Source of the DNA: a virus
Length of the DNA stretch: 64,000 nt
Direction: 5' to 3' (one strand)
IMG/VR virus record: IMGVR_UViG_3300042887_001883
Span: 1 to 64,000 of that record
The notes under the pieces are model-generated. The model was not told the DNA's origin, did not search any database, and saw nothing but the letters and a program-made list of their open reading frames with translations. Shown here in pieces: positions 1 to 64,000 of this stretch (the first letter of the stretch is position 1; each line of letters begins with the position of its first letter). The translations under genes were made by a program, and so were the position numbers.

Positions 1-120
1 TTTAGGTGATAATATAATCTTCTTACCTAAAAATACTCCCATATTAAACCCATCCTCTCCAGAGGATGCAGTTTGATTCAATTTATCAGGATTGGCATGA
101 TACTTATATAGATTTAACAT
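1..120 (-). CDS. Partial hypothetical protein (N-terminus only; continues beyond the window start)
   Basis: ATG at 118-120, 6 nt after the stop of the 127..906 gene. The frame is open to the edge: MLNLYKYHANPDKLNQTASSGEDGFNMGVFLGKKIILSPK. Confidence 0.6.
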   Translation of the reverse strand, partial: MLNLYKYHANPDKLNQTASSGEDGFNMGVFLGKKIILSPK

Positions 121-126
121 TATTAA

Positions 127-906
127 TTACCCATGATGATAATATTTCTTAATTAACATATTCAAAAATGTTGTGTACTGTGGGAATTTTGACAAATATT
201 CAATATCACCAGGTTTATTAACAATATTAACATTTTTTTCATCTTGAAATTCGTTACGTTCCAAATGTATACAGAACTTTTGATTACCAGCATTAATAAT
301 ATATAAATGTCCAGAATGATTATAATCATCAAATTTATTTTCTGATTCTTTAGCACTAACACACCATGTAGTACCACTACCATATTCTATAGAGGTAGCT
401 TCGTTCTTAGGAATAATAACCTTAAAATTGGGTGTGTCAAATAGAATATGAATATTACCTTCTTCCTGTTCAGCCTTTAATTTAGCATTTGACCATAATT
501 CATTAGTCACATATTTGGTCTTCATAGGGTCATGCGTTACAGCATGCTTTAAATCTAATACACTATAATGTGATAAATCTGTCTTCTCAATAACACCACG
601 TTGTTTCAATTTTTCAAATTCTGCAATATCAGTAGTCAATTCATGAATATCACCCATATGGAAATGTTGACCAATATACTGATTAATTAACCATTCAATA
701 TACTTTTTACCAATATTAGCAGATAAATATTTTACCAAATCTACAGCATTACTAAATTGTGGTTTATTAGATTTATCATTATTATATGCAGTCATAATAT
801 CTTTTTCAAATTTCTGACCTAAAACATCCTCTTTAGCCTCTACTATAATATTCCAATCTATCGGCATACCTGCCAATTCTAATAATCTATTTAAATCTTT
901 CTGCAT
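127..906 (-). CDS. Hypothetical phage protein with PcfJ-like 'G-x-x-T-x-W-C' region; possible head-packaged protein
   Basis: 259-aa ORF with motif PKNEATSIEYGSGTTWCVS...LYII and leader LNRLLELAG..IIVE|A. GATAAATA late-type promoter on the minus strand at 943-950. Confidence 0.6.
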   Translation of the reverse strand: MQKDLNRLLELAGMPIDWNIIVEAKEDVLGQKFEKDIMTAYNNDKSNKPQFSNAVDLVKYLSANIGKKYIEWLINQYIGQHFHMGDIHELTTDIAEFEKLKQRGVIEKTDLSHYSVLDLKHAVTHDPMKTKYVTNELWSNAKLKAEQEEGNIHILFDTPNFKVIIPKNEATSIEYGSGTTWCVSAKESENKFDDYNHSGHLYIINAGNQKFCIHLERNEFQDEKNVNIVNKPGDIEYLSKFPQYTTFLNMLIKKYYHHG

Positions 907-998
907 TATGATAATTCCCGTGAAGAATAATATGAATTCAATTATTTATCATTGTTTAAGGGTAAAGATGGTTAGGATTATTAATATTAATATGATAT

Positions 999-1248
999 TG
1001 GTTATTATCATTATGATGAAACCATTAAGATGATTTAAAACCATTGATGTTGTTATGGTTATTATCATTAGGATGAAACCATTAAGATGATTAAAAGACC
1101 ATTGATGTTGTTATGGTTATTATCATTAGGATGAAACCATTAAGATGATTAAAAGACCATTGATGTTGTTATGGTTATTATCATTAGGATGATACCATTA
1201 AGATGATTAAAAACCATTGATGTTGTTATGGTTATTATCATTAGGATG
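999..1248. repeat. Non-coding tandem array of about 4.3 copies of a 57-58-bp unit
   Basis: Units start at 999, 1056, 1114, 1172 and 1229 (partial). Consensus TGGTTATTATCATTAGGATGAAACCATTAAGATGATTAAAAGACCATTGATGTTGTTA. No unique spacers. Confidence 0.95.
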
Positions 1249-1258
1249 GTAAAGAGAG

Positions 1259-1266
1259 AATAAATA
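1259..1266 (+). promoter_or_regulatory. T4-like late promoter (AATAAATA)
   Basis: Variant of TATAAATA about 30 nt upstream of the protease start. Confidence 0.55.
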
Positions 1267-1297
1267 CCGTATTGATATTTTAAAATAGGTTAAAACA

Positions 1298-1930
1298 ATG
1301 AAAACACAATTATTAGTAGAAGATATGTTACCTGACCAATCAGGATTTATTACCGAATCTGCCACTGATGGTAAAGATATGTATATCAGTGGAATTTTTA
1401 TGGAGAGTGGGGTAAAAAATAGGAATGGGAGGATTTACCAGCTTGAAGAAATGACTAATGCAGTCAAACAAGTTCAGGAAAATATTAAGAATAATCAAAT
1501 TTTTTGGGGCGAATTGGACCATAGTAATTCATTACAAATCTCAAGTGACCGTGTTTCGCATATGGTTACCGAATTGAGAATGGAAGGTAATCAAGTATTT
1601 GGTAAGGCCAAAATTTTAGATACCCCATGTGGTAAAATCGCCAAAGTTTTAATTAAAGAATCTGGTTCGCGTATGGGCGTATCCAGTAGAGGGTCAGGTT
1701 CGGTAGATGAATCTGGAGTCGTGTCAAATTTTTCACTAATTTCTGTGGATATTGTCCTAAATCCAAGTTGTGCATCTGCTGTCCCAACTGCAATTTATGA
1801 AAGTTTAGAAGCATCTATTAAAGGCCGCCATATTCTTACATTAGCTGAACAAATACAAGAAGATTCATCTGCACAAAAATATTTAGTTACTGAATTAAAA
1901 CAATGGATGAATAGTTTTTTGAAAAAATAA
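1298..1930 (+). CDS. gp21: Prohead core protein protease (T4 gp21-like)
   Basis: Motifs ISGIFME..KNRNGRIY, GELDH, RVSH, GKAKILDTPCG, GVSSRGSGS and DIVLNPS are typical of gp21. Confidence 0.95.
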   Translation: MKTQLLVEDMLPDQSGFITESATDGKDMYISGIFMESGVKNRNGRIYQLEEMTNAVKQVQENIKNNQIFWGELDHSNSLQISSDRVSHMVTELRMEGNQVFGKAKILDTPCGKIAKVLIKESGSRMGVSSRGSGSVDESGVVSNFSLISVDIVLNPSCASAVPTAIYESLEASIKGRHILTLAEQIQEDSSAQKYLVTELKQWMNSFLKK

Positions 1931-1947
1931 TATTCATCAATAATAAT

Positions 1948-1987
1948 AAACCATCTTAACCATAAAAATAAATGGTTAAGATGGTTT
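1948..1987. terminator. AT-rich hairpin after the protease gene (16-bp stem); possible terminator or protein-binding dyad
   Basis: AAACCATCTTAACCAT-N8-ATGGTTAAGATGGTTT, followed by TTATTA. Confidence 0.6.
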
Positions 1988-2009
1988 TTATTATGTACAT
2001 TATAAAACA

Positions 2010-2105
2010 TATAAATAGATATGGATTCGCGTAATTACCAGTTACCAATCCTCTAACCTTTTTTCAACCTTTAAACACTCGGAAGATTAGCATGAATCTA
2101 TTTAT
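2010..2105 (+). promoter_or_regulatory. Late promoter TATAAATA with a structured leader upstream of the endonuclease gene
   Basis: TATAAATA at 2010-2017. ATAAATAGAT (2011-2020) is the reverse complement of ATCTATTTAT (2096-2105). Internal hairpin GGATT..GTAAT-TACCA-GTTAC..AATCC. Confidence 0.55.
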
Positions 2106-2180
2106 GTATATTTTTACATATAATTTACAATTCGTCAATATATTCTTAATGTTTAGGTTACAACATATAGGATATATATT

Positions 2181-4193
2181 ATGTATACTCAACTTAATAC
2201 AAAAACACCATATTTTTATATAATTCGTCATATTATCACATCAAAAATGTATGCTGGGTGTAGATATGCTAAAAAATGTCACCCATCAGAATTATTACAA
2301 CCAGACGGATATCATACATCGTCAAAAATAATTAATAATATTATTAAATCCGAAGGATTGGTAGCATTTGAGATTTTAAGAATTGATACCAATTTAGATG
2401 GTTTTGCTGCCTATGAATATGAATCTGCGTTTTTAGATATTATGAAATGTGCAACCTCTGATACTTGGTATAATAAAACTAATAATAGTTCGACATTCGT
2501 ACAAGATAAAAATACGATATTAACATGTCAATATTGTAATATCTCTATGAACACACCATCTAATTTCATAAAATATCATGGTGACAACTGTAAACACAAC
2601 CCCAATCATAAATCAACTATATATACATGTGATTATTGTGATTATACTTCTACCGATAAATCTGTTATTACGAAATACCATAATGTTAAATGTAAAAAAC
2701 ATCCTAATTATGTACAACCACAAATAGAATGTGAACATTGTGGTGTTATTTGTGGCAATACTGCATCATATAAAACTCATCATGGTGATAATTGTCCAAA
2801 AAAACCAAATTATGTACCAGCATTTATTAAATCATGCGAACATTGTGGTAAGGTATGTACTTTACCATCTCAATATACTAGAAATCATGGTCACAAATGT
2901 CCTAAAAATCCCAATTATGACCCAGTGTTATATCATTGTGATTTTTGTAATAATGATGTTACTGATTTAACTGAATATAAAAGATACCATGGTGATAACT
3001 GCAATAGTAATCCCAATAAAGTAAAACAAGTATTTTATAAAACATGTGAATTTTGCGGACACAATTGTTCATCTAAACTATTATATACTAGAGACCATGG
3101 TGCTAAATGTTTAAAGAATCCTGATTATACTCCACCAATATATCATTGTGATTGTTGTGGTCAAGATGTGTTAACTTTAACTGCATTAAAACGATTCCAT
3201 GGAGTGAAATGTAAAAAACATCCAAATTATGTTGCGGTTAAAGATGTAACATGTGAACATTGTGGGGTAGAATCCAATAAATTACTTTATAGTTTATATC
3301 ATGGTGAAAAATGCAAAAGTAACCCAAATTATGTTACCACTACAATTAAATGTGAATGGTGTGGTTATGACTGTCCTACACAATCTGAATACACTAAACG
3401 GCATGGAAATAATTGTAAAAAACATCCTGAATATAAACCAACCATTTATAAAATATGTGAGGAATGTGGTACATCATGTGAAAATAAATCACAATATAAA
3501 AATCATGGAAAGAATTGTACACAAAATATAACCTCAACATATTGTGAATATTGCAACAGAACAATTACACACAAAATGAATTTTAAAGAATATCATGGTG
3601 AAAACTGTAACCAACATCCAAAAAATTTGGTAATATATGAGTGTGGTGTGTGTGGAACCATATTATCTACACAAGGTAGTTATAATAGACATAAAAAAAC
3701 GTGTAAATTTAAATATGTTATTTTAAAAATAATATCTATATGTGATAAAGATACCATGAATCCATTATTAGATTATCCAATTACTAATAATAAGGTTACA
3801 GTCAATAAATCAAAGAAACCAATAAAATATGATACTACAGAAAAAAGAGGGTCTATGTATGGTAGACTTGGGGTTGATAATCCAAATTATGGTAAAACAT
3901 TATCAGTTGAACATAAAAAGAAAATTAGTGATGGATGTAAAAATAAAAATATTGGTGCCGCTAATAAGTCTGCTATTGAATATCACTTAACAGACCCCAC
4001 TGGCAATTTACATATTATAAAAGGAGGATTTGAAAAATTTTGTAAGGAACATAATATTTCCGAAAAAGTTTTAAGACGACATATGAATAAAGGTATTATA
4101 CCAACTATTGAAAGTAGCAGTTCTACCGAAAAAAGTAGAAACACATATGGATGGTCTGGCACCAACATTGGTAAGGTTAACGTAAAATCTTAA
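2181..4193 (+). CDS. GIY-YIG (Seg-like) homing endonuclease with 12 tandem C2HC zinc fingers, a NUMOD3-like motif and a C-terminal DNA-binding-like domain
   Basis: N-terminal YFY-x10-YAG..GYHTSS..YE..WYNKT. Twelve C-x2-C-x12/13-H-x3-C units at nt 2526-3704. NPNYGKTLSVEHKKKIS is NUMOD3-like. SD-like AGGA upstream. Confidence 0.8.
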   Translation: MYTQLNTKTPYFYIIRHIITSKMYAGCRYAKKCHPSELLQPDGYHTSSKIINNIIKSEGLVAFEILRIDTNLDGFAAYEYESAFLDIMKCATSDTWYNKTNNSSTFVQDKNTILTCQYCNISMNTPSNFIKYHGDNCKHNPNHKSTIYTCDYCDYTSTDKSVITKYHNVKCKKHPNYVQPQIECEHCGVICGNTASYKTHHGDNCPKKPNYVPAFIKSCEHCGKVCTLPSQYTRNHGHKCPKNPNYDPVLYHCDFCNNDVTDLTEYKRYHGDNCNSNPNKVKQVFYKTCEFCGHNCSSKLLYTRDHGAKCLKNPDYTPPIYHCDCCGQDVLTLTALKRFHGVKCKKHPNYVAVKDVTCEHCGVESNKLLYSLYHGEKCKSNPNYVTTTIKCEWCGYDCPTQSEYTKRHGNNCKKHPEYKPTIYKICEECGTSCENKSQYKNHGKNCTQNITSTYCEYCNRTITHKMNFKEYHGENCNQHPKNLVIYECGVCGTILSTQGSYNRHKKTCKFKYVILKIISICDKDTMNPLLDYPITNNKVTVNKSKKPIKYDTTEKRGSMYGRLGVDNPNYGKTLSVEHKKKISDGCKNKNIGAANKSAIEYHLTDPTGNLHIIKGGFEKFCKEHNISEKVLRRHMNKGIIPTIESSSSTEKSRNTYGWSGTNIGKVNVKS

Positions 4194-4205
4194 CAAACTA
4201 TTTTT

Positions 4206-4242
4206 AACCCTTCTAACCATCAATATAATGGTTAGAAGGGTT
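4206..4242. terminator. AT-rich hairpin just after the endonuclease stop, related in sequence to the 1948-1987 hairpin
   Basis: AACCCTTCTAACCAT-N7-ATGGTTAGAAGGGTT followed by TTT. Confidence 0.6.
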
Positions 4243-4279
4243 TTTATATTCTTCATTATTTACAATTATCAAATAGTAT

Positions 4280-4310
4280 AAAAAAAGCCCCTCCTACGGA
4301 GGGGCTTTTT
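4280..4310. terminator. Bidirectional rho-independent terminator
   Basis: A7-GCCCCTCC-TAC-GGAGGGGC-T5 between convergent genes. Confidence 0.9.
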
Positions 4311-4337
4311 CAAAGTATCTTAATTATTAAGTATCAA

Positions 4338-4655
4338 TTAATAATCTTCATCATCTTCATCTTTTGATGATTTTTCACTAGAATCATTTTCATCATCTAG
4401 TTCATCTTCATCATCTTGATTTTCATCATCATTTTCACTAGACTCATTTTCATCATCTAGTTCATCTTCATCATCTTGATTTTCTTCACTATTTTCTTCA
4501 TCATCTAAAGAATCTTCTTCATCATCTTCATCAGATTCAATTAGTTTAGATAGTTTATTAGTGACATACTCGTGAAATACTGATTCTGCTAGAACAAGGT
4601 CTTCATTGACAATAGCCGAAACCATTTCATCAATTTTATCTAAATGTGTAGTCAT
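4338..4655 (-). CDS. Small highly acidic protein, probable prohead core protein (gp67/gp68-like)
   Basis: Helical N-terminus, then a D/E-rich tail with a 60-bp internal duplication. L-I-E possible protease site. SD GGAG and TATAAATA (minus strand, 4699-4706) upstream. Confidence 0.6.
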   Translation of the reverse strand: MTTHLDKIDEMVSAIVNEDLVLAESVFHEYVTNKLSKLIESDEDDEEDSLDDEENSEENQDDEDELDDENESSENDDENQDDEDELDDENDSSEKSSKDEDDEDY

Positions 4656-4736
4656 ATTTTTAAGGCTCCGTTAACGGTTGTATATAATCATGATAATATA
4701 TTTATATCAAAATGATTACGGTATGATTTTTTGATG

Positions 4737-4753
4737 TATTTATATTATAAATA
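4737..4753. promoter_or_regulatory. Back-to-back late promoters
   Basis: TATTTATA (4737-4744, minus-strand TATAAATA) and TATAAATA (4746-4753). Confidence 0.7.
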
Positions 4754-4784
4754 TAGGATACAAATTATCATTAGGGTAAAAAAG

Positions 4785-7700
4785 ATGGCTGAATTGAATG
4801 ACCAATATCTAAATAGTTTAAGAGTTGCATTATTCCAATTTACGAGGGAATCTAGTAATTTTACATCAGTATTGTCAGAAGTATTTGATAATTTAAATAC
4901 ATCATCATCACAATCATCCAGACAAATTGATAATAGTACCAAATCTGTTAAAGGATTTGGAGATGCTATTTCATCATCATCTACCTATTTAAAAGATTTT
5001 AAAAGTTATGTATCTAATAATAGTAAGAATATAGCAGAATCCTCTAAGGCTGTTAAAGAGTATACATCACAATTATCAGAATTAAAACAAAAAAGTGTTG
5101 ATATTAATAGAAATTGGGGAGCATTGAATAGTGCACTAAGAAATAATATTGCTGCTTCGGAATCATCAACAAGGCAACACGAGCTTAATAAGGCTATATT
5201 ATCTAAAGAGTATGCCGAGGCTGACCAACGGTTTAAGGATGCCCGAAATATTAGTGGTGCTTTGGCTAGTGATACTCTTGCATTAGGAGAAGCTGCTGGA
5301 AAATTAAAAAAACAATTAGATGATTTAACTAATTTACAAATTGGAAAGATTGACCTTAATGCTCAAATCAAAACCCAGAATCAAGAATTATATAAGAACA
5401 TATATGATACCTTTGGTAATTCATTATTAACCATTGATAGTTTAATAAATGAAAAGACCTCATCATGGAAAGGATTAAAAGGTAGCATTGATGAATTAGC
5501 TAGGGATGCATTTAAAGATACATCATTAAACATATCAAAAGAATTCCAGAAGAATGGTATTCCAGGATTGCATGATTATAATAAGGCATTAGCGGAGGCT
5601 TTATTATCATTAGAACGTACTGGTGGAGTCATTGATGAGAGTAATTTTTTAATTATTGATAAATTTCAACAATTTGCGGAAAAGGTTGGAGATAGTTCAG
5701 AATATGTAAAAAATATCAATACTGCTTTAAATGCTCATGTTAAGAGTATTGTAGATGGTAAAACACCTGAAGAGGCTAAAACCTCTATAAGTGGTGATAT
5801 TGTTGATAAATTGACAGAATCATATCAAGGTAATATAGAAGCATTAGATAAGTTTAGTAAGAGCATTAATAAGACTTTTACGAAACATCAGATAGCATTT
5901 TCTACTATTATAGATAAACAATTATCTGAACAAAGTAATATCTTTGGTAAATTTATCTATAATTTTGGTAAGGGTGCGGTGCAGGGTGGTGCTGGTGGTA
6001 CTGAGGGTATGACTAATGCTTTGAATCAATTTACTGGTTCATTGAGAGAAGGTATATTACCAGCATTAAAGAGTATTGCATTAGGTTCTAAGGATTATAT
6101 AACATCTGAGGCTCAGGCATTATTTAATGGTATTAAATTAGATAGGGTATCATCACAAAAATTACAAGAGGGTGATTCAGCAGCATTAAAAAAATTAGGA
6201 GATTCTAAGGCTATTTGGCAGAATATGTCAGGTGGTATTGATGACTTTACTAAACAACAATTAGATACATCAAAAACATTTAGGGATGTTATTGGTGTTG
6301 ATGCTGAGATGCGTACTAAAGAGTTTGTAGAATTGATGAAGACTCAACAATCCCTTGGTGTATTAGATACTTCTGGTAAGGGTGGTGCTGAAAATGAAAA
6401 AAAATTAAAAGATATATTAAATGAGGCTAAAAAGATATCTGATGCTGGTATTTACAGTCAGACACAAACATTAGAAATATTTAATAATACGGTACGGTCT
6501 GCCGAATTTTTGAAAGTTTCTGCAGGTATGGATAAAAAACGACGCACTGCCCAAGAAATGGAGGTTATGACTACCATTAAATTTGCCAGTGCCTTGAATA
6601 TGTCTACTGAGGCTGCAAAAGCCTTTGCTATAGCATCTGCTTCTGCTGGTGCTAATTTGTCACCACAACAAATGATATCGAATGTAGCAACGACATTAAA
6701 AACTCAAAATATATTAGATTATTATGCTAAAGAATTGGGGGTTAAATCTGAGATTTCTGATATAGACCGTTCTAAAATGACGGAAATTGAAAATAAACCT
6801 GCCCAAATGCGTACTGACCAAGAAAAAGAGTTTTTTAATGAATTCTTGTTGAAGATGGTTAAACAAAATCAGGATGAACAAGCTAGATTAACTGAATTAT
6901 CAAAAGAAGCTGAGGCTCGTGGTGATAAAGCTGCTGTACAACAATATTCTGCTATGTCGGTACAATTAGCTAATCAATTTGATACCTCTATTGCAGAATA
7001 TAGTGGTGGTGAAAAAGATATTATTGCGGCATATGTTAAACAGTATCCAACAATGGATATGGCAAAAATCGAAAAAGACCGTAAAGAGGGTGAAACATTA
7101 ACACAGGCTATTGTTCGCCAAATGGACAAAAAAAGTGAAGAAAAGACGACAGAAAAAGATACCTTATATAATGATACTATTATAAACTTATCATCATTAG
7201 CGGCACAATGGAAGGCATTTACCGAAAATATTGTTGGTTCTAATATTTTAGCATTAGGAACTGCAGCATTAGGTATTTTATCAGTTGTTGCAGATTTGGG
7301 GGTATTAGCCAAAATGTTCGGTGGTGCGGCTGCCGTTGCCGAAGGTGGAGCTGCCGTTGCTGCTGCGGGAACTGCGGCGGGAGTCGCTGGTACTGCCGGT
7401 ATGGGTGCGGCAGCAGTAGCATTATTACCAGAATTGTTAGCAGCATTAGGGATTGCCGGGGGTGTTGCATTGTTTGCCTATGGTGCTAAAGGATTATATG
7501 ACAGTTTCTTTGGTGAGGGGGATAAAAAAGAAGACCGTGGTGATGCTATTCATGGTATTGTGGATGTTAATAATTTAGATATCTATACAAATCAGACTAC
7601 TGATGCTATTGATACACAGACACAAGAATTATTAAAAGGATTTACCAGTATTATGGGAAATCCAGATGATGTTAAAAATGCTATTAATAATAATTCTGTA

Positions 7701-9296
7701 ATAACTGTTAATAATTTAGATGTTTATACAAATCAAACTACTGATGCTATTAATAATCAAACATTAGATTTATTAAAAGGATTTACCAGTATTATGGGTA
7801 ATCCAGATGATGTTAAAAATGCTATTAATAATAATAATTCTGTAATAACTGTTAATAATTTAGATGTTTATACAAATCAAACTACTGATGCTATTAATAA
7901 TCAAACATTAGATTTATTAAAAGGATTTACCAGTATTATGGGTAATCCAGATGATGTTAAGAAAGCTATTGATGATAATACGGCAGCAGTAAAAGAAAAT
8001 ACTACAATATCTACAGATACCGCATCGGGTACTGATAAAAAAATAGAAACATTAACCTCATCTTTTGCGGCAACATTGGTAGCTGGTATACCAGTACATG
8101 CTGATAAACCATTAACTGATTATCAAGTTAAAATGACCGAATTATATATGCAAATGGGTAACAAATTGTCACCCGTTGTTCAATCTGCATATGATTTGGC
8201 TAAAAACATGAAAAATAATGCCACCGTTTCGGATGATACTAAACAATCTGCTACTATCCCTGACGTTATGAAAACAGTAGAAGATAGTAAAAAGATTCAA
8301 GAACAATCTACTATTATTAAAGAGGGTAATATTAGTATTGTTGATGTTAATAATTTAGATATGTATACTAATCAAGTAACCAATTCTATTGATAATCAAA
8401 CATTAGCATTATTAGCTGGATTTACTACTATTATGGGTAATCCTATAGATATACAATCAAATACTGACACAACTAAAGAACAATCTACTAGTTTCTCATT
8501 AAATGAAACCGCACAAAGCATTTTATCATTCCTATCAGAATTAAAAGACTTTGCTGGAATGGTTGGTATTGGTGGGGCAGCGGCAGCAGAAGGTGGTGTA
8601 GCCGCAGTAGGAGCTGCTGGTGTAGGAGCTGCTGGTGTAGGGGCAGCGGCAACGGCAGTATTACCTGAAATCCTTGCAGCATTAGGAATTGCTGGTGGTG
8701 TAGCATTATTTGCTTATGGTGCTAAAGGAATATATGATTATTTCACTGGTGATGGTCAAACGGAAGCTGATAAAGGTGATGCTATTCACGGTATGGTAGA
8801 TGTTAATAATTTAGATATGTATACCAATCAAGTAACTGATTCTATTGATATACAAACTCAAGAATTATTAAAAGGATTTACTACACTTATGGGTAATCCT
8901 ACTAAAATTAATGATATTGATGCTACTACATCATTAATTGATAAACTGGGAACCCCTATATCTACTGACACTTCTATACCGTTGGAAGGGTCAAAGCTAA
9001 CTAACCCTAATAACGGTAATACCAATATTGAACAGCCTACTGGTCCATTACCATCGGAAAAAATTAATAATACTGATATTAGTGTAGCATTAGAGGATTT
9101 AAAGACATTTTTAACGAATGAATTGATTGTTGGAATGTTATCAAAATTTGATGCATTGATTACTAATACTGGGAATACTGCTAAGAATACTGGTGATGAT
9201 GGGACACTTGGAGATTTGGTAGCAACATTAACAAAACCAGCATCTCAACCGTATGTTAGAGGAACGGTTGAGAATGCTGCTACCCTTACAGGGTAG
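4785..9296 (+). CDS. Probable tail tape-measure protein (about 1500 aa)
   Basis: Long helical/coiled-coil ORF with two Ala/Gly-rich hydrophobic segments and five VNNLDxYTNQ..MGNP repeats, near baseplate genes. Start moved to ATG 4785 because the late promoter overlaps the longer call. Confidence 0.65.
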   Translation: MAELNDQYLNSLRVALFQFTRESSNFTSVLSEVFDNLNTSSSQSSRQIDNSTKSVKGFGDAISSSSTYLKDFKSYVSNNSKNIAESSKAVKEYTSQLSELKQKSVDINRNWGALNSALRNNIAASESSTRQHELNKAILSKEYAEADQRFKDARNISGALASDTLALGEAAGKLKKQLDDLTNLQIGKIDLNAQIKTQNQELYKNIYDTFGNSLLTIDSLINEKTSSWKGLKGSIDELARDAFKDTSLNISKEFQKNGIPGLHDYNKALAEALLSLERTGGVIDESNFLIIDKFQQFAEKVGDSSEYVKNINTALNAHVKSIVDGKTPEEAKTSISGDIVDKLTESYQGNIEALDKFSKSINKTFTKHQIAFSTIIDKQLSEQSNIFGKFIYNFGKGAVQGGAGGTEGMTNALNQFTGSLREGILPALKSIALGSKDYITSEAQALFNGIKLDRVSSQKLQEGDSAALKKLGDSKAIWQNMSGGIDDFTKQQLDTSKTFRDVIGVDAEMRTKEFVELMKTQQSLGVLDTSGKGGAENEKKLKDILNEAKKISDAGIYSQTQTLEIFNNTVRSAEFLKVSAGMDKKRRTAQEMEVMTTIKFASALNMSTEAAKAFAIASASAGANLSPQQMISNVATTLKTQNILDYYAKELGVKSEISDIDRSKMTEIENKPAQMRTDQEKEFFNEFLLKMVKQNQDEQARLTELSKEAEARGDKAAVQQYSAMSVQLANQFDTSIAEYSGGEKDIIAAYVKQYPTMDMAKIEKDRKEGETLTQAIVRQMDKKSEEKTTEKDTLYNDTIINLSSLAAQWKAFTENIVGSNILALGTAALGILSVVADLGVLAKMFGGAAAVAEGGAAVAAAGTAAGVAGTAGMGAAAVALLPELLAALGIAGGVALFAYGAKGLYDSFFGEGDKKEDRGDAIHGIVDVNNLDIYTNQTTDAIDTQTQELLKGFTSIMGNPDDVKNAINNNSVITVNNLDVYTNQTTDAINNQTLDLLKGFTSIMGNPDDVKNAINNNNSVITVNNLDVYTNQTTDAINNQTLDLLKGFTSIMGNPDDVKKAIDDNTAAVKENTTISTDTASGTDKKIETLTSSFAATLVAGIPVHADKPLTDYQVKMTELYMQMGNKLSPVVQSAYDLAKNMKNNATVSDDTKQSATIPDVMKTVEDSKKIQEQSTIIKEGNISIVDVNNLDMYTNQVTNSIDNQTLALLAGFTTIMGNPIDIQSNTDTTKEQSTSFSLNETAQSILSFLSELKDFAGMVGIGGAAAAEGGVAAVGAAGVGAAGVGAAATAVLPEILAALGIAGGVALFAYGAKGIYDYFTGDGQTEADKGDAIHGMVDVNNLDMYTNQVTDSIDIQTQELLKGFTTLMGNPTKINDIDATTSLIDKLGTPISTDTSIPLEGSKLTNPNNGNTNIEQPTGPLPSEKINNTDISVALEDLKTFLTNELIVGMLSKFDALITNTGNTAKNTGDDGTLGDLVATLTKPASQPYVRGTVENAATLTG
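7629..7975 (+). repeat. Near-perfect in-frame tandem duplication (141/144-bp units)
   Basis: TTATTAAAAGGATTTACCAGTATTATGGG recurs at 7629, 7770 and 7914. Confidence 0.9.
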
Positions 9297-9299
9297 GTA

Positions 9300-10397
9300 T
9301 TATCTTTGAGGCTGCAATTGTGGGGCAGTTTGTTGATTTTGTTGTTGCGTATTTTGTAATTGTGGAGCTGTACGTTGTGCTTCTTTGGTTTTATTAGCCA
9401 ATTGTTGTTGCAGACGTTTAATTTGGTCATCAAATACTTTTGCAGCTCTATTTTTACGAACATTTAAATCTGCAATTTGGGTATTGATATTATTAATATC
9501 TGTAGTTGTATCTTCTGTCATTAAATCTAATAGATTCATCTTGTTCTCATAGGTTGCGTTAGTATTGATTTCATTGCGATATTTGGCTAATTTAGCCAAT
9601 CTATCTTCTTCTTTTTTAGATTCAGATTGTTTTTTGAAATGTTCCTCAGCTCTAAGCATATCTTCTTCATTTTTGACTTTCATGTTTGTCATTTGAATAG
9701 CTAATTTAGCCTGTTCGGCTTCAGCTTCTTTAGCTTTTGCATTAGATTCTGCTGCTTTTGCATCGGCATCGGCTCGTAACATGTCAATAACTTTCAATAA
9801 TATACTTTGGTTATCATTACTACCGATATCTTCTACAGGAGGTTCTAAATTATCACCACCTTCCCCTCCGGGTAAGGTATCTTCGCCTGCTGCACCGGTA
9901 GTAGTATCTTCAGGATTTTCGCCTTCGGCACCATCTGGATTCTCTAATTTATTATCAACTTCTTCATCTTCTGGTAATTTAGGCCAGACTACATGAATGA
10001 TGTTGAAAGAATTTCTAAGGTTAAAAAGGATTTCGGCAACATCGGTTTGTTCATCATCTTGTAATAATTCACCGAGAGCATGTTTAAATTCTTCATCTTG
10101 TTCTTTATCAACATATACTTTAGTGATGTTACCATCAGAATCTTCGATACCATAGGCTACGGTATTTTTTTTCATTTCATTACTTTTTTCAGCATCATCT
10201 AATTTTGAGATGACATCTGTACTGGCGAATGTATTAGATTTTACATCTTCGGACAGTTTTGTAATTTTTGGAATTTTTTTAAATTTGGTACCTTTTGTAG
10301 TTCTTTTAATGATACCGCCAAATAGTGAGCCACGAGCACCGGCTACATTAGCTGTGCTAATTTCACCATCTTCTTGTAAAAAATCAATAAATTTCAT
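9300..10397 (-). CDS. Hypothetical acidic/coiled-coil protein, probable internal head or core protein
   Basis: Leader MKFIDFLQE|D, internal sites KLSE|D and LMTE|D, acidic linker and coiled-coil C-terminus. Late promoter upstream. Confidence 0.6.
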   Translation of the reverse strand: MKFIDFLQEDGEISTANVAGARGSLFGGIIKRTTKGTKFKKIPKITKLSEDVKSNTFASTDVISKLDDAEKSNEMKKNTVAYGIEDSDGNITKVYVDKEQDEEFKHALGELLQDDEQTDVAEILFNLRNSFNIIHVVWPKLPEDEEVDNKLENPDGAEGENPEDTTTGAAGEDTLPGGEGGDNLEPPVEDIGSNDNQSILLKVIDMLRADADAKAAESNAKAKEAEAEQAKLAIQMTNMKVKNEEDMLRAEEHFKKQSESKKEEDRLAKLAKYRNEINTNATYENKMNLLDLMTEDTTTDINNINTQIADLNVRKNRAAKVFDDQIKRLQQQLANKTKEAQRTAPQLQNTQQQNQQTAPQLQPQR

Positions 10398-10435
10398 GTG
10401 TATACCTTATATTATGTATTACCAACAGGGTCAAT

Positions 10436-10451
10436 ATATTTATATAAATAT
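10436..10451. promoter_or_regulatory. Overlapping divergent late promoters forming a perfect 16-bp palindrome
   Basis: ATATTTATATAAATAT contains TATAAATA on both strands, between divergent genes. Confidence 0.8.
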
Positions 10452-10481
10452 TCATGCTTAATTTTAATAGGATTATAAAGA

Positions 10482-13400
10482 ATGTATCACCCATCAAACA
10501 CCCCATATAATACTATAGCTGAAGGAATCGTACATGATACCAATGACCCACAACGTAGAGGCAGAATTAAAGTTTTTTGTCCAGTATTTGGGGATATTCC
10601 GGGTACCTTAGTAGAAGATTTACCATGGTGTAGATATATTACCCCATATGGAGGCATGGTAAATTCTGATGTAATGGGTAGAGGGCCTTCTGATACCCCA
10701 ACTGATGGTAGTGTAGCTTATGGAATGTGGGCTATCCCTAAAATTGGGACGATGGTGGCGGTAATGTGTTTAAATGGAGATGCCTCCCGTAGGGTATATA
10801 TTGGATGTATGCCACCAGCATATTCTGAACATACTTTACCACATGGTAGATTTATTGAAAATGATGGCCCATTATCATCATCAGAAAAACCCATTCAGCC
10901 ATTATATGATAATATGAAGAAGGCTTTTGGTAAGGATAGGGCAAAATTTGAATATCAAACCAGAGGTATGGATTATAGTGTTACTGGATTATCCCAAAAG
11001 AATATTGATGCAGGATTAACTAATTCTAAGAAAAAGGATGAAAAAATAGGATATAAGAAATCTAGGATTCAACCTGATTTAAAATATAATGATAGGGAGG
11101 ATGATACTAATTATGATAGTCAAACATGGTCCTTTACTACCCCAGGATTCCATTCTATATCAATGGATGATAGTCAGGACAATAGTAGAATAAGAATAAG
11201 AACATCTAGTGGGCACAATATTATATTTGATGATACTAATGAGAGGATTTATATTAACACTGCCGAAGGCAATAATTGGATAGAATTGGACCAAAATGGT
11301 TCTATTGACATTTATTCTAGTAAATCAATATCTATCAATTCTGATGAGGATATTAATTTAAATGCTAAGAAAGCTATTAGGATGCATGCTAATGATATTC
11401 ATATTAATGCGGATAATGATGTAAATGTAACAGCAGTTAAGGATATTAATATAAATGCTGAAAATATTGCATCGACAGCTAAAGAAGAATATTCTATAAA
11501 AACCAAAAATTTGGATATGTTTATCAAGAATGCTTTGAAGGTTACTGCAAAAACCATTGGTATACGTGGTAAAGATGCAATGAGTTTATCTAGTAAGAAA
11601 AGTATATTAAAAGGTACTGATACCTTATTCATGAAAGGTGATAAAACTAGTGTTACTGGTTCGAGTATCATGGATGTGTTTGGTAAAAAAATAAATATTA
11701 AGGGTGAAACTATTGTTAATATGAATGGTAAGGTGGTGGATGTTTCTGCATCACAATCATTGATAACAACAGGTCCTAAAATTGTATCTACTGTTAAAAC
11801 GGTAGAAATACCGGCTGCTGACCCGAATGCCTCTGCGGATGCTGCACCTATTGAGCAACCAGTTACCGAAACACCAGATGTTTTGGGTTCTATGACTGAT
11901 GATGCTAAACAAACAATTACTGATGAAACCGGATTGACTGAGGATGACTTTGGTGGAATGTCTGGTTCTGATTTTAGTGATGCTATTCAAGGTATGATGG
12001 CTATTCCAGAATCTGGTACTGCTATGAATAATGTTTTATCATCATTATCCCCAGAAGAATTAAACAATGTATTACAAAATACTACAGATTTATCACAATT
12101 AATTAATAATGTTCCTGATATTGCGAATATATTAAATTCTATGAATCCAGCAGATTTAGAAAATTTAATAAAAGATAATCCTGATGTTGCAGATACCTTA
12201 GCAAACTTAGATTCTGGTGGAGATGTATTGAAAAATATCCCGGATATTGGTGATACCTTAGAAAATATGGATGACCTTAATAATATGGTTGATAATATGA
12301 ATAGTGATTCCGTTGGTGATTTGTTATCAAATGTATCTAGTGCTAATATGGATAATGTATTTGATAAATCATCTGACACTAATACCTTATTATCAAAAAT
12401 ACCTAGTAAGGATATGGGGAAAATATTAAGTAATGCCACCCCATCAAAGGCAGCATCATTATTGATGAATAGTTCTGATACCAATAATATTATTTCTAAT
12501 ATTCCATCATCCGATAGAGCTTCATTATTTGAACGGATGGATTCTGATACTATTGGTCAAATAATGGGTAATGTATCTGATGATAATATAGGGGAAACAC
12601 TATCAACATTATCATCTAGTAAAGTTAATGAAGTTGTTCAACAGTTACCAGTATCAGTATTTGGTAATGCACTATCAAAAATATCCACTAATAAATTAGA
12701 TAATTTGGATGATATTGATAATGTGAATATGGATGATATTAAATCTAGTATTGCTACTGAATCATTTAATGATGAAAATATGACGAAGGCAGATATTGGT
12801 GAAACATTAGCTAATATGGATGTTGATGAGTTAGAAAATACATTAGATAATTTAGATGATGTTGGTGAAACATTATCCACTATTCCAGGATGTCATGCTG
12901 GTAGTGTTTTACGAAAAATAAATGACCCTAATTCATTATTAAAAACATTATCTAGTAAACATGTTGGTAATATTCTCACAAATGCCCCTGGTGGGGATGT
13001 AACAGAAATTAGTGATAATGGTACGGGTGAGGTGTTATCTAATCTTGATGGTGATGATTTGGGTAATATTATGAATAATATGACTGGTGCTGATGTTAGT
13101 AGCATGTTGAACAGTATGCCAGATTATAGTAGTAAAGTATTTTCAAATATTCCGGGTTCTGCATTAGCTGAGATTGTTGGTAAAATACCAGAACAAGATA
13201 TTAATGATATCATATCTAATATGTCAGATAATGAAATAATAGATAAAGTATCATCTTTGAGTCCTACAGAAATGGGAGATTTTTTGGCAGCATTACCAAG
13301 TAATTTAGCATCAGATATTTTAGATAAGATGAACAATAGCAATATAGATAATTTATCATCATCTATTTCCCCTGATGCATTAGGTAATATGGTTAGTGGT

Positions 13401-13580
13401 ATGGAATATGATAGTGATGCTATTTCTATTACTGCAAAAATTGCAGCATATCCTTCAAGAATCCCACTTCATGAACCATGGGGACGAACAGATACTAAGA
13501 GTGATGATGATATGTCACCTAAATATGATTATGATTCTATAGAAAAAGATTCAACCCGTAACAAATATTGGAAAAGATAA
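10482..13580 (+). CDS. gp5: Baseplate hub / central spike (gp5/VgrG-like) with a large helical-repeat insertion and no lysozyme domain
   Basis: OB-fold motifs DP.RRGRIKVFCP, LPWC and YGMWAIPKIGT.V.V. Then RTSSGH..FDD..ERIYI..GNNWIELD, beta-helix-like repeats and a C-terminal RIPLHEPW. Confidence 0.85.
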   Translation: MYHPSNTPYNTIAEGIVHDTNDPQRRGRIKVFCPVFGDIPGTLVEDLPWCRYITPYGGMVNSDVMGRGPSDTPTDGSVAYGMWAIPKIGTMVAVMCLNGDASRRVYIGCMPPAYSEHTLPHGRFIENDGPLSSSEKPIQPLYDNMKKAFGKDRAKFEYQTRGMDYSVTGLSQKNIDAGLTNSKKKDEKIGYKKSRIQPDLKYNDREDDTNYDSQTWSFTTPGFHSISMDDSQDNSRIRIRTSSGHNIIFDDTNERIYINTAEGNNWIELDQNGSIDIYSSKSISINSDEDINLNAKKAIRMHANDIHINADNDVNVTAVKDININAENIASTAKEEYSIKTKNLDMFIKNALKVTAKTIGIRGKDAMSLSSKKSILKGTDTLFMKGDKTSVTGSSIMDVFGKKINIKGETIVNMNGKVVDVSASQSLITTGPKIVSTVKTVEIPAADPNASADAAPIEQPVTETPDVLGSMTDDAKQTITDETGLTEDDFGGMSGSDFSDAIQGMMAIPESGTAMNNVLSSLSPEELNNVLQNTTDLSQLINNVPDIANILNSMNPADLENLIKDNPDVADTLANLDSGGDVLKNIPDIGDTLENMDDLNNMVDNMNSDSVGDLLSNVSSANMDNVFDKSSDTNTLLSKIPSKDMGKILSNATPSKAASLLMNSSDTNNIISNIPSSDRASLFERMDSDTIGQIMGNVSDDNIGETLSTLSSSKVNEVVQQLPVSVFGNALSKISTNKLDNLDDIDNVNMDDIKSSIATESFNDENMTKADIGETLANMDVDELENTLDNLDDVGETLSTIPGCHAGSVLRKINDPNSLLKTLSSKHVGNILTNAPGGDVTEISDNGTGEVLSNLDGDDLGNIMNNMTGADVSSMLNSMPDYSSKVFSNIPGSALAEIVGKIPEQDINDIISNMSDNEIIDKVSSLSPTEMGDFLAALPSNLASDILDKMNNSNIDNLSSSISPDALGNMVSGMEYDSDAISITAKIAAYPSRIPLHEPWGRTDTKSDDDMSPKYDYDSIEKDSTRNKYWKR

Positions 13581-14038
13581 TGGCATTATATAAAGGTTTT
13601 TCAAGTATCGATTATAAATCTGGTACAATTGCAAAAGGGGTATTCCCATCTAGTAATGAATTGAAGACGATGGCACCTATAGAAACATCATTAGGATTAG
13701 AATATTCTGGTAATAATACATTTATATTAACAGATATTCAATTAGTAGAACGAAATATCATGAATCATATATTTACAAAGAAGGGTTCAAGATTAATGAT
13801 GCCCAAATTTGGTTCAATAATTCCAGATTTATTATTTGAACCTATGGACGAAGATACTATTTTTAGATGTAAATCAGAATTGGAAAAAGTGGTTAATTAT
13901 GACCCTAGGGTAAAATTAAATGGTATTATTGTGACACCGGTATATGATTCTAATGTATTAAATGTCACACTTAATCTATATTATATAGAATTAAATGTGA
14001 CACAAAATATGAATTTTAATTTAGAATTTTTAGGATAG
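13580..14038 (+). CDS. gp25: Baseplate wedge protein gp25-like
   Basis: LTD..LV.RNIMNHIFTKKGSRLMMPKFGS.I.DLLFEP...YDPRV. Start overlaps the gp5 stop (TAATG). Confidence 0.92.
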   Translation: MALYKGFSSIDYKSGTIAKGVFPSSNELKTMAPIETSLGLEYSGNNTFILTDIQLVERNIMNHIFTKKGSRLMMPKFGSIIPDLLFEPMDEDTIFRCKSELEKVVNYDPRVKLNGIIVTPVYDSNVLNVTLNLYYIELNVTQNMNFNLEFLG

Positions 14039-15073
14039 ACCTAACGATGCTAGAGTATCATTTAATGCAAATGCTGCTCTAACACCAGGTTTAGAATTTA
14101 ATAATGTTTGTTGTGATTTATATGTCCAACCGGATGGAGTACGGGTGAATTGTCCAATTATATAAGTAGTATTTGGAGTGTTTGACACATTTTTAGTTAT
14201 TGTATTAAGGTTAAAATTTGCAATATCTACATTAGGATTTACCGTAGTATCAACAATTCTTGAAGTTAATGATGTCATCAGACCAAAAGAATCACTGGTA
14301 TATTCAAGCATTCCCAATAATATAGTATCATATGGTATTATAGTTAAATCAATATCATATGATTCTTCTGTTCCCCCTTGTTGTATATCACCATTATAAG
14401 TTAATCCGGTATAAGAACCAAATGCACCCCCTACTGCTGTTTTATACATCTCACATAACCCAGTTGAGCCATAACCAACAACTACAGAATCTAAATCTAC
14501 GGCCCCACCCCAAGTCATACCAAATTTAATAGTGTTGTAGTTGATGGCAACTACTCCTGGTGGTAATGCAGCAGTGGTGGTAGTAGTAGGAGCTTCTGTT
14601 GATGTAGTTGTGGTTGGTGCAGCAGTAGTTGTGGTAGTAGGAGCTGCTGTCGATGTAGTTGTGGTTGGTGCAGCAGTAGTTGTGGTAGTAGGAGCTGCTG
14701 TCGATGTAGTTGTGGTTGGTGCAGCAGTAGTTGTGGTAGTAGGAGCTGCTGTCGATGTAGTTGTGGTAGTAGGCATCTCTTCATATGATACTTGCATCCA
14801 CGGACCATCTGGATATTCCTTACCAGTATACAGTTTTAACATATCCTTACTATTATCATACCAAAGCATCCCAATTATCGGGTGTGGTGGAGCTTCCCCA
14901 CTACAAAAGTTCTCTAATAGGTAATATAAGTTGTTTTGAAATTGTTGACCATATTCTCTAAAATTTTTACCATAAAGTGTTATTGGTAAATTACTATCAG
15001 TATCATATGGTTCTATAATATCATTTTGTGCTACTTGTAGTGTAGCACTACCAGAGGTTTTTAACTTATACAT
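14030..15073 (-). CDS. Fibre/appendage protein: shared N-terminal anchor, Thr-rich stalk, TerD-like C-terminal domain
   Basis: ITLYGKN..YG..NNLYYLLENF..P..GMLWYD, then TTTTAAP repeats, then GMTWGGAVDLD..GD..EE.Y.IDL..F..L..RIVD..F.L..IGQFTR..GW. Confidence 0.75.
   Translation of the reverse strand: MYKLKTSGSATLQVAQNDIIEPYDTDSNLPITLYGKNFREYGQQFQNNLYYLLENFCSGEAPPHPIIGMLWYDNSKDMLKLYTGKEYPDGPWMQVSYEEMPTTTTTSTAAPTTTTTAAPTTTTSTAAPTTTTTAAPTTTTSTAAPTTTTTAAPTTTTSTEAPTTTTTAALPPGVVAINYNTIKFGMTWGGAVDLDSVVVGYGSTGLCEMYKTAVGGAFGSYTGLTYNGDIQQGGTEESYDIDLTIIPYDTILLGMLEYTSDSFGLMTSLTSRIVDTTVNPNVDIANFNLNTITKNVSNTPNTTYIIGQFTRTPSGWTYKSQQTLLNSKPGVRAAFALNDTLASLGLS
14601..14753. repeat. Three perfect 51-bp tandem repeats encoding the Thr/Ala/Pro stalk
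   Basis: Unit GATGTAGTTGTGGTTGGTGCAGCAGTAGTTGTGGTAGTAGGAGCTGCTGTC at 14601, 14652 and 14703. Confidence 0.95.
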
Positions 15074-15078
15074 TATTA

Positions 15079-16923
15079 TTACTCATTAAAAAATCTACCA
15101 GATTGGCCAGTGACATAATTATAATATAATTTATACAAGGTAGCCGTCGAACTAGCTGCTGGATATGTTATTGATTGTATTCCGGAAATAGGACTACCTG
15201 CAATTATTGCAGAAATATCAGAAACACCAGTTATTGTATTTTTAACATTTATTAAACTATATGTATACGTTTGTGCGAGTTTTTTATTATTATTCATAGT
15301 TAATAACAAATACATATCATCAGTAGTATTAGTAATTTTCCCACAATAAATAACATCTAATATTACGGTAGCACTTAATGTAGGAGTAGGTACTCTTTCA
15401 TCGGTAACAGATGTAGGTTTATCAATACTTGTTCCTATATTCGAAGTAAGACCAGTTACTGAAGTTCCCGTGGAACTTATTGCATGGCAACGTAATTCTA
15501 CATCCATAATAGTAAAACATACCTGATTTTGTGATATTCTACTATTTGATTTAAAATGTATAGGAAATGTATTATTTAATATCAAATAACCTTTATTTGA
15601 TAGGTTATAAGTAATTTGGTCACCTGCGAGATTAACACCATAAAAATTAATATCATAATTGGTGTTTTTAGATATAAAAATTTGTTTTTGTAGGTTATAA
15701 CCATCATTTGGTGTGTCTAAAATGGTGATATTAGATGAAGATAATGCATTGGTAGGATAGGTAGTTGTTGTTTTAGCCACACTATCGTATATTTTAACTT
15801 GTTGAGCATTATTACCGTTGGCGATAGTATCAACAATATAACCAGTATCATCAATTTTTTTAGTATTTGCAGTTATGGTAATATCAGATAATGATGTGTC
15901 TATTGATGATGATAAATTGCCATCAACATTAACAATATATTTCACTAATTTGTATTCTGTTATCCCTATATTCTTAGGTGGTAATGTCATTATTTGCGAG
16001 AATGACATATAATCTGATGATACTATCAAACTATTAGGTATATTGGTACATGCATAGTTACCTAATGCATTATTTAACGTTATTAAACTTCCGGTGGATT
16101 TAACGGTTTTTGTAGAATCATATACAATATAAGAACCATAATTATAAGTATCGATGAAAATATCATATACATTATTAACAAAATCTTTTAATGCTATGTG
16201 TGTTAAACGGTCAAACGAATTTATAATTTTTGGTACAATCGCGGGAGGCGGTATAAAGGTGATAGTTGCATCATATGATGGACTACTAACCATATCAGCA
16301 ATATTTCCAGTTAGACCAGTAAATGCACTAATATTAAATGATACTTTGAAAATGGTCGTATTCATATTAAATAATGGTGACGAACCAGTAAATGATATTT
16401 CTACAGTAGATGATGTAACATCAACTTTTGGTATTAACCCAGTAGGGACATTAGTAATATTATAATCGGTACCATTAACTAATGTTGTTTTAAAGGTAGT
16501 ACCAGATAAAGTGGCTGTTAGCTTTCCAACTACTATTCCAGTATTTGCCGAAGTTTCTGCAAAATCTACTACGGTCCATGTTATTTTATTAGCTGAAGAT
16601 AATGGTGGGGCAGATGATGCTAATGATGGTATATAATCCACTTTTAACCATGGTCCCCTAGGGTAGGATTCACCGGTGAACAATTTTAAATATTTTAGTG
16701 CTGAATCGTACCATAACATTCCTACGGCAGGATTTAACGGTGCATCTTCTCCACAAAAATTTTCTAATAGATAGAAAAAATTGTTTTGTAATTCTTGACC
16801 ATAATTTGGTCTACCTTGCCCATATAAAGTTAATGGTAATTTTGCATTTTTTGCTACTGATGTTAATTGTTTAACAACAATTTCAGCATCAGCATCTCTA
16901 TCTAGTTGTAAATTATATTGCAT
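15079..16923 (-). CDS. Fibre/appendage protein: shared anchor, adhesin-type Ig-like domain, beta-rich C-terminal region
   Basis: LTLYGQG..YGQELQNNFFYLLENF..P.NPAVGMLWYD, then FAETSANTG..G.LTATLSGTTF..NVPTGL. Start set at ATG 16923. Confidence 0.75.
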   Translation of the reverse strand: MQYNLQLDRDADAEIVVKQLTSVAKNAKLPLTLYGQGRPNYGQELQNNFFYLLENFCGEDAPLNPAVGMLWYDSALKYLKLFTGESYPRGPWLKVDYIPSLASSAPPLSSANKITWTVVDFAETSANTGIVVGKLTATLSGTTFKTTLVNGTDYNITNVPTGLIPKVDVTSSTVEISFTGSSPLFNMNTTIFKVSFNISAFTGLTGNIADMVSSPSYDATITFIPPPAIVPKIINSFDRLTHIALKDFVNNVYDIFIDTYNYGSYIVYDSTKTVKSTGSLITLNNALGNYACTNIPNSLIVSSDYMSFSQIMTLPPKNIGITEYKLVKYIVNVDGNLSSSIDTSLSDITITANTKKIDDTGYIVDTIANGNNAQQVKIYDSVAKTTTTYPTNALSSSNITILDTPNDGYNLQKQIFISKNTNYDINFYGVNLAGDQITYNLSNKGYLILNNTFPIHFKSNSRISQNQVCFTIMDVELRCHAISSTGTSVTGLTSNIGTSIDKPTSVTDERVPTPTLSATVILDVIYCGKITNTTDDMYLLLTMNNNKKLAQTYTYSLINVKNTITGVSDISAIIAGSPISGIQSITYPAASSTATLYKLYYNYVTGQSGRFFNE

Positions 16924-16952
16924 TATAGAAATCCTCAGAATTATCTCTGCAT

Positions 16953-16967
16953 TATTTATTATAAATA
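16953..16967. promoter_or_regulatory. Back-to-back late promoters
   Basis: TATTTATT (minus-strand AATAAATA) abutting TATAAATA (16960-16967), between divergent genes. Confidence 0.7.
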
Positions 16968-17004
16968 TAGCATAATCCATTTTTTAGGAAATTGTTTAAA
17001 TATT

Positions 17005-20000
17005 ATGGCTATCAATTTATCAAAAGCAGAGTCTTGGGACCAACGGTTTAAAACAAATAATTTTATCAATTTTGCCGCATATGACTATTCAACAGTTAAA
17101 CAAGCATTAATTGACTATGTTAAATTATATCATCCAGAACAATTCCAAAATTTCATTGAAAGTGATGAATTAATTGCTATTTTAGAATCATTTGCATATA
17201 TTTCGGAATTATATAGTTATCGATTAGATTCAGTGGCTAATGAAAATTTATTATCTACCGCCCAACGTAAAGATTCTATTTTAAATTTAGCAAAATTTAT
17301 TTCCTATAACCCATCACGGAATATGCCTGGTGTGGGTTTGGTAAAAATAACATCAATTAGTACCACAGAAAACATTTATGATATTAATGGAACTAATTTA
17401 GCTAATACTACGGTACTGTGGAACGATTCAAATAATTCAAATTGGAAATCCCAATTTTTTGCCATTATTGATTCAGTTATCAAATCTACCTTTGGTGATG
17501 TAACACCTAACAATAGAGTTCAAGTATATGACCAGATTTTTGAATCATATACTCTTAATAATGTACCATTAACCAATGGTGTTATCCCATATCAAATACA
17601 GTACCAAAATAAAAATATTGCTTTTGAATTAGTATCATCATTATTAGATGAAAATGGGCCTTACGAACAAACTCCTACATCATATACTACTGGAAACAAT
17701 TTTAACATTATATATGGTACAGATGGTTTAGGTGATTCTTCAGATTATACTGGTTTCTTTATATTAACCAAACAAGGTACATTATCAAAAACCACTACTA
17801 TAAAATTTGATGGTGTTACCCCTCATCAAAAATATTCGCCAAATTTCACCAATGTTAATAATATTGATGTATGGTTAAACCAATTAAAAACTAATTCCGC
17901 ACCAGTAACATGGTCAGCAGTAGAAACAGTAAATTCACAAAACATCATTTTTAATGATAATACGAAGAAAAATGTTTACCAAATTGAAACATTAGACAAT
18001 GATGCGATTAATCTAGTTTTTGGTGATGGTGAATTTTCTAATATTCCTAACGGTACTTTCGAATGTTGGGCTAGACTTTCTGACCCAGACCCAATACCTA
18101 TTCCAAAATCTGCTATCAGTGAAATTAAGACAAATATTACATATCTTGATGGTTTAGATAATATACAAAATGTTATCTTAACTTTTTCGGCGGTACATGC
18201 CATTCAAAACTCTTCCGCCAGTGAAGATGCCAGTCATATCAAAATCAATGCACCAGCCGTCTATTCTACACAAAATAGAATGGTTAATGGTTCTGACTAT
18301 AATTCATTTTTATTGCAAGATAATACCATATTAAAATTGAATTCGGTTAATAGAACATATTCAGGACAATCAAAATATACTGATTTTAATGACCCTAGTG
18401 ATACTTATCATAATATAAACCACTTTGGTACCGATTTATCAATCTATGTTGAGGATGAAGTTAAAAACATTTCTAACATTAAAATATCATCAGCTTTAAC
18501 TATTCTTAATAATATTGAAGCAGAATTATTACCGTTAAAAGAATGTGAATTATATAGAACATCACATGGTTTAACAGTAAGAAGAACATTAACAGATGTT
18601 GAAAAACATAATATTTTATTTAATTATATGGGACAAAAATATTGGGCTACCGATAATAATCCCAGCAATCCAGTATATCCAATCATCATTAAATTGGAAA
18701 ATGATACCTACCTTGCAAAAAATTATAGTTCGGTAGATGACAATTGGCTATTTTATATTGATTATAAAAATGAAAAATATGAAATAAAATATAAAGTTAC
18801 TAATATTAATGTTAATAGTAAATCTACTAAATTTTGGAATAATAATATAGATTCTGATAATATTACTATATTACATACCAATACGTCTAATGTACGTACA
18901 AAAAATAATACTACCCTATTAAAATCTAATATTGTTTTACCAGTAATTAAAGAAGTTTTATATAAAACTCCTATAAAATTAAAAGGGTCATTGGATGTAC
19001 ATAGTTTAAATGTAGAATTACCTAATAATGATTATAACCAAATATTACCATTATTAAATAATGCTATTTCCTTAACTATTCCAGAGGTAGAAAATTATTT
19101 TGATGGTGCCGAATATTATAGATTGTTTGGTAGAGTGTTTGATGTTCCATTTGATTCATATGATGTAAAATTTCCCACTATTGAACTAGATTATTCATTC
19201 TTAACAATGGATGTAGATGTGGTTAGCACATCAGCATCATCTAGTAATACATTACAGTGGCATACTGAAAAACCATTAGCAGTTATTGATGTTTTTGATA
19301 ATGCATTTGTTGGGCAAATATCAATAACATCAGAAAAATCAATATTTAATACTGATTACCCATTTACTACAACAACTGGAAAATCTAATCTATTATCAAT
19401 TATGGCAACTGACCATACTGATGCAGAAGCTATTATTAAGAATATTACCACTACTAAAATATCTGCCACACAAAATAAATTAGTATTAGAAGTATCTATT
19501 ACAGTAATGAATAATGATTTTAAAACTGGAATATTAACACTATCACAAGATGCATTATTAGAAACCATAGCAGATTTGGACCGTAGTTATGCAATGCCGA
19601 TATGGTCAAATTTATCTGGATTATCTAATAGTATTACAGTCACCAATCTTGGTGATTCTGCGACTATTAATATTTTGATTAAGGATTATGTCTATTTTCA
19701 TAGACCATCTATAGATGATGCTTTTGAAATTGTTACTGAAGATACTCATAAAATTGGTTGGTATAATGAATATATGAATAAGGTTTCATCAGTAACTGCA
19801 TTATATAAAAGATGTCCAGGACGAAGTAATATAAATTATGTTTGGCAACATTCACCAACAATAGATAATAGAATTAATCCATCATCATCAAATATTATTG
19901 ATTGTTTTGTTATTACTAATGGTTATTATAAAAGCATGATTAATTGGATTAAAGGTTCATTAGCTACTAAACCTTCTCAACCATTACCACATGAATTAAG

Positions 20001-20433
20001 AGCTGCTTATAGTTCATTAATGAATAAAAAAATGATATCTGATGAATTAGTTATTAAATCTGGAAAATTGAAAATATTGTTTGGTTCACAAGCATCAGCA
20101 GATTTACAAGCAAAATTCATTATTATTAAGTCTAATAATGCTTATTATAATGATAATCAAATAAAGTCTATTATTGTTAGTTCAGTATATGAATTCTTTG
20201 ATATTAATTTATGGAATTTTGGGGATACTTTTAATTTTACGGAATTATCTACTTATATTCATAATAAATTAAATTCGAACGTTAGTTCAGTTCTTATTAG
20301 ACCAAAAAATGATTTACAACATTTTGGTGAATTATTCCAAGTATTTTCCATGGAAGATGAAATATTAATTCCATCAATTACTGTTGATGATATCGAAATT
20401 GTCCCATACTTAGCCGCATCATATCTATCATGA
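17005..20433 (+). CDS. gp6: Baseplate wedge subunit (gp6-like)
   Basis: YDYSTVKQALIDYVK..FQNFIESDE, ENLLSTAQRKDSILNLAK.ISYNP, LVFGDGEF..IP, E...IK.NAP..YSTQNRMV...DY. Confidence 0.88.
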   Translation: MAINLSKAESWDQRFKTNNFINFAAYDYSTVKQALIDYVKLYHPEQFQNFIESDELIAILESFAYISELYSYRLDSVANENLLSTAQRKDSILNLAKFISYNPSRNMPGVGLVKITSISTTENIYDINGTNLANTTVLWNDSNNSNWKSQFFAIIDSVIKSTFGDVTPNNRVQVYDQIFESYTLNNVPLTNGVIPYQIQYQNKNIAFELVSSLLDENGPYEQTPTSYTTGNNFNIIYGTDGLGDSSDYTGFFILTKQGTLSKTTTIKFDGVTPHQKYSPNFTNVNNIDVWLNQLKTNSAPVTWSAVETVNSQNIIFNDNTKKNVYQIETLDNDAINLVFGDGEFSNIPNGTFECWARLSDPDPIPIPKSAISEIKTNITYLDGLDNIQNVILTFSAVHAIQNSSASEDASHIKINAPAVYSTQNRMVNGSDYNSFLLQDNTILKLNSVNRTYSGQSKYTDFNDPSDTYHNINHFGTDLSIYVEDEVKNISNIKISSALTILNNIEAELLPLKECELYRTSHGLTVRRTLTDVEKHNILFNYMGQKYWATDNNPSNPVYPIIIKLENDTYLAKNYSSVDDNWLFYIDYKNEKYEIKYKVTNINVNSKSTKFWNNNIDSDNITILHTNTSNVRTKNNTTLLKSNIVLPVIKEVLYKTPIKLKGSLDVHSLNVELPNNDYNQILPLLNNAISLTIPEVENYFDGAEYYRLFGRVFDVPFDSYDVKFPTIELDYSFLTMDVDVVSTSASSSNTLQWHTEKPLAVIDVFDNAFVGQISITSEKSIFNTDYPFTTTTGKSNLLSIMATDHTDAEAIIKNITTTKISATQNKLVLEVSITVMNNDFKTGILTLSQDALLETIADLDRSYAMPIWSNLSGLSNSITVTNLGDSATINILIKDYVYFHRPSIDDAFEIVTEDTHKIGWYNEYMNKVSSVTALYKRCPGRSNINYVWQHSPTIDNRINPSSSNIIDCFVITNGYYKSMINWIKGSLATKPSQPLPHELRAAYSSLMNKKMISDELVIKSGKLKILFGSQASADLQAKFIIIKSNNAYYNDNQIKSIIVSSVYEFFDINLWNFGDTFNFTELSTYIHNKLNSNVSSVLIRPKNDLQHFGELFQVFSMEDEILIPSITVDDIEIVPYLAASYLS

Positions 20434-21308
20434 CATATAATTTGAAAAAAACGGCATCCACATCAACTGATTATGTTGTTGCTAATCATAAATTAAATAC
20501 AGATACTATGTTATCGTTTGTTGGTAAATCCTATGTTGGATATGGTGATGAATTACAACAAAATACGTTAGATTTGTTGTGTAATTTCCATACCCAATTC
20601 GATGATTATTCCAAAGCTATTCCTGGCCAATTAATCTACGATGGTACTAATTTAAAATTATGTACTGGGGATAAGTCTTTTGTTAATTTATTATTACTAC
20701 CGTGTGATAAAGCCGTAAATAGTGCTCCTACTGGTACCGTTACAATATCCGGTAGTTTAAGAGTTGGTGAAGTATTGACTGCTTCTAACACCATTAATGA
20801 TGCTGATGGAATAGAAGGAAGTATAATATATGATTGGTTCTTAAATGGTTCAACTGTTGGAACTGGGAACACGTATACTCCATTGGCTACTGGTGCGGTA
20901 ATAGTAAAAGCATCGTATAAAGATGGTTTAAGTAATTCTCAATCTGTTAATAGTGCCCCTAGAACTGTTGCCGCAGCAAATAATAAACTCACTTGGACCA
21001 TTACCTCTCCATTTGAAGAAACTGCTGCTAATGATGGGACTATTATGGGTGAATTAACCATTAATGCACATAATTGTACCTTTAGTAGTACGTATCCATA
21101 TAATGCATCTATCGGTAAAAGTGCATTATTGCGTCTTACTGGGGTGGTAGATGTTATGGAAAATCCTATTACTATATCCACCGTAGATTCAACTATTGTT
21201 TCCAAAACATCAACACAATTAGTGGTAAAAGTCATTTTTAAAACAAATAGTAACTATGATTTTACTAACGGTACATTTATATTAACCACCGATGCAGTAG
21301 GATATTAA
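20430..21308 (+). CDS. Fibre/appendage protein: shared anchor plus Ig-like domains (appears C-terminally truncated)
   Basis: LSFVGKSYVGYG..LQQN.L.LLCNF..GQLIYD, then PTGTVTISG..VGEVLTASNTINDADG..Y.W and FEETAANDGTI. Confidence 0.75.
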   Translation: MTYNLKKTASTSTDYVVANHKLNTDTMLSFVGKSYVGYGDELQQNTLDLLCNFHTQFDDYSKAIPGQLIYDGTNLKLCTGDKSFVNLLLLPCDKAVNSAPTGTVTISGSLRVGEVLTASNTINDADGIEGSIIYDWFLNGSTVGTGNTYTPLATGAVIVKASYKDGLSNSQSVNSAPRTVAAANNKLTWTITSPFEETAANDGTIMGELTINAHNCTFSSTYPYNASIGKSALLRLTGVVDVMENPITISTVDSTIVSKTSTQLVVKVIFKTNSNYDFTNGTFILTTDAVGY

Positions 21309-21311
21309 ATA

Positions 21312-22757
21312 ATGGCGACTCTAACATTGGCTGAACGTACTTTTACTATTGGTGATAATTTCGTATCTATGGTAGATGATTCAATTACCGATACCACTGG
21401 GACAGATACCACTGGGACAGATACCACTGGTACGGGAACTACTGGTACGGGAACTACTGCTGATGCAGTAAAAGTGACAGAATTAATAATATCTGGTACT
21501 GGGGAAGTTGGAAAAAAATTAACATCTAATGCTACCAATCTTTATGATAAAGATGGTATTGGGTCTCTGACTTATCAGTGGAAGATTCAAGGGACTGATA
21601 TTCCAAAGGCTACGAAAGAAACATATACCATAACAAAAACAGATTATGGAAAATCTATTACTTTAAAAGTTTCATATACTAATCTATATGGTAAAGTAGT
21701 TAAAGAAAGTAATACCATTATAGCATTGATTTTCACCTCAACCCCAACATCTACTACACTAACTAACCAATTAAAAATTTCTGGTGTTCCAGAAATAGGG
21801 AAAGTTTTAACTGCCGATGTCACCCAATTATATGACCAGTTTGACATGGGTCCACTTACCTATCAATGGCAAGCTCAAGGCGTTAATATTCTAAATGCTA
21901 CAAAAAAAACATATACCATAGTAAAAGCAGATTATGGGAAAACTATTAAATTAAAAGTTTCATATATGAATAAAAAAGCAATTACGGTGGTTAAAGAAAG
22001 TAATGAACTGGTAGTAATGCATGGTACGTTTATTAATGATATTGTTGAATTTAAATTATCATGGGAAACATTATTTGTTCCTAAAACTATTTTACCAAAA
22101 AATACAACAACTTATGAAAAATTAGATGCCATATTGTTGGTTTATGATATTACTGGTAACCTTATTAAACAAATCAAATCATCAGATTCTACTTTATTAA
22201 CAACAAAAACATCTACATTGGATTCAGTTGGTTCATTACCAACGTATGCTACTACTGATAAGGATAATAACGTAAAATCAAGTGTTATTACATACCAGGT
22301 TGATTTTTCAAAATTAGATAAAAAATATAATAAATTAGTATATTGTGTATGCGAAGTTACCACTCCACCTAACGTATCTATTGCCCCAACCGATTTATAT
22401 CCAAGAGTGAATTGGGCAGATTCTGCAGATTTAACCAAAAAAATATCAATTCTAGGTACAGTATCACCATTTAAAACAGTATTCAATAATAAAGGATTGT
22501 TTGTATTAGATATCAATACCTTAGGTACTACTAAATACCCAAAATCAATAATATCATTTGGTGAAGAAGCTAGAATACATTCCGCCAGTACAGATACTAA
22601 AGAACGATTATGCGTTTTTTGTGTTTTCACTCGGTCACCAGATAATAATGGTTGGTATGTGGAAAAACAATATAAATTAAAAACACAATTGAAAGGTGTT
22701 AAACCTTTAGATTATTTGGTACCACCACTTTCAAAATATACAGATTTGGGGATATAA
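21312..22757 (+). CDS. Ig-like repeat protein with divergent TerD-like C-terminus; in frame with the upstream gene
   Basis: Two ISG..EVGK.LT..D.DG.G.LTYQW..I..AT..TYTI...DYGK.I.LKVSY repeats. C-terminus FKLSW..LDAILLVYD..VDFSKL..VFTR..GW. Confidence 0.7.
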   Translation: MATLTLAERTFTIGDNFVSMVDDSITDTTGTDTTGTDTTGTGTTGTGTTADAVKVTELIISGTGEVGKKLTSNATNLYDKDGIGSLTYQWKIQGTDIPKATKETYTITKTDYGKSITLKVSYTNLYGKVVKESNTIIALIFTSTPTSTTLTNQLKISGVPEIGKVLTADVTQLYDQFDMGPLTYQWQAQGVNILNATKKTYTIVKADYGKTIKLKVSYMNKKAITVVKESNELVVMHGTFINDIVEFKLSWETLFVPKTILPKNTTTYEKLDAILLVYDITGNLIKQIKSSDSTLLTTKTSTLDSVGSLPTYATTDKDNNVKSSVITYQVDFSKLDKKYNKLVYCVCEVTTPPNVSIAPTDLYPRVNWADSADLTKKISILGTVSPFKTVFNNKGLFVLDINTLGTTKYPKSIISFGEEARIHSASTDTKERLCVFCVFTRSPDNNGWYVEKQYKLKTQLKGVKPLDYLVPPLSKYTDLGI

Positions 22758-24556
22758 TGAGCAATTATGACATTTATAAAACAGATGGTGTAACAAAATA
22801 TACTATTCCAGAAAAAAGTTTCAATAATGAAACTGACGTTACTTTTATTGGTAATAATGCGCAAAAATATGGTGAAGCATTACAGCAAAATTTTATTAAT
22901 TTATTAACTAATTTTTATGCATTACAAATAGATTTACAACCTGCATCATCACCATCATTGTATAAAGCTAAAGCCATACCAGGACAAATGATATATGATA
23001 GTAGTTTAACTTTATTATTATGTACCGAACCGTCCCCAAATGGTACCGATAGTGCAGTATTTTCAAAATTAGCATTATTACCATGTTCGGCATATATACA
23101 ATTTGAAAATAAAAATTTATCAGAAAACAAATACATTGAGGGGCAACTATCAGGATATATTCTAGTTACTTCGGGAAATTGTCATTTTAAAAAAAATATA
23201 GCTTCCTTGCCAATTTCAGATATTCTAAGAATAGCTAACTTAAAAAATTCTAATAATATTGAAATTACTGGGATAACACCCGTTATAAATTATATTGATG
23301 CTACTCATATTGCTATTACGTTTTCTGGTACCGCAAATGCAACAGATGCGGATATAAATTCGGGTTCTATTTCTATATTACCATCAGCATTAAAAGAATT
23401 TTATTCACCATCATTACAATCTAATTCATATAGTTTCCGTGTCCTACCAATACCATTTTTCTCTAGTACTCTATCATCATATGTATATCCTAATGTTAAT
23501 GAATTCGAACAATACAATACATTACAACATATTGATTTGAGTGGATATGAAATTTTTGTAAACTTAGTAGATGGTGCTGGTTTTTATATTAGTAAATATA
23601 TTATAGTTAATACTACAGATGATAAAATTTGTGATATTAATACTTTATATTCCTTACCATCTGGGTCGTATACATTCTTTAAAGGACTACAATCACATGT
23701 TGGTACTACCGAATTTAAATATAGACTTATTACCTATTCTACTACCATGGCCGGAGTTTTTACAGATACTTCCACTGGTAAAAATACTATAATCGAATAT
23801 AATATTGTATCAAATAAGTTAACTGCAACATTAAAAGCATTACCGACAGCTTGTCAAGATACTGCAAATTCAAAAATTGTGTTCTTATTAACGCAAAATC
23901 TAGTAGTTAGAGTTGATTTTGAAAATAAAATATATGTCCATAATTTAGGAAATGGTAATGTAACTACGGTGGGGTATTATTATAGTCCAGATATGTCTGA
24001 TGCCTCACAACAATACAACCTAGTTGATATTTTCTATATTAATAATGCGGTATACTATGTTTGGGGATATGATGGTAAAATTAATATTACTAATTCTACT
24101 ACAAGTACTAAACTATTACCTAATGATATTGAAATTCTTAAAACCTCAAAATATGATACCTATTTCTATAATAATCCTTTTGGTACAGCATTAGCAGCAT
24201 CTTCAACATATATTTCATTCTGTGGAATATCTGATTCTAATATTGTAGCTTATAAATTTGATGGTACTACATTATCAAATCGCACTATTGGTACAAAGGC
24301 ATCATTTGGGACTACGGTATATTGTGAAGATGTTATAATTGATACTGATATACATTATATTATTAAAGGTACCATAGTATCGGATGTAACAGTTAATACT
24401 GCATTATCATCTCATACGGTAACTGAATTATCACCAAATATTCCTAAAGTTACATATACTGTATTAAATGGTACTACTGCTCTTGGAGCAACGTCTAACA
24501 TTTGTAAATATTTCTATTATAATAAAAAATATTTGTTAAATCTTAATAATACTTAA
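22757..24556 (+). CDS. Fibre/appendage protein: shared anchor, Ig-like domain, beta-rich domain
   Basis: VTFIGNNAQKYGEALQQNFINLLTNF..AIPGQMIYD. Confidence 0.72.
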   Translation: MSNYDIYKTDGVTKYTIPEKSFNNETDVTFIGNNAQKYGEALQQNFINLLTNFYALQIDLQPASSPSLYKAKAIPGQMIYDSSLTLLLCTEPSPNGTDSAVFSKLALLPCSAYIQFENKNLSENKYIEGQLSGYILVTSGNCHFKKNIASLPISDILRIANLKNSNNIEITGITPVINYIDATHIAITFSGTANATDADINSGSISILPSALKEFYSPSLQSNSYSFRVLPIPFFSSTLSSYVYPNVNEFEQYNTLQHIDLSGYEIFVNLVDGAGFYISKYIIVNTTDDKICDINTLYSLPSGSYTFFKGLQSHVGTTEFKYRLITYSTTMAGVFTDTSTGKNTIIEYNIVSNKLTATLKALPTACQDTANSKIVFLLTQNLVVRVDFENKIYVHNLGNGNVTTVGYYYSPDMSDASQQYNLVDIFYINNAVYYVWGYDGKINITNSTTSTKLLPNDIEILKTSKYDTYFYNNPFGTALAASSTYISFCGISDSNIVAYKFDGTTLSNRTIGTKASFGTTVYCEDVIIDTDIHYIIKGTIVSDVTVNTALSSHTVTELSPNIPKVTYTVLNGTTALGATSNICKYFYYNKKYLLNLNNT

Positions 24557-24557
24557 T

Positions 24558-24588
24558 AAAAAAAGCCACCCGAAGGGTGGCTTTTTTT
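24558..24588. terminator. Bidirectional rho-independent terminator
   Basis: A7-GCCACCC-GAA-GGGTGGC-T7. Confidence 0.9.
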
Positions 24589-24865
24589 ATCGTACTGTAA
24601 ATTTCTTATTACAGAATTTACATTCTACATAATCATCATATTCTACTAAATGGTCGAGAGGATGGATACATTCATCGACCATAGTTTTACGTAACACCGA
24701 AATTTCATCAAATATTGGTATTCTTTTCTTATCAATTTCAGTAATTTCTTCAGCATATGCATTAACGGTTTCAATCAATTTTTGCATATTTTCATATTTT
24801 CGTAACCATGAATTTTTATCAGAAATATTTGTAAATCCTGAAATAATTTTTTTATCAGATTTCAT
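24587..24865 (-). CDS. Small hypothetical protein: coiled coil plus C-terminal Zn-ribbon-like motif
   Basis: CIH..H..ECKFC motif; SD GGAG upstream. Confidence 0.7.
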   Translation of the reverse strand: MKSDKKIISGFTNISDKNSWLRKYENMQKLIETVNAYAEEITEIDKKRIPIFDEISVLRKTMVDECIHPLDHLVEYDDYVECKFCNKKFTVR

Positions 24866-24892
24866 TTTAAAATCTCCATATTATAAAAATTA

Positions 24893-24921
24893 ACTATACC
24901 ACGATTAATAATATGTTGCAA
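24893..24921 (-). promoter_or_regulatory. Sigma70-type (early) promoter
   Basis: Minus strand TTGCAA-N17-TATAGT with TG extension. Confidence 0.6.
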
Positions 24922-24929
24922 TCATTTTG

Positions 24930-24937
24930 TATAAATA
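24930..24937 (+). promoter_or_regulatory. Late promoter TATAAATA
   Basis: Exact T4 late consensus 27 nt upstream of the lysozyme ATG. Confidence 0.75.
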
Positions 24938-24964
24938 TAGATTTTAATACGTTGGAAACATTTT

Positions 24965-25402
24965 ATGATTAATGAAGATTCTGAAAATTTAATAAAATTC
25001 TTTGAAAGCTGTTCTTTAACTGCATATCAATGTCCGGCAAACATATGGACAATCGGTTGGGGTTCAACTAAGTATTCTAATGGTACCAAAGTTAAAAAGG
25101 GTGATAAAATTACCCAACAACAAGCAGATGAATTGTTTGATGTTATGATTAAAGAATTCGAAGCAGGTGTTAAAAAATTAGTAAAAGTTAAAATAAATGA
25201 AAATCAATTAGGAGCATTAGTATCCTTTGCATATAATTGCGGTTTAGGTAATTTAGCATCTAGTACATTATTGAAAAAAATAAATGCCTCTGATTTTGAT
25301 GGTGCAGATAATGAATTTAAAAAATGGAACAAAGGCGGTGGTAAAGTATTACCGGGATTAGTTAAAAGACGTTTGCAAGAAGCTGCTTTGTTTAACAAAT
25401 AA
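24965..25402 (+). CDS. Phage lysozyme (GH24 muramidase; endolysin or virion-associated)
   Basis: IKFFE-x8-C-x5-TIGWG catalytic region, ALVSFAYNCG, WNKGGGKVLPGLVKRRLQE. Confidence 0.95.
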   Translation: MINEDSENLIKFFESCSLTAYQCPANIWTIGWGSTKYSNGTKVKKGDKITQQQADELFDVMIKEFEAGVKKLVKVKINENQLGALVSFAYNCGLGNLASSTLLKKINASDFDGADNEFKKWNKGGGKVLPGLVKRRLQEAALFNK

Positions 25403-25408
25403 TATAAT

Positions 25409-27238
25409 ATGTCATATACCATTCGTCATTTCGATAAATCGAATACCACCCCAGCATTAGTGGTCAATGATAAAAAAACTGATAATGTTACTACCACTTT
25501 ATCATTTTATGGGGTAAATAGTGTTGATTTTGGTCAAGGATTAAATGAAAACTATTTACATTTGATGGAACATTTTTGTAATAAAGATATTGCTATTGCA
25601 AAATTAGTTCCTGGACAATTATGGTTTGATAAACCATTGAAAAAGATGAAAATATGGAATGGTAGTAGATGGCATATATTAAAAGAATATACTACAAATA
25701 AATTACCAAAAGGATTTGTTACTATTGTAGGTAATATTGTTAATGGTTCTACTGTATCAACAGCAAATACGTTAGTTGATGAGGATGGTCTAGGAGATTT
25801 TTCATATCAATGGTATTTGGATGCAGTTGCCATTAGAAATGCTACTGATGATACTTATAATATCGCATTATCAGATGTTGGGCATACTTTAGCCGTATCA
25901 TTGACCTATGTTGATGGTAATAATAATAAAGAAACCGTATATAGTAGACAATATCCAGTTAATGCGGCTGTTAATCATTTACCAACAGGTTCATTAACCA
26001 TTGATGGTGTTGTGGCAATTGGTGAATTATTGACAGCTACTATTAATAATATCGAAGATTCTGATGGTTTTATTGGTGGTAATTTTGGATGGTTGTTAAA
26101 TGGTGTAGATATTTCTGGTGAAAATAACCCCACCTATACCATTCAACCCGGTGATGGTGGTGCAACACTAAAAGCAAAATACTATTTTGTGGATTTGAAT
26201 AATAATAGTGAAACGGTATTTAGTAATGCAGTTGTGGTTCCATATGCAGTAACTACAACAACACAAGAGCCTACTACTACCACGACACAAGAGCCTACTA
26301 CCACAACTACATTACCTGGTGCCGCTGCATCTACTACCACAACCTCTACTACCACTACTGAAGTACCTACCACTACGACTACAACAGCTCGTCCAGATAC
26401 CTCGGAATTAGATGGTAAAATATCGTTATGTAATGCTATGGTCCCTGCATTAAAAGACCTGTGGTTTGAAGCAGTAACAGCTAGAATCACAACTGCACAG
26501 AATCTAGCGGATATCGAAAAATCCAGTGGTGACGACATTAATACATTGTCTCGAAGAATTGCATTACGTAACGCAGATTCCACAGCTATTGCTAAAGTTA
26601 ATTCAACATATGCTGCTTGGTTAAATGGTATAAATGCATGTATTCAAAATAAACAGGAGTTATTTAATCTTTTACAAAATAAATCATCGGCATTATCATT
26701 AACTCAAGCATATCAAACTAAATTAGAAATATTAAAATCTTCTATTGATGCAGCAATTGCCGCATATGATATTTCGGTAAATGATTATAGTTCGCAAATA
26801 GGAAAGAACACTAGTGATTACAATAGTACATTGGCCTCTCGACTGCAGTTGGAGTATTTAATAAATGATGCAGAGTCATTCGTTAATAAATATCAAACAG
26901 CTTGGTCTACTACATTTACGAATGCAGCATCAGTACATTTAAACATAGTAGCTATAATAAATGATAACTCATCAGTATCTGCGGTTACTGCATTATCCCA
27001 ATATAAAACCACTACTTTAAAAGATACTTACGATAAATTTAAAGCAATAAGTGATACGGCGGTGGCAAAATATGCATCGGTAGATGGTAATCGTAGTATT
27101 GACTTAGCTGCTAGATTTCAGTGGGATAAGTTGGCTGAGGACACGTTGGTATTTACAAACGCCTCAAAAACTAAATGGTTTAATTCTATTACTGAGGGTG
27201 CCACCCTTAACTCAGATGCACAAGACCTATTAACCTAA
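25409..27238 (+). CDS. Fibre/appendage protein: anchor, two Ig-like repeats, Thr stalk, alpha-helical C-terminal domain
   Basis: LSFYG..FGQGLNENYLHLMEHF..GQLWFD; DEDGLG.FSYQW; TTTTQEP repeats. Confidence 0.75.
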   Translation: MSYTIRHFDKSNTTPALVVNDKKTDNVTTTLSFYGVNSVDFGQGLNENYLHLMEHFCNKDIAIAKLVPGQLWFDKPLKKMKIWNGSRWHILKEYTTNKLPKGFVTIVGNIVNGSTVSTANTLVDEDGLGDFSYQWYLDAVAIRNATDDTYNIALSDVGHTLAVSLTYVDGNNNKETVYSRQYPVNAAVNHLPTGSLTIDGVVAIGELLTATINNIEDSDGFIGGNFGWLLNGVDISGENNPTYTIQPGDGGATLKAKYYFVDLNNNSETVFSNAVVVPYAVTTTTQEPTTTTTQEPTTTTTLPGAAASTTTTSTTTTEVPTTTTTTARPDTSELDGKISLCNAMVPALKDLWFEAVTARITTAQNLADIEKSSGDDINTLSRRIALRNADSTAIAKVNSTYAAWLNGINACIQNKQELFNLLQNKSSALSLTQAYQTKLEILKSSIDAAIAAYDISVNDYSSQIGKNTSDYNSTLASRLQLEYLINDAESFVNKYQTAWSTTFTNAASVHLNIVAIINDNSSVSAVTALSQYKTTTLKDTYDKFKAISDTAVAKYASVDGNRSIDLAARFQWDKLAEDTLVFTNASKTKWFNSITEGATLNSDAQDLLT

Positions 27239-27250
27239 TGTTAAGTAAAT

Positions 27251-28522
27251 ATGACCAATTATAAAATAAAAAAATATAATGGTGTAGATGCTCCAATTCC
27301 AGAATTGGTGGAGCATTCTAATACTGCTGATACGTCAACCAGCCTTACTTTTTATAGTAAAGGATATGATAATGGTTCTGCATTAAATACTAACATTTTG
27401 CGATTAATGGAACATTTCCATTCTTTAACAAAACCAACAAATCCAGTAATGGGACAATTATGGTTTGATGGTCTTAATAGAAAAATGGCAGTCTATAATG
27501 GTAAGGTTTGGGATTATTTGAAATTTGGTGTTATTATACCAAAAGAATTACAGTGGACTGGTACATTATCACAAAATACCGTTGGTCAAGATTCTACTAT
27601 TTCTGGTACTATTACGGTAACAGCAACAGCATGTACATTTAACAACATATTATCTACTAATATTAATCAATCATTATCCGATTATATTATTACTGGTTCT
27701 ATACCATCAGGACTATCATTAAACGTAACGTCGCATAATGTAATAGATAGTACTGTTGATATTACTGTATCTGGTACCGTTCCATCATCAACAACATCAT
27801 TTAATTTTAAAATAGCCTTTACCGCTAACGCATTTTCAGATGTTTTAGATATTTCAGAAGTATCTAATCCAGATAATACCATTGTTATTCCTATGGTATA
27901 TAATCCACCAACAACTACTTCTACTACGGCAGCACCGACGACTACTACAACCGTAGCTCCAACTACCACTACTACGGCTGCCCCTATTACTACCACTACC
28001 ACCGTAGCGGGAACTGTTCCATTAACTACGTTTAGTAGTATTAAACTTGGTGTAACTTGGGGTGGGGCAGTCGATTTAGATACCGTAGTAGCAGCATATG
28101 ATGCTAATGGAGTCTGTACAGCCATGAAAACGGCAGTATCCCCAGCTACTATTGCTGGTGTTACATATGGTGGGGATATTACCACTGGTGGGATTGAAGA
28201 ATACTACAATATTGATTTAACACAATTAACGTGTAGTAGATTGGTTCTAGGTATTTTGGAATATACTGATAATTCATTTACCAGTATGTCTAGTTTATCT
28301 ACTAGAATCGTAGATAATACCTCATCTACTAATATTGCCAACTTTAATTTAACTACTATTGCAAAAACTCCATCAAATACTCCTAATACCACATGTATAG
28401 TTGGGGTATTTACAAAAACTGGTTCATCATGGAGCTTTGTATCTTATCAAAAATTGATAAATTCTCATAGTGGTAAACATGCCATTGTTGCTGGCGATTT
28501 ATATACTTCTTTAGGATTGTAA
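27251..28522 (+). CDS. Fibre/appendage protein: anchor, Ig-like domain, Thr stalk, TerD-like domain
   Basis: LTFY..N..RLMEHF..PTNPVMGQLWFD; C-terminal IKLGVTWGGAVDLDTVVAAYD. Confidence 0.78.
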   Translation: MTNYKIKKYNGVDAPIPELVEHSNTADTSTSLTFYSKGYDNGSALNTNILRLMEHFHSLTKPTNPVMGQLWFDGLNRKMAVYNGKVWDYLKFGVIIPKELQWTGTLSQNTVGQDSTISGTITVTATACTFNNILSTNINQSLSDYIITGSIPSGLSLNVTSHNVIDSTVDITVSGTVPSSTTSFNFKIAFTANAFSDVLDISEVSNPDNTIVIPMVYNPPTTTSTTAAPTTTTTVAPTTTTTAAPITTTTTVAGTVPLTTFSSIKLGVTWGGAVDLDTVVAAYDANGVCTAMKTAVSPATIAGVTYGGDITTGGIEEYYNIDLTQLTCSRLVLGILEYTDNSFTSMSSLSTRIVDNTSSTNIANFNLTTIAKTPSNTPNTTCIVGVFTKTGSSWSFVSYQKLINSHSGKHAIVAGDLYTSLGL

Positions 28523-28524
28523 TT

Positions 28525-31107
28525 ATGCATAAATCATATAACCTTAAAAAATATAATGGTGATAATGCTCCTATTACACATATAGAAGATGTCACTGGTG
28601 TAGATACTTCTACCAGTCTAACCTTTTATGGTAAAAATTTTCAACATTACGGAAAAGGATTTAATGAAAATTTCTTACACCTAATGGAAAAATTTCGGTC
28701 TAATTCTGCATCAGCACCTACCAATCCCATGATGGGGCAAATGTGGTTTGATGATACATTAAAACAGATGATGGTATATAATGGTACTGTCTGGGATATC
28801 TTAATTACTGTATTACCACAACAATTAAATTGGTCTGGTAGTTTTACACAAGTAATATCTGGTAACAATTCATCATTCTCTGGTACCGTAATTGCGCAAG
28901 GTAGTAATTGTAAATTTAATACCATTATTACTCCTTTTGATTATACTATTACTAATTTATTACCAAATTTTACTCCAACAATTGCTGTAGATACAACAAC
29001 AAACCAAATCAGCATTACCTTATCGGGAAGTATTGTAAAAACTACACCATCATTTACTTTTAATATAGCTTTTAAGCAATCAGCCTTCACTAATGTTTAT
29101 GATATTGTTGATTTATTATATAACCCAAAAGCTATAGCATTAAATTTTGCATCAGTTACTAATAATTTACCTGGTGGTGACGTTATTATTACTGGTATAC
29201 CAACTGTTGATGAAACACTAACAGCTTCTAATAATCTTACTGATGCTGATGGTATCGGGACGATATATTACCAATGGATGAAAAATGGAATTAATATCAA
29301 TAGTGCTACATATCCTAATTATACAGTAGCATCATCAGATGTTAGTTCTGTCATTACTGTAAAAGCCTTCTATACTGACGATTTAGGATTTTATAATAGT
29401 AAAACTAGTGCTGGTGTTACTATTGCAGTACCATTAGTACCATCAGTAGCATTATCTATTGTCACCCCATTTATCGAAAAATCTACAAATGTTGGTGAAT
29501 TTGAAGGTAAAATTAAAATTACCACTACTGATTGTACAATCAAGTCAATATATGATTATGCTACACAAATTGCAGCAGCATTTAATAATATTAAAGATTC
29601 TAGTAATGGCCCAGCATCAATCGACCCAGTAGTTATAGTTAAAGATATTGCATCAACCAGTACCGAATTATTATTAACTATTACGGCAACATCTGATATT
29701 CATCAAACTAATCTTTCTGGTAATATAATCATAGATTCTTTGTTACTATCAGCTACCGTAGATTCTTCTCAATTGTTATTACCTATTACGATAACCATGC
29801 GACCAGCATCGGTAGATATTGTGTGGGATAATACAAATATGCTTCAAGAGGAATTGAATTTAAATGATGGTACAATGACTGGACAATTATTGGTAAATCT
29901 GCCTACCGATTTCACATTTGTTGCATCCCCATCAATAACTATGACACCGATAGCAGGATTAACACCAGTTATAACATTAAATACCGCAAAAACAGTAGGA
30001 ACCATCACCTTAACTGGACAAGCTACTACTCACGATGTTGATTATACTAATATCACGTTTACCGTATTAGCTTCTGATATAACCACAACAACATTAGGCT
30101 CGATAACACCAGCATCATTAGCACACACTATTGATATCGGTATGACCGCACCAGTGTATAATGTTACCTGGGATAATTCAAATCCATTAATTGAAGATAT
30201 TTCTTTAAATGATGGAACCATTTCTGGACAATTGAAAGCAATATTACCAACAGGATTTACTTTTAATAGTGCTTTGGTGACTATGACACCCACTATAGCC
30301 GGTACCACAGTAGTACCAACATTAAATGTAGCAACCAATGAATTAACTATTACCTTAACCGGACAAGCAACTACTCATGATACCACATATTCTAATATTA
30401 CCTTCGATTTAGGGGTAACAAATACGTCTAATACCATACCAGGAACATTAGATGTTACTACTTTATCACATACTGTTGATATTACTATGTATCCTGTTCC
30501 TACTACAACTACTACCACTGTCGTACCAACTACAACTACCACTGTCGTACCAACTACAACTACTACTGTCGTACCAACTACTACCACAACAACAGTAGCA
30601 CCAGTAATATTGAATTATAGTAGTATTAAATTAGGGGTTACTTGGGGTGGAGCAGTCGATTTAGATACTGTCGTCGCCGCATATGATTCATCTGGCATTT
30701 GTACAAAAATGAAAACGGCAGTACACCCAGATGCTATTACCGGTGTGGTTTATGGTGGTGATGTTACAACAGGTGGTATAGAAGAATACTATAATATTGA
30801 TTTAACTGCCGTTACCGATGATAAATTAGTATTAGGTATTTTAGAATATACTGCTAACTCGTTTACATCTATGACTAGCTTAACAAGCCGAATAGTAGAT
30901 AACAGTACCAGTACTAACATTGTTCAAACTATCATCCCAACCGTTACTAAGAGTGTATCAAATACTGCAAATACCACATATATTGTCGGAGTATTTACAA
31001 AATCTGGTGGGAATTGGAGCTTCACCCCTTATCAAAAATTATTAAATTCACACAATGGTATCCATGCCATCTGGCCAGGAGACACGTTTGCATCATTAGG
31101 ATTATAA
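28525..31107 (+). CDS. Fibre/appendage protein: anchor, about five Ig-like domains, Thr stalk, TerD-like domain
   Basis: LTFYGKNFQHYGKGFNENFLHLMEKF..NPMMGQMWFD; two NDGT.SGQL..LPT.FTF repeats; IKLGVTWGGAVDLD. Confidence 0.78.
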   Translation: MHKSYNLKKYNGDNAPITHIEDVTGVDTSTSLTFYGKNFQHYGKGFNENFLHLMEKFRSNSASAPTNPMMGQMWFDDTLKQMMVYNGTVWDILITVLPQQLNWSGSFTQVISGNNSSFSGTVIAQGSNCKFNTIITPFDYTITNLLPNFTPTIAVDTTTNQISITLSGSIVKTTPSFTFNIAFKQSAFTNVYDIVDLLYNPKAIALNFASVTNNLPGGDVIITGIPTVDETLTASNNLTDADGIGTIYYQWMKNGININSATYPNYTVASSDVSSVITVKAFYTDDLGFYNSKTSAGVTIAVPLVPSVALSIVTPFIEKSTNVGEFEGKIKITTTDCTIKSIYDYATQIAAAFNNIKDSSNGPASIDPVVIVKDIASTSTELLLTITATSDIHQTNLSGNIIIDSLLLSATVDSSQLLLPITITMRPASVDIVWDNTNMLQEELNLNDGTMTGQLLVNLPTDFTFVASPSITMTPIAGLTPVITLNTAKTVGTITLTGQATTHDVDYTNITFTVLASDITTTTLGSITPASLAHTIDIGMTAPVYNVTWDNSNPLIEDISLNDGTISGQLKAILPTGFTFNSALVTMTPTIAGTTVVPTLNVATNELTITLTGQATTHDTTYSNITFDLGVTNTSNTIPGTLDVTTLSHTVDITMYPVPTTTTTTVVPTTTTTVVPTTTTTVVPTTTTTTVAPVILNYSSIKLGVTWGGAVDLDTVVAAYDSSGICTKMKTAVHPDAITGVVYGGDVTTGGIEEYYNIDLTAVTDDKLVLGILEYTANSFTSMTSLTSRIVDNSTSTNIVQTIIPTVTKSVSNTANTTYIVGVFTKSGGNWSFTPYQKLLNSHNGIHAIWPGDTFASLGL

Positions 31108-31344
31108 TTATTCCCAATGGTCATCAATAACTTCTTCGTCTCTTGCTATAATATAAGTACGGTTATCGTGTTTCACACGATAACCTACATCATTTAAATG
31201 GTCTTTAAAGAATTCATAAAATTTATTCTGAAAATGATAATCAATTTTATCATTTAATTCTTGTTCTGTTATTACTATCCCTTCGGGAGATATTATCAAT
31301 AATTTTAAATATTTAGATAATATTTTGTAAAAATTTTGTTTCAT
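31108..31344 (-). CDS. Small hypothetical protein
   Basis: 78-aa ORF with SD AGGAG and a sigma70 promoter upstream. Confidence 0.7.
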   Translation of the reverse strand: MKQNFYKILSKYLKLLIISPEGIVITEQELNDKIDYHFQNKFYEFFKDHLNDVGYRVKHDNRTYIIARDEEVIDDHWE

Positions 31345-31370
31345 TTTTTCTCCTATATGTTATTATCAAA

Positions 31371-31399
31371 ATTATAATAAATATTGTATCTTCCGTCAA
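31371..31399 (-). promoter_or_regulatory. Sigma70-type (early) promoter
   Basis: Minus strand TTGACG-N17-TATAAT. Confidence 0.75.
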
Positions 31400-31414
31400 G
31401 AAATTTCTTAATAT

Positions 31415-31939
31415 ATGTTACTAATAGAATTACATAATCCTAATGTACAGTCACTGATATATAAGGATATTCCACCAGAATTATACCATCTTTCTAAGGA
31501 TGCTAATCTTAAAAAATTATCACCTAGAATACCTAAAGATGTTACAAATACTGAAAATCCATTTGAAGAAAATACCATTCCTAGAATATCATTTTCAGAA
31601 TCTATCAATGGTTGCATTCTTGGCTTACAATTAAAAAAATCACAATTTGAAAAAGGTATTTGTCGATTCTATGTATATCAACCTATAATAATGGAACATA
31701 CTCATTTAGTATCTAATGATAACATAAACAATAATAGATTAGTATTTGATTCTATGATAACCAAAGAATGGTGGGGATTGAATACAGTACATGTTAAAAA
31801 AATAGGAATTATTGAAGTACAAGAAAAACCTTTTAAAACAATAGAATTTACACCATTAAGAATTGGTGATAAGAAATTTTTAAAACCTAATGGTAAATTA
31901 GATACCTTTCAATATGATTTCAAGTGGGTTAAACAATGA
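31415..31939 (+). CDS. Hypothetical protein, putative ADP-ribosyltransferase-like fold
   Basis: Order YHLS ... PRISFS ... TKEWW resembles ART strand motifs. Leader MLLIEL. Confidence 0.45.
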   Translation: MLLIELHNPNVQSLIYKDIPPELYHLSKDANLKKLSPRIPKDVTNTENPFEENTIPRISFSESINGCILGLQLKKSQFEKGICRFYVYQPIIMEHTHLVSNDNINNNRLVFDSMITKEWWGLNTVHVKKIGIIEVQEKPFKTIEFTPLRIGDKKFLKPNGKLDTFQYDFKWVKQ

Positions 31940-32988
31940 AATTAGTAGAATTATTTGAAGCTAGAAAAAATCCAGAATTGAACCTAAGATTGTCAGCATA
32001 TGAACAATTATCCGATTATAAAAGTGACCCGCATGCCTATATTCATTTTTCAAATCAAAATAAATTGGGTATCAATCCTAATGAAAAAGTATATAATGGT
32101 GAAAAGGTATCAGAAACACCATTAGGGATATATGCATACCCATTGAAAGAATCTTGGAAACATTATAAAGTAGACCATTCCCAATCCTTTATGGAATTTC
32201 CACATTCTAAAAAGAAACCATTCATATTATTGTTTAAATATGATAAACCATTAGTAGATGTATCAAAATATAAAAATTTAGAAGAAGATACTGCAAATTT
32301 ACATGCAAAATATTCTCATCTTATTGATGTTGATGCAGCCTTAGAAAAAGCTAAACATGAAGTGTATAATCCAACACAGTTTCAAGTATTTTGGAGATTA
32401 ACCCATAATGTTGCTCAACAGTTACATCCAGAACATGTTTCACATCAATGGAATACCGTTCTAAGAGCATTAGGGTATGATGGTTTCCATGATAAGTACG
32501 GTAAAGGATGGTTGCACCATAGTGAACCAATACAATCAGTATTATTAAAATACCAAAATATTGAAGTATTAGATATGGTTCTTAATAAAGATTATAGAAA
32601 TCTAAAAACAGAATTGATGGATATTGATTCTCCTACAGAATTGGTAGAAGTTATTAAAGATAAAACAGTAAAAATTAGAAATGTATTAATATCTATAGAC
32701 CATACATTAGTAACATACCTTCATAAATATCTACAACAAGTTAGTGATAGTGGTAGATTGATGCAATTTATTAATAATAGACCACCTACTGATATGAAAT
32801 TATTATTATTAATATGGTTAAATGGTCATGCCAATATTAGCCATCAAGACCATCATATGATTGAACATATTAAAAAAACCTTCGATGCATCATCTGATAA
32901 AATTTTAGCCTATGCTAAACATATTGCAAAAATTAAATGGAATGAGGATATTCTTGTCCATAATTTAGATTTATTAAAAACATTATGA
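31936..32988 (+). CDS. Hypothetical head-protein-like protein, putative ART-like fold
   Basis: Leader MKLVELFE|A; motifs YIHFS..LGINP..TPLGIYAYP..LGYDGF.D..G..H..EP.Q. Confidence 0.45.
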   Translation: MKLVELFEARKNPELNLRLSAYEQLSDYKSDPHAYIHFSNQNKLGINPNEKVYNGEKVSETPLGIYAYPLKESWKHYKVDHSQSFMEFPHSKKKPFILLFKYDKPLVDVSKYKNLEEDTANLHAKYSHLIDVDAALEKAKHEVYNPTQFQVFWRLTHNVAQQLHPEHVSHQWNTVLRALGYDGFHDKYGKGWLHHSEPIQSVLLKYQNIEVLDMVLNKDYRNLKTELMDIDSPTELVEVIKDKTVKIRNVLISIDHTLVTYLHKYLQQVSDSGRLMQFINNRPPTDMKLLLLIWLNGHANISHQDHHMIEHIKKTFDASSDKILAYAKHIAKIKWNEDILVHNLDLLKTL

Positions 32989-32989
32989 T

Positions 32990-33016
32990 AAAACCCCTCC
33001 TTCGGAGGGGTTTTTT
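32990..33016. terminator. Bidirectional rho-independent terminator
   Basis: A4-CCCCTCC-TTC-GGAGGGG-T6. Confidence 0.9.
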
Positions 33017-33410
33017 ATACCCTTTCAAATATTTTTACAAAGTATAAGGTATAAGGTAATTTTAAAAAGTATCCAATATTGAAATTATCATAATCATAGA
33101 ATCGTTCAACCACTTGTGTTATTAATGTATCCTCTACTATTCCTTCATATTCATAATGTTTTTCATATCCTTGAATAATAGTAATGTTTTTAGGTTCATA
33201 ATAAGACCATTCATCAAAGGTGTCACCATCAGGGTAATATTTTAACAAATCCGTTCTTGTTAATTTTTTAAAATCATCCTCATCATTGATGATAATTTTA
33301 TCATAGGATAATATTTTTAATTCTGAAATATCACCATCCGATGCTGGGTAAGTAGAATAATATTTACCGTTGGATTGTGTATATATTTCATATAAATTTA
33401 TGTTTTTCAT
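33015..33410 (-). CDS. Hypothetical protein (131 aa, start MKNINLYEIY)
   Basis: SD AGGAG upstream of ATG 33410. The longer call (33614) overlaps the plus-strand gene. Confidence 0.65.
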   Translation of the reverse strand: MKNINLYEIYTQSNGKYYSTYPASDGDISELKILSYDKIIINDEDDFKKLTRTDLLKYYPDGDTFDEWSYYEPKNITIIQGYEKHYEYEGIVEDTLITQVVERFYDYDNFNIGYFLKLPYTLYFVKIFERV

Positions 33411-33489
33411 ATATTTTCTCCTATTTGGAGACAATATCATATCATATTTTTCAAAAAAGTAAATAATATATTTAAAAGGAGAAACATTA

Positions 33490-33849
33490 ATGGCAATTCG
33501 TAATCCTACCTCATTAGTAGTAAAATTCAATGCCGATTTACAATACGATATTGGTGGTGGTGGTAAAGTGAATTCAGTAGCATTATTATCAGATGAAACT
33601 ACGTTACCATTCAATTCTTATATACATGGTAGTTTAGATATTTCAAATGCTACTGCTGAAATCACATTAGGTAAGGCTACTACCGTAGTATTAATTGCTG
33701 ATGATATTGTATCTGTGAACAATGATAATATGACAAATGCTATTGAGACCAAGTTATTTTCATATAGTGGAGCATTAGATACTTTCTACGTTTCCACCAC
33801 ATCTACAACACCTGTCACTATTGAATATGTTTTAGGTACCAGCGATTAA
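33490..33849 (+). CDS. Small beta-rich hypothetical protein, probably virion-associated
   Basis: Strong SD AAGGAG and GTAAATA late-like element upstream; lies just before the neck genes. Confidence 0.7.
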   Translation: MAIRNPTSLVVKFNADLQYDIGGGGKVNSVALLSDETTLPFNSYIHGSLDISNATAEITLGKATTVVLIADDIVSVNNDNMTNAIETKLFSYSGALDTFYVSTTSTTPVTIEYVLGTSD

Positions 33850-33905
33850 TCAACGGTTCCATTTTTTCATAAATATTTATTTTTAATATCTATGAAAAAA
33901 TACCT

Positions 33906-36689
33906 ATGATTAATTCACCATATAAAGATTCGCCTAACAGTTTAACGGATGATAGCAACCGTATAGACTTATCATTCAACAGAAATGGTACCACCGGTAC
34001 CATTTCTTGGACTATTCCCCAGAATTTAGACAATCCTACGGCTCCGCCATTATATTATAATGGTATTTTATTACTATTAGATAATAAACCAATAACTATT
34101 AAACCTATTAATCATCAAAAATATCAAGATGATAATACCGTAGATATTAGTAAACATGTTGGTGACCGTATTGGTGATTCATTAGTCATAGGTAGTTTCT
34201 ATAATGATAAAACTACTAATTCTATTACCATTACCGATTTATCTGATAATGTAGATTATTATATTGCTGGTTTTGGTATTGATAATGTTACCAATTATAG
34301 TGCCCCAATATTCTCATATCAGTTACCATTAAAATTAAACATTGATGCCAATAATACAGCAGGATATCATATTGTTAAATTAGGTGTTTTACCTGCAGAT
34401 GTTATTGATATTGATACCAATTTATATGTTTATATCGATACTAAAGATTATACTTTACCCATTAACGCCACCACATATGCAGAATTAGTTGATAGCATCA
34501 ATACTAAAATAGCACAAGTGGATAATCCATATATTGGTAATGAACCTAAGAATAAAAATGGTTTATCTATATTAAACAATACCTTATATAAATTTGATGG
34601 TATTAATGATATATCCCAAGAATGCTCTTTTGGGAATATTCCACCTAATCAAATATCTGATGGTACTTATTGGATTACGGATGATACCTTATCACAGTGG
34701 AATAATGGTTCTTGGAACGAATTAGATGTTATTAAATATAACAAACCTACATTAGATTTAGTAGATGGTGATTATTGGTATGATGGTACTAATGCTTACC
34801 GATATGATGGATATATTTGGAAATCGGTTACCACCTATGAGGGAAAAGACCCTAGTTTAACCAAAACATTGAAAAATAATGCTATTTGGTATAACGGTAC
34901 TAAATTTTCCAAATATTCTAAAGATAAATGTAATGTCATCTGGAAAGATATTGATTTCTTCTATAATGAAAATAATCCATTAACATTCCTAAATGGTTAT
35001 TATTGGTTAAAAGATAATAAAATTTATCAATTAACTAATAAAAAATGGGTTTTGACAGATATTATTACTGGTACTAAGCCTGTTACTAGTGTCACCAAAA
35101 ATTGGTATGATGGTAAAAATGTTTACCAATATAACACGTTAACAGCAGTATGGGACTTATTACCAATTTCTGTTATTACCTTTAAATATGATGTTACTAT
35201 CGGTGATGAATGGTATTGGTATGATGGTAAAAAATTATATACGTATGATAAGTTAAACACCCAATGGGTCAGTATTTCATTCACGACTAATAGTGAAGAC
35301 CCTACCCTATCAAAAGTCAAAAAAGGTGATGCTTGGTTTGACACCTCTTTGAAAATTTGGGATGGTACCCAATGGCAAGCCATTGATTATATTGATAATT
35401 CTGCAGAACCAAAATTAGAAAGTGGTGTGTATTATCAAAATACCATAAATAAGCTGTATAAGCTGTATAATGGATTGTCATGGATTGACTTACAGGGATG
35501 TAACCTATCCTATGACCCAACTACTCTATTGCCTGGTCAATACTGGTTTACTACCTCAACAAATACATTATCTGTCTGGAATGGTATTAGCTGGCAATCC
35601 TTAATGTATTCTACATCATCACTAAAACCTAATCTAAATGATTTATGGTTTAACACCACTACAAAAAAATTATTAAAATTCAATAAATCTTGGGAAGAAA
35701 TTCTACCTAAGGCTATCTGTACTTTAGAAAATGGTGATATTAAAATTTCTAGTACCTCGGTAGGTAGTACCTCTATCCTATATATGCTAGATACTTTTGA
35801 AAATAATTCTAATCTTTTCCACTATACCTCACCCAGAGGACAATATCAAGAACCTGTTAAAGGTACTGATAGTATTAAATCAGAACCATTATATAAACAA
35901 GTCGGTGTAGGTACAGATGGTTCATATGATGAAAGACGTAATACTATTGATAATATTATGAGATTATTAGGATACCCCTCAGTATCAGTAGAATTAGATA
36001 AATCTCAATTAGAATTAGCCGTGGACTTAGGTCTATCATCATTTAGAAAATTATCTGGTAGTGCTTATGAACGTGCCCTATTTTTCTTAGATTTAAAAAA
36101 CAATGTTCAACAATATTATTTAACGGATGCTACTATTGGTTATAATAAGATTGTGGATGTACAAGCTGTTTATCGTAGAAATAGTTCATATATGAGTTCA
36201 GCCAGTGGTAATGGTATCTATGCTCAACAATTATTACAATGGATGTATAATCCTACAATGGGTTTTGATTTAACATCATATCATATTGTCAGTGAATATA
36301 CTGAATTGATGGATACTTTATTTGCTACTAGAATTGTTAGTAGATTTAATGAACGTTCAAGAAGATTGGATGTCTATCAAAATGTTGGTGGTGTTGAAAG
36401 AGTTATATTAGATACAACCATCGAACGTACAGAAAATGAATTATTGGTAGATAGAATAGCAGGAACATGGATATTACATTGGAGTCTTGGGGAAGCATGT
36501 TTAATGCTTGCCAATATTCGTGGAAAATATTCAAATGTTCCAGGTGCAGGAGGTTCAGTTAGTCTCAATAGTGGGGATTTAGTGGCAAGAGCCAATGACT
36601 TGTTTGAAAAATGCCGTTACGATATTGATAATTTCATTGCTAATGAGCCTGAAAATATCGGGTTAGAATCAACCATCGTTTGGGGTTAA
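33906..36689 (+). CDS. gp13: Neck protein gp13-like (C-terminal part) with a long N-terminal extension of Trp/Tyr-rich repeats
   Basis: C-terminus I.RLLGYP.V.VEL...QL..AVD..L..F; LANIRGKYSNVPGAGGSVSLNSG; WG end. Many G.YWYDG/LW/W repeats upstream. CATAAATA at 33868. Confidence 0.8.
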   Translation: MINSPYKDSPNSLTDDSNRIDLSFNRNGTTGTISWTIPQNLDNPTAPPLYYNGILLLLDNKPITIKPINHQKYQDDNTVDISKHVGDRIGDSLVIGSFYNDKTTNSITITDLSDNVDYYIAGFGIDNVTNYSAPIFSYQLPLKLNIDANNTAGYHIVKLGVLPADVIDIDTNLYVYIDTKDYTLPINATTYAELVDSINTKIAQVDNPYIGNEPKNKNGLSILNNTLYKFDGINDISQECSFGNIPPNQISDGTYWITDDTLSQWNNGSWNELDVIKYNKPTLDLVDGDYWYDGTNAYRYDGYIWKSVTTYEGKDPSLTKTLKNNAIWYNGTKFSKYSKDKCNVIWKDIDFFYNENNPLTFLNGYYWLKDNKIYQLTNKKWVLTDIITGTKPVTSVTKNWYDGKNVYQYNTLTAVWDLLPISVITFKYDVTIGDEWYWYDGKKLYTYDKLNTQWVSISFTTNSEDPTLSKVKKGDAWFDTSLKIWDGTQWQAIDYIDNSAEPKLESGVYYQNTINKLYKLYNGLSWIDLQGCNLSYDPTTLLPGQYWFTTSTNTLSVWNGISWQSLMYSTSSLKPNLNDLWFNTTTKKLLKFNKSWEEILPKAICTLENGDIKISSTSVGSTSILYMLDTFENNSNLFHYTSPRGQYQEPVKGTDSIKSEPLYKQVGVGTDGSYDERRNTIDNIMRLLGYPSVSVELDKSQLELAVDLGLSSFRKLSGSAYERALFFLDLKNNVQQYYLTDATIGYNKIVDVQAVYRRNSSYMSSASGNGIYAQQLLQWMYNPTMGFDLTSYHIVSEYTELMDTLFATRIVSRFNERSRRLDVYQNVGGVERVILDTTIERTENELLVDRIAGTWILHWSLGEACLMLANIRGKYSNVPGAGGSVSLNSGDLVARANDLFEKCRYDIDNFIANEPENIGLESTIVWG

Positions 36690-36691
36690 TA

Positions 36692-37417
36692 ATGGAATAT
36701 TTCTATAGTCAACAGTTTAAAAGAAATATTATCCAATTCATGGAAATCTTCCGTGGGATAATTGTAAAGACTGGAAAATCGTCCGATGGAACAATAAAAG
36801 ATATTATTGTTCCCATAAGATATGGTAGTATGGATAGGGTAGCTGAATCCATAGCTGCAAATAACACCCAGAACCTCCCTACCAGGCTTCCTATCATGGC
36901 GGCATACCTTAGTACCATATCGATGGCTTCAGACCGTTACAAGGGCATAGACACCATTAAAACGATGGCTTATACTCCTCGTGGTGGAGTATTCCCAGAT
37001 GATACCAAAACTGTCAACCAAGTTATGCCAATGCCGTTCAAATTATCACTAGATTTACACATATATTCTAGTAATATGGAACAACAATTACAAATATTAG
37101 AACAAATTCTATTATTGTTTAATCCTTCTATTCAAATCCAAACTTCTAATGCCCTTTATGATGGTGGTAGAATTACTAATGTTGAATTAGTAGGTATCAA
37201 TAATGATGAAAACTATCCTATGGGTACTGACCGTAGAATGGTTATGCATACTTTGAATTTTGATATGATTTTATATTTAACAGCCCCTGCAAAGCTAAGA
37301 GATAATCTTATTAAACAAATTAATATCAGAATTTCAGAATTAGATGTTACCAATACTGATATAATCTCTACCGATTTAGACGATATTATGTTATCTATTA
37401 ATGATGTAATAGGATAA
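36692..37417 (+). CDS. gp15: Tail sheath stabiliser / tail completion protein (gp15-like)
   Basis: YFY..Q.KR.IIQF..IF, VPIRYG, RLP.M, PMPF.L..DL.IY....Q.LQILEQIL..FNP. Confidence 0.88.
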   Translation: MEYFYSQQFKRNIIQFMEIFRGIIVKTGKSSDGTIKDIIVPIRYGSMDRVAESIAANNTQNLPTRLPIMAAYLSTISMASDRYKGIDTIKTMAYTPRGGVFPDDTKTVNQVMPMPFKLSLDLHIYSSNMEQQLQILEQILLLFNPSIQIQTSNALYDGGRITNVELVGINNDENYPMGTDRRMVMHTLNFDMILYLTAPAKLRDNLIKQINIRISELDVTNTDIISTDLDDIMLSINDVIG

Positions 37418-37419
37418 TT

Positions 37420-38928
37420 ATGACAAATTATAATAGATATATCCCCGAACCAATACTCCAAAATAGTGCTTTTCAATTATCAAATGATGATAAAGCTAAT
37501 AGATTAATGAATGATTATGTCACTGAAGGTCTTATCATCGGTGGCACCCCTATTAAAGTATTTAAATTATTAGGAATTCATGAACAAAAATCATTAACCG
37601 CATTAGATGGTAAATTAATAACTAATGGTGAATATCCTGATTATCCTATCCTAAATCTAAAATCTGATGATTGTACCGAATGGCGTTCTATTAAATATTG
37701 TGGGACCCGTTCACCAGATACCTTTATAGGGTATGATTTTGGTCCTATCCTTTATGAAGATGGTGGTACAAAATATGCCATTGATACACAGAAAAAATAT
37801 CATGTCACCTCTATATTCATTCAACAAGGTGAACTATCTAAAAATAGAATAACTAAAGCTAGAATAGAAAATTCGGAAGATGGTAAATCATGGAAAGGTG
37901 TTTCATTAGTTAACCTTCATGATGATGAAAATGAACATTGGCTAGATATTAAACAATCATTTCCTGCTAGATACTGGAGAATAGTTCCTATTGTTTATAT
38001 TGGTACCGAAAATGATTTGTGGATTGTTAAAAAATTTGCATTATCCGAATATCTAAAAACAAGTATTACCAATATCCAAGATAGTATCTTTATGGAAAAT
38101 AGAGACCGTGCCTATTCTATGGACCCCATTGATATTAAAGCATATTATAGTTTAATAGATATTACCACAGATTTAACACAATATGGTATTCAATTATCTG
38201 ACCAATATACTTTTAAATTTGGGTTTAATTTAACCATCAATAAATTAAAAAGACCTATCGTCATTGGTGATATTTTAGAAATACCATGTGAAGTACAATT
38301 TGATATCAATATGAATCCTGTTAGAAAATATCTTGAAATTACAGATGTTGGTTGGGATAGTGCAGGATTTACTCCAGGTTGGCAATCTACAATATACTCA
38401 GTTATTGCAAAACCTATGTTAGCATCTCAAGAAACTATGGATATTGTTGGTGACTTAAATAATGATTTCTTTGAAAATGTACTAGATACCTATAATTCAA
38501 CAGCTTTGAAAGTATCTAATAATGTTAAAGCTGAAGCTAATACCAATGTCCCCGAATTTGGGGCAAATATTAATGATACCATAACAATTCCTACTAATAT
38601 TATTGATAATGCTGCTAAATTTGGTGTTAATCTTAATAAATTAAATCCTGACCCATTAGGGTATGGTTTAGAAGATGCTATGCCTCCCAATAATGCCCCA
38701 TATACGGAAGGTGATGAATATCCTAAAAAACCTAATAGTGGTGATTATCATAGATTAACCTATAGTAAATTATCTGACCCTATCCCACCTAGATTATATC
38801 AATATAGTTCTATTAAAAATAGATGGATATTCCTAGAATCGGATAAACGGTTTTCCTCTAATAGTAAAAAACCACAATTAAATGAATATTTGAATAGTGG
38901 CGTAGATATTACAAAAATTGTAAAGTAA
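37420..38928 (+). CDS. gp14: Neck protein gp14-like with an inserted discoidin/F5-8-type-C-like domain
   Basis: E.L.IGG..IKVFKLLG; IQD..F.ENRDR.Y; DL.QYG; GDILEIP; PPRLYQY. Insert W-R-S..GYDFG..IQQG..SEDGKSW..ARYWRI. Confidence 0.75.
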   Translation: MTNYNRYIPEPILQNSAFQLSNDDKANRLMNDYVTEGLIIGGTPIKVFKLLGIHEQKSLTALDGKLITNGEYPDYPILNLKSDDCTEWRSIKYCGTRSPDTFIGYDFGPILYEDGGTKYAIDTQKKYHVTSIFIQQGELSKNRITKARIENSEDGKSWKGVSLVNLHDDENEHWLDIKQSFPARYWRIVPIVYIGTENDLWIVKKFALSEYLKTSITNIQDSIFMENRDRAYSMDPIDIKAYYSLIDITTDLTQYGIQLSDQYTFKFGFNLTINKLKRPIVIGDILEIPCEVQFDINMNPVRKYLEITDVGWDSAGFTPGWQSTIYSVIAKPMLASQETMDIVGDLNNDFFENVLDTYNSTALKVSNNVKAEANTNVPEFGANINDTITIPTNIIDNAAKFGVNLNKLNPDPLGYGLEDAMPPNNAPYTEGDEYPKKPNSGDYHRLTYSKLSDPIPPRLYQYSSIKNRWIFLESDKRFSSNSKKPQLNEYLNSGVDITKIVK

Positions 38929-38956
38929 AAAAAACCCCGCCTTGGCGGGGTTTTTT
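38927..38956. terminator. Bidirectional rho-independent terminator
   Basis: A8-CCCCGCC-TT-GGCGGGG-T6. Confidence 0.9.
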
Positions 38957-38968
38957 ATGACTATCTAC

Positions 38969-41620
38969 TTAGTTTGAAATAGAATCGCCAGTTCTTACTA
39001 ATGTGATTGGAATGTAAATGAATTCCACTGTTTTAGTAGGTTTCAATGCAATTTGAACTTCTAATTCATTTCTGTCAATCATATCGGCAGTATTGTTAGA
39101 AGAATCACATAGTACCGCAAATTCATATAATCCACGACCTACTTGAATACTATGTAAGAATGATGTTACAACTGATGTCAATCCTTTTCTAGTAATATCA
39201 TCATTAGGTTGCATTAAATAATTATATGCTATTTTTCTAACACCACGTCTAATATAGGCAACCATTCGGGAAACATTCAAACGGTCTAAAGATGAATTGA
39301 ATGCTAAATTAACTCTGGTTTTTTGACCCCAAACAGCAATACCATATTGTACCGAATCATGAATAGGATTGATATTACATGCATTATACAAACTATCTCT
39401 CATACCTTGATTCAATCGTACACGTTCGAAGGTTGCCGCAGATGTACCGATTGCACCATTTGCAGTATTAACATAACCTACCGCAGATACACTGGAAATA
39501 CCAGATAATGAACCACGGTTAGGACCAGCAGGTGCGGCCCATACATTACCAATACTATCACTATACGCCATGACAGTTAACGCCATTGCTGATGATGGAC
39601 ATAACACATCATAACCATCTAAATTAGATGTATAACCATGTGGATAGTAATATGCAATCAAACCACGGTTATCAGAACGAATATTATTACCAGTAGAAAC
39701 AACAGAACTTTCATTAACTTGTTGTCCCCATCTAATAGCATCTCTTGGTGATAAGTCCATAGGAACATCACCAATAACAATAGTTTCTTGATTAACTCTA
39801 TCAGCTAATGTCAATAATTCATCCGCTACTTCAGGAAAACCGGGGCATAACATGATATTGAATTCATAACCTTCAGAGGCAATATCACTACCAAATTCAG
39901 GTTTAATATCCATATTCAAACTAGCATTATCTTGAATTACTTGTGCTAAACGTCTAACTACTTCTAATCTACGGGTAGCATCGGTATTATTAGATGTTAA
40001 ATTAAAACTACCAGATTGCAATGCATTAGATGGATGTGTAACAAAAAACCAACTATCAGTTTTAATATAATCACGGAATGCAGTATCTACCAAACTACCA
40101 AATTGTGCAACACTCAAACCTTGTTTAGTATTAACAAAATTAGTAATATTTAATGAGCCGCCAAAGTTTGAAGTACCATTACCAACTAATGGCGATGATG
40201 TGTTTGCTGCAACAGTTAATTCACCAATATTGGTCGTTACTGAAGTTAGTGTATCTGTATAGAAAATAGTGAATACTTTTCCATCAGTATTGGTAAAATT
40301 GAATACATTGCCAGTTACTTCTTTGGCATATAACAAACTTTTCGTTACATCTTTGATAATACCAGTAAATTTACCAACAATGGTAGTACCGTGATATCTG
40401 TTACCAGATACAACATAATCTACTGTTGCTACAGATTGTGTTGTAGCATTAGGTAATGATGCATCAGCAGGTGGTAAAAATACATTTTTTACATAACCAG
40501 TGATTTGTAAAACATCATTATAACCAGAAGGTAATGATAATGTTAATGATGATGGTAATGTATTATAACTAACTGTTACTGAACCCAATGAATATGGATG
40601 TAATTTAGATTCTAATAAACCTTTAGTACCAAAGAATGGAGTAGTTTTTGAAGAGTCATTAGTTAAAATGTCAGAAATAGCTGTTCTTACTTGGGTGTGA
40701 ATAGTTCTAGCACCTTCTAATAAGATATCATGAACTTTTACATCTGATGTATATGATGATGCAGAACTACCGGTCAATGTTGTAGAATAGATAGGGTCTT
40801 GATATTTGAAATAAGTATATTTCATTCCATCAGGATTAGAACCATCTTTTGATATAGTATTGTAGAAATTACCACCTAGTACTGCTGATAAATTGAATTT
40901 TAAATTAGCTGAATTGGTATATCTATCTTTGAATGAACTTGTTGATTGTGAATATTGTTCAATAGCTACATCAATAATTTCATCTAAAATATCATTATAA
41001 TATTCTTTACTAGCTACACCGGCATGATATGCTACGATGCTTGCTTTTTGTGCTGCCGATAATGTTGAGTCCGCAGTAGTACGAATTTCGCCAGTAGTGG
41101 TATCAATCAAATCTGATGTCAAGGTGAATAATTCATGCCCACCTAAGAATTGTTTTTCTGGGGATGTATCACCATTGTTACGTTGACTTAACTCTTGACC
41201 AGCCAATTGTTTAGCAACATTTACTGCATCAACCGTAGATTTTTCCCATAATAATTGCAAACTTTCAACGTCATCATCCAAATCAATATTTGCACGAATA
41301 ACGTATGCACGACTACCAACTTTTAAAAATTGATTTAATGCTAATAAACCATATTCGTTTCTGCAATCACCATGATAAGGTTGGTCATAAACATCACGAT
41401 AAAAAACTGGTACACCATATAATTCAATACTTTCTCTTAATGATGTTACTAATCTCGGAACCCCAGCTTCAATCGTACCTTGCGCTAGGACGTTTGAATT
41501 TGGTTGGGTCTTTCCATATTTGGTTGCGATAAAAAATAGAGGCACAGTATTGGAGGTGGTAGCAGTATAAATAGATTTATCTGTTACCGTCACCTGTACG
41601 CCTGGGCTTAATAATGCCAT
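38969..41620 (-). CDS. gp18: Tail sheath protein (gp18-like)
   Basis: LSPGVQVTVTD, WAAPAG.NRG, LY..INPI, WGQKT, SSLDRLNVSR, V.CD.SNNT..IDRNEL.V.I..KP.K.VEFIYIPI. Confidence 0.95.
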   Translation of the reverse strand: MALLSPGVQVTVTDKSIYTATTSNTVPLFFIATKYGKTQPNSNVLAQGTIEAGVPRLVTSLRESIELYGVPVFYRDVYDQPYHGDCRNEYGLLALNQFLKVGSRAYVIRANIDLDDDVESLQLLWEKSTVDAVNVAKQLAGQELSQRNNGDTSPEKQFLGGHELFTLTSDLIDTTTGEIRTTADSTLSAAQKASIVAYHAGVASKEYYNDILDEIIDVAIEQYSQSTSSFKDRYTNSANLKFNLSAVLGGNFYNTISKDGSNPDGMKYTYFKYQDPIYSTTLTGSSASSYTSDVKVHDILLEGARTIHTQVRTAISDILTNDSSKTTPFFGTKGLLESKLHPYSLGSVTVSYNTLPSSLTLSLPSGYNDVLQITGYVKNVFLPPADASLPNATTQSVATVDYVVSGNRYHGTTIVGKFTGIIKDVTKSLLYAKEVTGNVFNFTNTDGKVFTIFYTDTLTSVTTNIGELTVAANTSSPLVGNGTSNFGGSLNITNFVNTKQGLSVAQFGSLVDTAFRDYIKTDSWFFVTHPSNALQSGSFNLTSNNTDATRRLEVVRRLAQVIQDNASLNMDIKPEFGSDIASEGYEFNIMLCPGFPEVADELLTLADRVNQETIVIGDVPMDLSPRDAIRWGQQVNESSVVSTGNNIRSDNRGLIAYYYPHGYTSNLDGYDVLCPSSAMALTVMAYSDSIGNVWAAPAGPNRGSLSGISSVSAVGYVNTANGAIGTSAATFERVRLNQGMRDSLYNACNINPIHDSVQYGIAVWGQKTRVNLAFNSSLDRLNVSRMVAYIRRGVRKIAYNYLMQPNDDITRKGLTSVVTSFLHSIQVGRGLYEFAVLCDSSNNTADMIDRNELEVQIALKPTKTVEFIYIPITLVRTGDSISN

Positions 41621-41660
41621 AATAAAACTCCTGAAAAATTGTACAATTTTTAATATTACT

Positions 41661-41684
41661 TATTTATGCAATTTTTCATAAATA
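41661..41684. promoter_or_regulatory. Divergent late promoters for the sheath and tube genes
   Basis: TATTTATG (minus-strand CATAAATA) and CATAAATA (41677-41684). Both genes have SD CAGGAG. Confidence 0.7.
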
Positions 41685-41721
41685 TGATTTATATAATTAT
41701 ATTTTCAGGAGTTTTTTTAAT

Positions 41722-42339
41722 ATGGCAACTATACTCGATATCGGTATTGATAGTGCAAATATGGGTGTGTATCACCCAAAAATGAAAAATAGATGGAAAG
41801 TGGTTTTTTATCAACCTGGTATATCATCTGCAACCAATTCAGATGCATCTGTTCGTGATGCATTCACTATGCAATGTACAAAATTTGATAGACCAAAAGT
41901 ATCTATGGAAGAAGTACAATTACATAGATATAACTCAGTTGTTAAAGTAGCACAATCAAAATATTCATTCGGTGATATTAATATGACCATTGAAGATGAT
42001 GTTACCAACAATGCAGCTAAAAAATTGCAAGGTTTATTTGAAAATCAACAAATGTTGATTGGCCAACGTTCTAATCCTTTAATGCGTACTGCTAGAACCG
42101 CTAGTGAATATAAATTTGGTTGTTCTTTTCAAATGTTGGATGGTGGTGATGATTATGTAGAACAATGGAACCTTTCAGGTTGCTGGTTCAAAAATATTGA
42201 TTGGGGCGATATGGATTATTCTGATGGTGGTATTGTTACTATTAGTATCACATTGTCTATTGACCATGCGCAACAAATATTTGGTAACCTACTCACCTCT
42301 AATGGCCAATCTAGTAATTCGGCAATCGGCGGATTATAA
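41722..42339 (+). CDS. gp19: Tail tube protein (gp19-like)
   Basis: PKMKNRWKVVF, DRPKVS.EEV, DD.TN, LDGG...EQWNLSGCW...WGDMDYS. Confidence 0.88.
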   Translation: MATILDIGIDSANMGVYHPKMKNRWKVVFYQPGISSATNSDASVRDAFTMQCTKFDRPKVSMEEVQLHRYNSVVKVAQSKYSFGDINMTIEDDVTNNAAKKLQGLFENQQMLIGQRSNPLMRTARTASEYKFGCSFQMLDGGDDYVEQWNLSGCWFKNIDWGDMDYSDGGIVTISITLSIDHAQQIFGNLLTSNGQSSNSAIGGL

Positions 42340-42345
42340 AATTTT

Positions 42346-43587
42346 ATGAGCATGTTTAGTTTACTTAACAATTTTGAAAAAGATATTGTTCAACAAACTA
42401 CCAATGCTGCTGTACTTGGCGTTGTTAATAATACTATACCAAATAATAGTCAACAATTATTAGAGACTGATAAAACTACTTACACCAATACAGCCTCGAA
42501 AGAAATGTTGGAATATCTTGGTATCAATACTAATAACGCCAAATATTTAACCGTTACACAACAAACTATTATTGATGATGCAAAGAATGCAGCCTCAAGA
42601 ATCGTTGATGCAAAAGTAAATGGGTCATTGACAGAAAATAATGTTCAACAAATATCTAGTTATATTAGCAATGAAGCATTAAAATATAATACCTCACCAT
42701 TAGGTCAAGTTGCCAATGATGTGAATATCATTTCAGATGCCCAAGCAACTCTAATAAAGTCAGTGACACCCACTACTTTAGCATATGCCAATCCTACACA
42801 ACCACCTGCCGATTCTACCAATACTAATAAACCAGATGCTGCGAATGATTATACCAGTGCAAATGGAACTATTGGATTATTATCTAGTAGTTTTAATTAT
42901 GCCCAAGTATTAAATAGTTTCCCACCTAAGGCAAAATTTACATATATTGTAGAATTTATATTCTATTCAGAATATGACCAAGATGTACCTAGTAATTTTG
43001 TATCATTAACAAAAAAATTCGATAGACCAGAAATCTCTATAGAATATGAAGAAGTTAATTATTATAACTTCAGAACAAATGTTCCAAAGAAAACAAATTA
43101 TGGTCCAGTATCCGTAGAATTACATGATGATGTACAAAATGAATCAATGAATTTTGTCGTTTCCTATTTAAGACGAATTAGTCCATTATTCAATCAACAA
43201 TATACTACAACACTAGAACAAAATGGTATGAATCCTGAAAATTCGTCAGCTTCATATGGACTTTACACCCAATACGATAATACTAATATTATTCAATCTA
43301 TTAACGTTTATCATCTATACAACATGTCTAATACCATGGATAAACATACATTCAATAATCCAAAAATCGAAAAGGTGTCTATGTCAGAATTAAATATGGC
43401 AGAAACTGATGGTAGCACAATTTCTTTATCTTTCATATATGATAACTATTTCTTAAATACTGGTATTAAAACAGATATTCCAAATAATCCATTAGACTTC
43501 CCAGAATTAAAAGCATTGTATCCAGATTCTAAAACATTCCACGGGGCACAATATGATAAAAAGTTTACAAATTATACAAATAGATAA
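42346..43587 (+). CDS. Tube-like baseplate protein (gp19/gp54-type tube initiator) with an N-terminal extension
   Basis: PKAKFTYIVEF, KKFDRP.I..EE.NYYN.R....KTNYGPV.VELHDD, NP.I...EL.M..LSFIYD. Confidence 0.7.
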   Translation: MSMFSLLNNFEKDIVQQTTNAAVLGVVNNTIPNNSQQLLETDKTTYTNTASKEMLEYLGINTNNAKYLTVTQQTIIDDAKNAASRIVDAKVNGSLTENNVQQISSYISNEALKYNTSPLGQVANDVNIISDAQATLIKSVTPTTLAYANPTQPPADSTNTNKPDAANDYTSANGTIGLLSSSFNYAQVLNSFPPKAKFTYIVEFIFYSEYDQDVPSNFVSLTKKFDRPEISIEYEEVNYYNFRTNVPKKTNYGPVSVELHDDVQNESMNFVVSYLRRISPLFNQQYTTTLEQNGMNPENSSASYGLYTQYDNTNIIQSINVYHLYNMSNTMDKHTFNNPKIEKVSMSELNMAETDGSTISLSFIYDNYFLNTGIKTDIPNNPLDFPELKALYPDSKTFHGAQYDKKFTNYTNR

Positions 43588-44021
43588 TGGCCAGATTCCA
43601 ACAAGGTCTATACGTACCTAAAAATCCCGAAAAATATATCGGCGATGTTACCAAAATTAGATATATGTCTTCCTGGGAATTATCTATGCATAAATTCCTT
43701 GATAATAATATTAGAATTCTAAAATGGTCTTCTGAAACTATCGCAATACCCTATATAAAACCCACCGATAATAAAATTCACAAATATTATCCAGATTACT
43801 TCGTAGAATATGTTGATAAATCTAATAAAATTAGAAGAATCATCATAGAAGTTAAACCACATGCCCAAACCAGAAAGACTAGAGCACGTTCAGAAAAAAA
43901 TAGACTATATGAAAATGTTCAATATAGTGTCAATATTGCCAAATGGGCGGCAGCCAAAGACTTCTGTAAACAACATGGTTTAGAATTCCAAATTGTTACA
44001 GAAAAAAATATGTTTTCATAA
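43587..44021 (+). CDS. gp4: Head completion nuclease (gp4-like)
   Basis: QG.Y.PKNPEKYIGD..YMSSWE..WSSE...IPY..YYPDY..IEVKP..N.AKW.AA..TEK. Confidence 0.92.
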   Translation: MARFQQGLYVPKNPEKYIGDVTKIRYMSSWELSMHKFLDNNIRILKWSSETIAIPYIKPTDNKIHKYYPDYFVEYVDKSNKIRRIIIEVKPHAQTRKTRARSEKNRLYENVQYSVNIAKWAAAKDFCKQHGLEFQIVTEKNMFS

Positions 44022-44069
44022 TCACTATTTTTACAGATAAATATTCATTTTACTTACTAATGTATTATT

Positions 44070-44480
44070 ATGTCTGAAAAATTTGTAAATCATTCATTTG
44101 AATCTCTATTTGATATTGAAGATGGTACTACCGTCATCGAACAAGAATCGTTACCCGTTGTACATAATTCAGAATGTGAATTATACGATAACAAAGATTC
44201 TGAAATAGAAGAACAATATCAAATCATCTTTAATGCTGCCTTACAGGCATACTCTAATCAAATTGTAGCTATTGAACGTGGCGGTGACCCGGCTACTAAT
44301 CATAAGGTATTAGATGTTGCTAATAACTTTTTAAAAACTGCACTAGAATCTACCAAAGCTAAAGCAGAATTGAAAAAATCTAAAGATAAAAATATTATTG
44401 CATCATCTACCAAAAATATTACCAATAATAATCTTATCATTGACCGTAACGAATTGTTAAAACAATTACTTAATAATTGA
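44070..44480 (+). CDS. terS: Probable terminase small subunit (gp16-like)
   Basis: Helical protein ending TNNNLIIDRNELLKQL, upstream of terL. GATAAATA at 44036. Confidence 0.65.
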   Translation: MSEKFVNHSFESLFDIEDGTTVIEQESLPVVHNSECELYDNKDSEIEEQYQIIFNAALQAYSNQIVAIERGGDPATNHKVLDVANNFLKTALESTKAKAELKKSKDKNIIASSTKNITNNNLIIDRNELLKQLLNN

Positions 44481-44500
44481 TAATGGTAGAAATATTGTTG

Positions 44501-44526
44501 AAAAGCCTCCCCGAAGGGAGGCTTTT
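44501..44526. terminator. Bidirectional rho-independent terminator
   Basis: A4-GCCTCCC-CGAA-GGGAGGC-T4. Confidence 0.85.
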
Positions 44527-44569
44527 CTTATAGTTGTTAGCCTTTAATAATAGTAAATCTTATTAAAGG

Positions 44570-46060
44570 CTATCCATAATTTGCAAACTCACCATGATAT
44601 GCTGAAGCAGCCTCACAGTAGGCTTGGTGAGCATCTTCAGGAGTTGGGAAGAATCCTAGACTAACTGTTTTTCCATTATTATCTCTAATGACAGATTTCC
44701 AAGTATTATTATCAACTTTCTGGACACCTTTATATCCTGTGGTATTATGTGATTTCTTACCAATATTTTGCACATTTTGACGAGGGGTGGCTTCTCTCAA
44801 ATTATCCCAATTATTATTAAGTTTATCACCATCAATATGGTCAATAAATTTATCCGTGTCCTTACCTGTCATTAATTTCCAAATAACTCTATGTAAGAGA
44901 TATGTGCTATAATTAATAGTAAATCTATAATATCCATGCGAATTAATGGTATTAATTTCTTTACCAGCCGTTTGTGAATTGGTAGTAATCATATTACTAC
45001 TATTTTTAAAATGGTGTAATGGGCGTTCTTTCCATACTGCTATACCAGTTTCTGGATTGTAATCAATACATTCTTTTAAATATTCTAATGATAAATCAGC
45101 TAATTCTGTTTTTTTAGCATCATTTGTTCTACCTACTGATGCTTCACGCAAATTTTCGAATCTATTGTTTAGTTTATTACCATCAATATGTTCAATTGTA
45201 TTAGTAGGATATTCACCATTCATCAATTTCCAAATAACGCGATGTGCATAATTTTTTATACCATTAACTTTAAATGAAATATACCCATTACCAGAAATTC
45301 CAACAATAATGGTTCCGGGATACTTATTATTAAACTCATTACATTTACCAACAGTATTAAAATGGTGTACTGGTCTTGTTTTCCATATCAATTCACCAGT
45401 TTCTTTGTTATATTCCACACATTCATTTATATAATCTAATGATAATTCATTAGATGTTTTTTTCTTTTTATCGAAAATACTACCTGCATTTTCATTAAAT
45501 ATTGGCATATGATTTCCATAATTCGCAAATTTCCCATGCAATTCTCTTGCAGCAGTACAATATGCTGCATATGCTTCATCTTCTGTACGATATGTACCTA
45601 ATTCATAAGTAACACCGTTATTTTTAATTTGTGCTCGATAACGATTAGTGGATTTTTTATATGACACACCTTTCTTTTTATCACTATTCAATTGTGTATT
45701 TCTATTACTGTTGTTATTAGATGATGATGCTTCTCTCAAATTATCCCATTTATTATTTAATGGGTCATTATCAATATGGTCGATACTATCGGTAGGGTCA
45801 CTATGTGTCACATATTTCCAAATCAATCTATGTAATGAATACCGTTGACCGTTTAATACAATGTGTACATAACCATTGGCATGTGGTTGAACATCAATAA
45901 CAGTATTAGCACGTTTTTTATTTTCTCGTTCCATGACATGTTCATTCGCATAATGATGTAATGGACGCGATTTCCATGTGCAAAGACCTGTATTTTTATC
46001 ATAATCGAAACATTCGTGAATAAATTCTACTGATGGTATTTTTTTTACTATTGTTGCCAT
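44570..46060 (-). CDS. Free-standing HNH homing endonuclease with three HNH modules and two AP2-like domains
   Basis: HR.IW..(I)DHID..NN..NLREA three times; GV..(Y/W)RA.I..LG.(Y/F).T.E.A..AYC.AA..HG.FA twice. Start set at 46060, downstream of the promoter. Confidence 0.88.
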   Translation of the reverse strand: MATIVKKIPSVEFIHECFDYDKNTGLCTWKSRPLHHYANEHVMERENKKRANTVIDVQPHANGYVHIVLNGQRYSLHRLIWKYVTHSDPTDSIDHIDNDPLNNKWDNLREASSSNNNSNRNTQLNSDKKKGVSYKKSTNRYRAQIKNNGVTYELGTYRTEDEAYAAYCTAARELHGKFANYGNHMPIFNENAGSIFDKKKKTSNELSLDYINECVEYNKETGELIWKTRPVHHFNTVGKCNEFNNKYPGTIIVGISGNGYISFKVNGIKNYAHRVIWKLMNGEYPTNTIEHIDGNKLNNRFENLREASVGRTNDAKKTELADLSLEYLKECIDYNPETGIAVWKERPLHHFKNSSNMITTNSQTAGKEINTINSHGYYRFTINYSTYLLHRVIWKLMTGKDTDKFIDHIDGDKLNNNWDNLREATPRQNVQNIGKKSHNTTGYKGVQKVDNNTWKSVIRDNNGKTVSLGFFPTPEDAHQAYCEAASAYHGEFANYG

Positions 46061-46097
46061 AATTTTAAATCCTTTGTATCTAGTTAAATGAGATTTC

Positions 46098-46125
46098 ATT
46101 ATACCATATTTATTTTGTTTGTCAA
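46098..46125 (-). promoter_or_regulatory. Consensus sigma70 promoter for the HNH gene
   Basis: Minus strand TTGACA-N16-TATAAT with extended -10 TG. Confidence 0.8.
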
Positions 46126-46222
46126 TCGGGGAAGAGTACGGTTAATAAAAAATATTATGTTGGTAATTTATGAAAATAAATATTGTTTTATAAATCAATA
46201 AATTACGAAAAGGAATTAATTT

Positions 46223-47869
46223 ATGTCATCCAATATTTTGTTAAAAAAATCAGGCATCGTTGACGAATATTCACGAGACCAAGTAAAAGAAATGCTGTTA
46301 TGTGCTACCGACCCTAAATATTTCATAGAAACATATTGCAAAATCGTACATCCAATTAAAGGTTTAGTACCATTTGCATTATATGATTACCAAAAAGAAA
46401 TGGTGGATATGTTTCATCACAATCGTTATTTCATTGGAGTCCTCAGCAGACAAATGGGGAAAAGTCAGCTCTCATGTGCATATATGTTGTGGTATGCTAT
46501 CTTCAGCCCACTCAAAACTATTTTAATCGTTTCTAATAAATCAGCAGGTAGTAAAGAAATGATTAATCGTATAATTTTCATGTATGAACATTTACCACAT
46601 TGGTTAAAACCCGGCATTAATGAAAATAATTGGAATAAAACATCGATAGCATTCGATAATGGTAGTAAAATTATCGCTGAAGCTACTACAGAAAACTCTG
46701 GTCGTGGTTTCGCTATTAGTATGGTATACATGGACGAATTTGCATTCGTTAATCCAAATATTGCAGAATTGTTCTGGACATCTATTTCCCCAGTAATTAA
46801 TTCTGGTGGTAAATGTATTATCACATCTACTCCTAATGGTTCAGATAATTTATTTGCGGAATTGTATAGAGGGTCAGAAAACGGTTCTAATGGATTCGTG
46901 AATCTATTTGTCACTTGGGATAAAATGCCTGGAAGGGATGCTAAATTTAGAGAAGATGAGATTGCCAAAATCGGTGATTTAAAATTCCGCCAAGAATATG
47001 AATGTGAATTCATCTCCTCAGACCCTCTCTTATTCTCCTCTATATTTGTAGCATCTTATAAGGTACCACAGCAACCTTCTCCTGATGCTAGAGGAATATT
47101 GTGGTACGAAGAATTAGAAAGGAATAATACCTATTTGATAGCTATGGACCCGGCTACCGGGTCAGGGTCAGATTTTACAGTAATGGTCATGTATAGTTTT
47201 CCAGAATTGAAACAGGTTGCAGAATTTCGTTCTAATACAACATCAACCTCTGCAGTATATAACATATTGAAATATATGTTAAAATGTTTAATGGCTAAGA
47301 GGGTCGAGAATGTTTATTGGAGTTTTGAAAATAATGGATTGGGTGAATCTATTATTGCATTATATGAGGCTGATGAAAATCCAGTAGACTGTGGTGAATT
47401 ATTGTCCGAATCTGGTAAGAAACGGATAGGGTTTGCTACTACTGGAAAATCTAAACCTAAACACTGTATGAACTTGAAAAATCTTTTTGAAGGTGGTAAA
47501 CTTAAAGTACGGTCTGCACAGACTGTTACAGAGATGAAACATTTCATACGTCGAAATGGTTCTTATGCTGCCAGAAATGGTAGTACTGATGATACTATTT
47601 CAGCACATATCATATTATTGAGAATTTTAGAAGAATTGGTACAATATGAAGATAAGGCATATGCTTTAATGTATGAAGATGATTTTATAAATGAATTTGA
47701 AAATGAAGACTCTTATGATGCTCCCCCAGCTATTGTAGGTAGTGGTGATGGTGAAGATTTTATGGATTATAGAAATCCTTGGGGGAATATGGAAGATAAA
47801 TGGAAAGATGACGCATCCGAGTATCATGAAAATTATAATAATGCTTTGGTTAATAATCCTTACCTGTAA
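46223..47869 (+). CDS. terL: Terminase large subunit (gp17-like)
   Basis: LYDYQ, Walker A SRQMGKS, Walker B VYMDEFAF, ITSTPNG, FRQEYECEF, nuclease MDPATGSGSD and DD. Confidence 0.96.
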   Translation: MSSNILLKKSGIVDEYSRDQVKEMLLCATDPKYFIETYCKIVHPIKGLVPFALYDYQKEMVDMFHHNRYFIGVLSRQMGKSQLSCAYMLWYAIFSPLKTILIVSNKSAGSKEMINRIIFMYEHLPHWLKPGINENNWNKTSIAFDNGSKIIAEATTENSGRGFAISMVYMDEFAFVNPNIAELFWTSISPVINSGGKCIITSTPNGSDNLFAELYRGSENGSNGFVNLFVTWDKMPGRDAKFREDEIAKIGDLKFRQEYECEFISSDPLLFSSIFVASYKVPQQPSPDARGILWYEELERNNTYLIAMDPATGSGSDFTVMVMYSFPELKQVAEFRSNTTSTSAVYNILKYMLKCLMAKRVENVYWSFENNGLGESIIALYEADENPVDCGELLSESGKKRIGFATTGKSKPKHCMNLKNLFEGGKLKVRSAQTVTEMKHFIRRNGSYAARNGSTDDTISAHIILLRILEELVQYEDKAYALMYEDDFINEFENEDSYDAPPAIVGSGDGEDFMDYRNPWGNMEDKWKDDASEYHENYNNALVNNPYL

Positions 47870-47878
47870 ATAGGATAA

Positions 47879-47907
47879 TAGCAATCCTCCCGAAGGGAGG
47901 ATTGCTA
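47879..47907. terminator. GC-rich hairpin after terL (13-bp stem, no U-tract)
   Basis: TAGCAATCCTCCC-GAA-GGGAGGATTGCTA. Confidence 0.6.
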
Positions 47908-47975
47908 AATGGTAGTAATAGTTTTATAATGTAACAGATTTTAATAATTTATGAATTTAATAATGGTAATTAATT

Positions 47976-49484
47976 ATGATAACAACCAAGAATTATGGGA
48001 TGGTAGTTAATACATCCAAAGAAATTAAAATAACTGATATTTTTGATTTTAGTAAGAGTACGGAAAAATATTTAATAATCAATGCATGTAATCAAGAAAG
48101 TCCATCATATGGTTATTTTACTTATGGTGGGAATAAGGTCACACCTACTAATTTTCCTAATACCATTACCGGTAGCAGTATCATGTATACCTATAATAAT
48201 GGTACTTATTATAATGCAAAATATGGATATTTGAACAATTTAAAATTTCAAACTAGCAGTATGAAAAATAATTTAAGTGTATTAACTGTTGGTGTATCCA
48301 ATACATTTAATGTTTCATATGCTAACTCATTAGATTGGATGAATGTATATTTACATAGTTTAGATTTGACTGAATATAGTGCTTCTATAGCTACACAACC
48401 AGATTATATCAACAATACTAAAAATATTGTGGATATTGCCAAATCATTTGTTGGTAAGACATGGAGTATGGATAATTATTGGTCATTGATGGATACGATT
48501 GCTACCATTAATAAAACATCATTACCATTATGTAGCATAAATCCTAATGCTAATATGGTAGGGAATGGTGATTGGATGTTAAAATATAATGGAAATAAAC
48601 CTGTAGGGGATTGGCATAATTTAATAAATGTTGGAGATATTGTATTTTTGAATAGTTCTAATTATTCTAGTGGTGCGGCGATATGTGTATCGGGTTCTGG
48701 TAAGAATGCAATGGTTATTAGTAATGTAGTAGGTAAGTATAATGTTATTGATAATAATACCATAACCATTATGGATTCTCATTTATTATCTACTGAAGAT
48801 GTTTATAAGTATGCATCATCTGATATGGTTTATATATTTTCTTTAAAGACATATAAGTCTAACGTGAATACTGTTACTCCACCAGTTACTACGGTTTCAT
48901 CATATCCTACGGATACTGTCAATACTGTTTATAAAGTTAATGGTGTTACTGTTAATCCACCAGAAGATTTAAAATTTGGTATTAATCAATTAGTATCGTA
49001 TAAACTAACCAATATTTTTAGTCTTCCTAATACTGCTATTAAAATGACTATGGTTAATTTACCATCATGGTTGAAATATGATGGGTATTCATTAACTGGA
49101 AAATCACCATTAGTACCATCAGATAATAAAGTAACTATAAAAGGTGAATATAATGGGAACATTGTTTACGATTATATGAATATTGTCGTGGATAAATCGG
49201 TATCATTAGATATTGTGGAAGTTCCCTGGGTAGCTGGCAAGAATAATACATTATCATTATTGAAGTATAATTATGATAAATTTTATATTACGGATAATGA
49301 TAAATTAGGATTGGTATGGTTAAGAATTGACCAGAATACCGGAACATTATCGGGTATCCCACCAGTTAAATTATTGGGTCAATCCATTAATGTTACTGCA
49401 TATCAACAAAAGGTATCTTATGAACCAAAACATGATATTGATTCATTTATTATAGATATTGTGGGGGTTAATAATTTTTCATAA
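47976..49484 (+). CDS. Protein with C-terminal putative-Ig (He_PIG-like) repeats and a possible degenerate NlpC/P60-like domain
   Basis: LPSWLKYDG..LTG and WLRIDQNTGTLSG.PP. Central IVD.AKSFVG..W..GDIVF region. Confidence 0.55.
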   Translation: MITTKNYGMVVNTSKEIKITDIFDFSKSTEKYLIINACNQESPSYGYFTYGGNKVTPTNFPNTITGSSIMYTYNNGTYYNAKYGYLNNLKFQTSSMKNNLSVLTVGVSNTFNVSYANSLDWMNVYLHSLDLTEYSASIATQPDYINNTKNIVDIAKSFVGKTWSMDNYWSLMDTIATINKTSLPLCSINPNANMVGNGDWMLKYNGNKPVGDWHNLINVGDIVFLNSSNYSSGAAICVSGSGKNAMVISNVVGKYNVIDNNTITIMDSHLLSTEDVYKYASSDMVYIFSLKTYKSNVNTVTPPVTTVSSYPTDTVNTVYKVNGVTVNPPEDLKFGINQLVSYKLTNIFSLPNTAIKMTMVNLPSWLKYDGYSLTGKSPLVPSDNKVTIKGEYNGNIVYDYMNIVVDKSVSLDIVEVPWVAGKNNTLSLLKYNYDKFYITDNDKLGLVWLRIDQNTGTLSGIPPVKLLGQSINVTAYQQKVSYEPKHDIDSFIIDIVGVNNFS

Positions 49485-49520
49485 ATATACAAAGTTAACT
49501 AACCTATACTTTGTAGAAAT

Positions 49521-50867
49521 ATGACAGACCCTATACTTAATATTCAATTTACTGATAGTTCAGTAGCCAATAAGAATCCTATTGTAATATCGGCTACTGA
49601 AACTAATACTTCAACATCATTAAGATTGCACGGAATTGGCTCATTAACATATGGAACCGATTTATGGGGCAATATGGTAAAACTATTAGAGAATTTTTGT
49701 TCTGATACAAGACCTAATAATGCCACAGAAGGGCAATTATGGTATAAACCATCAACTAAATCATTACAATTATATATTAGAGATAATAATTCTTATTTTT
49801 GGAAAAGTGTTCTTACCGAAGGTTCATCAGTTGGCTTAGTATCACAATCTGATTTAGATACTGAATTAACAAATTATCTCAATAAGACTTCGCCATCATT
49901 GACACAGCCATTAACAATACCATCTGAATTTACTAACAATACATTAAATAGTCCTACCAGTAGTACTAATTCTAACTATGCTGTTACACGTAAATATGTA
50001 GATGCTGCAGTTGCCAATAATACAGCCACCAGTTTACCATATATTGACAGAAGTTCAGATGCAAATGCTACTAATAGAACTATGTTGAAAGATTTAATAA
50101 TCCCATCAGAATTCAAAAACACATCATCGACAGAACTGGTTGCTGCTGACGCAGTAGGCAATTTTAATAATGCGGCAACACGTAGATATGTTATTGAAAA
50201 ATCATCTGCTGCATTATCAGATGCTAAAAGTTATGTAGATGGTAAATTACCTACTGGTGATAACGTATATGATAAAACCAAAGTAGTAAAGGTAGATGGT
50301 TCTAATGCTATGACCAGTCAATTGGTATTGCCTAGATACAATGGTTATACTACTGCTACAGTTATTAATGCAGGTGATGCTAGATTACATGCAGCATCTC
50401 GTGAGTATGTTGAAGATAAAATTGCAAATAATAATTCAAATTTATCAACGGTTTTTACTAATAAAGGACAAGTATTTAATAATACCTATAGAATAGGATA
50501 TTTTAAAAATCCTACCTTTATGAATTCATTATTAACTCAATGGTTGACTTTGTACACTTCTACTGATAGTGGCATATTACAAAATTATGTTGCAAATGCT
50601 GGTTGGGCAGTAGGGAAGCAATGGATGGTTAGTAATGATAACAATAATAAAATAATTAGAATAAAATTACCACAACCATATACTTCACTATTGCATTGTT
50701 CACTAACACTAGTTAATCCAACTGGTATTATTTTTGAATATTCTTTACAGTTTGTAGAATTAGAGATTGATATGCAAACCATAAAATGTGTAGTAAATCA
50801 TATTACTGGTGGTTCTACATCATTCCCAACAGATTGGGGTATTATGGTTTATACGGTAGGAGTTTAA
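49521..50867 (+). CDS. Tail fibre-like protein with shared anchor and A(T/S)R.YV(D/E) fibre motifs
   Basis: LRLHG.G..YG..LWGNMVKLLENF..EGQLWY; repeated AVTRKYVD/AATRRYV/AASREYVE. CATAAATA at 49480. Confidence 0.8.
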   Translation: MTDPILNIQFTDSSVANKNPIVISATETNTSTSLRLHGIGSLTYGTDLWGNMVKLLENFCSDTRPNNATEGQLWYKPSTKSLQLYIRDNNSYFWKSVLTEGSSVGLVSQSDLDTELTNYLNKTSPSLTQPLTIPSEFTNNTLNSPTSSTNSNYAVTRKYVDAAVANNTATSLPYIDRSSDANATNRTMLKDLIIPSEFKNTSSTELVAADAVGNFNNAATRRYVIEKSSAALSDAKSYVDGKLPTGDNVYDKTKVVKVDGSNAMTSQLVLPRYNGYTTATVINAGDARLHAASREYVEDKIANNNSNLSTVFTNKGQVFNNTYRIGYFKNPTFMNSLLTQWLTLYTSTDSGILQNYVANAGWAVGKQWMVSNDNNNKIIRIKLPQPYTSLLHCSLTLVNPTGIIFEYSLQFVELEIDMQTIKCVVNHITGGSTSFPTDWGIMVYTVGV

Positions 50868-50870
50868 TAA

Positions 50871-52715
50871 ATGGCTTTAAGAGATTATACGATAAAATTT
50901 ACAGATAGTGCAATATCTGGAAAAAATGATATATTAGTTGGTGAAAATACTGTTAATAATAGTAATACCTCATTAACATTATATGGATATGGTCACAAAA
51001 ATTATGGTACTGGGTTATGGGAAAATATGCTCCATATTATGGAGAATTTTGCATCATCAACTGAGGCTCCAGCTCATCCTACTATTGGTCAATTATGGTA
51101 CCATTCTGGTAAAAAATCATTATTAATATTTGTTGGTACTGATGATACGGCGGCCAGTAATGGTTGGAAGAATATTGTTTCCAATTATGATTTTAGTAAT
51201 AATATTGGTGGTGAGGTTGTACAATATTTGACTAAAAGTGATTTGGTAGGATATTTAACATCAGATGTAACGCCTCAATTAACTGGTGATTTAGTATTAA
51301 AGAATAATGATTCATGGTACACCACCGTTGCTGGGGTAGTAAGATTAAGCACTAGTGTTACTATTCCTGGTAATTATGCGGCATCAGTAAGATATGTAAA
51401 TACTAAAGTAGATACTGTCGTTACTGATAAAATTACTACAGCTTTAGCAGCTAATCCGGCAACTACTGGTACTAATACCGTCACTGGTGCGGTGTCTGCT
51501 GATTCAATTTCTGTAGCATTAGCTAATTATGATACTACTGGTTCTCCAGTAGGTGCAAATCACCCATATATTAGAAGAGCTTCCACTAGTCCAGAAGAAT
51601 CTCGGACAATGTACAATAGTTTAATATTGCCTGCTCAAACTACTGCGGTAGTAGCTGGTGATGATAATTTTGCGGCTACCAAAGGATATGTTCGTGCAGT
51701 TTTGACGGCTGGTTTAATTACTAATACTGCTACGTCTACTATTACTGGGAGTTCCGGTACTGACACTATAACCGGCGCATCAACTAAAGATGTAATAGGT
51801 ACACCAAGTTATTTACCATTAGCTGGTGGGACATTAAATGGTAAACTATATTTGGCATCTGATGAAACTGGATATTCTGATACTAATAAAAACAGAGCCG
51901 CAACCAGGGCATATGTAGATTATAAATTTGGTTTAGTTGAAACTACTACTGCTAGTGACACCATAACATCTGTTACCTCTAGTGACACCATAACATCTGT
52001 TACCGCTACCGATATTATTTCATCACCTGATAAAACGTTCACCGATGGTGAAAAATTAAATAATAAAGATAGAGAATTGATATCATATACTAAATTCCCA
52101 GATGGTACATTAATGGTATACGGATTTTATAGAAATTTTGGTGTTTCATATAAAGACGATGGACGATGGGCATCATCATTATCAAAAATAACATTTCCAG
52201 ATGGTATTAAATTTACAAATAATTATTATTCTGTTTCTATTACTGAAGAAGTACCCACCGTTACATTGAGTCCAACTGTTCCTAGTGGTAAACCTGCAGT
52301 AGCACCATTCACATATAAATCATGTGATAATGTACGTAGAAGTGGGTTATGGAAAGATTTTAGTATAAAGTATCCAGGATTCTATAAATTTAGAGGTAGT
52401 GAGATTTTAAATAAAGAATCAGATTTAAAACTTACATATATTCCGTCAAAATATAACCAACCAGTATCTGAAAATTATAATGTTGCGAATACCTCTTTAT
52501 GGAATGCGCATTGGACTGAAATGAGCAAAGTAACAACTGGTAATGATTTTACTGGTATAGCACCAACGACATTTAGTGTATTCGAAAAAGAAACTGATGG
52601 TTTTAGATTATCTGCATATAATGATAATGGTGGTGGCTCTGGTGCCGGTTTGACATATCTATTTTGGCGTAATTTTATTGCCTGTAACTTCACAGCTATT
52701 GGACGGTGGAAATAA
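50871..52715 (+). CDS. Tail fibre-like protein with shared anchor
   Basis: LTLYGYG..YG.GLWENMLHIMENF..P..GQLWY; YLPLAGGTLNG.L; YTKFPDG...F.AIGRWK fibre-tip motif. Confidence 0.8.
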   Translation: MALRDYTIKFTDSAISGKNDILVGENTVNNSNTSLTLYGYGHKNYGTGLWENMLHIMENFASSTEAPAHPTIGQLWYHSGKKSLLIFVGTDDTAASNGWKNIVSNYDFSNNIGGEVVQYLTKSDLVGYLTSDVTPQLTGDLVLKNNDSWYTTVAGVVRLSTSVTIPGNYAASVRYVNTKVDTVVTDKITTALAANPATTGTNTVTGAVSADSISVALANYDTTGSPVGANHPYIRRASTSPEESRTMYNSLILPAQTTAVVAGDDNFAATKGYVRAVLTAGLITNTATSTITGSSGTDTITGASTKDVIGTPSYLPLAGGTLNGKLYLASDETGYSDTNKNRAATRAYVDYKFGLVETTTASDTITSVTSSDTITSVTATDIISSPDKTFTDGEKLNNKDRELISYTKFPDGTLMVYGFYRNFGVSYKDDGRWASSLSKITFPDGIKFTNNYYSVSITEEVPTVTLSPTVPSGKPAVAPFTYKSCDNVRRSGLWKDFSIKYPGFYKFRGSEILNKESDLKLTYIPSKYNQPVSENYNVANTSLWNAHWTEMSKVTTGNDFTGIAPTTFSVFEKETDGFRLSAYNDNGGGSGAGLTYLFWRNFIACNFTAIGRWK

Positions 52716-53371
52716 TGGAAATTACACTGTCGGATACATCAAAAAGTACATATGATATTACTTCATTATTTGATATGAATAATATCTACCAAGATGATTA
52801 TAGTTTCAATTATCCATTTTGGCAAAACATTGTACAGTTAACAGAAAATTATTGTAATTATAATTTCCCATATCCCTCATTAGAAGGACAATTATGGTAT
52901 AATTCCGATAATAAAACCTTAAATATTGCACCAGAAAATAATGCATCATCATGGAATCAAGTTGTTGCGGCTGATGGTACGTCTACTAAAAATTATTTAA
53001 ATGTATATAGTTCAAATGTAATAGGCTCATTAACATTAGTTGATGATATTCCAGGAACTACCATTTATGATGGTTTTAGTAAGAATAGTGACCATGCGGT
53101 TACTAAAAAATATGTTGATAATTTCCATGGTGGAATTATTTCTGGAAGTAATGATTATTGCAACTGGCAAATATATCCTAACAATTATGTCATAATTCAA
53201 GGATTGAATAGTGGAAATATTAGTATACCTGTTGTTATGAAAGATACTAATTATGTCGTAGTTACTACCAACAATACAAATTCTAATAAACTCTATTCTA
53301 TCACGAATAAAACAACATCATCATTTACTGTTGATGGTAATGCTTGGATATTGTTAGGGTGGACAAAATGA
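52715..53371 (+). CDS. Short fibre-like protein with shared anchor
   Basis: WQN.VQLTENY..EGQLWYN; AVTKKYVD; C-terminal KTTSSFTV..W..LG. Confidence 0.75.
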   Translation: MEITLSDTSKSTYDITSLFDMNNIYQDDYSFNYPFWQNIVQLTENYCNYNFPYPSLEGQLWYNSDNKTLNIAPENNASSWNQVVAADGTSTKNYLNVYSSNVIGSLTLVDDIPGTTIYDGFSKNSDHAVTKKYVDNFHGGIISGSNDYCNWQIYPNNYVIIQGLNSGNISIPVVMKDTNYVVVTTNNTNSNKLYSITNKTTSSFTVDGNAWILLGWTK

Positions 53372-54051
53372 AATATATTTTAAAACATGCAGATGGTAGA
53401 CAATTAATACTTACTAGTGGAATAGTAAACGAAGATACTTCACTATCATTGTTTGTCTTTAGTAATACTGAAGTTGGTAAACTATTCTTTACCGATTTAG
53501 CACACATGGTGGAAAATTTCTCCGGTCCATATTCACCATATAAACCTACTAAGGGTCAAATATGGTACGATAACAAAGAAAAACTATTGAAGTTTTTTAA
53601 TGGTACCATATGGAAAGAATTTAATCCAGCTATTCCTAATGTATCACAATATGTAACCTCTGGTGATACCATGACTGGTATTTTAAAATTACCTGACCTT
53701 ACAACAACTACTAATTATAAATTAGCTGCTAATAGAAGTTATGTTGATTCTAAAAAATATAAATTTTCGGCAGAACTGAATAGAAGTATATCATATATTA
53801 AATATGACACCGGTTATACAATAATGCATGGTTTAATATATCCAGAAGCAGGGGCATTAACAGCATCTATATCATTTCCTCTGTCTATGGCAAATACCAA
53901 TTATGCAATTATATTATCATTAAATAGTACCGGAGGAGAATCTTCAGTATTAAATTATAATTCATATGCTAAAACAATTAATGGATTTAAAGTTATTGTA
54001 GATAATACATATGATTCATTGGCATTTGTCGTTATGGGATTTTCATCATGA
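53368..54051 (+). CDS. Short fibre-like protein with shared anchor
   Basis: HMVENFS..P.KPTKGQIWYD; SGDTMTG.L; ISFP..M.N.NY. Confidence 0.75.
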   Translation: MKYILKHADGRQLILTSGIVNEDTSLSLFVFSNTEVGKLFFTDLAHMVENFSGPYSPYKPTKGQIWYDNKEKLLKFFNGTIWKEFNPAIPNVSQYVTSGDTMTGILKLPDLTTTTNYKLAANRSYVDSKKYKFSAELNRSISYIKYDTGYTIMHGLIYPEAGALTASISFPLSMANTNYAIILSLNSTGGESSVLNYNSYAKTINGFKVIVDNTYDSLAFVVMGFSS

Positions 54052-54773
54052 GTTATACTAAAGTAGATTTTTCAAATATATCAAAACCTCCATTATTTTT
54101 AATGGATGGTGAATATAATTTTAATACCTGTTTAACATTATTTGGTAAAAATGTGTCTAATTTTGGACCATCATTTTGGACAAATATTTTAAGAAAATTA
54201 GAAAACTATTCTAATGCTACTGCACCTGAAAATGCATTAGAGGGTCAATTATGGTACGATAGTCAAAATGGTGTTATGAAAATTAACACTGGTAAAAATT
54301 ATGATACTCCTAATTGGGTAGCAGTTTCTCATGAAGCAGTATCCATTGATGGTTTATTATCAAAATCTGGTGGAACGTTAAATAACTCATTAGAAATATC
54401 TAATGATGTTAAAGATGATAATCATGCGGCAACCGTAGATTATGTTAATAATAATTCATCAACGTCATTTACTGGTTCAAATGCCAAATATCAATACAAC
54501 GTAACCGCATTTAATAATTTTATTACTCTTAATGGGGTTGCTAAAAGTGAAGATATGGTGAGTGGCAAAATTGTGATAATGTTACCTAAAGTTATGAGTA
54601 ATGATAGTTATACTGTTACCTTATCATCATCAACATCTGCAAATACCGCAACCACCCACAAATACTACTATTATGTTACTGATAAAAAAGTAAATTCTTT
54701 TACTATTGTATTAGATAAAACATTAACCGATACTACCGAAATAGATTTTTGTGTAATTGGTTTCTGCCAATGA
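54048..54773 (+). CDS. Short fibre-like protein with shared anchor
   Basis: LTLFGKN..FG..WTN.L..LENY..EGQLWYD; SGGTL; AATVDYV. Confidence 0.75.
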   Translation: MSYTKVDFSNISKPPLFLMDGEYNFNTCLTLFGKNVSNFGPSFWTNILRKLENYSNATAPENALEGQLWYDSQNGVMKINTGKNYDTPNWVAVSHEAVSIDGLLSKSGGTLNNSLEISNDVKDDNHAATVDYVNNNSSTSFTGSNAKYQYNVTAFNNFITLNGVAKSEDMVSGKIVIMLPKVMSNDSYTVTLSSSTSANTATTHKYYYYVTDKKVNSFTIVLDKTLTDTTEIDFCVIGFCQ

Positions 54774-54808
54774 TAAATATAGATTTCAGTTAACATTATA
54801 GAAAAACT

Positions 54809-56491
54809 ATGACATATACTATTACATTTTCTGACACATCCAAAACATCATTTACTATCGAAGAATTAAAAAAAGATGGACCAGGTAGTTTAGATGGTAC
54901 CCATACCGATTTAGTATTTTATGGTAAAGGAAATTCTGATTATGGTGAGGATTTATGGAATAATCTAATACATATGTTAGAGAATTTTAGTAGTGCTGGT
55001 CCAGGCCCTAATAATCCAATTGAAGGTCAATTATGGTATAATAATGTTGATAGATTATTATCAATATATAAAGCAGTAGCTCCTGCGACAAATCCAAAAA
55101 CCTATGCATGGTCTGTTATATTAGATGCTAATTCATTATCTAATCCTACCGTTATTAATTCCATTATTTCAGGTTTGACCGCAGCATTATCTGACCCTAC
55201 TAATACAGCAACTAGTTCATTGTTGACGGCATTGGGTGATTCATATATTAAAACTACTGGTGGAACATTAACCGGACCTTTAAATATTCATCCATATAAT
55301 ACTGATGCTACTAATGACCCATTACAAAATGATAAATTAGCTGTATCTGTATCCTATTTAAAAAGTTATGTTGCTAATAAATTGAATACTTTAGATTTAT
55401 CAACATTAATCGGTTTTGATATTCCTCCATTTGATGCAACCTTAGATGCTGGTTATGGTGGTTATTATTTAAAAAAAGTATTAGATGCTACCTATGTTGA
55501 CGGGACTGCGGCCAGTGCCCAAATATCACAATCCAATATTATATTACCAACATATAACACAGATGTCCAAAATCCTAAATTTGCAGCATCAAGAGAATAT
55601 GTAGATGCTAAAATTTTAGAATTTTCTAAAACATTTGTGAAAAAAATCATATGGACAGATACTCTAAACCTCGCAAATGGTTTAATCACCGGAACATTAA
55701 CGGCATCATTACCAACTGGTTTTAACTATATTGCTATACCATCTGTGACGATGACACCATCATTATCAGATGCAACATTGCATGTTAATTCTAATGCTAC
55801 CAATAATACAATAACTATCTCATATTCTGGTACTACTAGTGCTACTAGAGTATTATCGAAAATTAGTATTGCTAGTTCACAAATAACTGGGGTAGCAGGT
55901 TATATAGATTCGGATTCCTTAGTTTATAATATTAATATTGTATCATCTACCATTCCAGCTACAACTACTACTCGTGCTCCAACTACTACCACAACAGTAG
56001 CAGGTTCTACTACCACTACCACGGCAGTAGCTACTAGTACAACAACTGCAGTACCTACTAGTACAACTACCATAGCACCAACTACATCAACAACGGCTGT
56101 CCCAACACCTACCTTATTTGAGGGTGGATATTGGTTTGGGCAAGATGCAACATATAATTATTATGTTTCCCCCAATAGTTCAGAATCAGGAAGAATCACG
56201 TATTCTGCTGCAGTTACTCATTGTGATAATTTGGCGGTCTCCGGCAATGCATTATATAAATGGGTAATTCCGTCAGTAGCTGAATTTACCATGTTATACA
56301 ATTATAAAAATAATTTAGCTAGTGTGGTTTCCTTCCCTCTAGTATATTGGACTACAGATACTGATTCAAATAATTATTGGAAAAAAATATTTAGTATGGC
56401 TGATGGCTCAACAACGTTTTTTAATCCTACCAATGGTGTTGCGGATAGTAATACAATGTGGACAAGACCTATAAGAAAGGTGCCTAAATAA
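54809..56491 (+). CDS. Fibre protein: anchor, Ig-like domain, Thr stalk, DUF1566/C-type-lectin-like tip
   Basis: LVFYGKG..YG..LWNNLIHMLENF..EGQLWY; A..HC..L..W.IPSVAEF..YWT..TRPIR. Confidence 0.75.
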   Translation: MTYTITFSDTSKTSFTIEELKKDGPGSLDGTHTDLVFYGKGNSDYGEDLWNNLIHMLENFSSAGPGPNNPIEGQLWYNNVDRLLSIYKAVAPATNPKTYAWSVILDANSLSNPTVINSIISGLTAALSDPTNTATSSLLTALGDSYIKTTGGTLTGPLNIHPYNTDATNDPLQNDKLAVSVSYLKSYVANKLNTLDLSTLIGFDIPPFDATLDAGYGGYYLKKVLDATYVDGTAASAQISQSNIILPTYNTDVQNPKFAASREYVDAKILEFSKTFVKKIIWTDTLNLANGLITGTLTASLPTGFNYIAIPSVTMTPSLSDATLHVNSNATNNTITISYSGTTSATRVLSKISIASSQITGVAGYIDSDSLVYNINIVSSTIPATTTTRAPTTTTTVAGSTTTTTAVATSTTTAVPTSTTTIAPTTSTTAVPTPTLFEGGYWFGQDATYNYYVSPNSSESGRITYSAAVTHCDNLAVSGNALYKWVIPSVAEFTMLYNYKNNLASVVSFPLVYWTTDTDSNNYWKKIFSMADGSTTFFNPTNGVADSNTMWTRPIRKVPK

Positions 56492-56522
56492 TTATCATGC
56501 CTAATTATTCAACTATTCAATC

Positions 56523-58916
56523 ATGACAAAAAAAACATATTATATTAATTATACAGATGGTTTAAACAAACCATCTTTTAATATCCCTTTCGATGAGGTT
56601 GATAATAGTACATCATTGGTATTATATGGACAAGGTAGAAAAGAATATGCACAAGGCTTGTGGAATAATCTACTACATTTATTAGAGAATTTTGCTAATG
56701 GTAGTCCTAATTATACTGGACCAGATAATCCTACCGAAGGTCAATTATGGTACGATAGTTTTAATAAAATATTAAAAATATATAAAAAAGTAAACAAATC
56801 TCCATTAACTTTAGATATTGCAACACCAGAAAATACCAATGTATCTACTAAAGATGAGTATATTTGGGTGGAAATTGTTGATATTGAATACCTAGAAGCC
56901 ATGTTTGGTTTAGATGGTATGGATGGTCTAATCGGAAAATTGGTTGAATTATTAAAAGATAATAACCAATTATTAGATGCTTTAACATTATATTATGTTC
57001 CTTTTACTGGAGCACAATTATCAGGACAATTATATCTATCGAATGACCCATATGTAAAATATGATAATCCACCGGAATTATATGAAGCATTTTCAGTAGG
57101 ATATTTAAAAAGTTACTTAGATTATTTTGCAAAAACATACAAACCAGAAGAAGGATACTTTGATATTTTTGGAAATTCTTCTAGGGAAGATGATTCTGTT
57201 GGTACCTATGTTCCATTAAATTTAACCAGTGCTAAAACAGTTTCTGGTAATAAAATAACTATTGACAATACCGTATCATTTGATAATAGTTTAGTCGTTC
57301 CTTCAGCCGTTAATGATACTGATTTAGTTAAACGGTTAGATTATGATACTTCATTATCAACAGCATCGATTGTATCTAAAATCAAAGGTAATGAGGATTT
57401 CAAAAAATTAGTAACTGATGCAGTAACTACAGAATTGGTAAAACCTGAAAATACAACTGTGGTATTAACACCAACACCTGCAGTATTATCATCTTATTGT
57501 GTAGTTAATTCTAATCAACTATCTGGTAATGATACTACTCCCCATACAGTACTATCACAAACAGTTAAACCCCATTCCATCAATTCTAAATTCTTAATTA
57601 CAATATCCTTAGTATTATCTAATGGGAGTAAAGCTGGCCAAGCTGTTGCCGGTCTTTATAAAAATAATACTGCACTAGTAGATAAATTTGCAATAGTAGA
57701 GAAAACTGACAATGATGCATTTCCAACATTTTATACATTTGTTGATTCGGCTACTGGTACCGGTGATATGACATATGATATAAAAGTTAATGGTACTAAA
57801 AGTGGAACAGATATTTGGTTAGTTAATCAATCTGCAAATAAGAAGAATTTTGTAACTTCTACCATGACAATTTTAGAATTTAATCAAGTATCTCAACCAT
57901 CATTATTCTGGACGGTTGTAACTGATTTTACTGAAATATCGGCAAATAATAATGTATTCTCTGGAACTATAAAATTATCTTGCTCTAATTGTATCATTAA
58001 TAATAATTTCGTATTTGGTTCTAACGTTGGTAATATTTTTAAAATTGAATCCATTGGGACAAATACTGTAACTGATGTAGTTGCCCTAAAAACATCTAGT
58101 ACCGATACAGAGATAACATTTGATGTTAGTGGAAAATTATCACCTAGTAATGGTAATGTTGTCTGTGCATTTACCGTTAATAGTAATATTTTTACACTCC
58201 CACCAGATTATCCAACAATTTTAAATAGTTTTAAACATATTGATATTCAATGTGTGGATACTGTTACTTCTACTACAACTGCGGCGGGAACCACAACTAC
58301 GCAAGCTCCTACAACCACTACTACGGTGGCCGGTAATACCACTAGTACAACAACGGCGGCTCCTACCACAACATCAACTACTAAAGCCCCAACCACCACG
58401 ACAACAACGTTATATTCCCCCAAAATCGGGGAAGAATTCAAGGGTGGATTCTATTTAGGTGATATTACCGATAATGGGGTTAAATATAGACTTATCGTGG
58501 CTAATAAATCTGTAGGTAGTGGTCTAGCTAAATGGCGAGGTTTTACTGTAAGTAATACTAAGATGGGGGTTACATCATTAACTGATGGTCCCGGAAATAC
58601 CGCAATATTAATAGCATCGCCAGGTCATATAGCTGCTGAATTCTGTGCTAATTTATCACTTAATGGATATACCGATTGGTATTTGCCAGCACATGATGAA
58701 TTAAAAGTAATGTATACCAATCGTACTGCTACACCATTTGCAACCAATAATGGTTTTGCAAGTATTCTTAGGTCTATCCATTGGTCATCATCAGAGGATA
58801 GTAACGGAGCTGCGTGGGAAGTTCATCTTTTATCTAATGAAGCACATACCGACAATCCAGAAACCACCGAATTTAATGTTCGAGCGGTAAGAAGAGAACC
58901 ATATAATGTCTTATAA
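56523..58916 (+). CDS. Fibre protein: anchor, beta-sandwich, Ig-like domain, Thr stalk, DUF1566-like tip
   Basis: Anchor motif; FC..L..NGYTDWYLPAHDEL..HWSSSE..AW..VRAVRR. Confidence 0.78.
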   Translation: MTKKTYYINYTDGLNKPSFNIPFDEVDNSTSLVLYGQGRKEYAQGLWNNLLHLLENFANGSPNYTGPDNPTEGQLWYDSFNKILKIYKKVNKSPLTLDIATPENTNVSTKDEYIWVEIVDIEYLEAMFGLDGMDGLIGKLVELLKDNNQLLDALTLYYVPFTGAQLSGQLYLSNDPYVKYDNPPELYEAFSVGYLKSYLDYFAKTYKPEEGYFDIFGNSSREDDSVGTYVPLNLTSAKTVSGNKITIDNTVSFDNSLVVPSAVNDTDLVKRLDYDTSLSTASIVSKIKGNEDFKKLVTDAVTTELVKPENTTVVLTPTPAVLSSYCVVNSNQLSGNDTTPHTVLSQTVKPHSINSKFLITISLVLSNGSKAGQAVAGLYKNNTALVDKFAIVEKTDNDAFPTFYTFVDSATGTGDMTYDIKVNGTKSGTDIWLVNQSANKKNFVTSTMTILEFNQVSQPSLFWTVVTDFTEISANNNVFSGTIKLSCSNCIINNNFVFGSNVGNIFKIESIGTNTVTDVVALKTSSTDTEITFDVSGKLSPSNGNVVCAFTVNSNIFTLPPDYPTILNSFKHIDIQCVDTVTSTTTAAGTTTTQAPTTTTTVAGNTTSTTTAAPTTTSTTKAPTTTTTTLYSPKIGEEFKGGFYLGDITDNGVKYRLIVANKSVGSGLAKWRGFTVSNTKMGVTSLTDGPGNTAILIASPGHIAAEFCANLSLNGYTDWYLPAHDELKVMYTNRTATPFATNNGFASILRSIHWSSSEDSNGAAWEVHLLSNEAHTDNPETTEFNVRAVRREPYNVL

Positions 58917-61515
58917 AATTGATTATTCTAATGATACAAAAACATCATTAACAATCCTTCCTGATAGTGTTGATGATTCATTACCATTAATATTTTATGG
59001 TTATAATCATAGTAACTATGGGGAAGGATTATGGACTGATTTATTACATTTATTAGAAAATTATGCCAGTGATGGTTCTACATTATTAAATCCGGTAGAG
59101 GGTATGCTATGGTACAATAATGTTAACAAAATATTAGGAATATATAAAACTACTGGATGGTCAGATATTATCGATTTAGAAAAATTCCAAGCTACATACG
59201 GCTCTGATATTGATAATTTATTATCTAATATTATTGCAGAATTAAAAAAATCACCACAAAGTGATAATATAAAAAAGTTAATAGCTGCATTATCTAAATT
59301 ATTTGTTCCATTGACCGGAGGGACATTAACCGGAAATTTATATTTACCTGATGAAATTTATGCCGATTATAAAAAATTACCAAACAATACCCAAAAGGTA
59401 ATAACCAATGGTTTTTTAGAATGGTTTGTGGATGATTATATAACACATTATCAAAAACCATTATCCGCAGGATTTGATGATGGTGGTTTTGGGATAGGAT
59501 TTGATGATGGTGTGATTAATGCTTCAAATCTTGGGGATTTCTTACCGTTGAACGTTGCAGAAGATACTATTATATCTGGAGAGACTTTAAATATATCTGC
59601 AGATTTAGCTTTTGCCAAAGTATTAGTACCGACATCAGTTTCTAATAATTGTGCAATTAATAAAGAATATGCTGATAGTTTATTAACAGAAACTAGCCTA
59701 TTTTCAAAAATTAATAATACTGCTGACTTTATATCAGCTATAGATAATTTGGCAATATATCCAGATAATTCTTCAGATACTACTGCATCTACTGTAAATG
59801 TCAGTGAAGTATTATCTTATATGTCAATATATGATAAATCTGAACAATCTACTGCACCATCTACAACCTTATATACTACCCCATTAAGCATAACCATTAC
59901 CCCGGCATCTATAAATTCTAAATTTTATATTAATGTATCGTTATTATTATCTAACGGCACAACACCTGGGGCGACAATATGTGGATTATATAAAAATGGT
60001 AATGCATTAATTGAAAAATTTAGCATTATTGATAGAGGGTCTGATTCAGATTTGATTGCATCATGTACTACTTTTATTGATTCTACAACCGATATATCCC
60101 CAGTAACATATGATGTTCGAGTTTATAATGAACTGTCTACTGGTAAATGGTATACCAATAAATCTGCCGATGGTTCTAAGACTGGCATATCATATATGAC
60201 TATTTTAGAATACCAAGATACTAATTTTATTAATAATACGTCTGCATATGTTGCACCGACTGTCAATGTACCATTTACATCATCTACCATTGAATATAAA
60301 ATACCTAACCCAACAGCAGAATATTATGAATATACTGTTCCCGATGGTGTCACTAAACTTTCTGTTGATATTATTGGTGCTGGCGGAGGAGCTGGTGGTC
60401 ATGGTGGTGGTTCTAAAAAAGGTGGTAATGGTGGACATGGTGTTAAAATGTCAGCTACTATTACGGTAACACCAAAAGAAGTATTAAAAATATATGTAGG
60501 TTGTGGTGGTGTTGGTGGTGGCTCCTCTAATAAGGATTACAAGTCTACACAGAAAAGTATTTTTAGAAATCCTGATGATTCTACGTTACCAAATATTATT
60601 AATAAACCCAAATTATTAGCTACTGGTTTATTCACCGGAAGCCCTGCAACAAATACCAATTGGTCAAAGTTTATAAACACCAATAATGTTTGGGGTAGTA
60701 ACATGTCAACAAAAATAGACAATGTTAATTTTTTGGCATCATTCCCTAGAAATGCACCATATATAGTTTCATCATCTATCGATAATTATGGGACCATCAA
60801 AATTGATGATGTATTAATTGTAGATGTACCTACTTATAAATTTGTATTTTCTAAATGTACTAATATTTCTAAAGGTAATCATTATGTTAAATTATATGCC
60901 TATAATTCCGATGTTCTACAAGCATTTTCCTTAGATATTAGAGAATCCAGTAGTGGTTTTAATAATGGGGGGGATGGTGGGTCATCTGGTCCAGATGGTT
61001 TTAGTGGTGAAGGTGGCTATGGTGGTGGTTCTTCAGCAATTGTAAAATCTGATGGAACTGTATTATTAGTAGCTGCCGGTGGCGGTGGAGGCGGTGGGGC
61101 AGATTCAAATGGTATACCTACAGGATTAATTATTAATGGTATCCCAAAACCAACTACTGGTACTGTCACATATACTGATAATGGAAATGGGAAAACCCCA
61201 GGTACCGGGTTAGATGGTGGGGGCGGTGGGGGCGGTGGCGGTGGATATGCTACTGATGGGAAAGGTATGGGTATTGGTGGTAATTTTACTACCACGTCTG
61301 CTAATAAAAACACATATGGCGGTGGCGGTAGTGAAGGCGCATCATATATAAATACCGGTTTGGTTACGGTATCATTAAATATGTACCCATCTTTAAAAGG
61401 AACACCAGGATATGGTGGTATTGCTAAAACTAGTACCACCTATGTCGCATCTACAGTTGGCATCAATGAAGATGGTCAATGTGGATATATAAAAATTACC
61501 ACCGTCAATGCATAA
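58906..61515 (+). CDS. Fibre protein: anchor, beta-sandwich, glycine-rich C-terminal domain
   Basis: Anchor motif; YTVPDGV..L.V..IGAGGG..; VAAGGGGGGG; GGGGS. Confidence 0.78.
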   Translation: MSYKIDYSNDTKTSLTILPDSVDDSLPLIFYGYNHSNYGEGLWTDLLHLLENYASDGSTLLNPVEGMLWYNNVNKILGIYKTTGWSDIIDLEKFQATYGSDIDNLLSNIIAELKKSPQSDNIKKLIAALSKLFVPLTGGTLTGNLYLPDEIYADYKKLPNNTQKVITNGFLEWFVDDYITHYQKPLSAGFDDGGFGIGFDDGVINASNLGDFLPLNVAEDTIISGETLNISADLAFAKVLVPTSVSNNCAINKEYADSLLTETSLFSKINNTADFISAIDNLAIYPDNSSDTTASTVNVSEVLSYMSIYDKSEQSTAPSTTLYTTPLSITITPASINSKFYINVSLLLSNGTTPGATICGLYKNGNALIEKFSIIDRGSDSDLIASCTTFIDSTTDISPVTYDVRVYNELSTGKWYTNKSADGSKTGISYMTILEYQDTNFINNTSAYVAPTVNVPFTSSTIEYKIPNPTAEYYEYTVPDGVTKLSVDIIGAGGGAGGHGGGSKKGGNGGHGVKMSATITVTPKEVLKIYVGCGGVGGGSSNKDYKSTQKSIFRNPDDSTLPNIINKPKLLATGLFTGSPATNTNWSKFINTNNVWGSNMSTKIDNVNFLASFPRNAPYIVSSSIDNYGTIKIDDVLIVDVPTYKFVFSKCTNISKGNHYVKLYAYNSDVLQAFSLDIRESSSGFNNGGDGGSSGPDGFSGEGGYGGGSSAIVKSDGTVLLVAAGGGGGGGADSNGIPTGLIINGIPKPTTGTVTYTDNGNGKTPGTGLDGGGGGGGGGGYATDGKGMGIGGNFTTTSANKNTYGGGGSEGASYINTGLVTVSLNMYPSLKGTPGYGGIAKTSTTYVASTVGINEDGQCGYIKITTVNA

Positions 61516-63436
61516 TACCAATATGAAATATTCTATACCATACACTGATACATCAAAAAGTCCCATTGAAATAGAAACCAACACCATTAATACTGATACC
61601 ATATTAAAATTATATGGTCAGGGTTCAGTAAACTATGGGGCGGAATTATGGATTAATTTATTAAAACTTTTAGACCATACATGTAGTGGTGGTGTTAATA
61701 ATTCTGGACCATTGAAACCCATTGAGGGTCAATTATGGTATAATAATTATTCAACCACCTTAAATTTATATAAAACTAACAAATGGGTTCCTATTGTAGA
61801 TAGCCAATATTTGGAAAGTCTTTATGGTACCGGTGGACTTGATGGATTATTGAAAAAAATCGCAGATGCATTATTAGACGATACTACCCCAATGGTTAAA
61901 AGTCTCATAGCAGAATTAAATAAATATTTATTACCATTAACTGGTGGTACAGTATCTGGAAAATTATACTTACCTAAAATAAGTTCGTTAGCAACATTCT
62001 ATGATAAAGCAAAACTCACTGATAAAAATAAGGTTTGTACAATAGAATATCTAAAATGGTTTGTACTAGAATTTGCTAAAAATTATGTACCGCCAAATTC
62101 CCCAGGATTTGATGATAGTCCATTTGGTATAGGGTACGATACGGACCCGACATTATTAGCCGAAGTTTCACCATATGTACCATTAAACATTGTATTACCT
62201 ACTGTTATTACTGGAAGTAATATTACTTTTAGTAATAATGTAATAGCTAATAAGGCTACCGTAGATTTAGTAACAACTAATAATGATGCTATTAATAAAA
62301 AATATTCTGATGACCATACATCAGCATCAGCATTAATGGATATTTTTAAGAATTCAACACCATTCAAAAATGCAATTTCTGGCGAAATTGATAAATTAAT
62401 TAATGCTCCGGCAAACCAATCTACATCAACATCTCCTACTTTAAAATCATATAGCATAACCGATGATGCTATTAAAAATGGTAAAGGTATCACCCCTACT
62501 GATACTGGATTGTCCCTTGCTATAACCCCCCAATCCATAAAATCTAAATTTTTAATAAACATATCATTAACATTATCAAATGGTGATAAACCTGGTACTG
62601 CAATAGGAACATTATATAAAAACAATACCATATTATTACCAAATTTTTGTGTAGTAGATGGGACTAAATTCGATTCTATGCCATATGGTGTCACTTTTAT
62701 AGATAGTGTCACTTCCACTGATAAAGTAACATATGTTGTAAAAGTAAATGGGAACGATGCTAGTGGTGAATGGTTCGTAAATCAATCATCTGATATTACC
62801 AATAAATCAATATCATCGATGACTATTATGGAATTTATTGGAGATACTATAATAACTAAAGGTACTAGTAATTCTGTGGCTTCTATCCTACCAACTACTA
62901 TTGGTGACGTTTATAACGGTGGCGTTTATATAGGTGATATTACAGATGGTGGTGTTAAATATAGATTAATACTATCACCAAAATCAACTGAACTTAATAT
63001 GCAATATATAACTAATAAAGGTTCATCGGTAGGTAATAGAACAAATAATACGATTTCACGTACAAATGGTCCAGAAAATACGAGAATTACATCACAGAGT
63101 ATATTAGATGGATTCTTAGCAGCATGGTATTGTTCAAGATTAGACATAAATGGATATTCTGATTGGTATTTACCAGCAGCAGATGAATTAGTAGTTATGA
63201 GTGTGAATCGAAAAGCACTGTTGACTGGTCCCAATAAAATGGAATGGCTTACCACTTTTAATGGTGGTACTGGAAGTTATACTGCATATTCTGGTGGGTT
63301 TTATTGGTCTTCTACCGATGATGGTAGTGTTCTAACTGCTCTAAAGGTACATTGTCGTGATTATGCATCGAGTGCGGTAACAGAGGTCAAAGAAACTGTT
63401 TGTCATGTTAGAGCAATCAGACGTGAACCATATTAA
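61508..63436 (+). CDS. Fibre protein: anchor, beta-sandwich, DUF1566-like tip (start may be 61523)
   Basis: LKLYGQG..YG..LW.NLL.LL..EGQLWY; YC..L..NGYSDWYLPAADEL..YWSST..VRAIRR. Confidence 0.78.
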   Translation: MHNTNMKYSIPYTDTSKSPIEIETNTINTDTILKLYGQGSVNYGAELWINLLKLLDHTCSGGVNNSGPLKPIEGQLWYNNYSTTLNLYKTNKWVPIVDSQYLESLYGTGGLDGLLKKIADALLDDTTPMVKSLIAELNKYLLPLTGGTVSGKLYLPKISSLATFYDKAKLTDKNKVCTIEYLKWFVLEFAKNYVPPNSPGFDDSPFGIGYDTDPTLLAEVSPYVPLNIVLPTVITGSNITFSNNVIANKATVDLVTTNNDAINKKYSDDHTSASALMDIFKNSTPFKNAISGEIDKLINAPANQSTSTSPTLKSYSITDDAIKNGKGITPTDTGLSLAITPQSIKSKFLINISLTLSNGDKPGTAIGTLYKNNTILLPNFCVVDGTKFDSMPYGVTFIDSVTSTDKVTYVVKVNGNDASGEWFVNQSSDITNKSISSMTIMEFIGDTIITKGTSNSVASILPTTIGDVYNGGVYIGDITDGGVKYRLILSPKSTELNMQYITNKGSSVGNRTNNTISRTNGPENTRITSQSILDGFLAAWYCSRLDINGYSDWYLPAADELVVMSVNRKALLTGPNKMEWLTTFNGGTGSYTAYSGGFYWSSTDDGSVLTALKVHCRDYASSAVTEVKETVCHVRAIRREPY

Positions 63437-63447
63437 TAGTTATGGAT

Positions 63448-63477
63448 AAAAAAGCCCCTCTTCGAGGGGCTTTTTTT
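63448..63477. terminator. Bidirectional rho-independent terminator
   Basis: A6-GCCCCTC-TTC-GAGGGGC-T7. Confidence 0.9.
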
Positions 63478-63487
63478 ATCATATTTT

Positions 63488-64000
63488 TTAGTATAATCTA
63501 GCCATACCCATCTTTGTAGTATTAAATTTTATAACAGTTGTATTATTATCAATATGTGTTACTGATAATGGAGTATAGATTACATTATTAATAAACACTT
63601 CTACTGTTGGTATAAATCCTAATTGGTGATGAATAGTCCATATGGTTGAAGATATAGTAGAATTATACTCAAATATATTAGTTGTTGATGGTGATGCAAT
63701 ATGAGTAACATCTAATTTATCGGTGCTTTCTACTTCAATTTCTAAAGTATATGTCAAATACCATGTGCTAACGGCAGGTTTATCCAATGGGTCGAATATT
63801 AAATGGGTTAATAATCGTGGTGCTTCTTTATCCGGTTTATTAGGATTATTCTTATCTTTACGCAAATTATCGGCAAGCCAGTTGTCCATATTTTTAACAT
63901 TATGTGGTTTTTCGACAACGGTAAATGCTTTTAAATTTTTGAACAACCAATTGCTTGGTGGGGTTTTAGGTATTTGAATATCTATTTTATTTTGTTCACA
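63488..64000 (-). CDS. Partial virion/baseplate-associated protein (5' end outside the window)
   Basis: Frame is open from the window edge to the stop at 63488. RLLTHLIF.P..K..LTYTL and WTIHHQLG..P.V.V motifs. Confidence 0.6.
   Translation of the reverse strand, partial: CEQNKIDIQIPKTPPSNWLFKNLKAFTVVEKPHNVKNMDNWLADNLRKDKNNPNKPDKEAPRLLTHLIFDPLDKPAVSTWYLTYTLEIEVESTDKLDVTHIASPSTTNIFEYNSTISSTIWTIHHQLGFIPTVEVFINNVIYTPLSVTHIDNNTTVIKFNTTKMGMARLY

Follow-up and report, generated by a model that had tools for sequence, protein, structure and literature searches.

A putative phage homing endonuclease with a predicted GIY-YIG domain and twelve tandem I-TevIII-type zinc fingers

The usual picture of a homing endonuclease is of a nuclease joined to a few small DNA-binding modules. 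What is to be made, then, of a phage gene that appears to encode a nuclease domain followed by twelve zinc fingers in tandem? The gene (P0001; Table 1) lies in a 64,000-nucleotide stretch of viral DNA, here called the window. A preliminary description, made from the letters of the window, proposed the product as a candidate natural zinc-finger nuclease. We put at roughly three in four the probability that P0001, which lies in the gap after the head-protease gene of an uncultured jumbo phage, is a homing endonuclease gene of the free-standing Seg type. What is unusual is the length of the array; the finger type itself is already known from I-TevIII.

Table 1. Positions in the window of the endonuclease gene, its domains and its neighbouring elements
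Feature	Position	Strand	Basis
Head maturation protease, T4 gp21-like	1298..1930	+	phrog_207, E 2.5e-54
Hairpin, 16-bp stem, after head protease gene	1948..1987		terminator scan
Zinc-finger GIY-YIG homing endonuclease gene (P0001), putative	2181..4193	+	ORF list and translation, 670 aa
Divergent GIY-YIG (Seg/SegE-like) nuclease domain, predicted, aa 1-106	2181..2498	+	predicted fold
12 C2HC zinc fingers, F1 first Cys to F12 last Cys	2526..3704	+	regex, shuffles, profile
F1	2526-2591	+	C2HC regex
F2	2628-2693	+	C2HC regex
F3	2730-2795	+	C2HC regex
F4	2835-2900	+	C2HC regex
F5	2937-3002	+	C2HC regex
F6	3045-3110	+	C2HC regex
F7	3147-3212	+	C2HC regex
F8	3252-3314	+	C2HC regex
F9	3351-3416	+	C2HC regex
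F10	3456-3518	+	C2HC regex
F11	3543-3608	+	C2HC regex
F12, classical C2H2-like internal spacing, without NPN linker	3642..3704	+	C-x2-C-x3-L-x5-Y-x2-H-x3-C
NUMOD3 motif, aa 566-583	3876..3929	+	Pfam PF07460
Small C-terminal domain, probably DNA-binding, aa 599-664	3975..4172	+	AF2 pLDDT ~80, weak fold matches
Hairpin terminator after endonuclease gene	4206..4242	+	terminator scan

The surroundings of the gene are far better conserved than the gene itself. Its neighbours are, on one side, the head protease, whose amino acid sequence is 97-100% identical in L002-L005 and L054, all close relatives, and, on the other, a downstream block that is likewise conserved. In blastn comparisons, similarity to L002 ends at ~1994, just past the upstream hairpin, and similarity to L003 and L049 restarts downstream at 4274, so that flanks 86-99% identical in nucleotide sequence to the relatives enclose a cassette (~1995-4273) that is divergent or replaced. 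The two hairpins share a TAACCAT...ATGGTTA core, and an AGGA sequence lies ~10 nt 5' of the P0001 ATG. A finger nuclease occupies the locus in all seven contigs of close relatives; it comes in four forms, whose arrays (12, 12, 11 and at least 6 fingers) are largely unrelated, with a mean finger identity of 34% between the arrays at the locus. The type D form has two adjacent endonuclease genes, and L002 and L003 have separate ORFs for the array protein and for the NUMOD3 domain. Judged from these alignments, the locus behaves as a variable cassette, as mobile endonuclease genes typically do. An empty site was sought via the protease in IMG/VR and the JGI metagenomes and via the large downstream protein in IMG/VR, and all contigs found already carried an endonuclease; only seven related contigs are known, however, and the missing empty site therefore weighs little.

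Database searches with P0001 as a whole were of limited help. Neither an NCBIfam scan of the protein nor a megablast search of window positions 1-8000 against 50,697 phage records gave a match, and whole-protein tblastn matched through the C-terminal domain only, in Salmonella phages. The N-terminal domain is similarly elusive. P0001 is matched by neither PF01541 nor PF19835, and the best E-values that relatives of this domain reach with these two families (3e-4 and 1e-3) are below cut-off. Since a profile of the N-domain family found no match among PDB sequences even at E 10, a fold search was needed. The AF2 model (pLDDT 90-98 for aa 11-100) has a beta-beta-alpha-beta-alpha topology, with a three-stranded sheet and flanking helices. 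Its best match in VIA-align is the catalytic domain of I-TevI (1ln0_A; Z 6.7, 84 aa, 3.4 A), and the best 17 rows hold seven further GIY-YIG nucleases; T4 EndoII, PD-T4-3, HIGLE, UvrC, Slx1 and Eco29kI are among the matches listed. Matches in BFVD are Seg-like or GIY-YIG phage endonucleases. Whilst Pfam does not recognise the domain in P0001, the predicted fold thus upholds the GIY-YIG assignment of the preliminary description.

Conserved residues point in the same direction. Across 32 family members Y11, F12, Y13, Y24, G26, E81 and N98 are invariant. Y11-F-Y13 and Y24-A-G26, ~10 residues apart, fall in the GIY/YIG register, and hhalign aligns them, weakly (E 0.0086), with the GIY and YIG motifs of a Pfam-positive GIY-YIG protein. 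E81, within the helix formed by residues 77-87, and N98 are candidates for the catalytic Glu and Asn, whilst at R28, the candidate catalytic Arg, most relatives have R or K and one has E. Members of this subfamily more often carry DUF7487 repeats (16 of 24 relatives), on which we found no literature.

The closest parallels for the overall design are the Seg endonucleases and I-TevI. Seg endonucleases (SegD, SegE; PF19835) resemble P0001 in combining an N-terminal GIY-YIG domain with a modular C-terminal DNA-binding region that includes NUMOD3, and their genes, like P0001, are intergenic among conserved genes, which for P0001 are head genes. Seg proteins, however, are ~200-300 aa long and lack long finger arrays, and the N-domain of P0001 forms a divergent subfamily. 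I-TevI is built as beads on a string, with a zinc finger between nuclease and C-terminal DNA-binding domain as in P0001, although the likeness of the two nuclease domains is structural, sequence similarity being undetectable. The single Cys4 finger of I-TevI measures distance rather than binding DNA (PMC2988022). The GIY-YIG nuclease of P0001 is presumably monomeric, by analogy with I-TevI and I-BmoI.

The array itself is beyond doubt as a sequence pattern. Twelve C-x2-C-x12/13-H-x3-C units had been claimed, and the expression C..C-x(11-13)-H-x3-C finds exactly 12 between aa 116 and 508, repeating every 29-36 aa. Shuffling the residues of P0001 20,000 times gave no unit in 19,316 cases, one in 677 and two in 7. 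All 12 units score individually against the finger profile (38-58 bits), which finds no second finger gene over the 74-kb record. The 12 strings listed as preceding the His agree with the translation throughout, and the proline-type linker said to follow most fingers is seen as a Pro four residues past the last Cys in 10 of 12; the linker, 12 residues of the form K-x-N-P-N-Y, is absent after F10 and F12. The classical spacing noted for F12 is indeed present, and F12 is the sole stretch that touches Pfam zf-C2H2 (PF00096), at a sub-threshold E of 0.027 and 15.4 bits, against a gathering cut-off of 25.2. Fingers 4-5 and 6-7 do look like a duplicated pair: identity is 54% for F4/F6 and 51% for F5/F7, whereas fingers within the array average 32.5% (sd 8.3). 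TRF detects no DNA-level repeats within the window's own array, and its duplications must therefore be old.

Beta-beta-alpha fingers had been expected and are what AF2 predicts (two short strands and a helix, pLDDT ~90) for F1-F4, the part of the array covered by the model; F12, in the model of the C-terminal part, has a pLDDT below 40 and no confident fold. The best Foldseek matches of the fingers in the PDB are the CTCF, Aart, PRDM9 and ZBTB24 arrays on DNA (E 3.6e-4). A conserved scaffold with a variable stretch before the His is confirmed; a restriction of the variability to the helix is not, the beta-hairpin and the linker varying equally.

Evidence for the origin of the finger comes from several searches. 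In hhalign the finger profile aligns with an I-TevIII-like finger (96.2%, E 2.1e-9), and a PHROG search returns two families, phrog_12324 (E 5.4e-20) and phrog_27406 (E 4.6e-26), that an I-TevIII-like protein matches at 4.6e-162 and 5.9e-63, respectively. A tblastn search matched I-TevIII in T4-type phages, such homologues surfacing only when the fingers were used as query alone. By its motif and homologues the finger is thus the CX2CX12-13HX3C type of I-TevIII and not a new type. The view that the array has no precedent in homing endonucleases has to be given up, since this finger is a common module of phage homing endonucleases (PMC1865063).

I-TevIII, an HNH endonuclease encoded by the group I intron of nrdB in phage RB3 and present in T4 in truncated form, has two fingers and acts as a dimer. 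As in P0001, the fingers are C-terminal to the nuclease and the CX2CX12-13HX3C motif is followed by K-x-N-P-N, but P0001 differs in its 12 fingers, its GIY-YIG domain, its free-standing gene and its additional NUMOD3 and C-terminal domain. The I-TevIII motifs were shown in 2007 to bind one zinc each and to be necessary both for binding DNA and for cutting it; a Cys-to-Ala change in either finger lowers DNA binding, and the 3' staggers of the footprints suggest minor-groove contacts (PMC1865063). A Zif268-like triplet code is for this reason not to be assumed.

Amongst 109 finger-bearing proteins, matches to SegE_GIY-YIG (22), GIY-YIG (21), NUMOD3 (21) and HNH families (6) indicate that in nucleases the finger sits where a DNA-binding module would be, and in many family members the fingers are the only non-catalytic module. 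On these domain matches, phage homing endonucleases share the finger as a module shuffled among GIY-YIG, SegE-like and HNH enzymes. The majority of members have 2-5 fingers, and the 12 of P0001 are the maximum found. Other long arrays occur in P0036 (HNH and ~10 fingers), P0006 (8) and P0010 (GIY-YIG and 7), which carry the same module in tandem beside varied nuclease domains, with fewer fingers and other linkers than P0001. We found no description of these three proteins in the literature, nor any report on long finger arrays in homing endonucleases or on natural zinc finger nucleases.

How do these fingers compare with the classical kind? The best 150 matches of the finger profile include 41 classical C2H2 array proteins, and poly-C2H2 arrays of the CTCF/PRDM9 type are made of tandem beta-beta-alpha fingers, as predicted for F1-F4 of P0001. 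All 12 fingers of P0001, however, have Cys rather than His as the fourth ligand, they repeat every 34 aa with a 12-residue NPNY linker rather than every 28 aa with TGEKP, and a conserved aromatic residue stands four positions before the His. Acquisition of a eukaryote-like C2H2 protein by the phage was considered and ruled out: ligand set, linker and best homologues are all of the phage-endonuclease type. Amongst man-made proteins, Tev-zinc-finger fusions have been engineered. The combination of a monomeric GIY-YIG domain with a modular array is likewise the design of other engineered I-TevI fusions (Tev-TALE: PMC4065259).

Beyond the fingers, the NUMOD3 motif is a marginal match, PF07460 scoring 17.2 bits in full-length P0001, 20.9 (cut-off 20.4) with the C-terminal 171 aa alone and 21.4 in the orthologue P0002. 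The AF2 model of the C-terminal part has an overall pLDDT of 55 and is confident (~80) at aa 599-664 only; these residues probably form a small DNA-binding domain of a sort common in homing endonucleases. Its fold matches are weak, with a tie at Z 4.9 between AcrVA3 and the DNA-binding part of I-HmuI and Z 2.9 for the I-TevI DNA-binding domain. In sequence it shares 34% identity with the C-terminal end of GIY-YIG homing endonucleases annotated in Salmonella phages, and it matches phrog_314, 'homing endonuclease'.

Variation in finger number amongst homologues, as anticipated, is found at the locus, where relatives differ in both the number and the content of their fingers. Two of the arrays, those of L002 and L005, contain recent one-finger (102-bp) duplications, and these, together with the unrelated arrays at one locus, show that finger gain, loss and replacement are real. 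Diversifying selection, also anticipated, is absent from the single orthologous pair available, the window and L049 (71% identical), for which dS is already 0.7-1.0: dN/dS ranges from 0.22 to 0.50 depending on the region, with 0.22 for the N-domain, 0.25 over the fingers, 0.32 for the variable stretch and 0.11 for the scaffold. P0001 is therefore under purifying selection.

We infer, by analogy with the systems above, that the fingers bind zinc and DNA and that P0001 is an active nuclease which homes into a target. P0001 would be arranged as beads on a string, its GIY-YIG domain tethered to a very long DNA-binding region made of the 12 fingers, the NUMOD3 motif and the small C-terminal domain. 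On co-infection with a relative that lacks this allele, the fingers and C-terminal modules would, by the precedent of I-TevIII, I-TevI and Seg proteins, bind a long asymmetric site near the locus in its genome. Cleavage by the GIY-YIG domain would occur close by, and the gene would be copied across during repair together with flanking markers. Against a homing endonuclease stand the sub-threshold Pfam scores of the N-domain, the uncertain Arg, the lack of an empty site amongst the contigs found and the near absence of kinship between arrays at one conserved locus, which is hard to square with all of them reading the same flank finger by finger. The first two would also suit a protein whose nuclease domain is inactive, P0001 being a domesticated DNA-binding regulator such as a repressor, or its fingers binding RNA or protein; I-TevI doubles as an autorepressor, and CCHC variants of classical fingers can mediate protein contacts. 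We regard this as highly improbable, given the Tyr, Glu and Asn invariants kept in 32 family members, the low dN/dS of the N-domain and a variable-cassette locus typical of mobile endonuclease genes.

If P0001 is a homing endonuclease, what do the fingers do? A true modular reader, in which each 34-aa unit contacts a few base pairs and phages retarget their GIY-YIG, HNH or Vsr-like nucleases by duplicating, deleting or swapping fingers, strikes us as unlikely, and the 'naturally reprogrammable' nuclease of the preliminary description is conjecture. The nearly unrelated arrays would fit a homing endonuclease whose fingers serve as a long ruler, a low-specificity backbone and minor-groove clamp or an aid to oligomerisation, specificity residing mainly in NUMOD3, the C-terminal domain and the cleavage motif of the nuclease. 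In I-TevI the zinc finger sets distance and reads no DNA (PMC2988022, PMC1865063); I-TevIII has minor-groove-type footprints and a dimer interface at the start of its fingers; variability in the P0001 array is spread across hairpin, helix and linker; and in L002 and L003 array and NUMOD3 are on separate ORFs. Such a role is nevertheless doubtful, for loss of a Cys in either I-TevIII finger weakens DNA binding, twelve units under purifying selection, with a dN/dS of 0.32 even in the variable stretch, are costly for a mere spacer, and many family members have no other non-catalytic module. The diversity of arrays could instead record an arms race, P0001 being a weapon or exclusion nuclease with which alleles cut rival alleles or co-infecting relatives. 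The presence of an endonuclease in every close relative found, in four forms and with no empty site, the paired genes of type D and the fresh duplications in L002 and L005 would agree with this, but the relatives number only seven contigs and the single orthologous pair lacks positive selection. Its mechanism would be that of homing, differing in ecology and not in biochemistry, and we think it improbable.

Taken together, these results place P0001 amongst the phage homing endonucleases, as an I-TevIII finger expanded into a regular and unusually long array of 12 units, comparable in length to the poly-zinc-finger readers of eukaryotes, its units being similar in length to TALE repeats. Should the fingers not read DNA, the purifying selection on twelve units would still need explaining. 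The locus amounts to a natural experiment, in which near-identical phages differ in which of four arrays they carry, and in some of these arrays a single finger has recently been duplicated. Were modular reading true, the unrelated arrays would each read a different site, and these proteins would be natural monomeric reprogrammable zinc-finger nucleases with a code distinct from that of eukaryotic C2H2 fingers. If the fingers do read unit by unit, setting each array beside its target could bring to light a second zinc-finger code, along with a compact scaffold for nucleases.

Our best reading of the gene is that it encodes a free-standing Seg-type GIY-YIG homing endonuclease whose DNA-binding region comprises an expanded I-TevIII-type finger array together with a NUMOD3/C-terminal domain. 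The 670-aa protein is encoded by one ORF, with AGGA ~10 nt 5' of its ATG, and 164 nt 5' of the start codon, just inside the left cassette edge, lies TATAAATA, the T4 late-promoter consensus. The parent IMG/VR virus record is 74 kb long (the window being its first 64 kb), with a G+C content of ~30%; CheckV puts its completeness at 21%, which makes it one piece of a jumbo phage genome.

No catalytic domain was recognised in the 670-aa protein by Pfam or NCBIfam. The first ~110 residues are common to 32 proteins, in which Y11 F12 Y13, Y24 G26, G43 Y44 T46 S47 S48, E81 and N98 are invariant. In some of these relatives Pfam picks up GIY-YIG (E 3e-4 at best) and SegE_GIY-YIG (E 1e-3 at best) below threshold. 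An AlphaFold2 model of residues 1-250 (overall pLDDT 88) shows a beta-beta-alpha-beta-alpha topology for the nuclease domain, where pLDDT rises to 90-98. When the N-domain model was scanned without bias against 48,161 PDB representatives, the top match was the I-TevI catalytic domain (1ln0_A; Z 6.7, 84/92 residues, 3.4 A), and the top 17 rows include seven more GIY-YIG nucleases (PD-T4-3, T4 EndoII, HIGLE, UvrC, Slx1 twice and R.Eco29kI). Foldseek against viral models matched Seg-like, SegD, SegE-like and other GIY-YIG homing endonucleases. We accept the domain as a predicted divergent Seg-type GIY-YIG, in agreement with the preliminary description, which had called it Seg-like.

Among relatives, this divergent N-domain is mostly fused to tandem DUF7487 (PF24308) repeats carrying a 'YGV-x-N/H-x-x-Q' motif (16/24 relatives, within proteins P0012-P0034), and two proteins, P0003 and P0004, have DUF7487 repeats and fingers together. 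They resemble a further modular DNA-binding array, as yet uncharacterised, that can stand in for fingers; no mention of DUF7487 was found in the literature searched.

The regular expression C-x2-C-x(11-13)-H-x3-C finds exactly 12 units at residues 116-508, spaced 29-36 aa apart, whereas the number of matches in 20,000 shuffled versions of the protein was 0, 1 or at most 2. A K-x-N-P-N-Y-type linker follows 10/12 units, the exceptions being F10 and F12 (fingers are numbered from the N-terminus). F12 has the classical spacing C-x2-C-x3-L-x5-Y-x2-H and is the only finger touched by Pfam zf-C2H2, below threshold. F4/F6 and F5/F7 are 54% and 51% identical, the highest values in the within-array matrix (mean 32.5%, sd 8.3), making a two-finger duplication plausible. 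Each of F1-F4 is predicted to fold into a pair of short strands plus a helix (pLDDT ~90). Foldseek matches the fingers best to PDB entries of poly-C2H2 arrays in complex with DNA, CTCF, Aart, PRDM9 and ZBTB24 among them (best E 3.6e-4), with low TM-scores, as expected for flexible beads. The preliminary description is thus borne out in its count of twelve fingers, its quoted residue strings (all agreeing with the translation), its linker after most fingers and its classical finger 12; its duplicated pair is plausible, and the beta-beta-alpha fold that it expected is predicted for F1-F4. Across all fingers, the positions that vary most are 6-7 (hairpin), 11-13 and 16-17 (helix) and several in the linker, while position 14 is a conserved aromatic.

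By sequence comparison, this finger type is not new but already known from I-TevIII. Both PHROG families matched by the array are the I-TevIII family, tblastn with F1-F9 alone matched I-TevIII and other annotated homing endonucleases of T4-type phages, and a 51-finger profile aligned with finger 2 in an I-TevIII-like protein (96% probability, E 2e-9). The I-TevIII motif was defined as 'CX2CX12-13HX3C', exactly this finger; I-TevIII holds about one zinc per finger, and Cys-to-Ala changes in either finger lower DNA binding and cleavage (Robbins et al. 2007, PMC1865063).

Beyond a ~50-aa linker after F12 lies a marginal NUMOD3 motif (residues 566-583; 20.9 bits against a cut-off of 20.4 when scanned alone), then a conserved last domain (residues 599-664), the only part of the C-terminal model that is confident. 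This domain shares 34% identity with the C-terminal end of GIY-YIG homing endonucleases annotated in Salmonella phages and is assigned to phrog_314 'homing endonuclease'. Its fold matches are weak; among them are I-HmuI (Z 4.9) and I-TevI (Z 2.9), in each case the DNA-binding part.

The upstream neighbour is a T4 gp21-like head protease (phrog_207), 97-100% identical at the amino acid level in related contigs L002-L005 and L054; L049 is 82% identical in nucleotides over the protease-endonuclease region. All seven close-relative contigs carry a finger endonuclease directly behind the protease gene. Searches of IMG/VR and JGI metagenomes found no empty site (the locus without an endonuclease gene), and we therefore infer no target. 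As the preliminary description anticipated, finger content varies, with four forms. The window and L049 share the fused 670-aa form (12 fingers each; 71% identical, colinear); L003 has 516 aa and 12 fingers, ending in KHKK, and L002 479 aa and 11 fingers, each followed by a separate NUMOD3/C-terminal ORF. That 139-aa ORF lies ~136 nt 3' of the array genes ending in KHKK (two array alleles), recurs in three further protein clusters (P0183-P0185), and could be a second subunit or the remnant of an older endonuclease. L004, L005 and L054 have an extra 292-aa endonuclease, encoded on the opposite strand, with NUMOD3 and the same C-terminal domain (phrog_314, phrog_10820), then a finger gene of at least 6 fingers; in these contigs the locus is a hot spot with two endonuclease genes.

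Outside the fused pair, fingers of different arrays have a mean identity of 34%, which is background, and a few units are common to arrays at shifted positions (window F6 and L003 F2, 66%). Tandem Repeats Finder detected no DNA tandem repeat in the window's own array, and 102-bp (one-finger) and 204-bp (two-finger) repeats of 80-85% identity in those of L005 and L002; in this gene family fingers are therefore still being gained through tandem duplication. Similarity of relatives to the window stops at ~1994, just past a hairpin with a 16-bp stem, and returns at 4274 after a second; the terminator may have been carried along by the endonuclease cassette, or copied by it.

Coordinates of features at the endonuclease locus (window positions unless a contig is named)
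Feature	Location	Strand	Remarks
58-bp tandem repeat	999-1248		4.4 copies, 97% identity; intergenic, 5' of head protease gene
Left hairpin	1948-1987		core TAACCAT...ATGGTTA
TATAAATA	2010-2017
Finger endonuclease	2181-4193	+	670 aa
Right hairpin	4206-4242		same core
GC-rich terminator	4281-4311	-	serves convergent acidic-protein gene
Acidic protein	4338-4655	-	105 aa
Repeat-containing protein	4731-9296		1,521 aa
Separate NUMOD3/C-terminal ORF	L003:5306-5725; L002:10532-10768		139 aa
Extra endonuclease	L005:1640-2518; L004:8727-9605; L054:6727-7605	-	292 aa; between protease and finger gene

The 58-bp repeat, also readable as a 115-bp unit, varies in copy number among relatives and holds AACCAT/ATGGTT words resembling the hairpins. 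The acidic protein, almost all Asp/Glu/Ser in its C-terminal two thirds, is kept in L003 with a different acidic-repeat length. The 1,521-aa protein has Gly/Ala-rich hydrophobic stretches and several copies of a ~45-aa repeat (VDVNNLD-YTNQ-T-D-I-NQT-LL-GFT-IMGNP), in a number unlike that in L003; it has no PHROG match, and a role in tape measurement or ejection is possible.

Between the window and L049, a single orthologous pair with dS near saturation, dN/dS is 0.22 for the N-domain, 0.25 for the whole array, 0.11 at zinc-ligand scaffold positions, 0.32 between the second Cys and the His, and 0.50 for the C-terminus. By these ratios the gene is constrained and functional. No sign of diversifying selection, which the preliminary description had proposed to look for, was seen in this pair, although dS is near saturation. 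A finger-by-finger reading of DNA, and retargeting of the enzyme through array changes, are conjecture, and call for caution because I-TevIII footprints are minor-groove-like (their 3' staggers suggested minor-groove contacts; Robbins et al. 2007, PMC1865063), because the I-TevI finger acts as a ruler and because unrelated arrays share one conserved locus.

A finger profile searched against 1.84 billion representative proteins matched 2,347 at E<=1e-3, of which 217 also pass E<=1e-10. Among the best 150, 41 are classical C2H2 arrays aligning over the Cys-to-His part only, and 108, mostly of 200-450 aa, have the C2HC finger: 15 with two fingers, 42 with three, 28 with four, 13 with five, four with six, three with seven, and one each with eight, nine and twelve, the last being the orthologue of the window's gene. 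C2H2-like spacing or ligands often occur in the last or near-last finger of long C2HC arrays, as in F12, the seventh unit of P0006 and the last unit of P0036 (C-x2-C-x12-H-x5-H), an HNH protein with about ten C2HC fingers before that terminal classical one. A Pfam scan of these 108 proteins and the window's own assigned no family to the finger itself, and found SegE_GIY-YIG in 22/109, GIY-YIG in 21, NUMOD3 in 21, DUF7487 in nine, and HNH_3 and HNH in three each. No description of long arrays of this finger was found in the literature searched. By the two tallies, the I-TevIII-type finger has been shuffled widely among phage homing endonucleases, which probably use it as a DNA-binding module, and the window's gene stands, among the best 150 matches, at the long extreme of the finger-endonuclease family.
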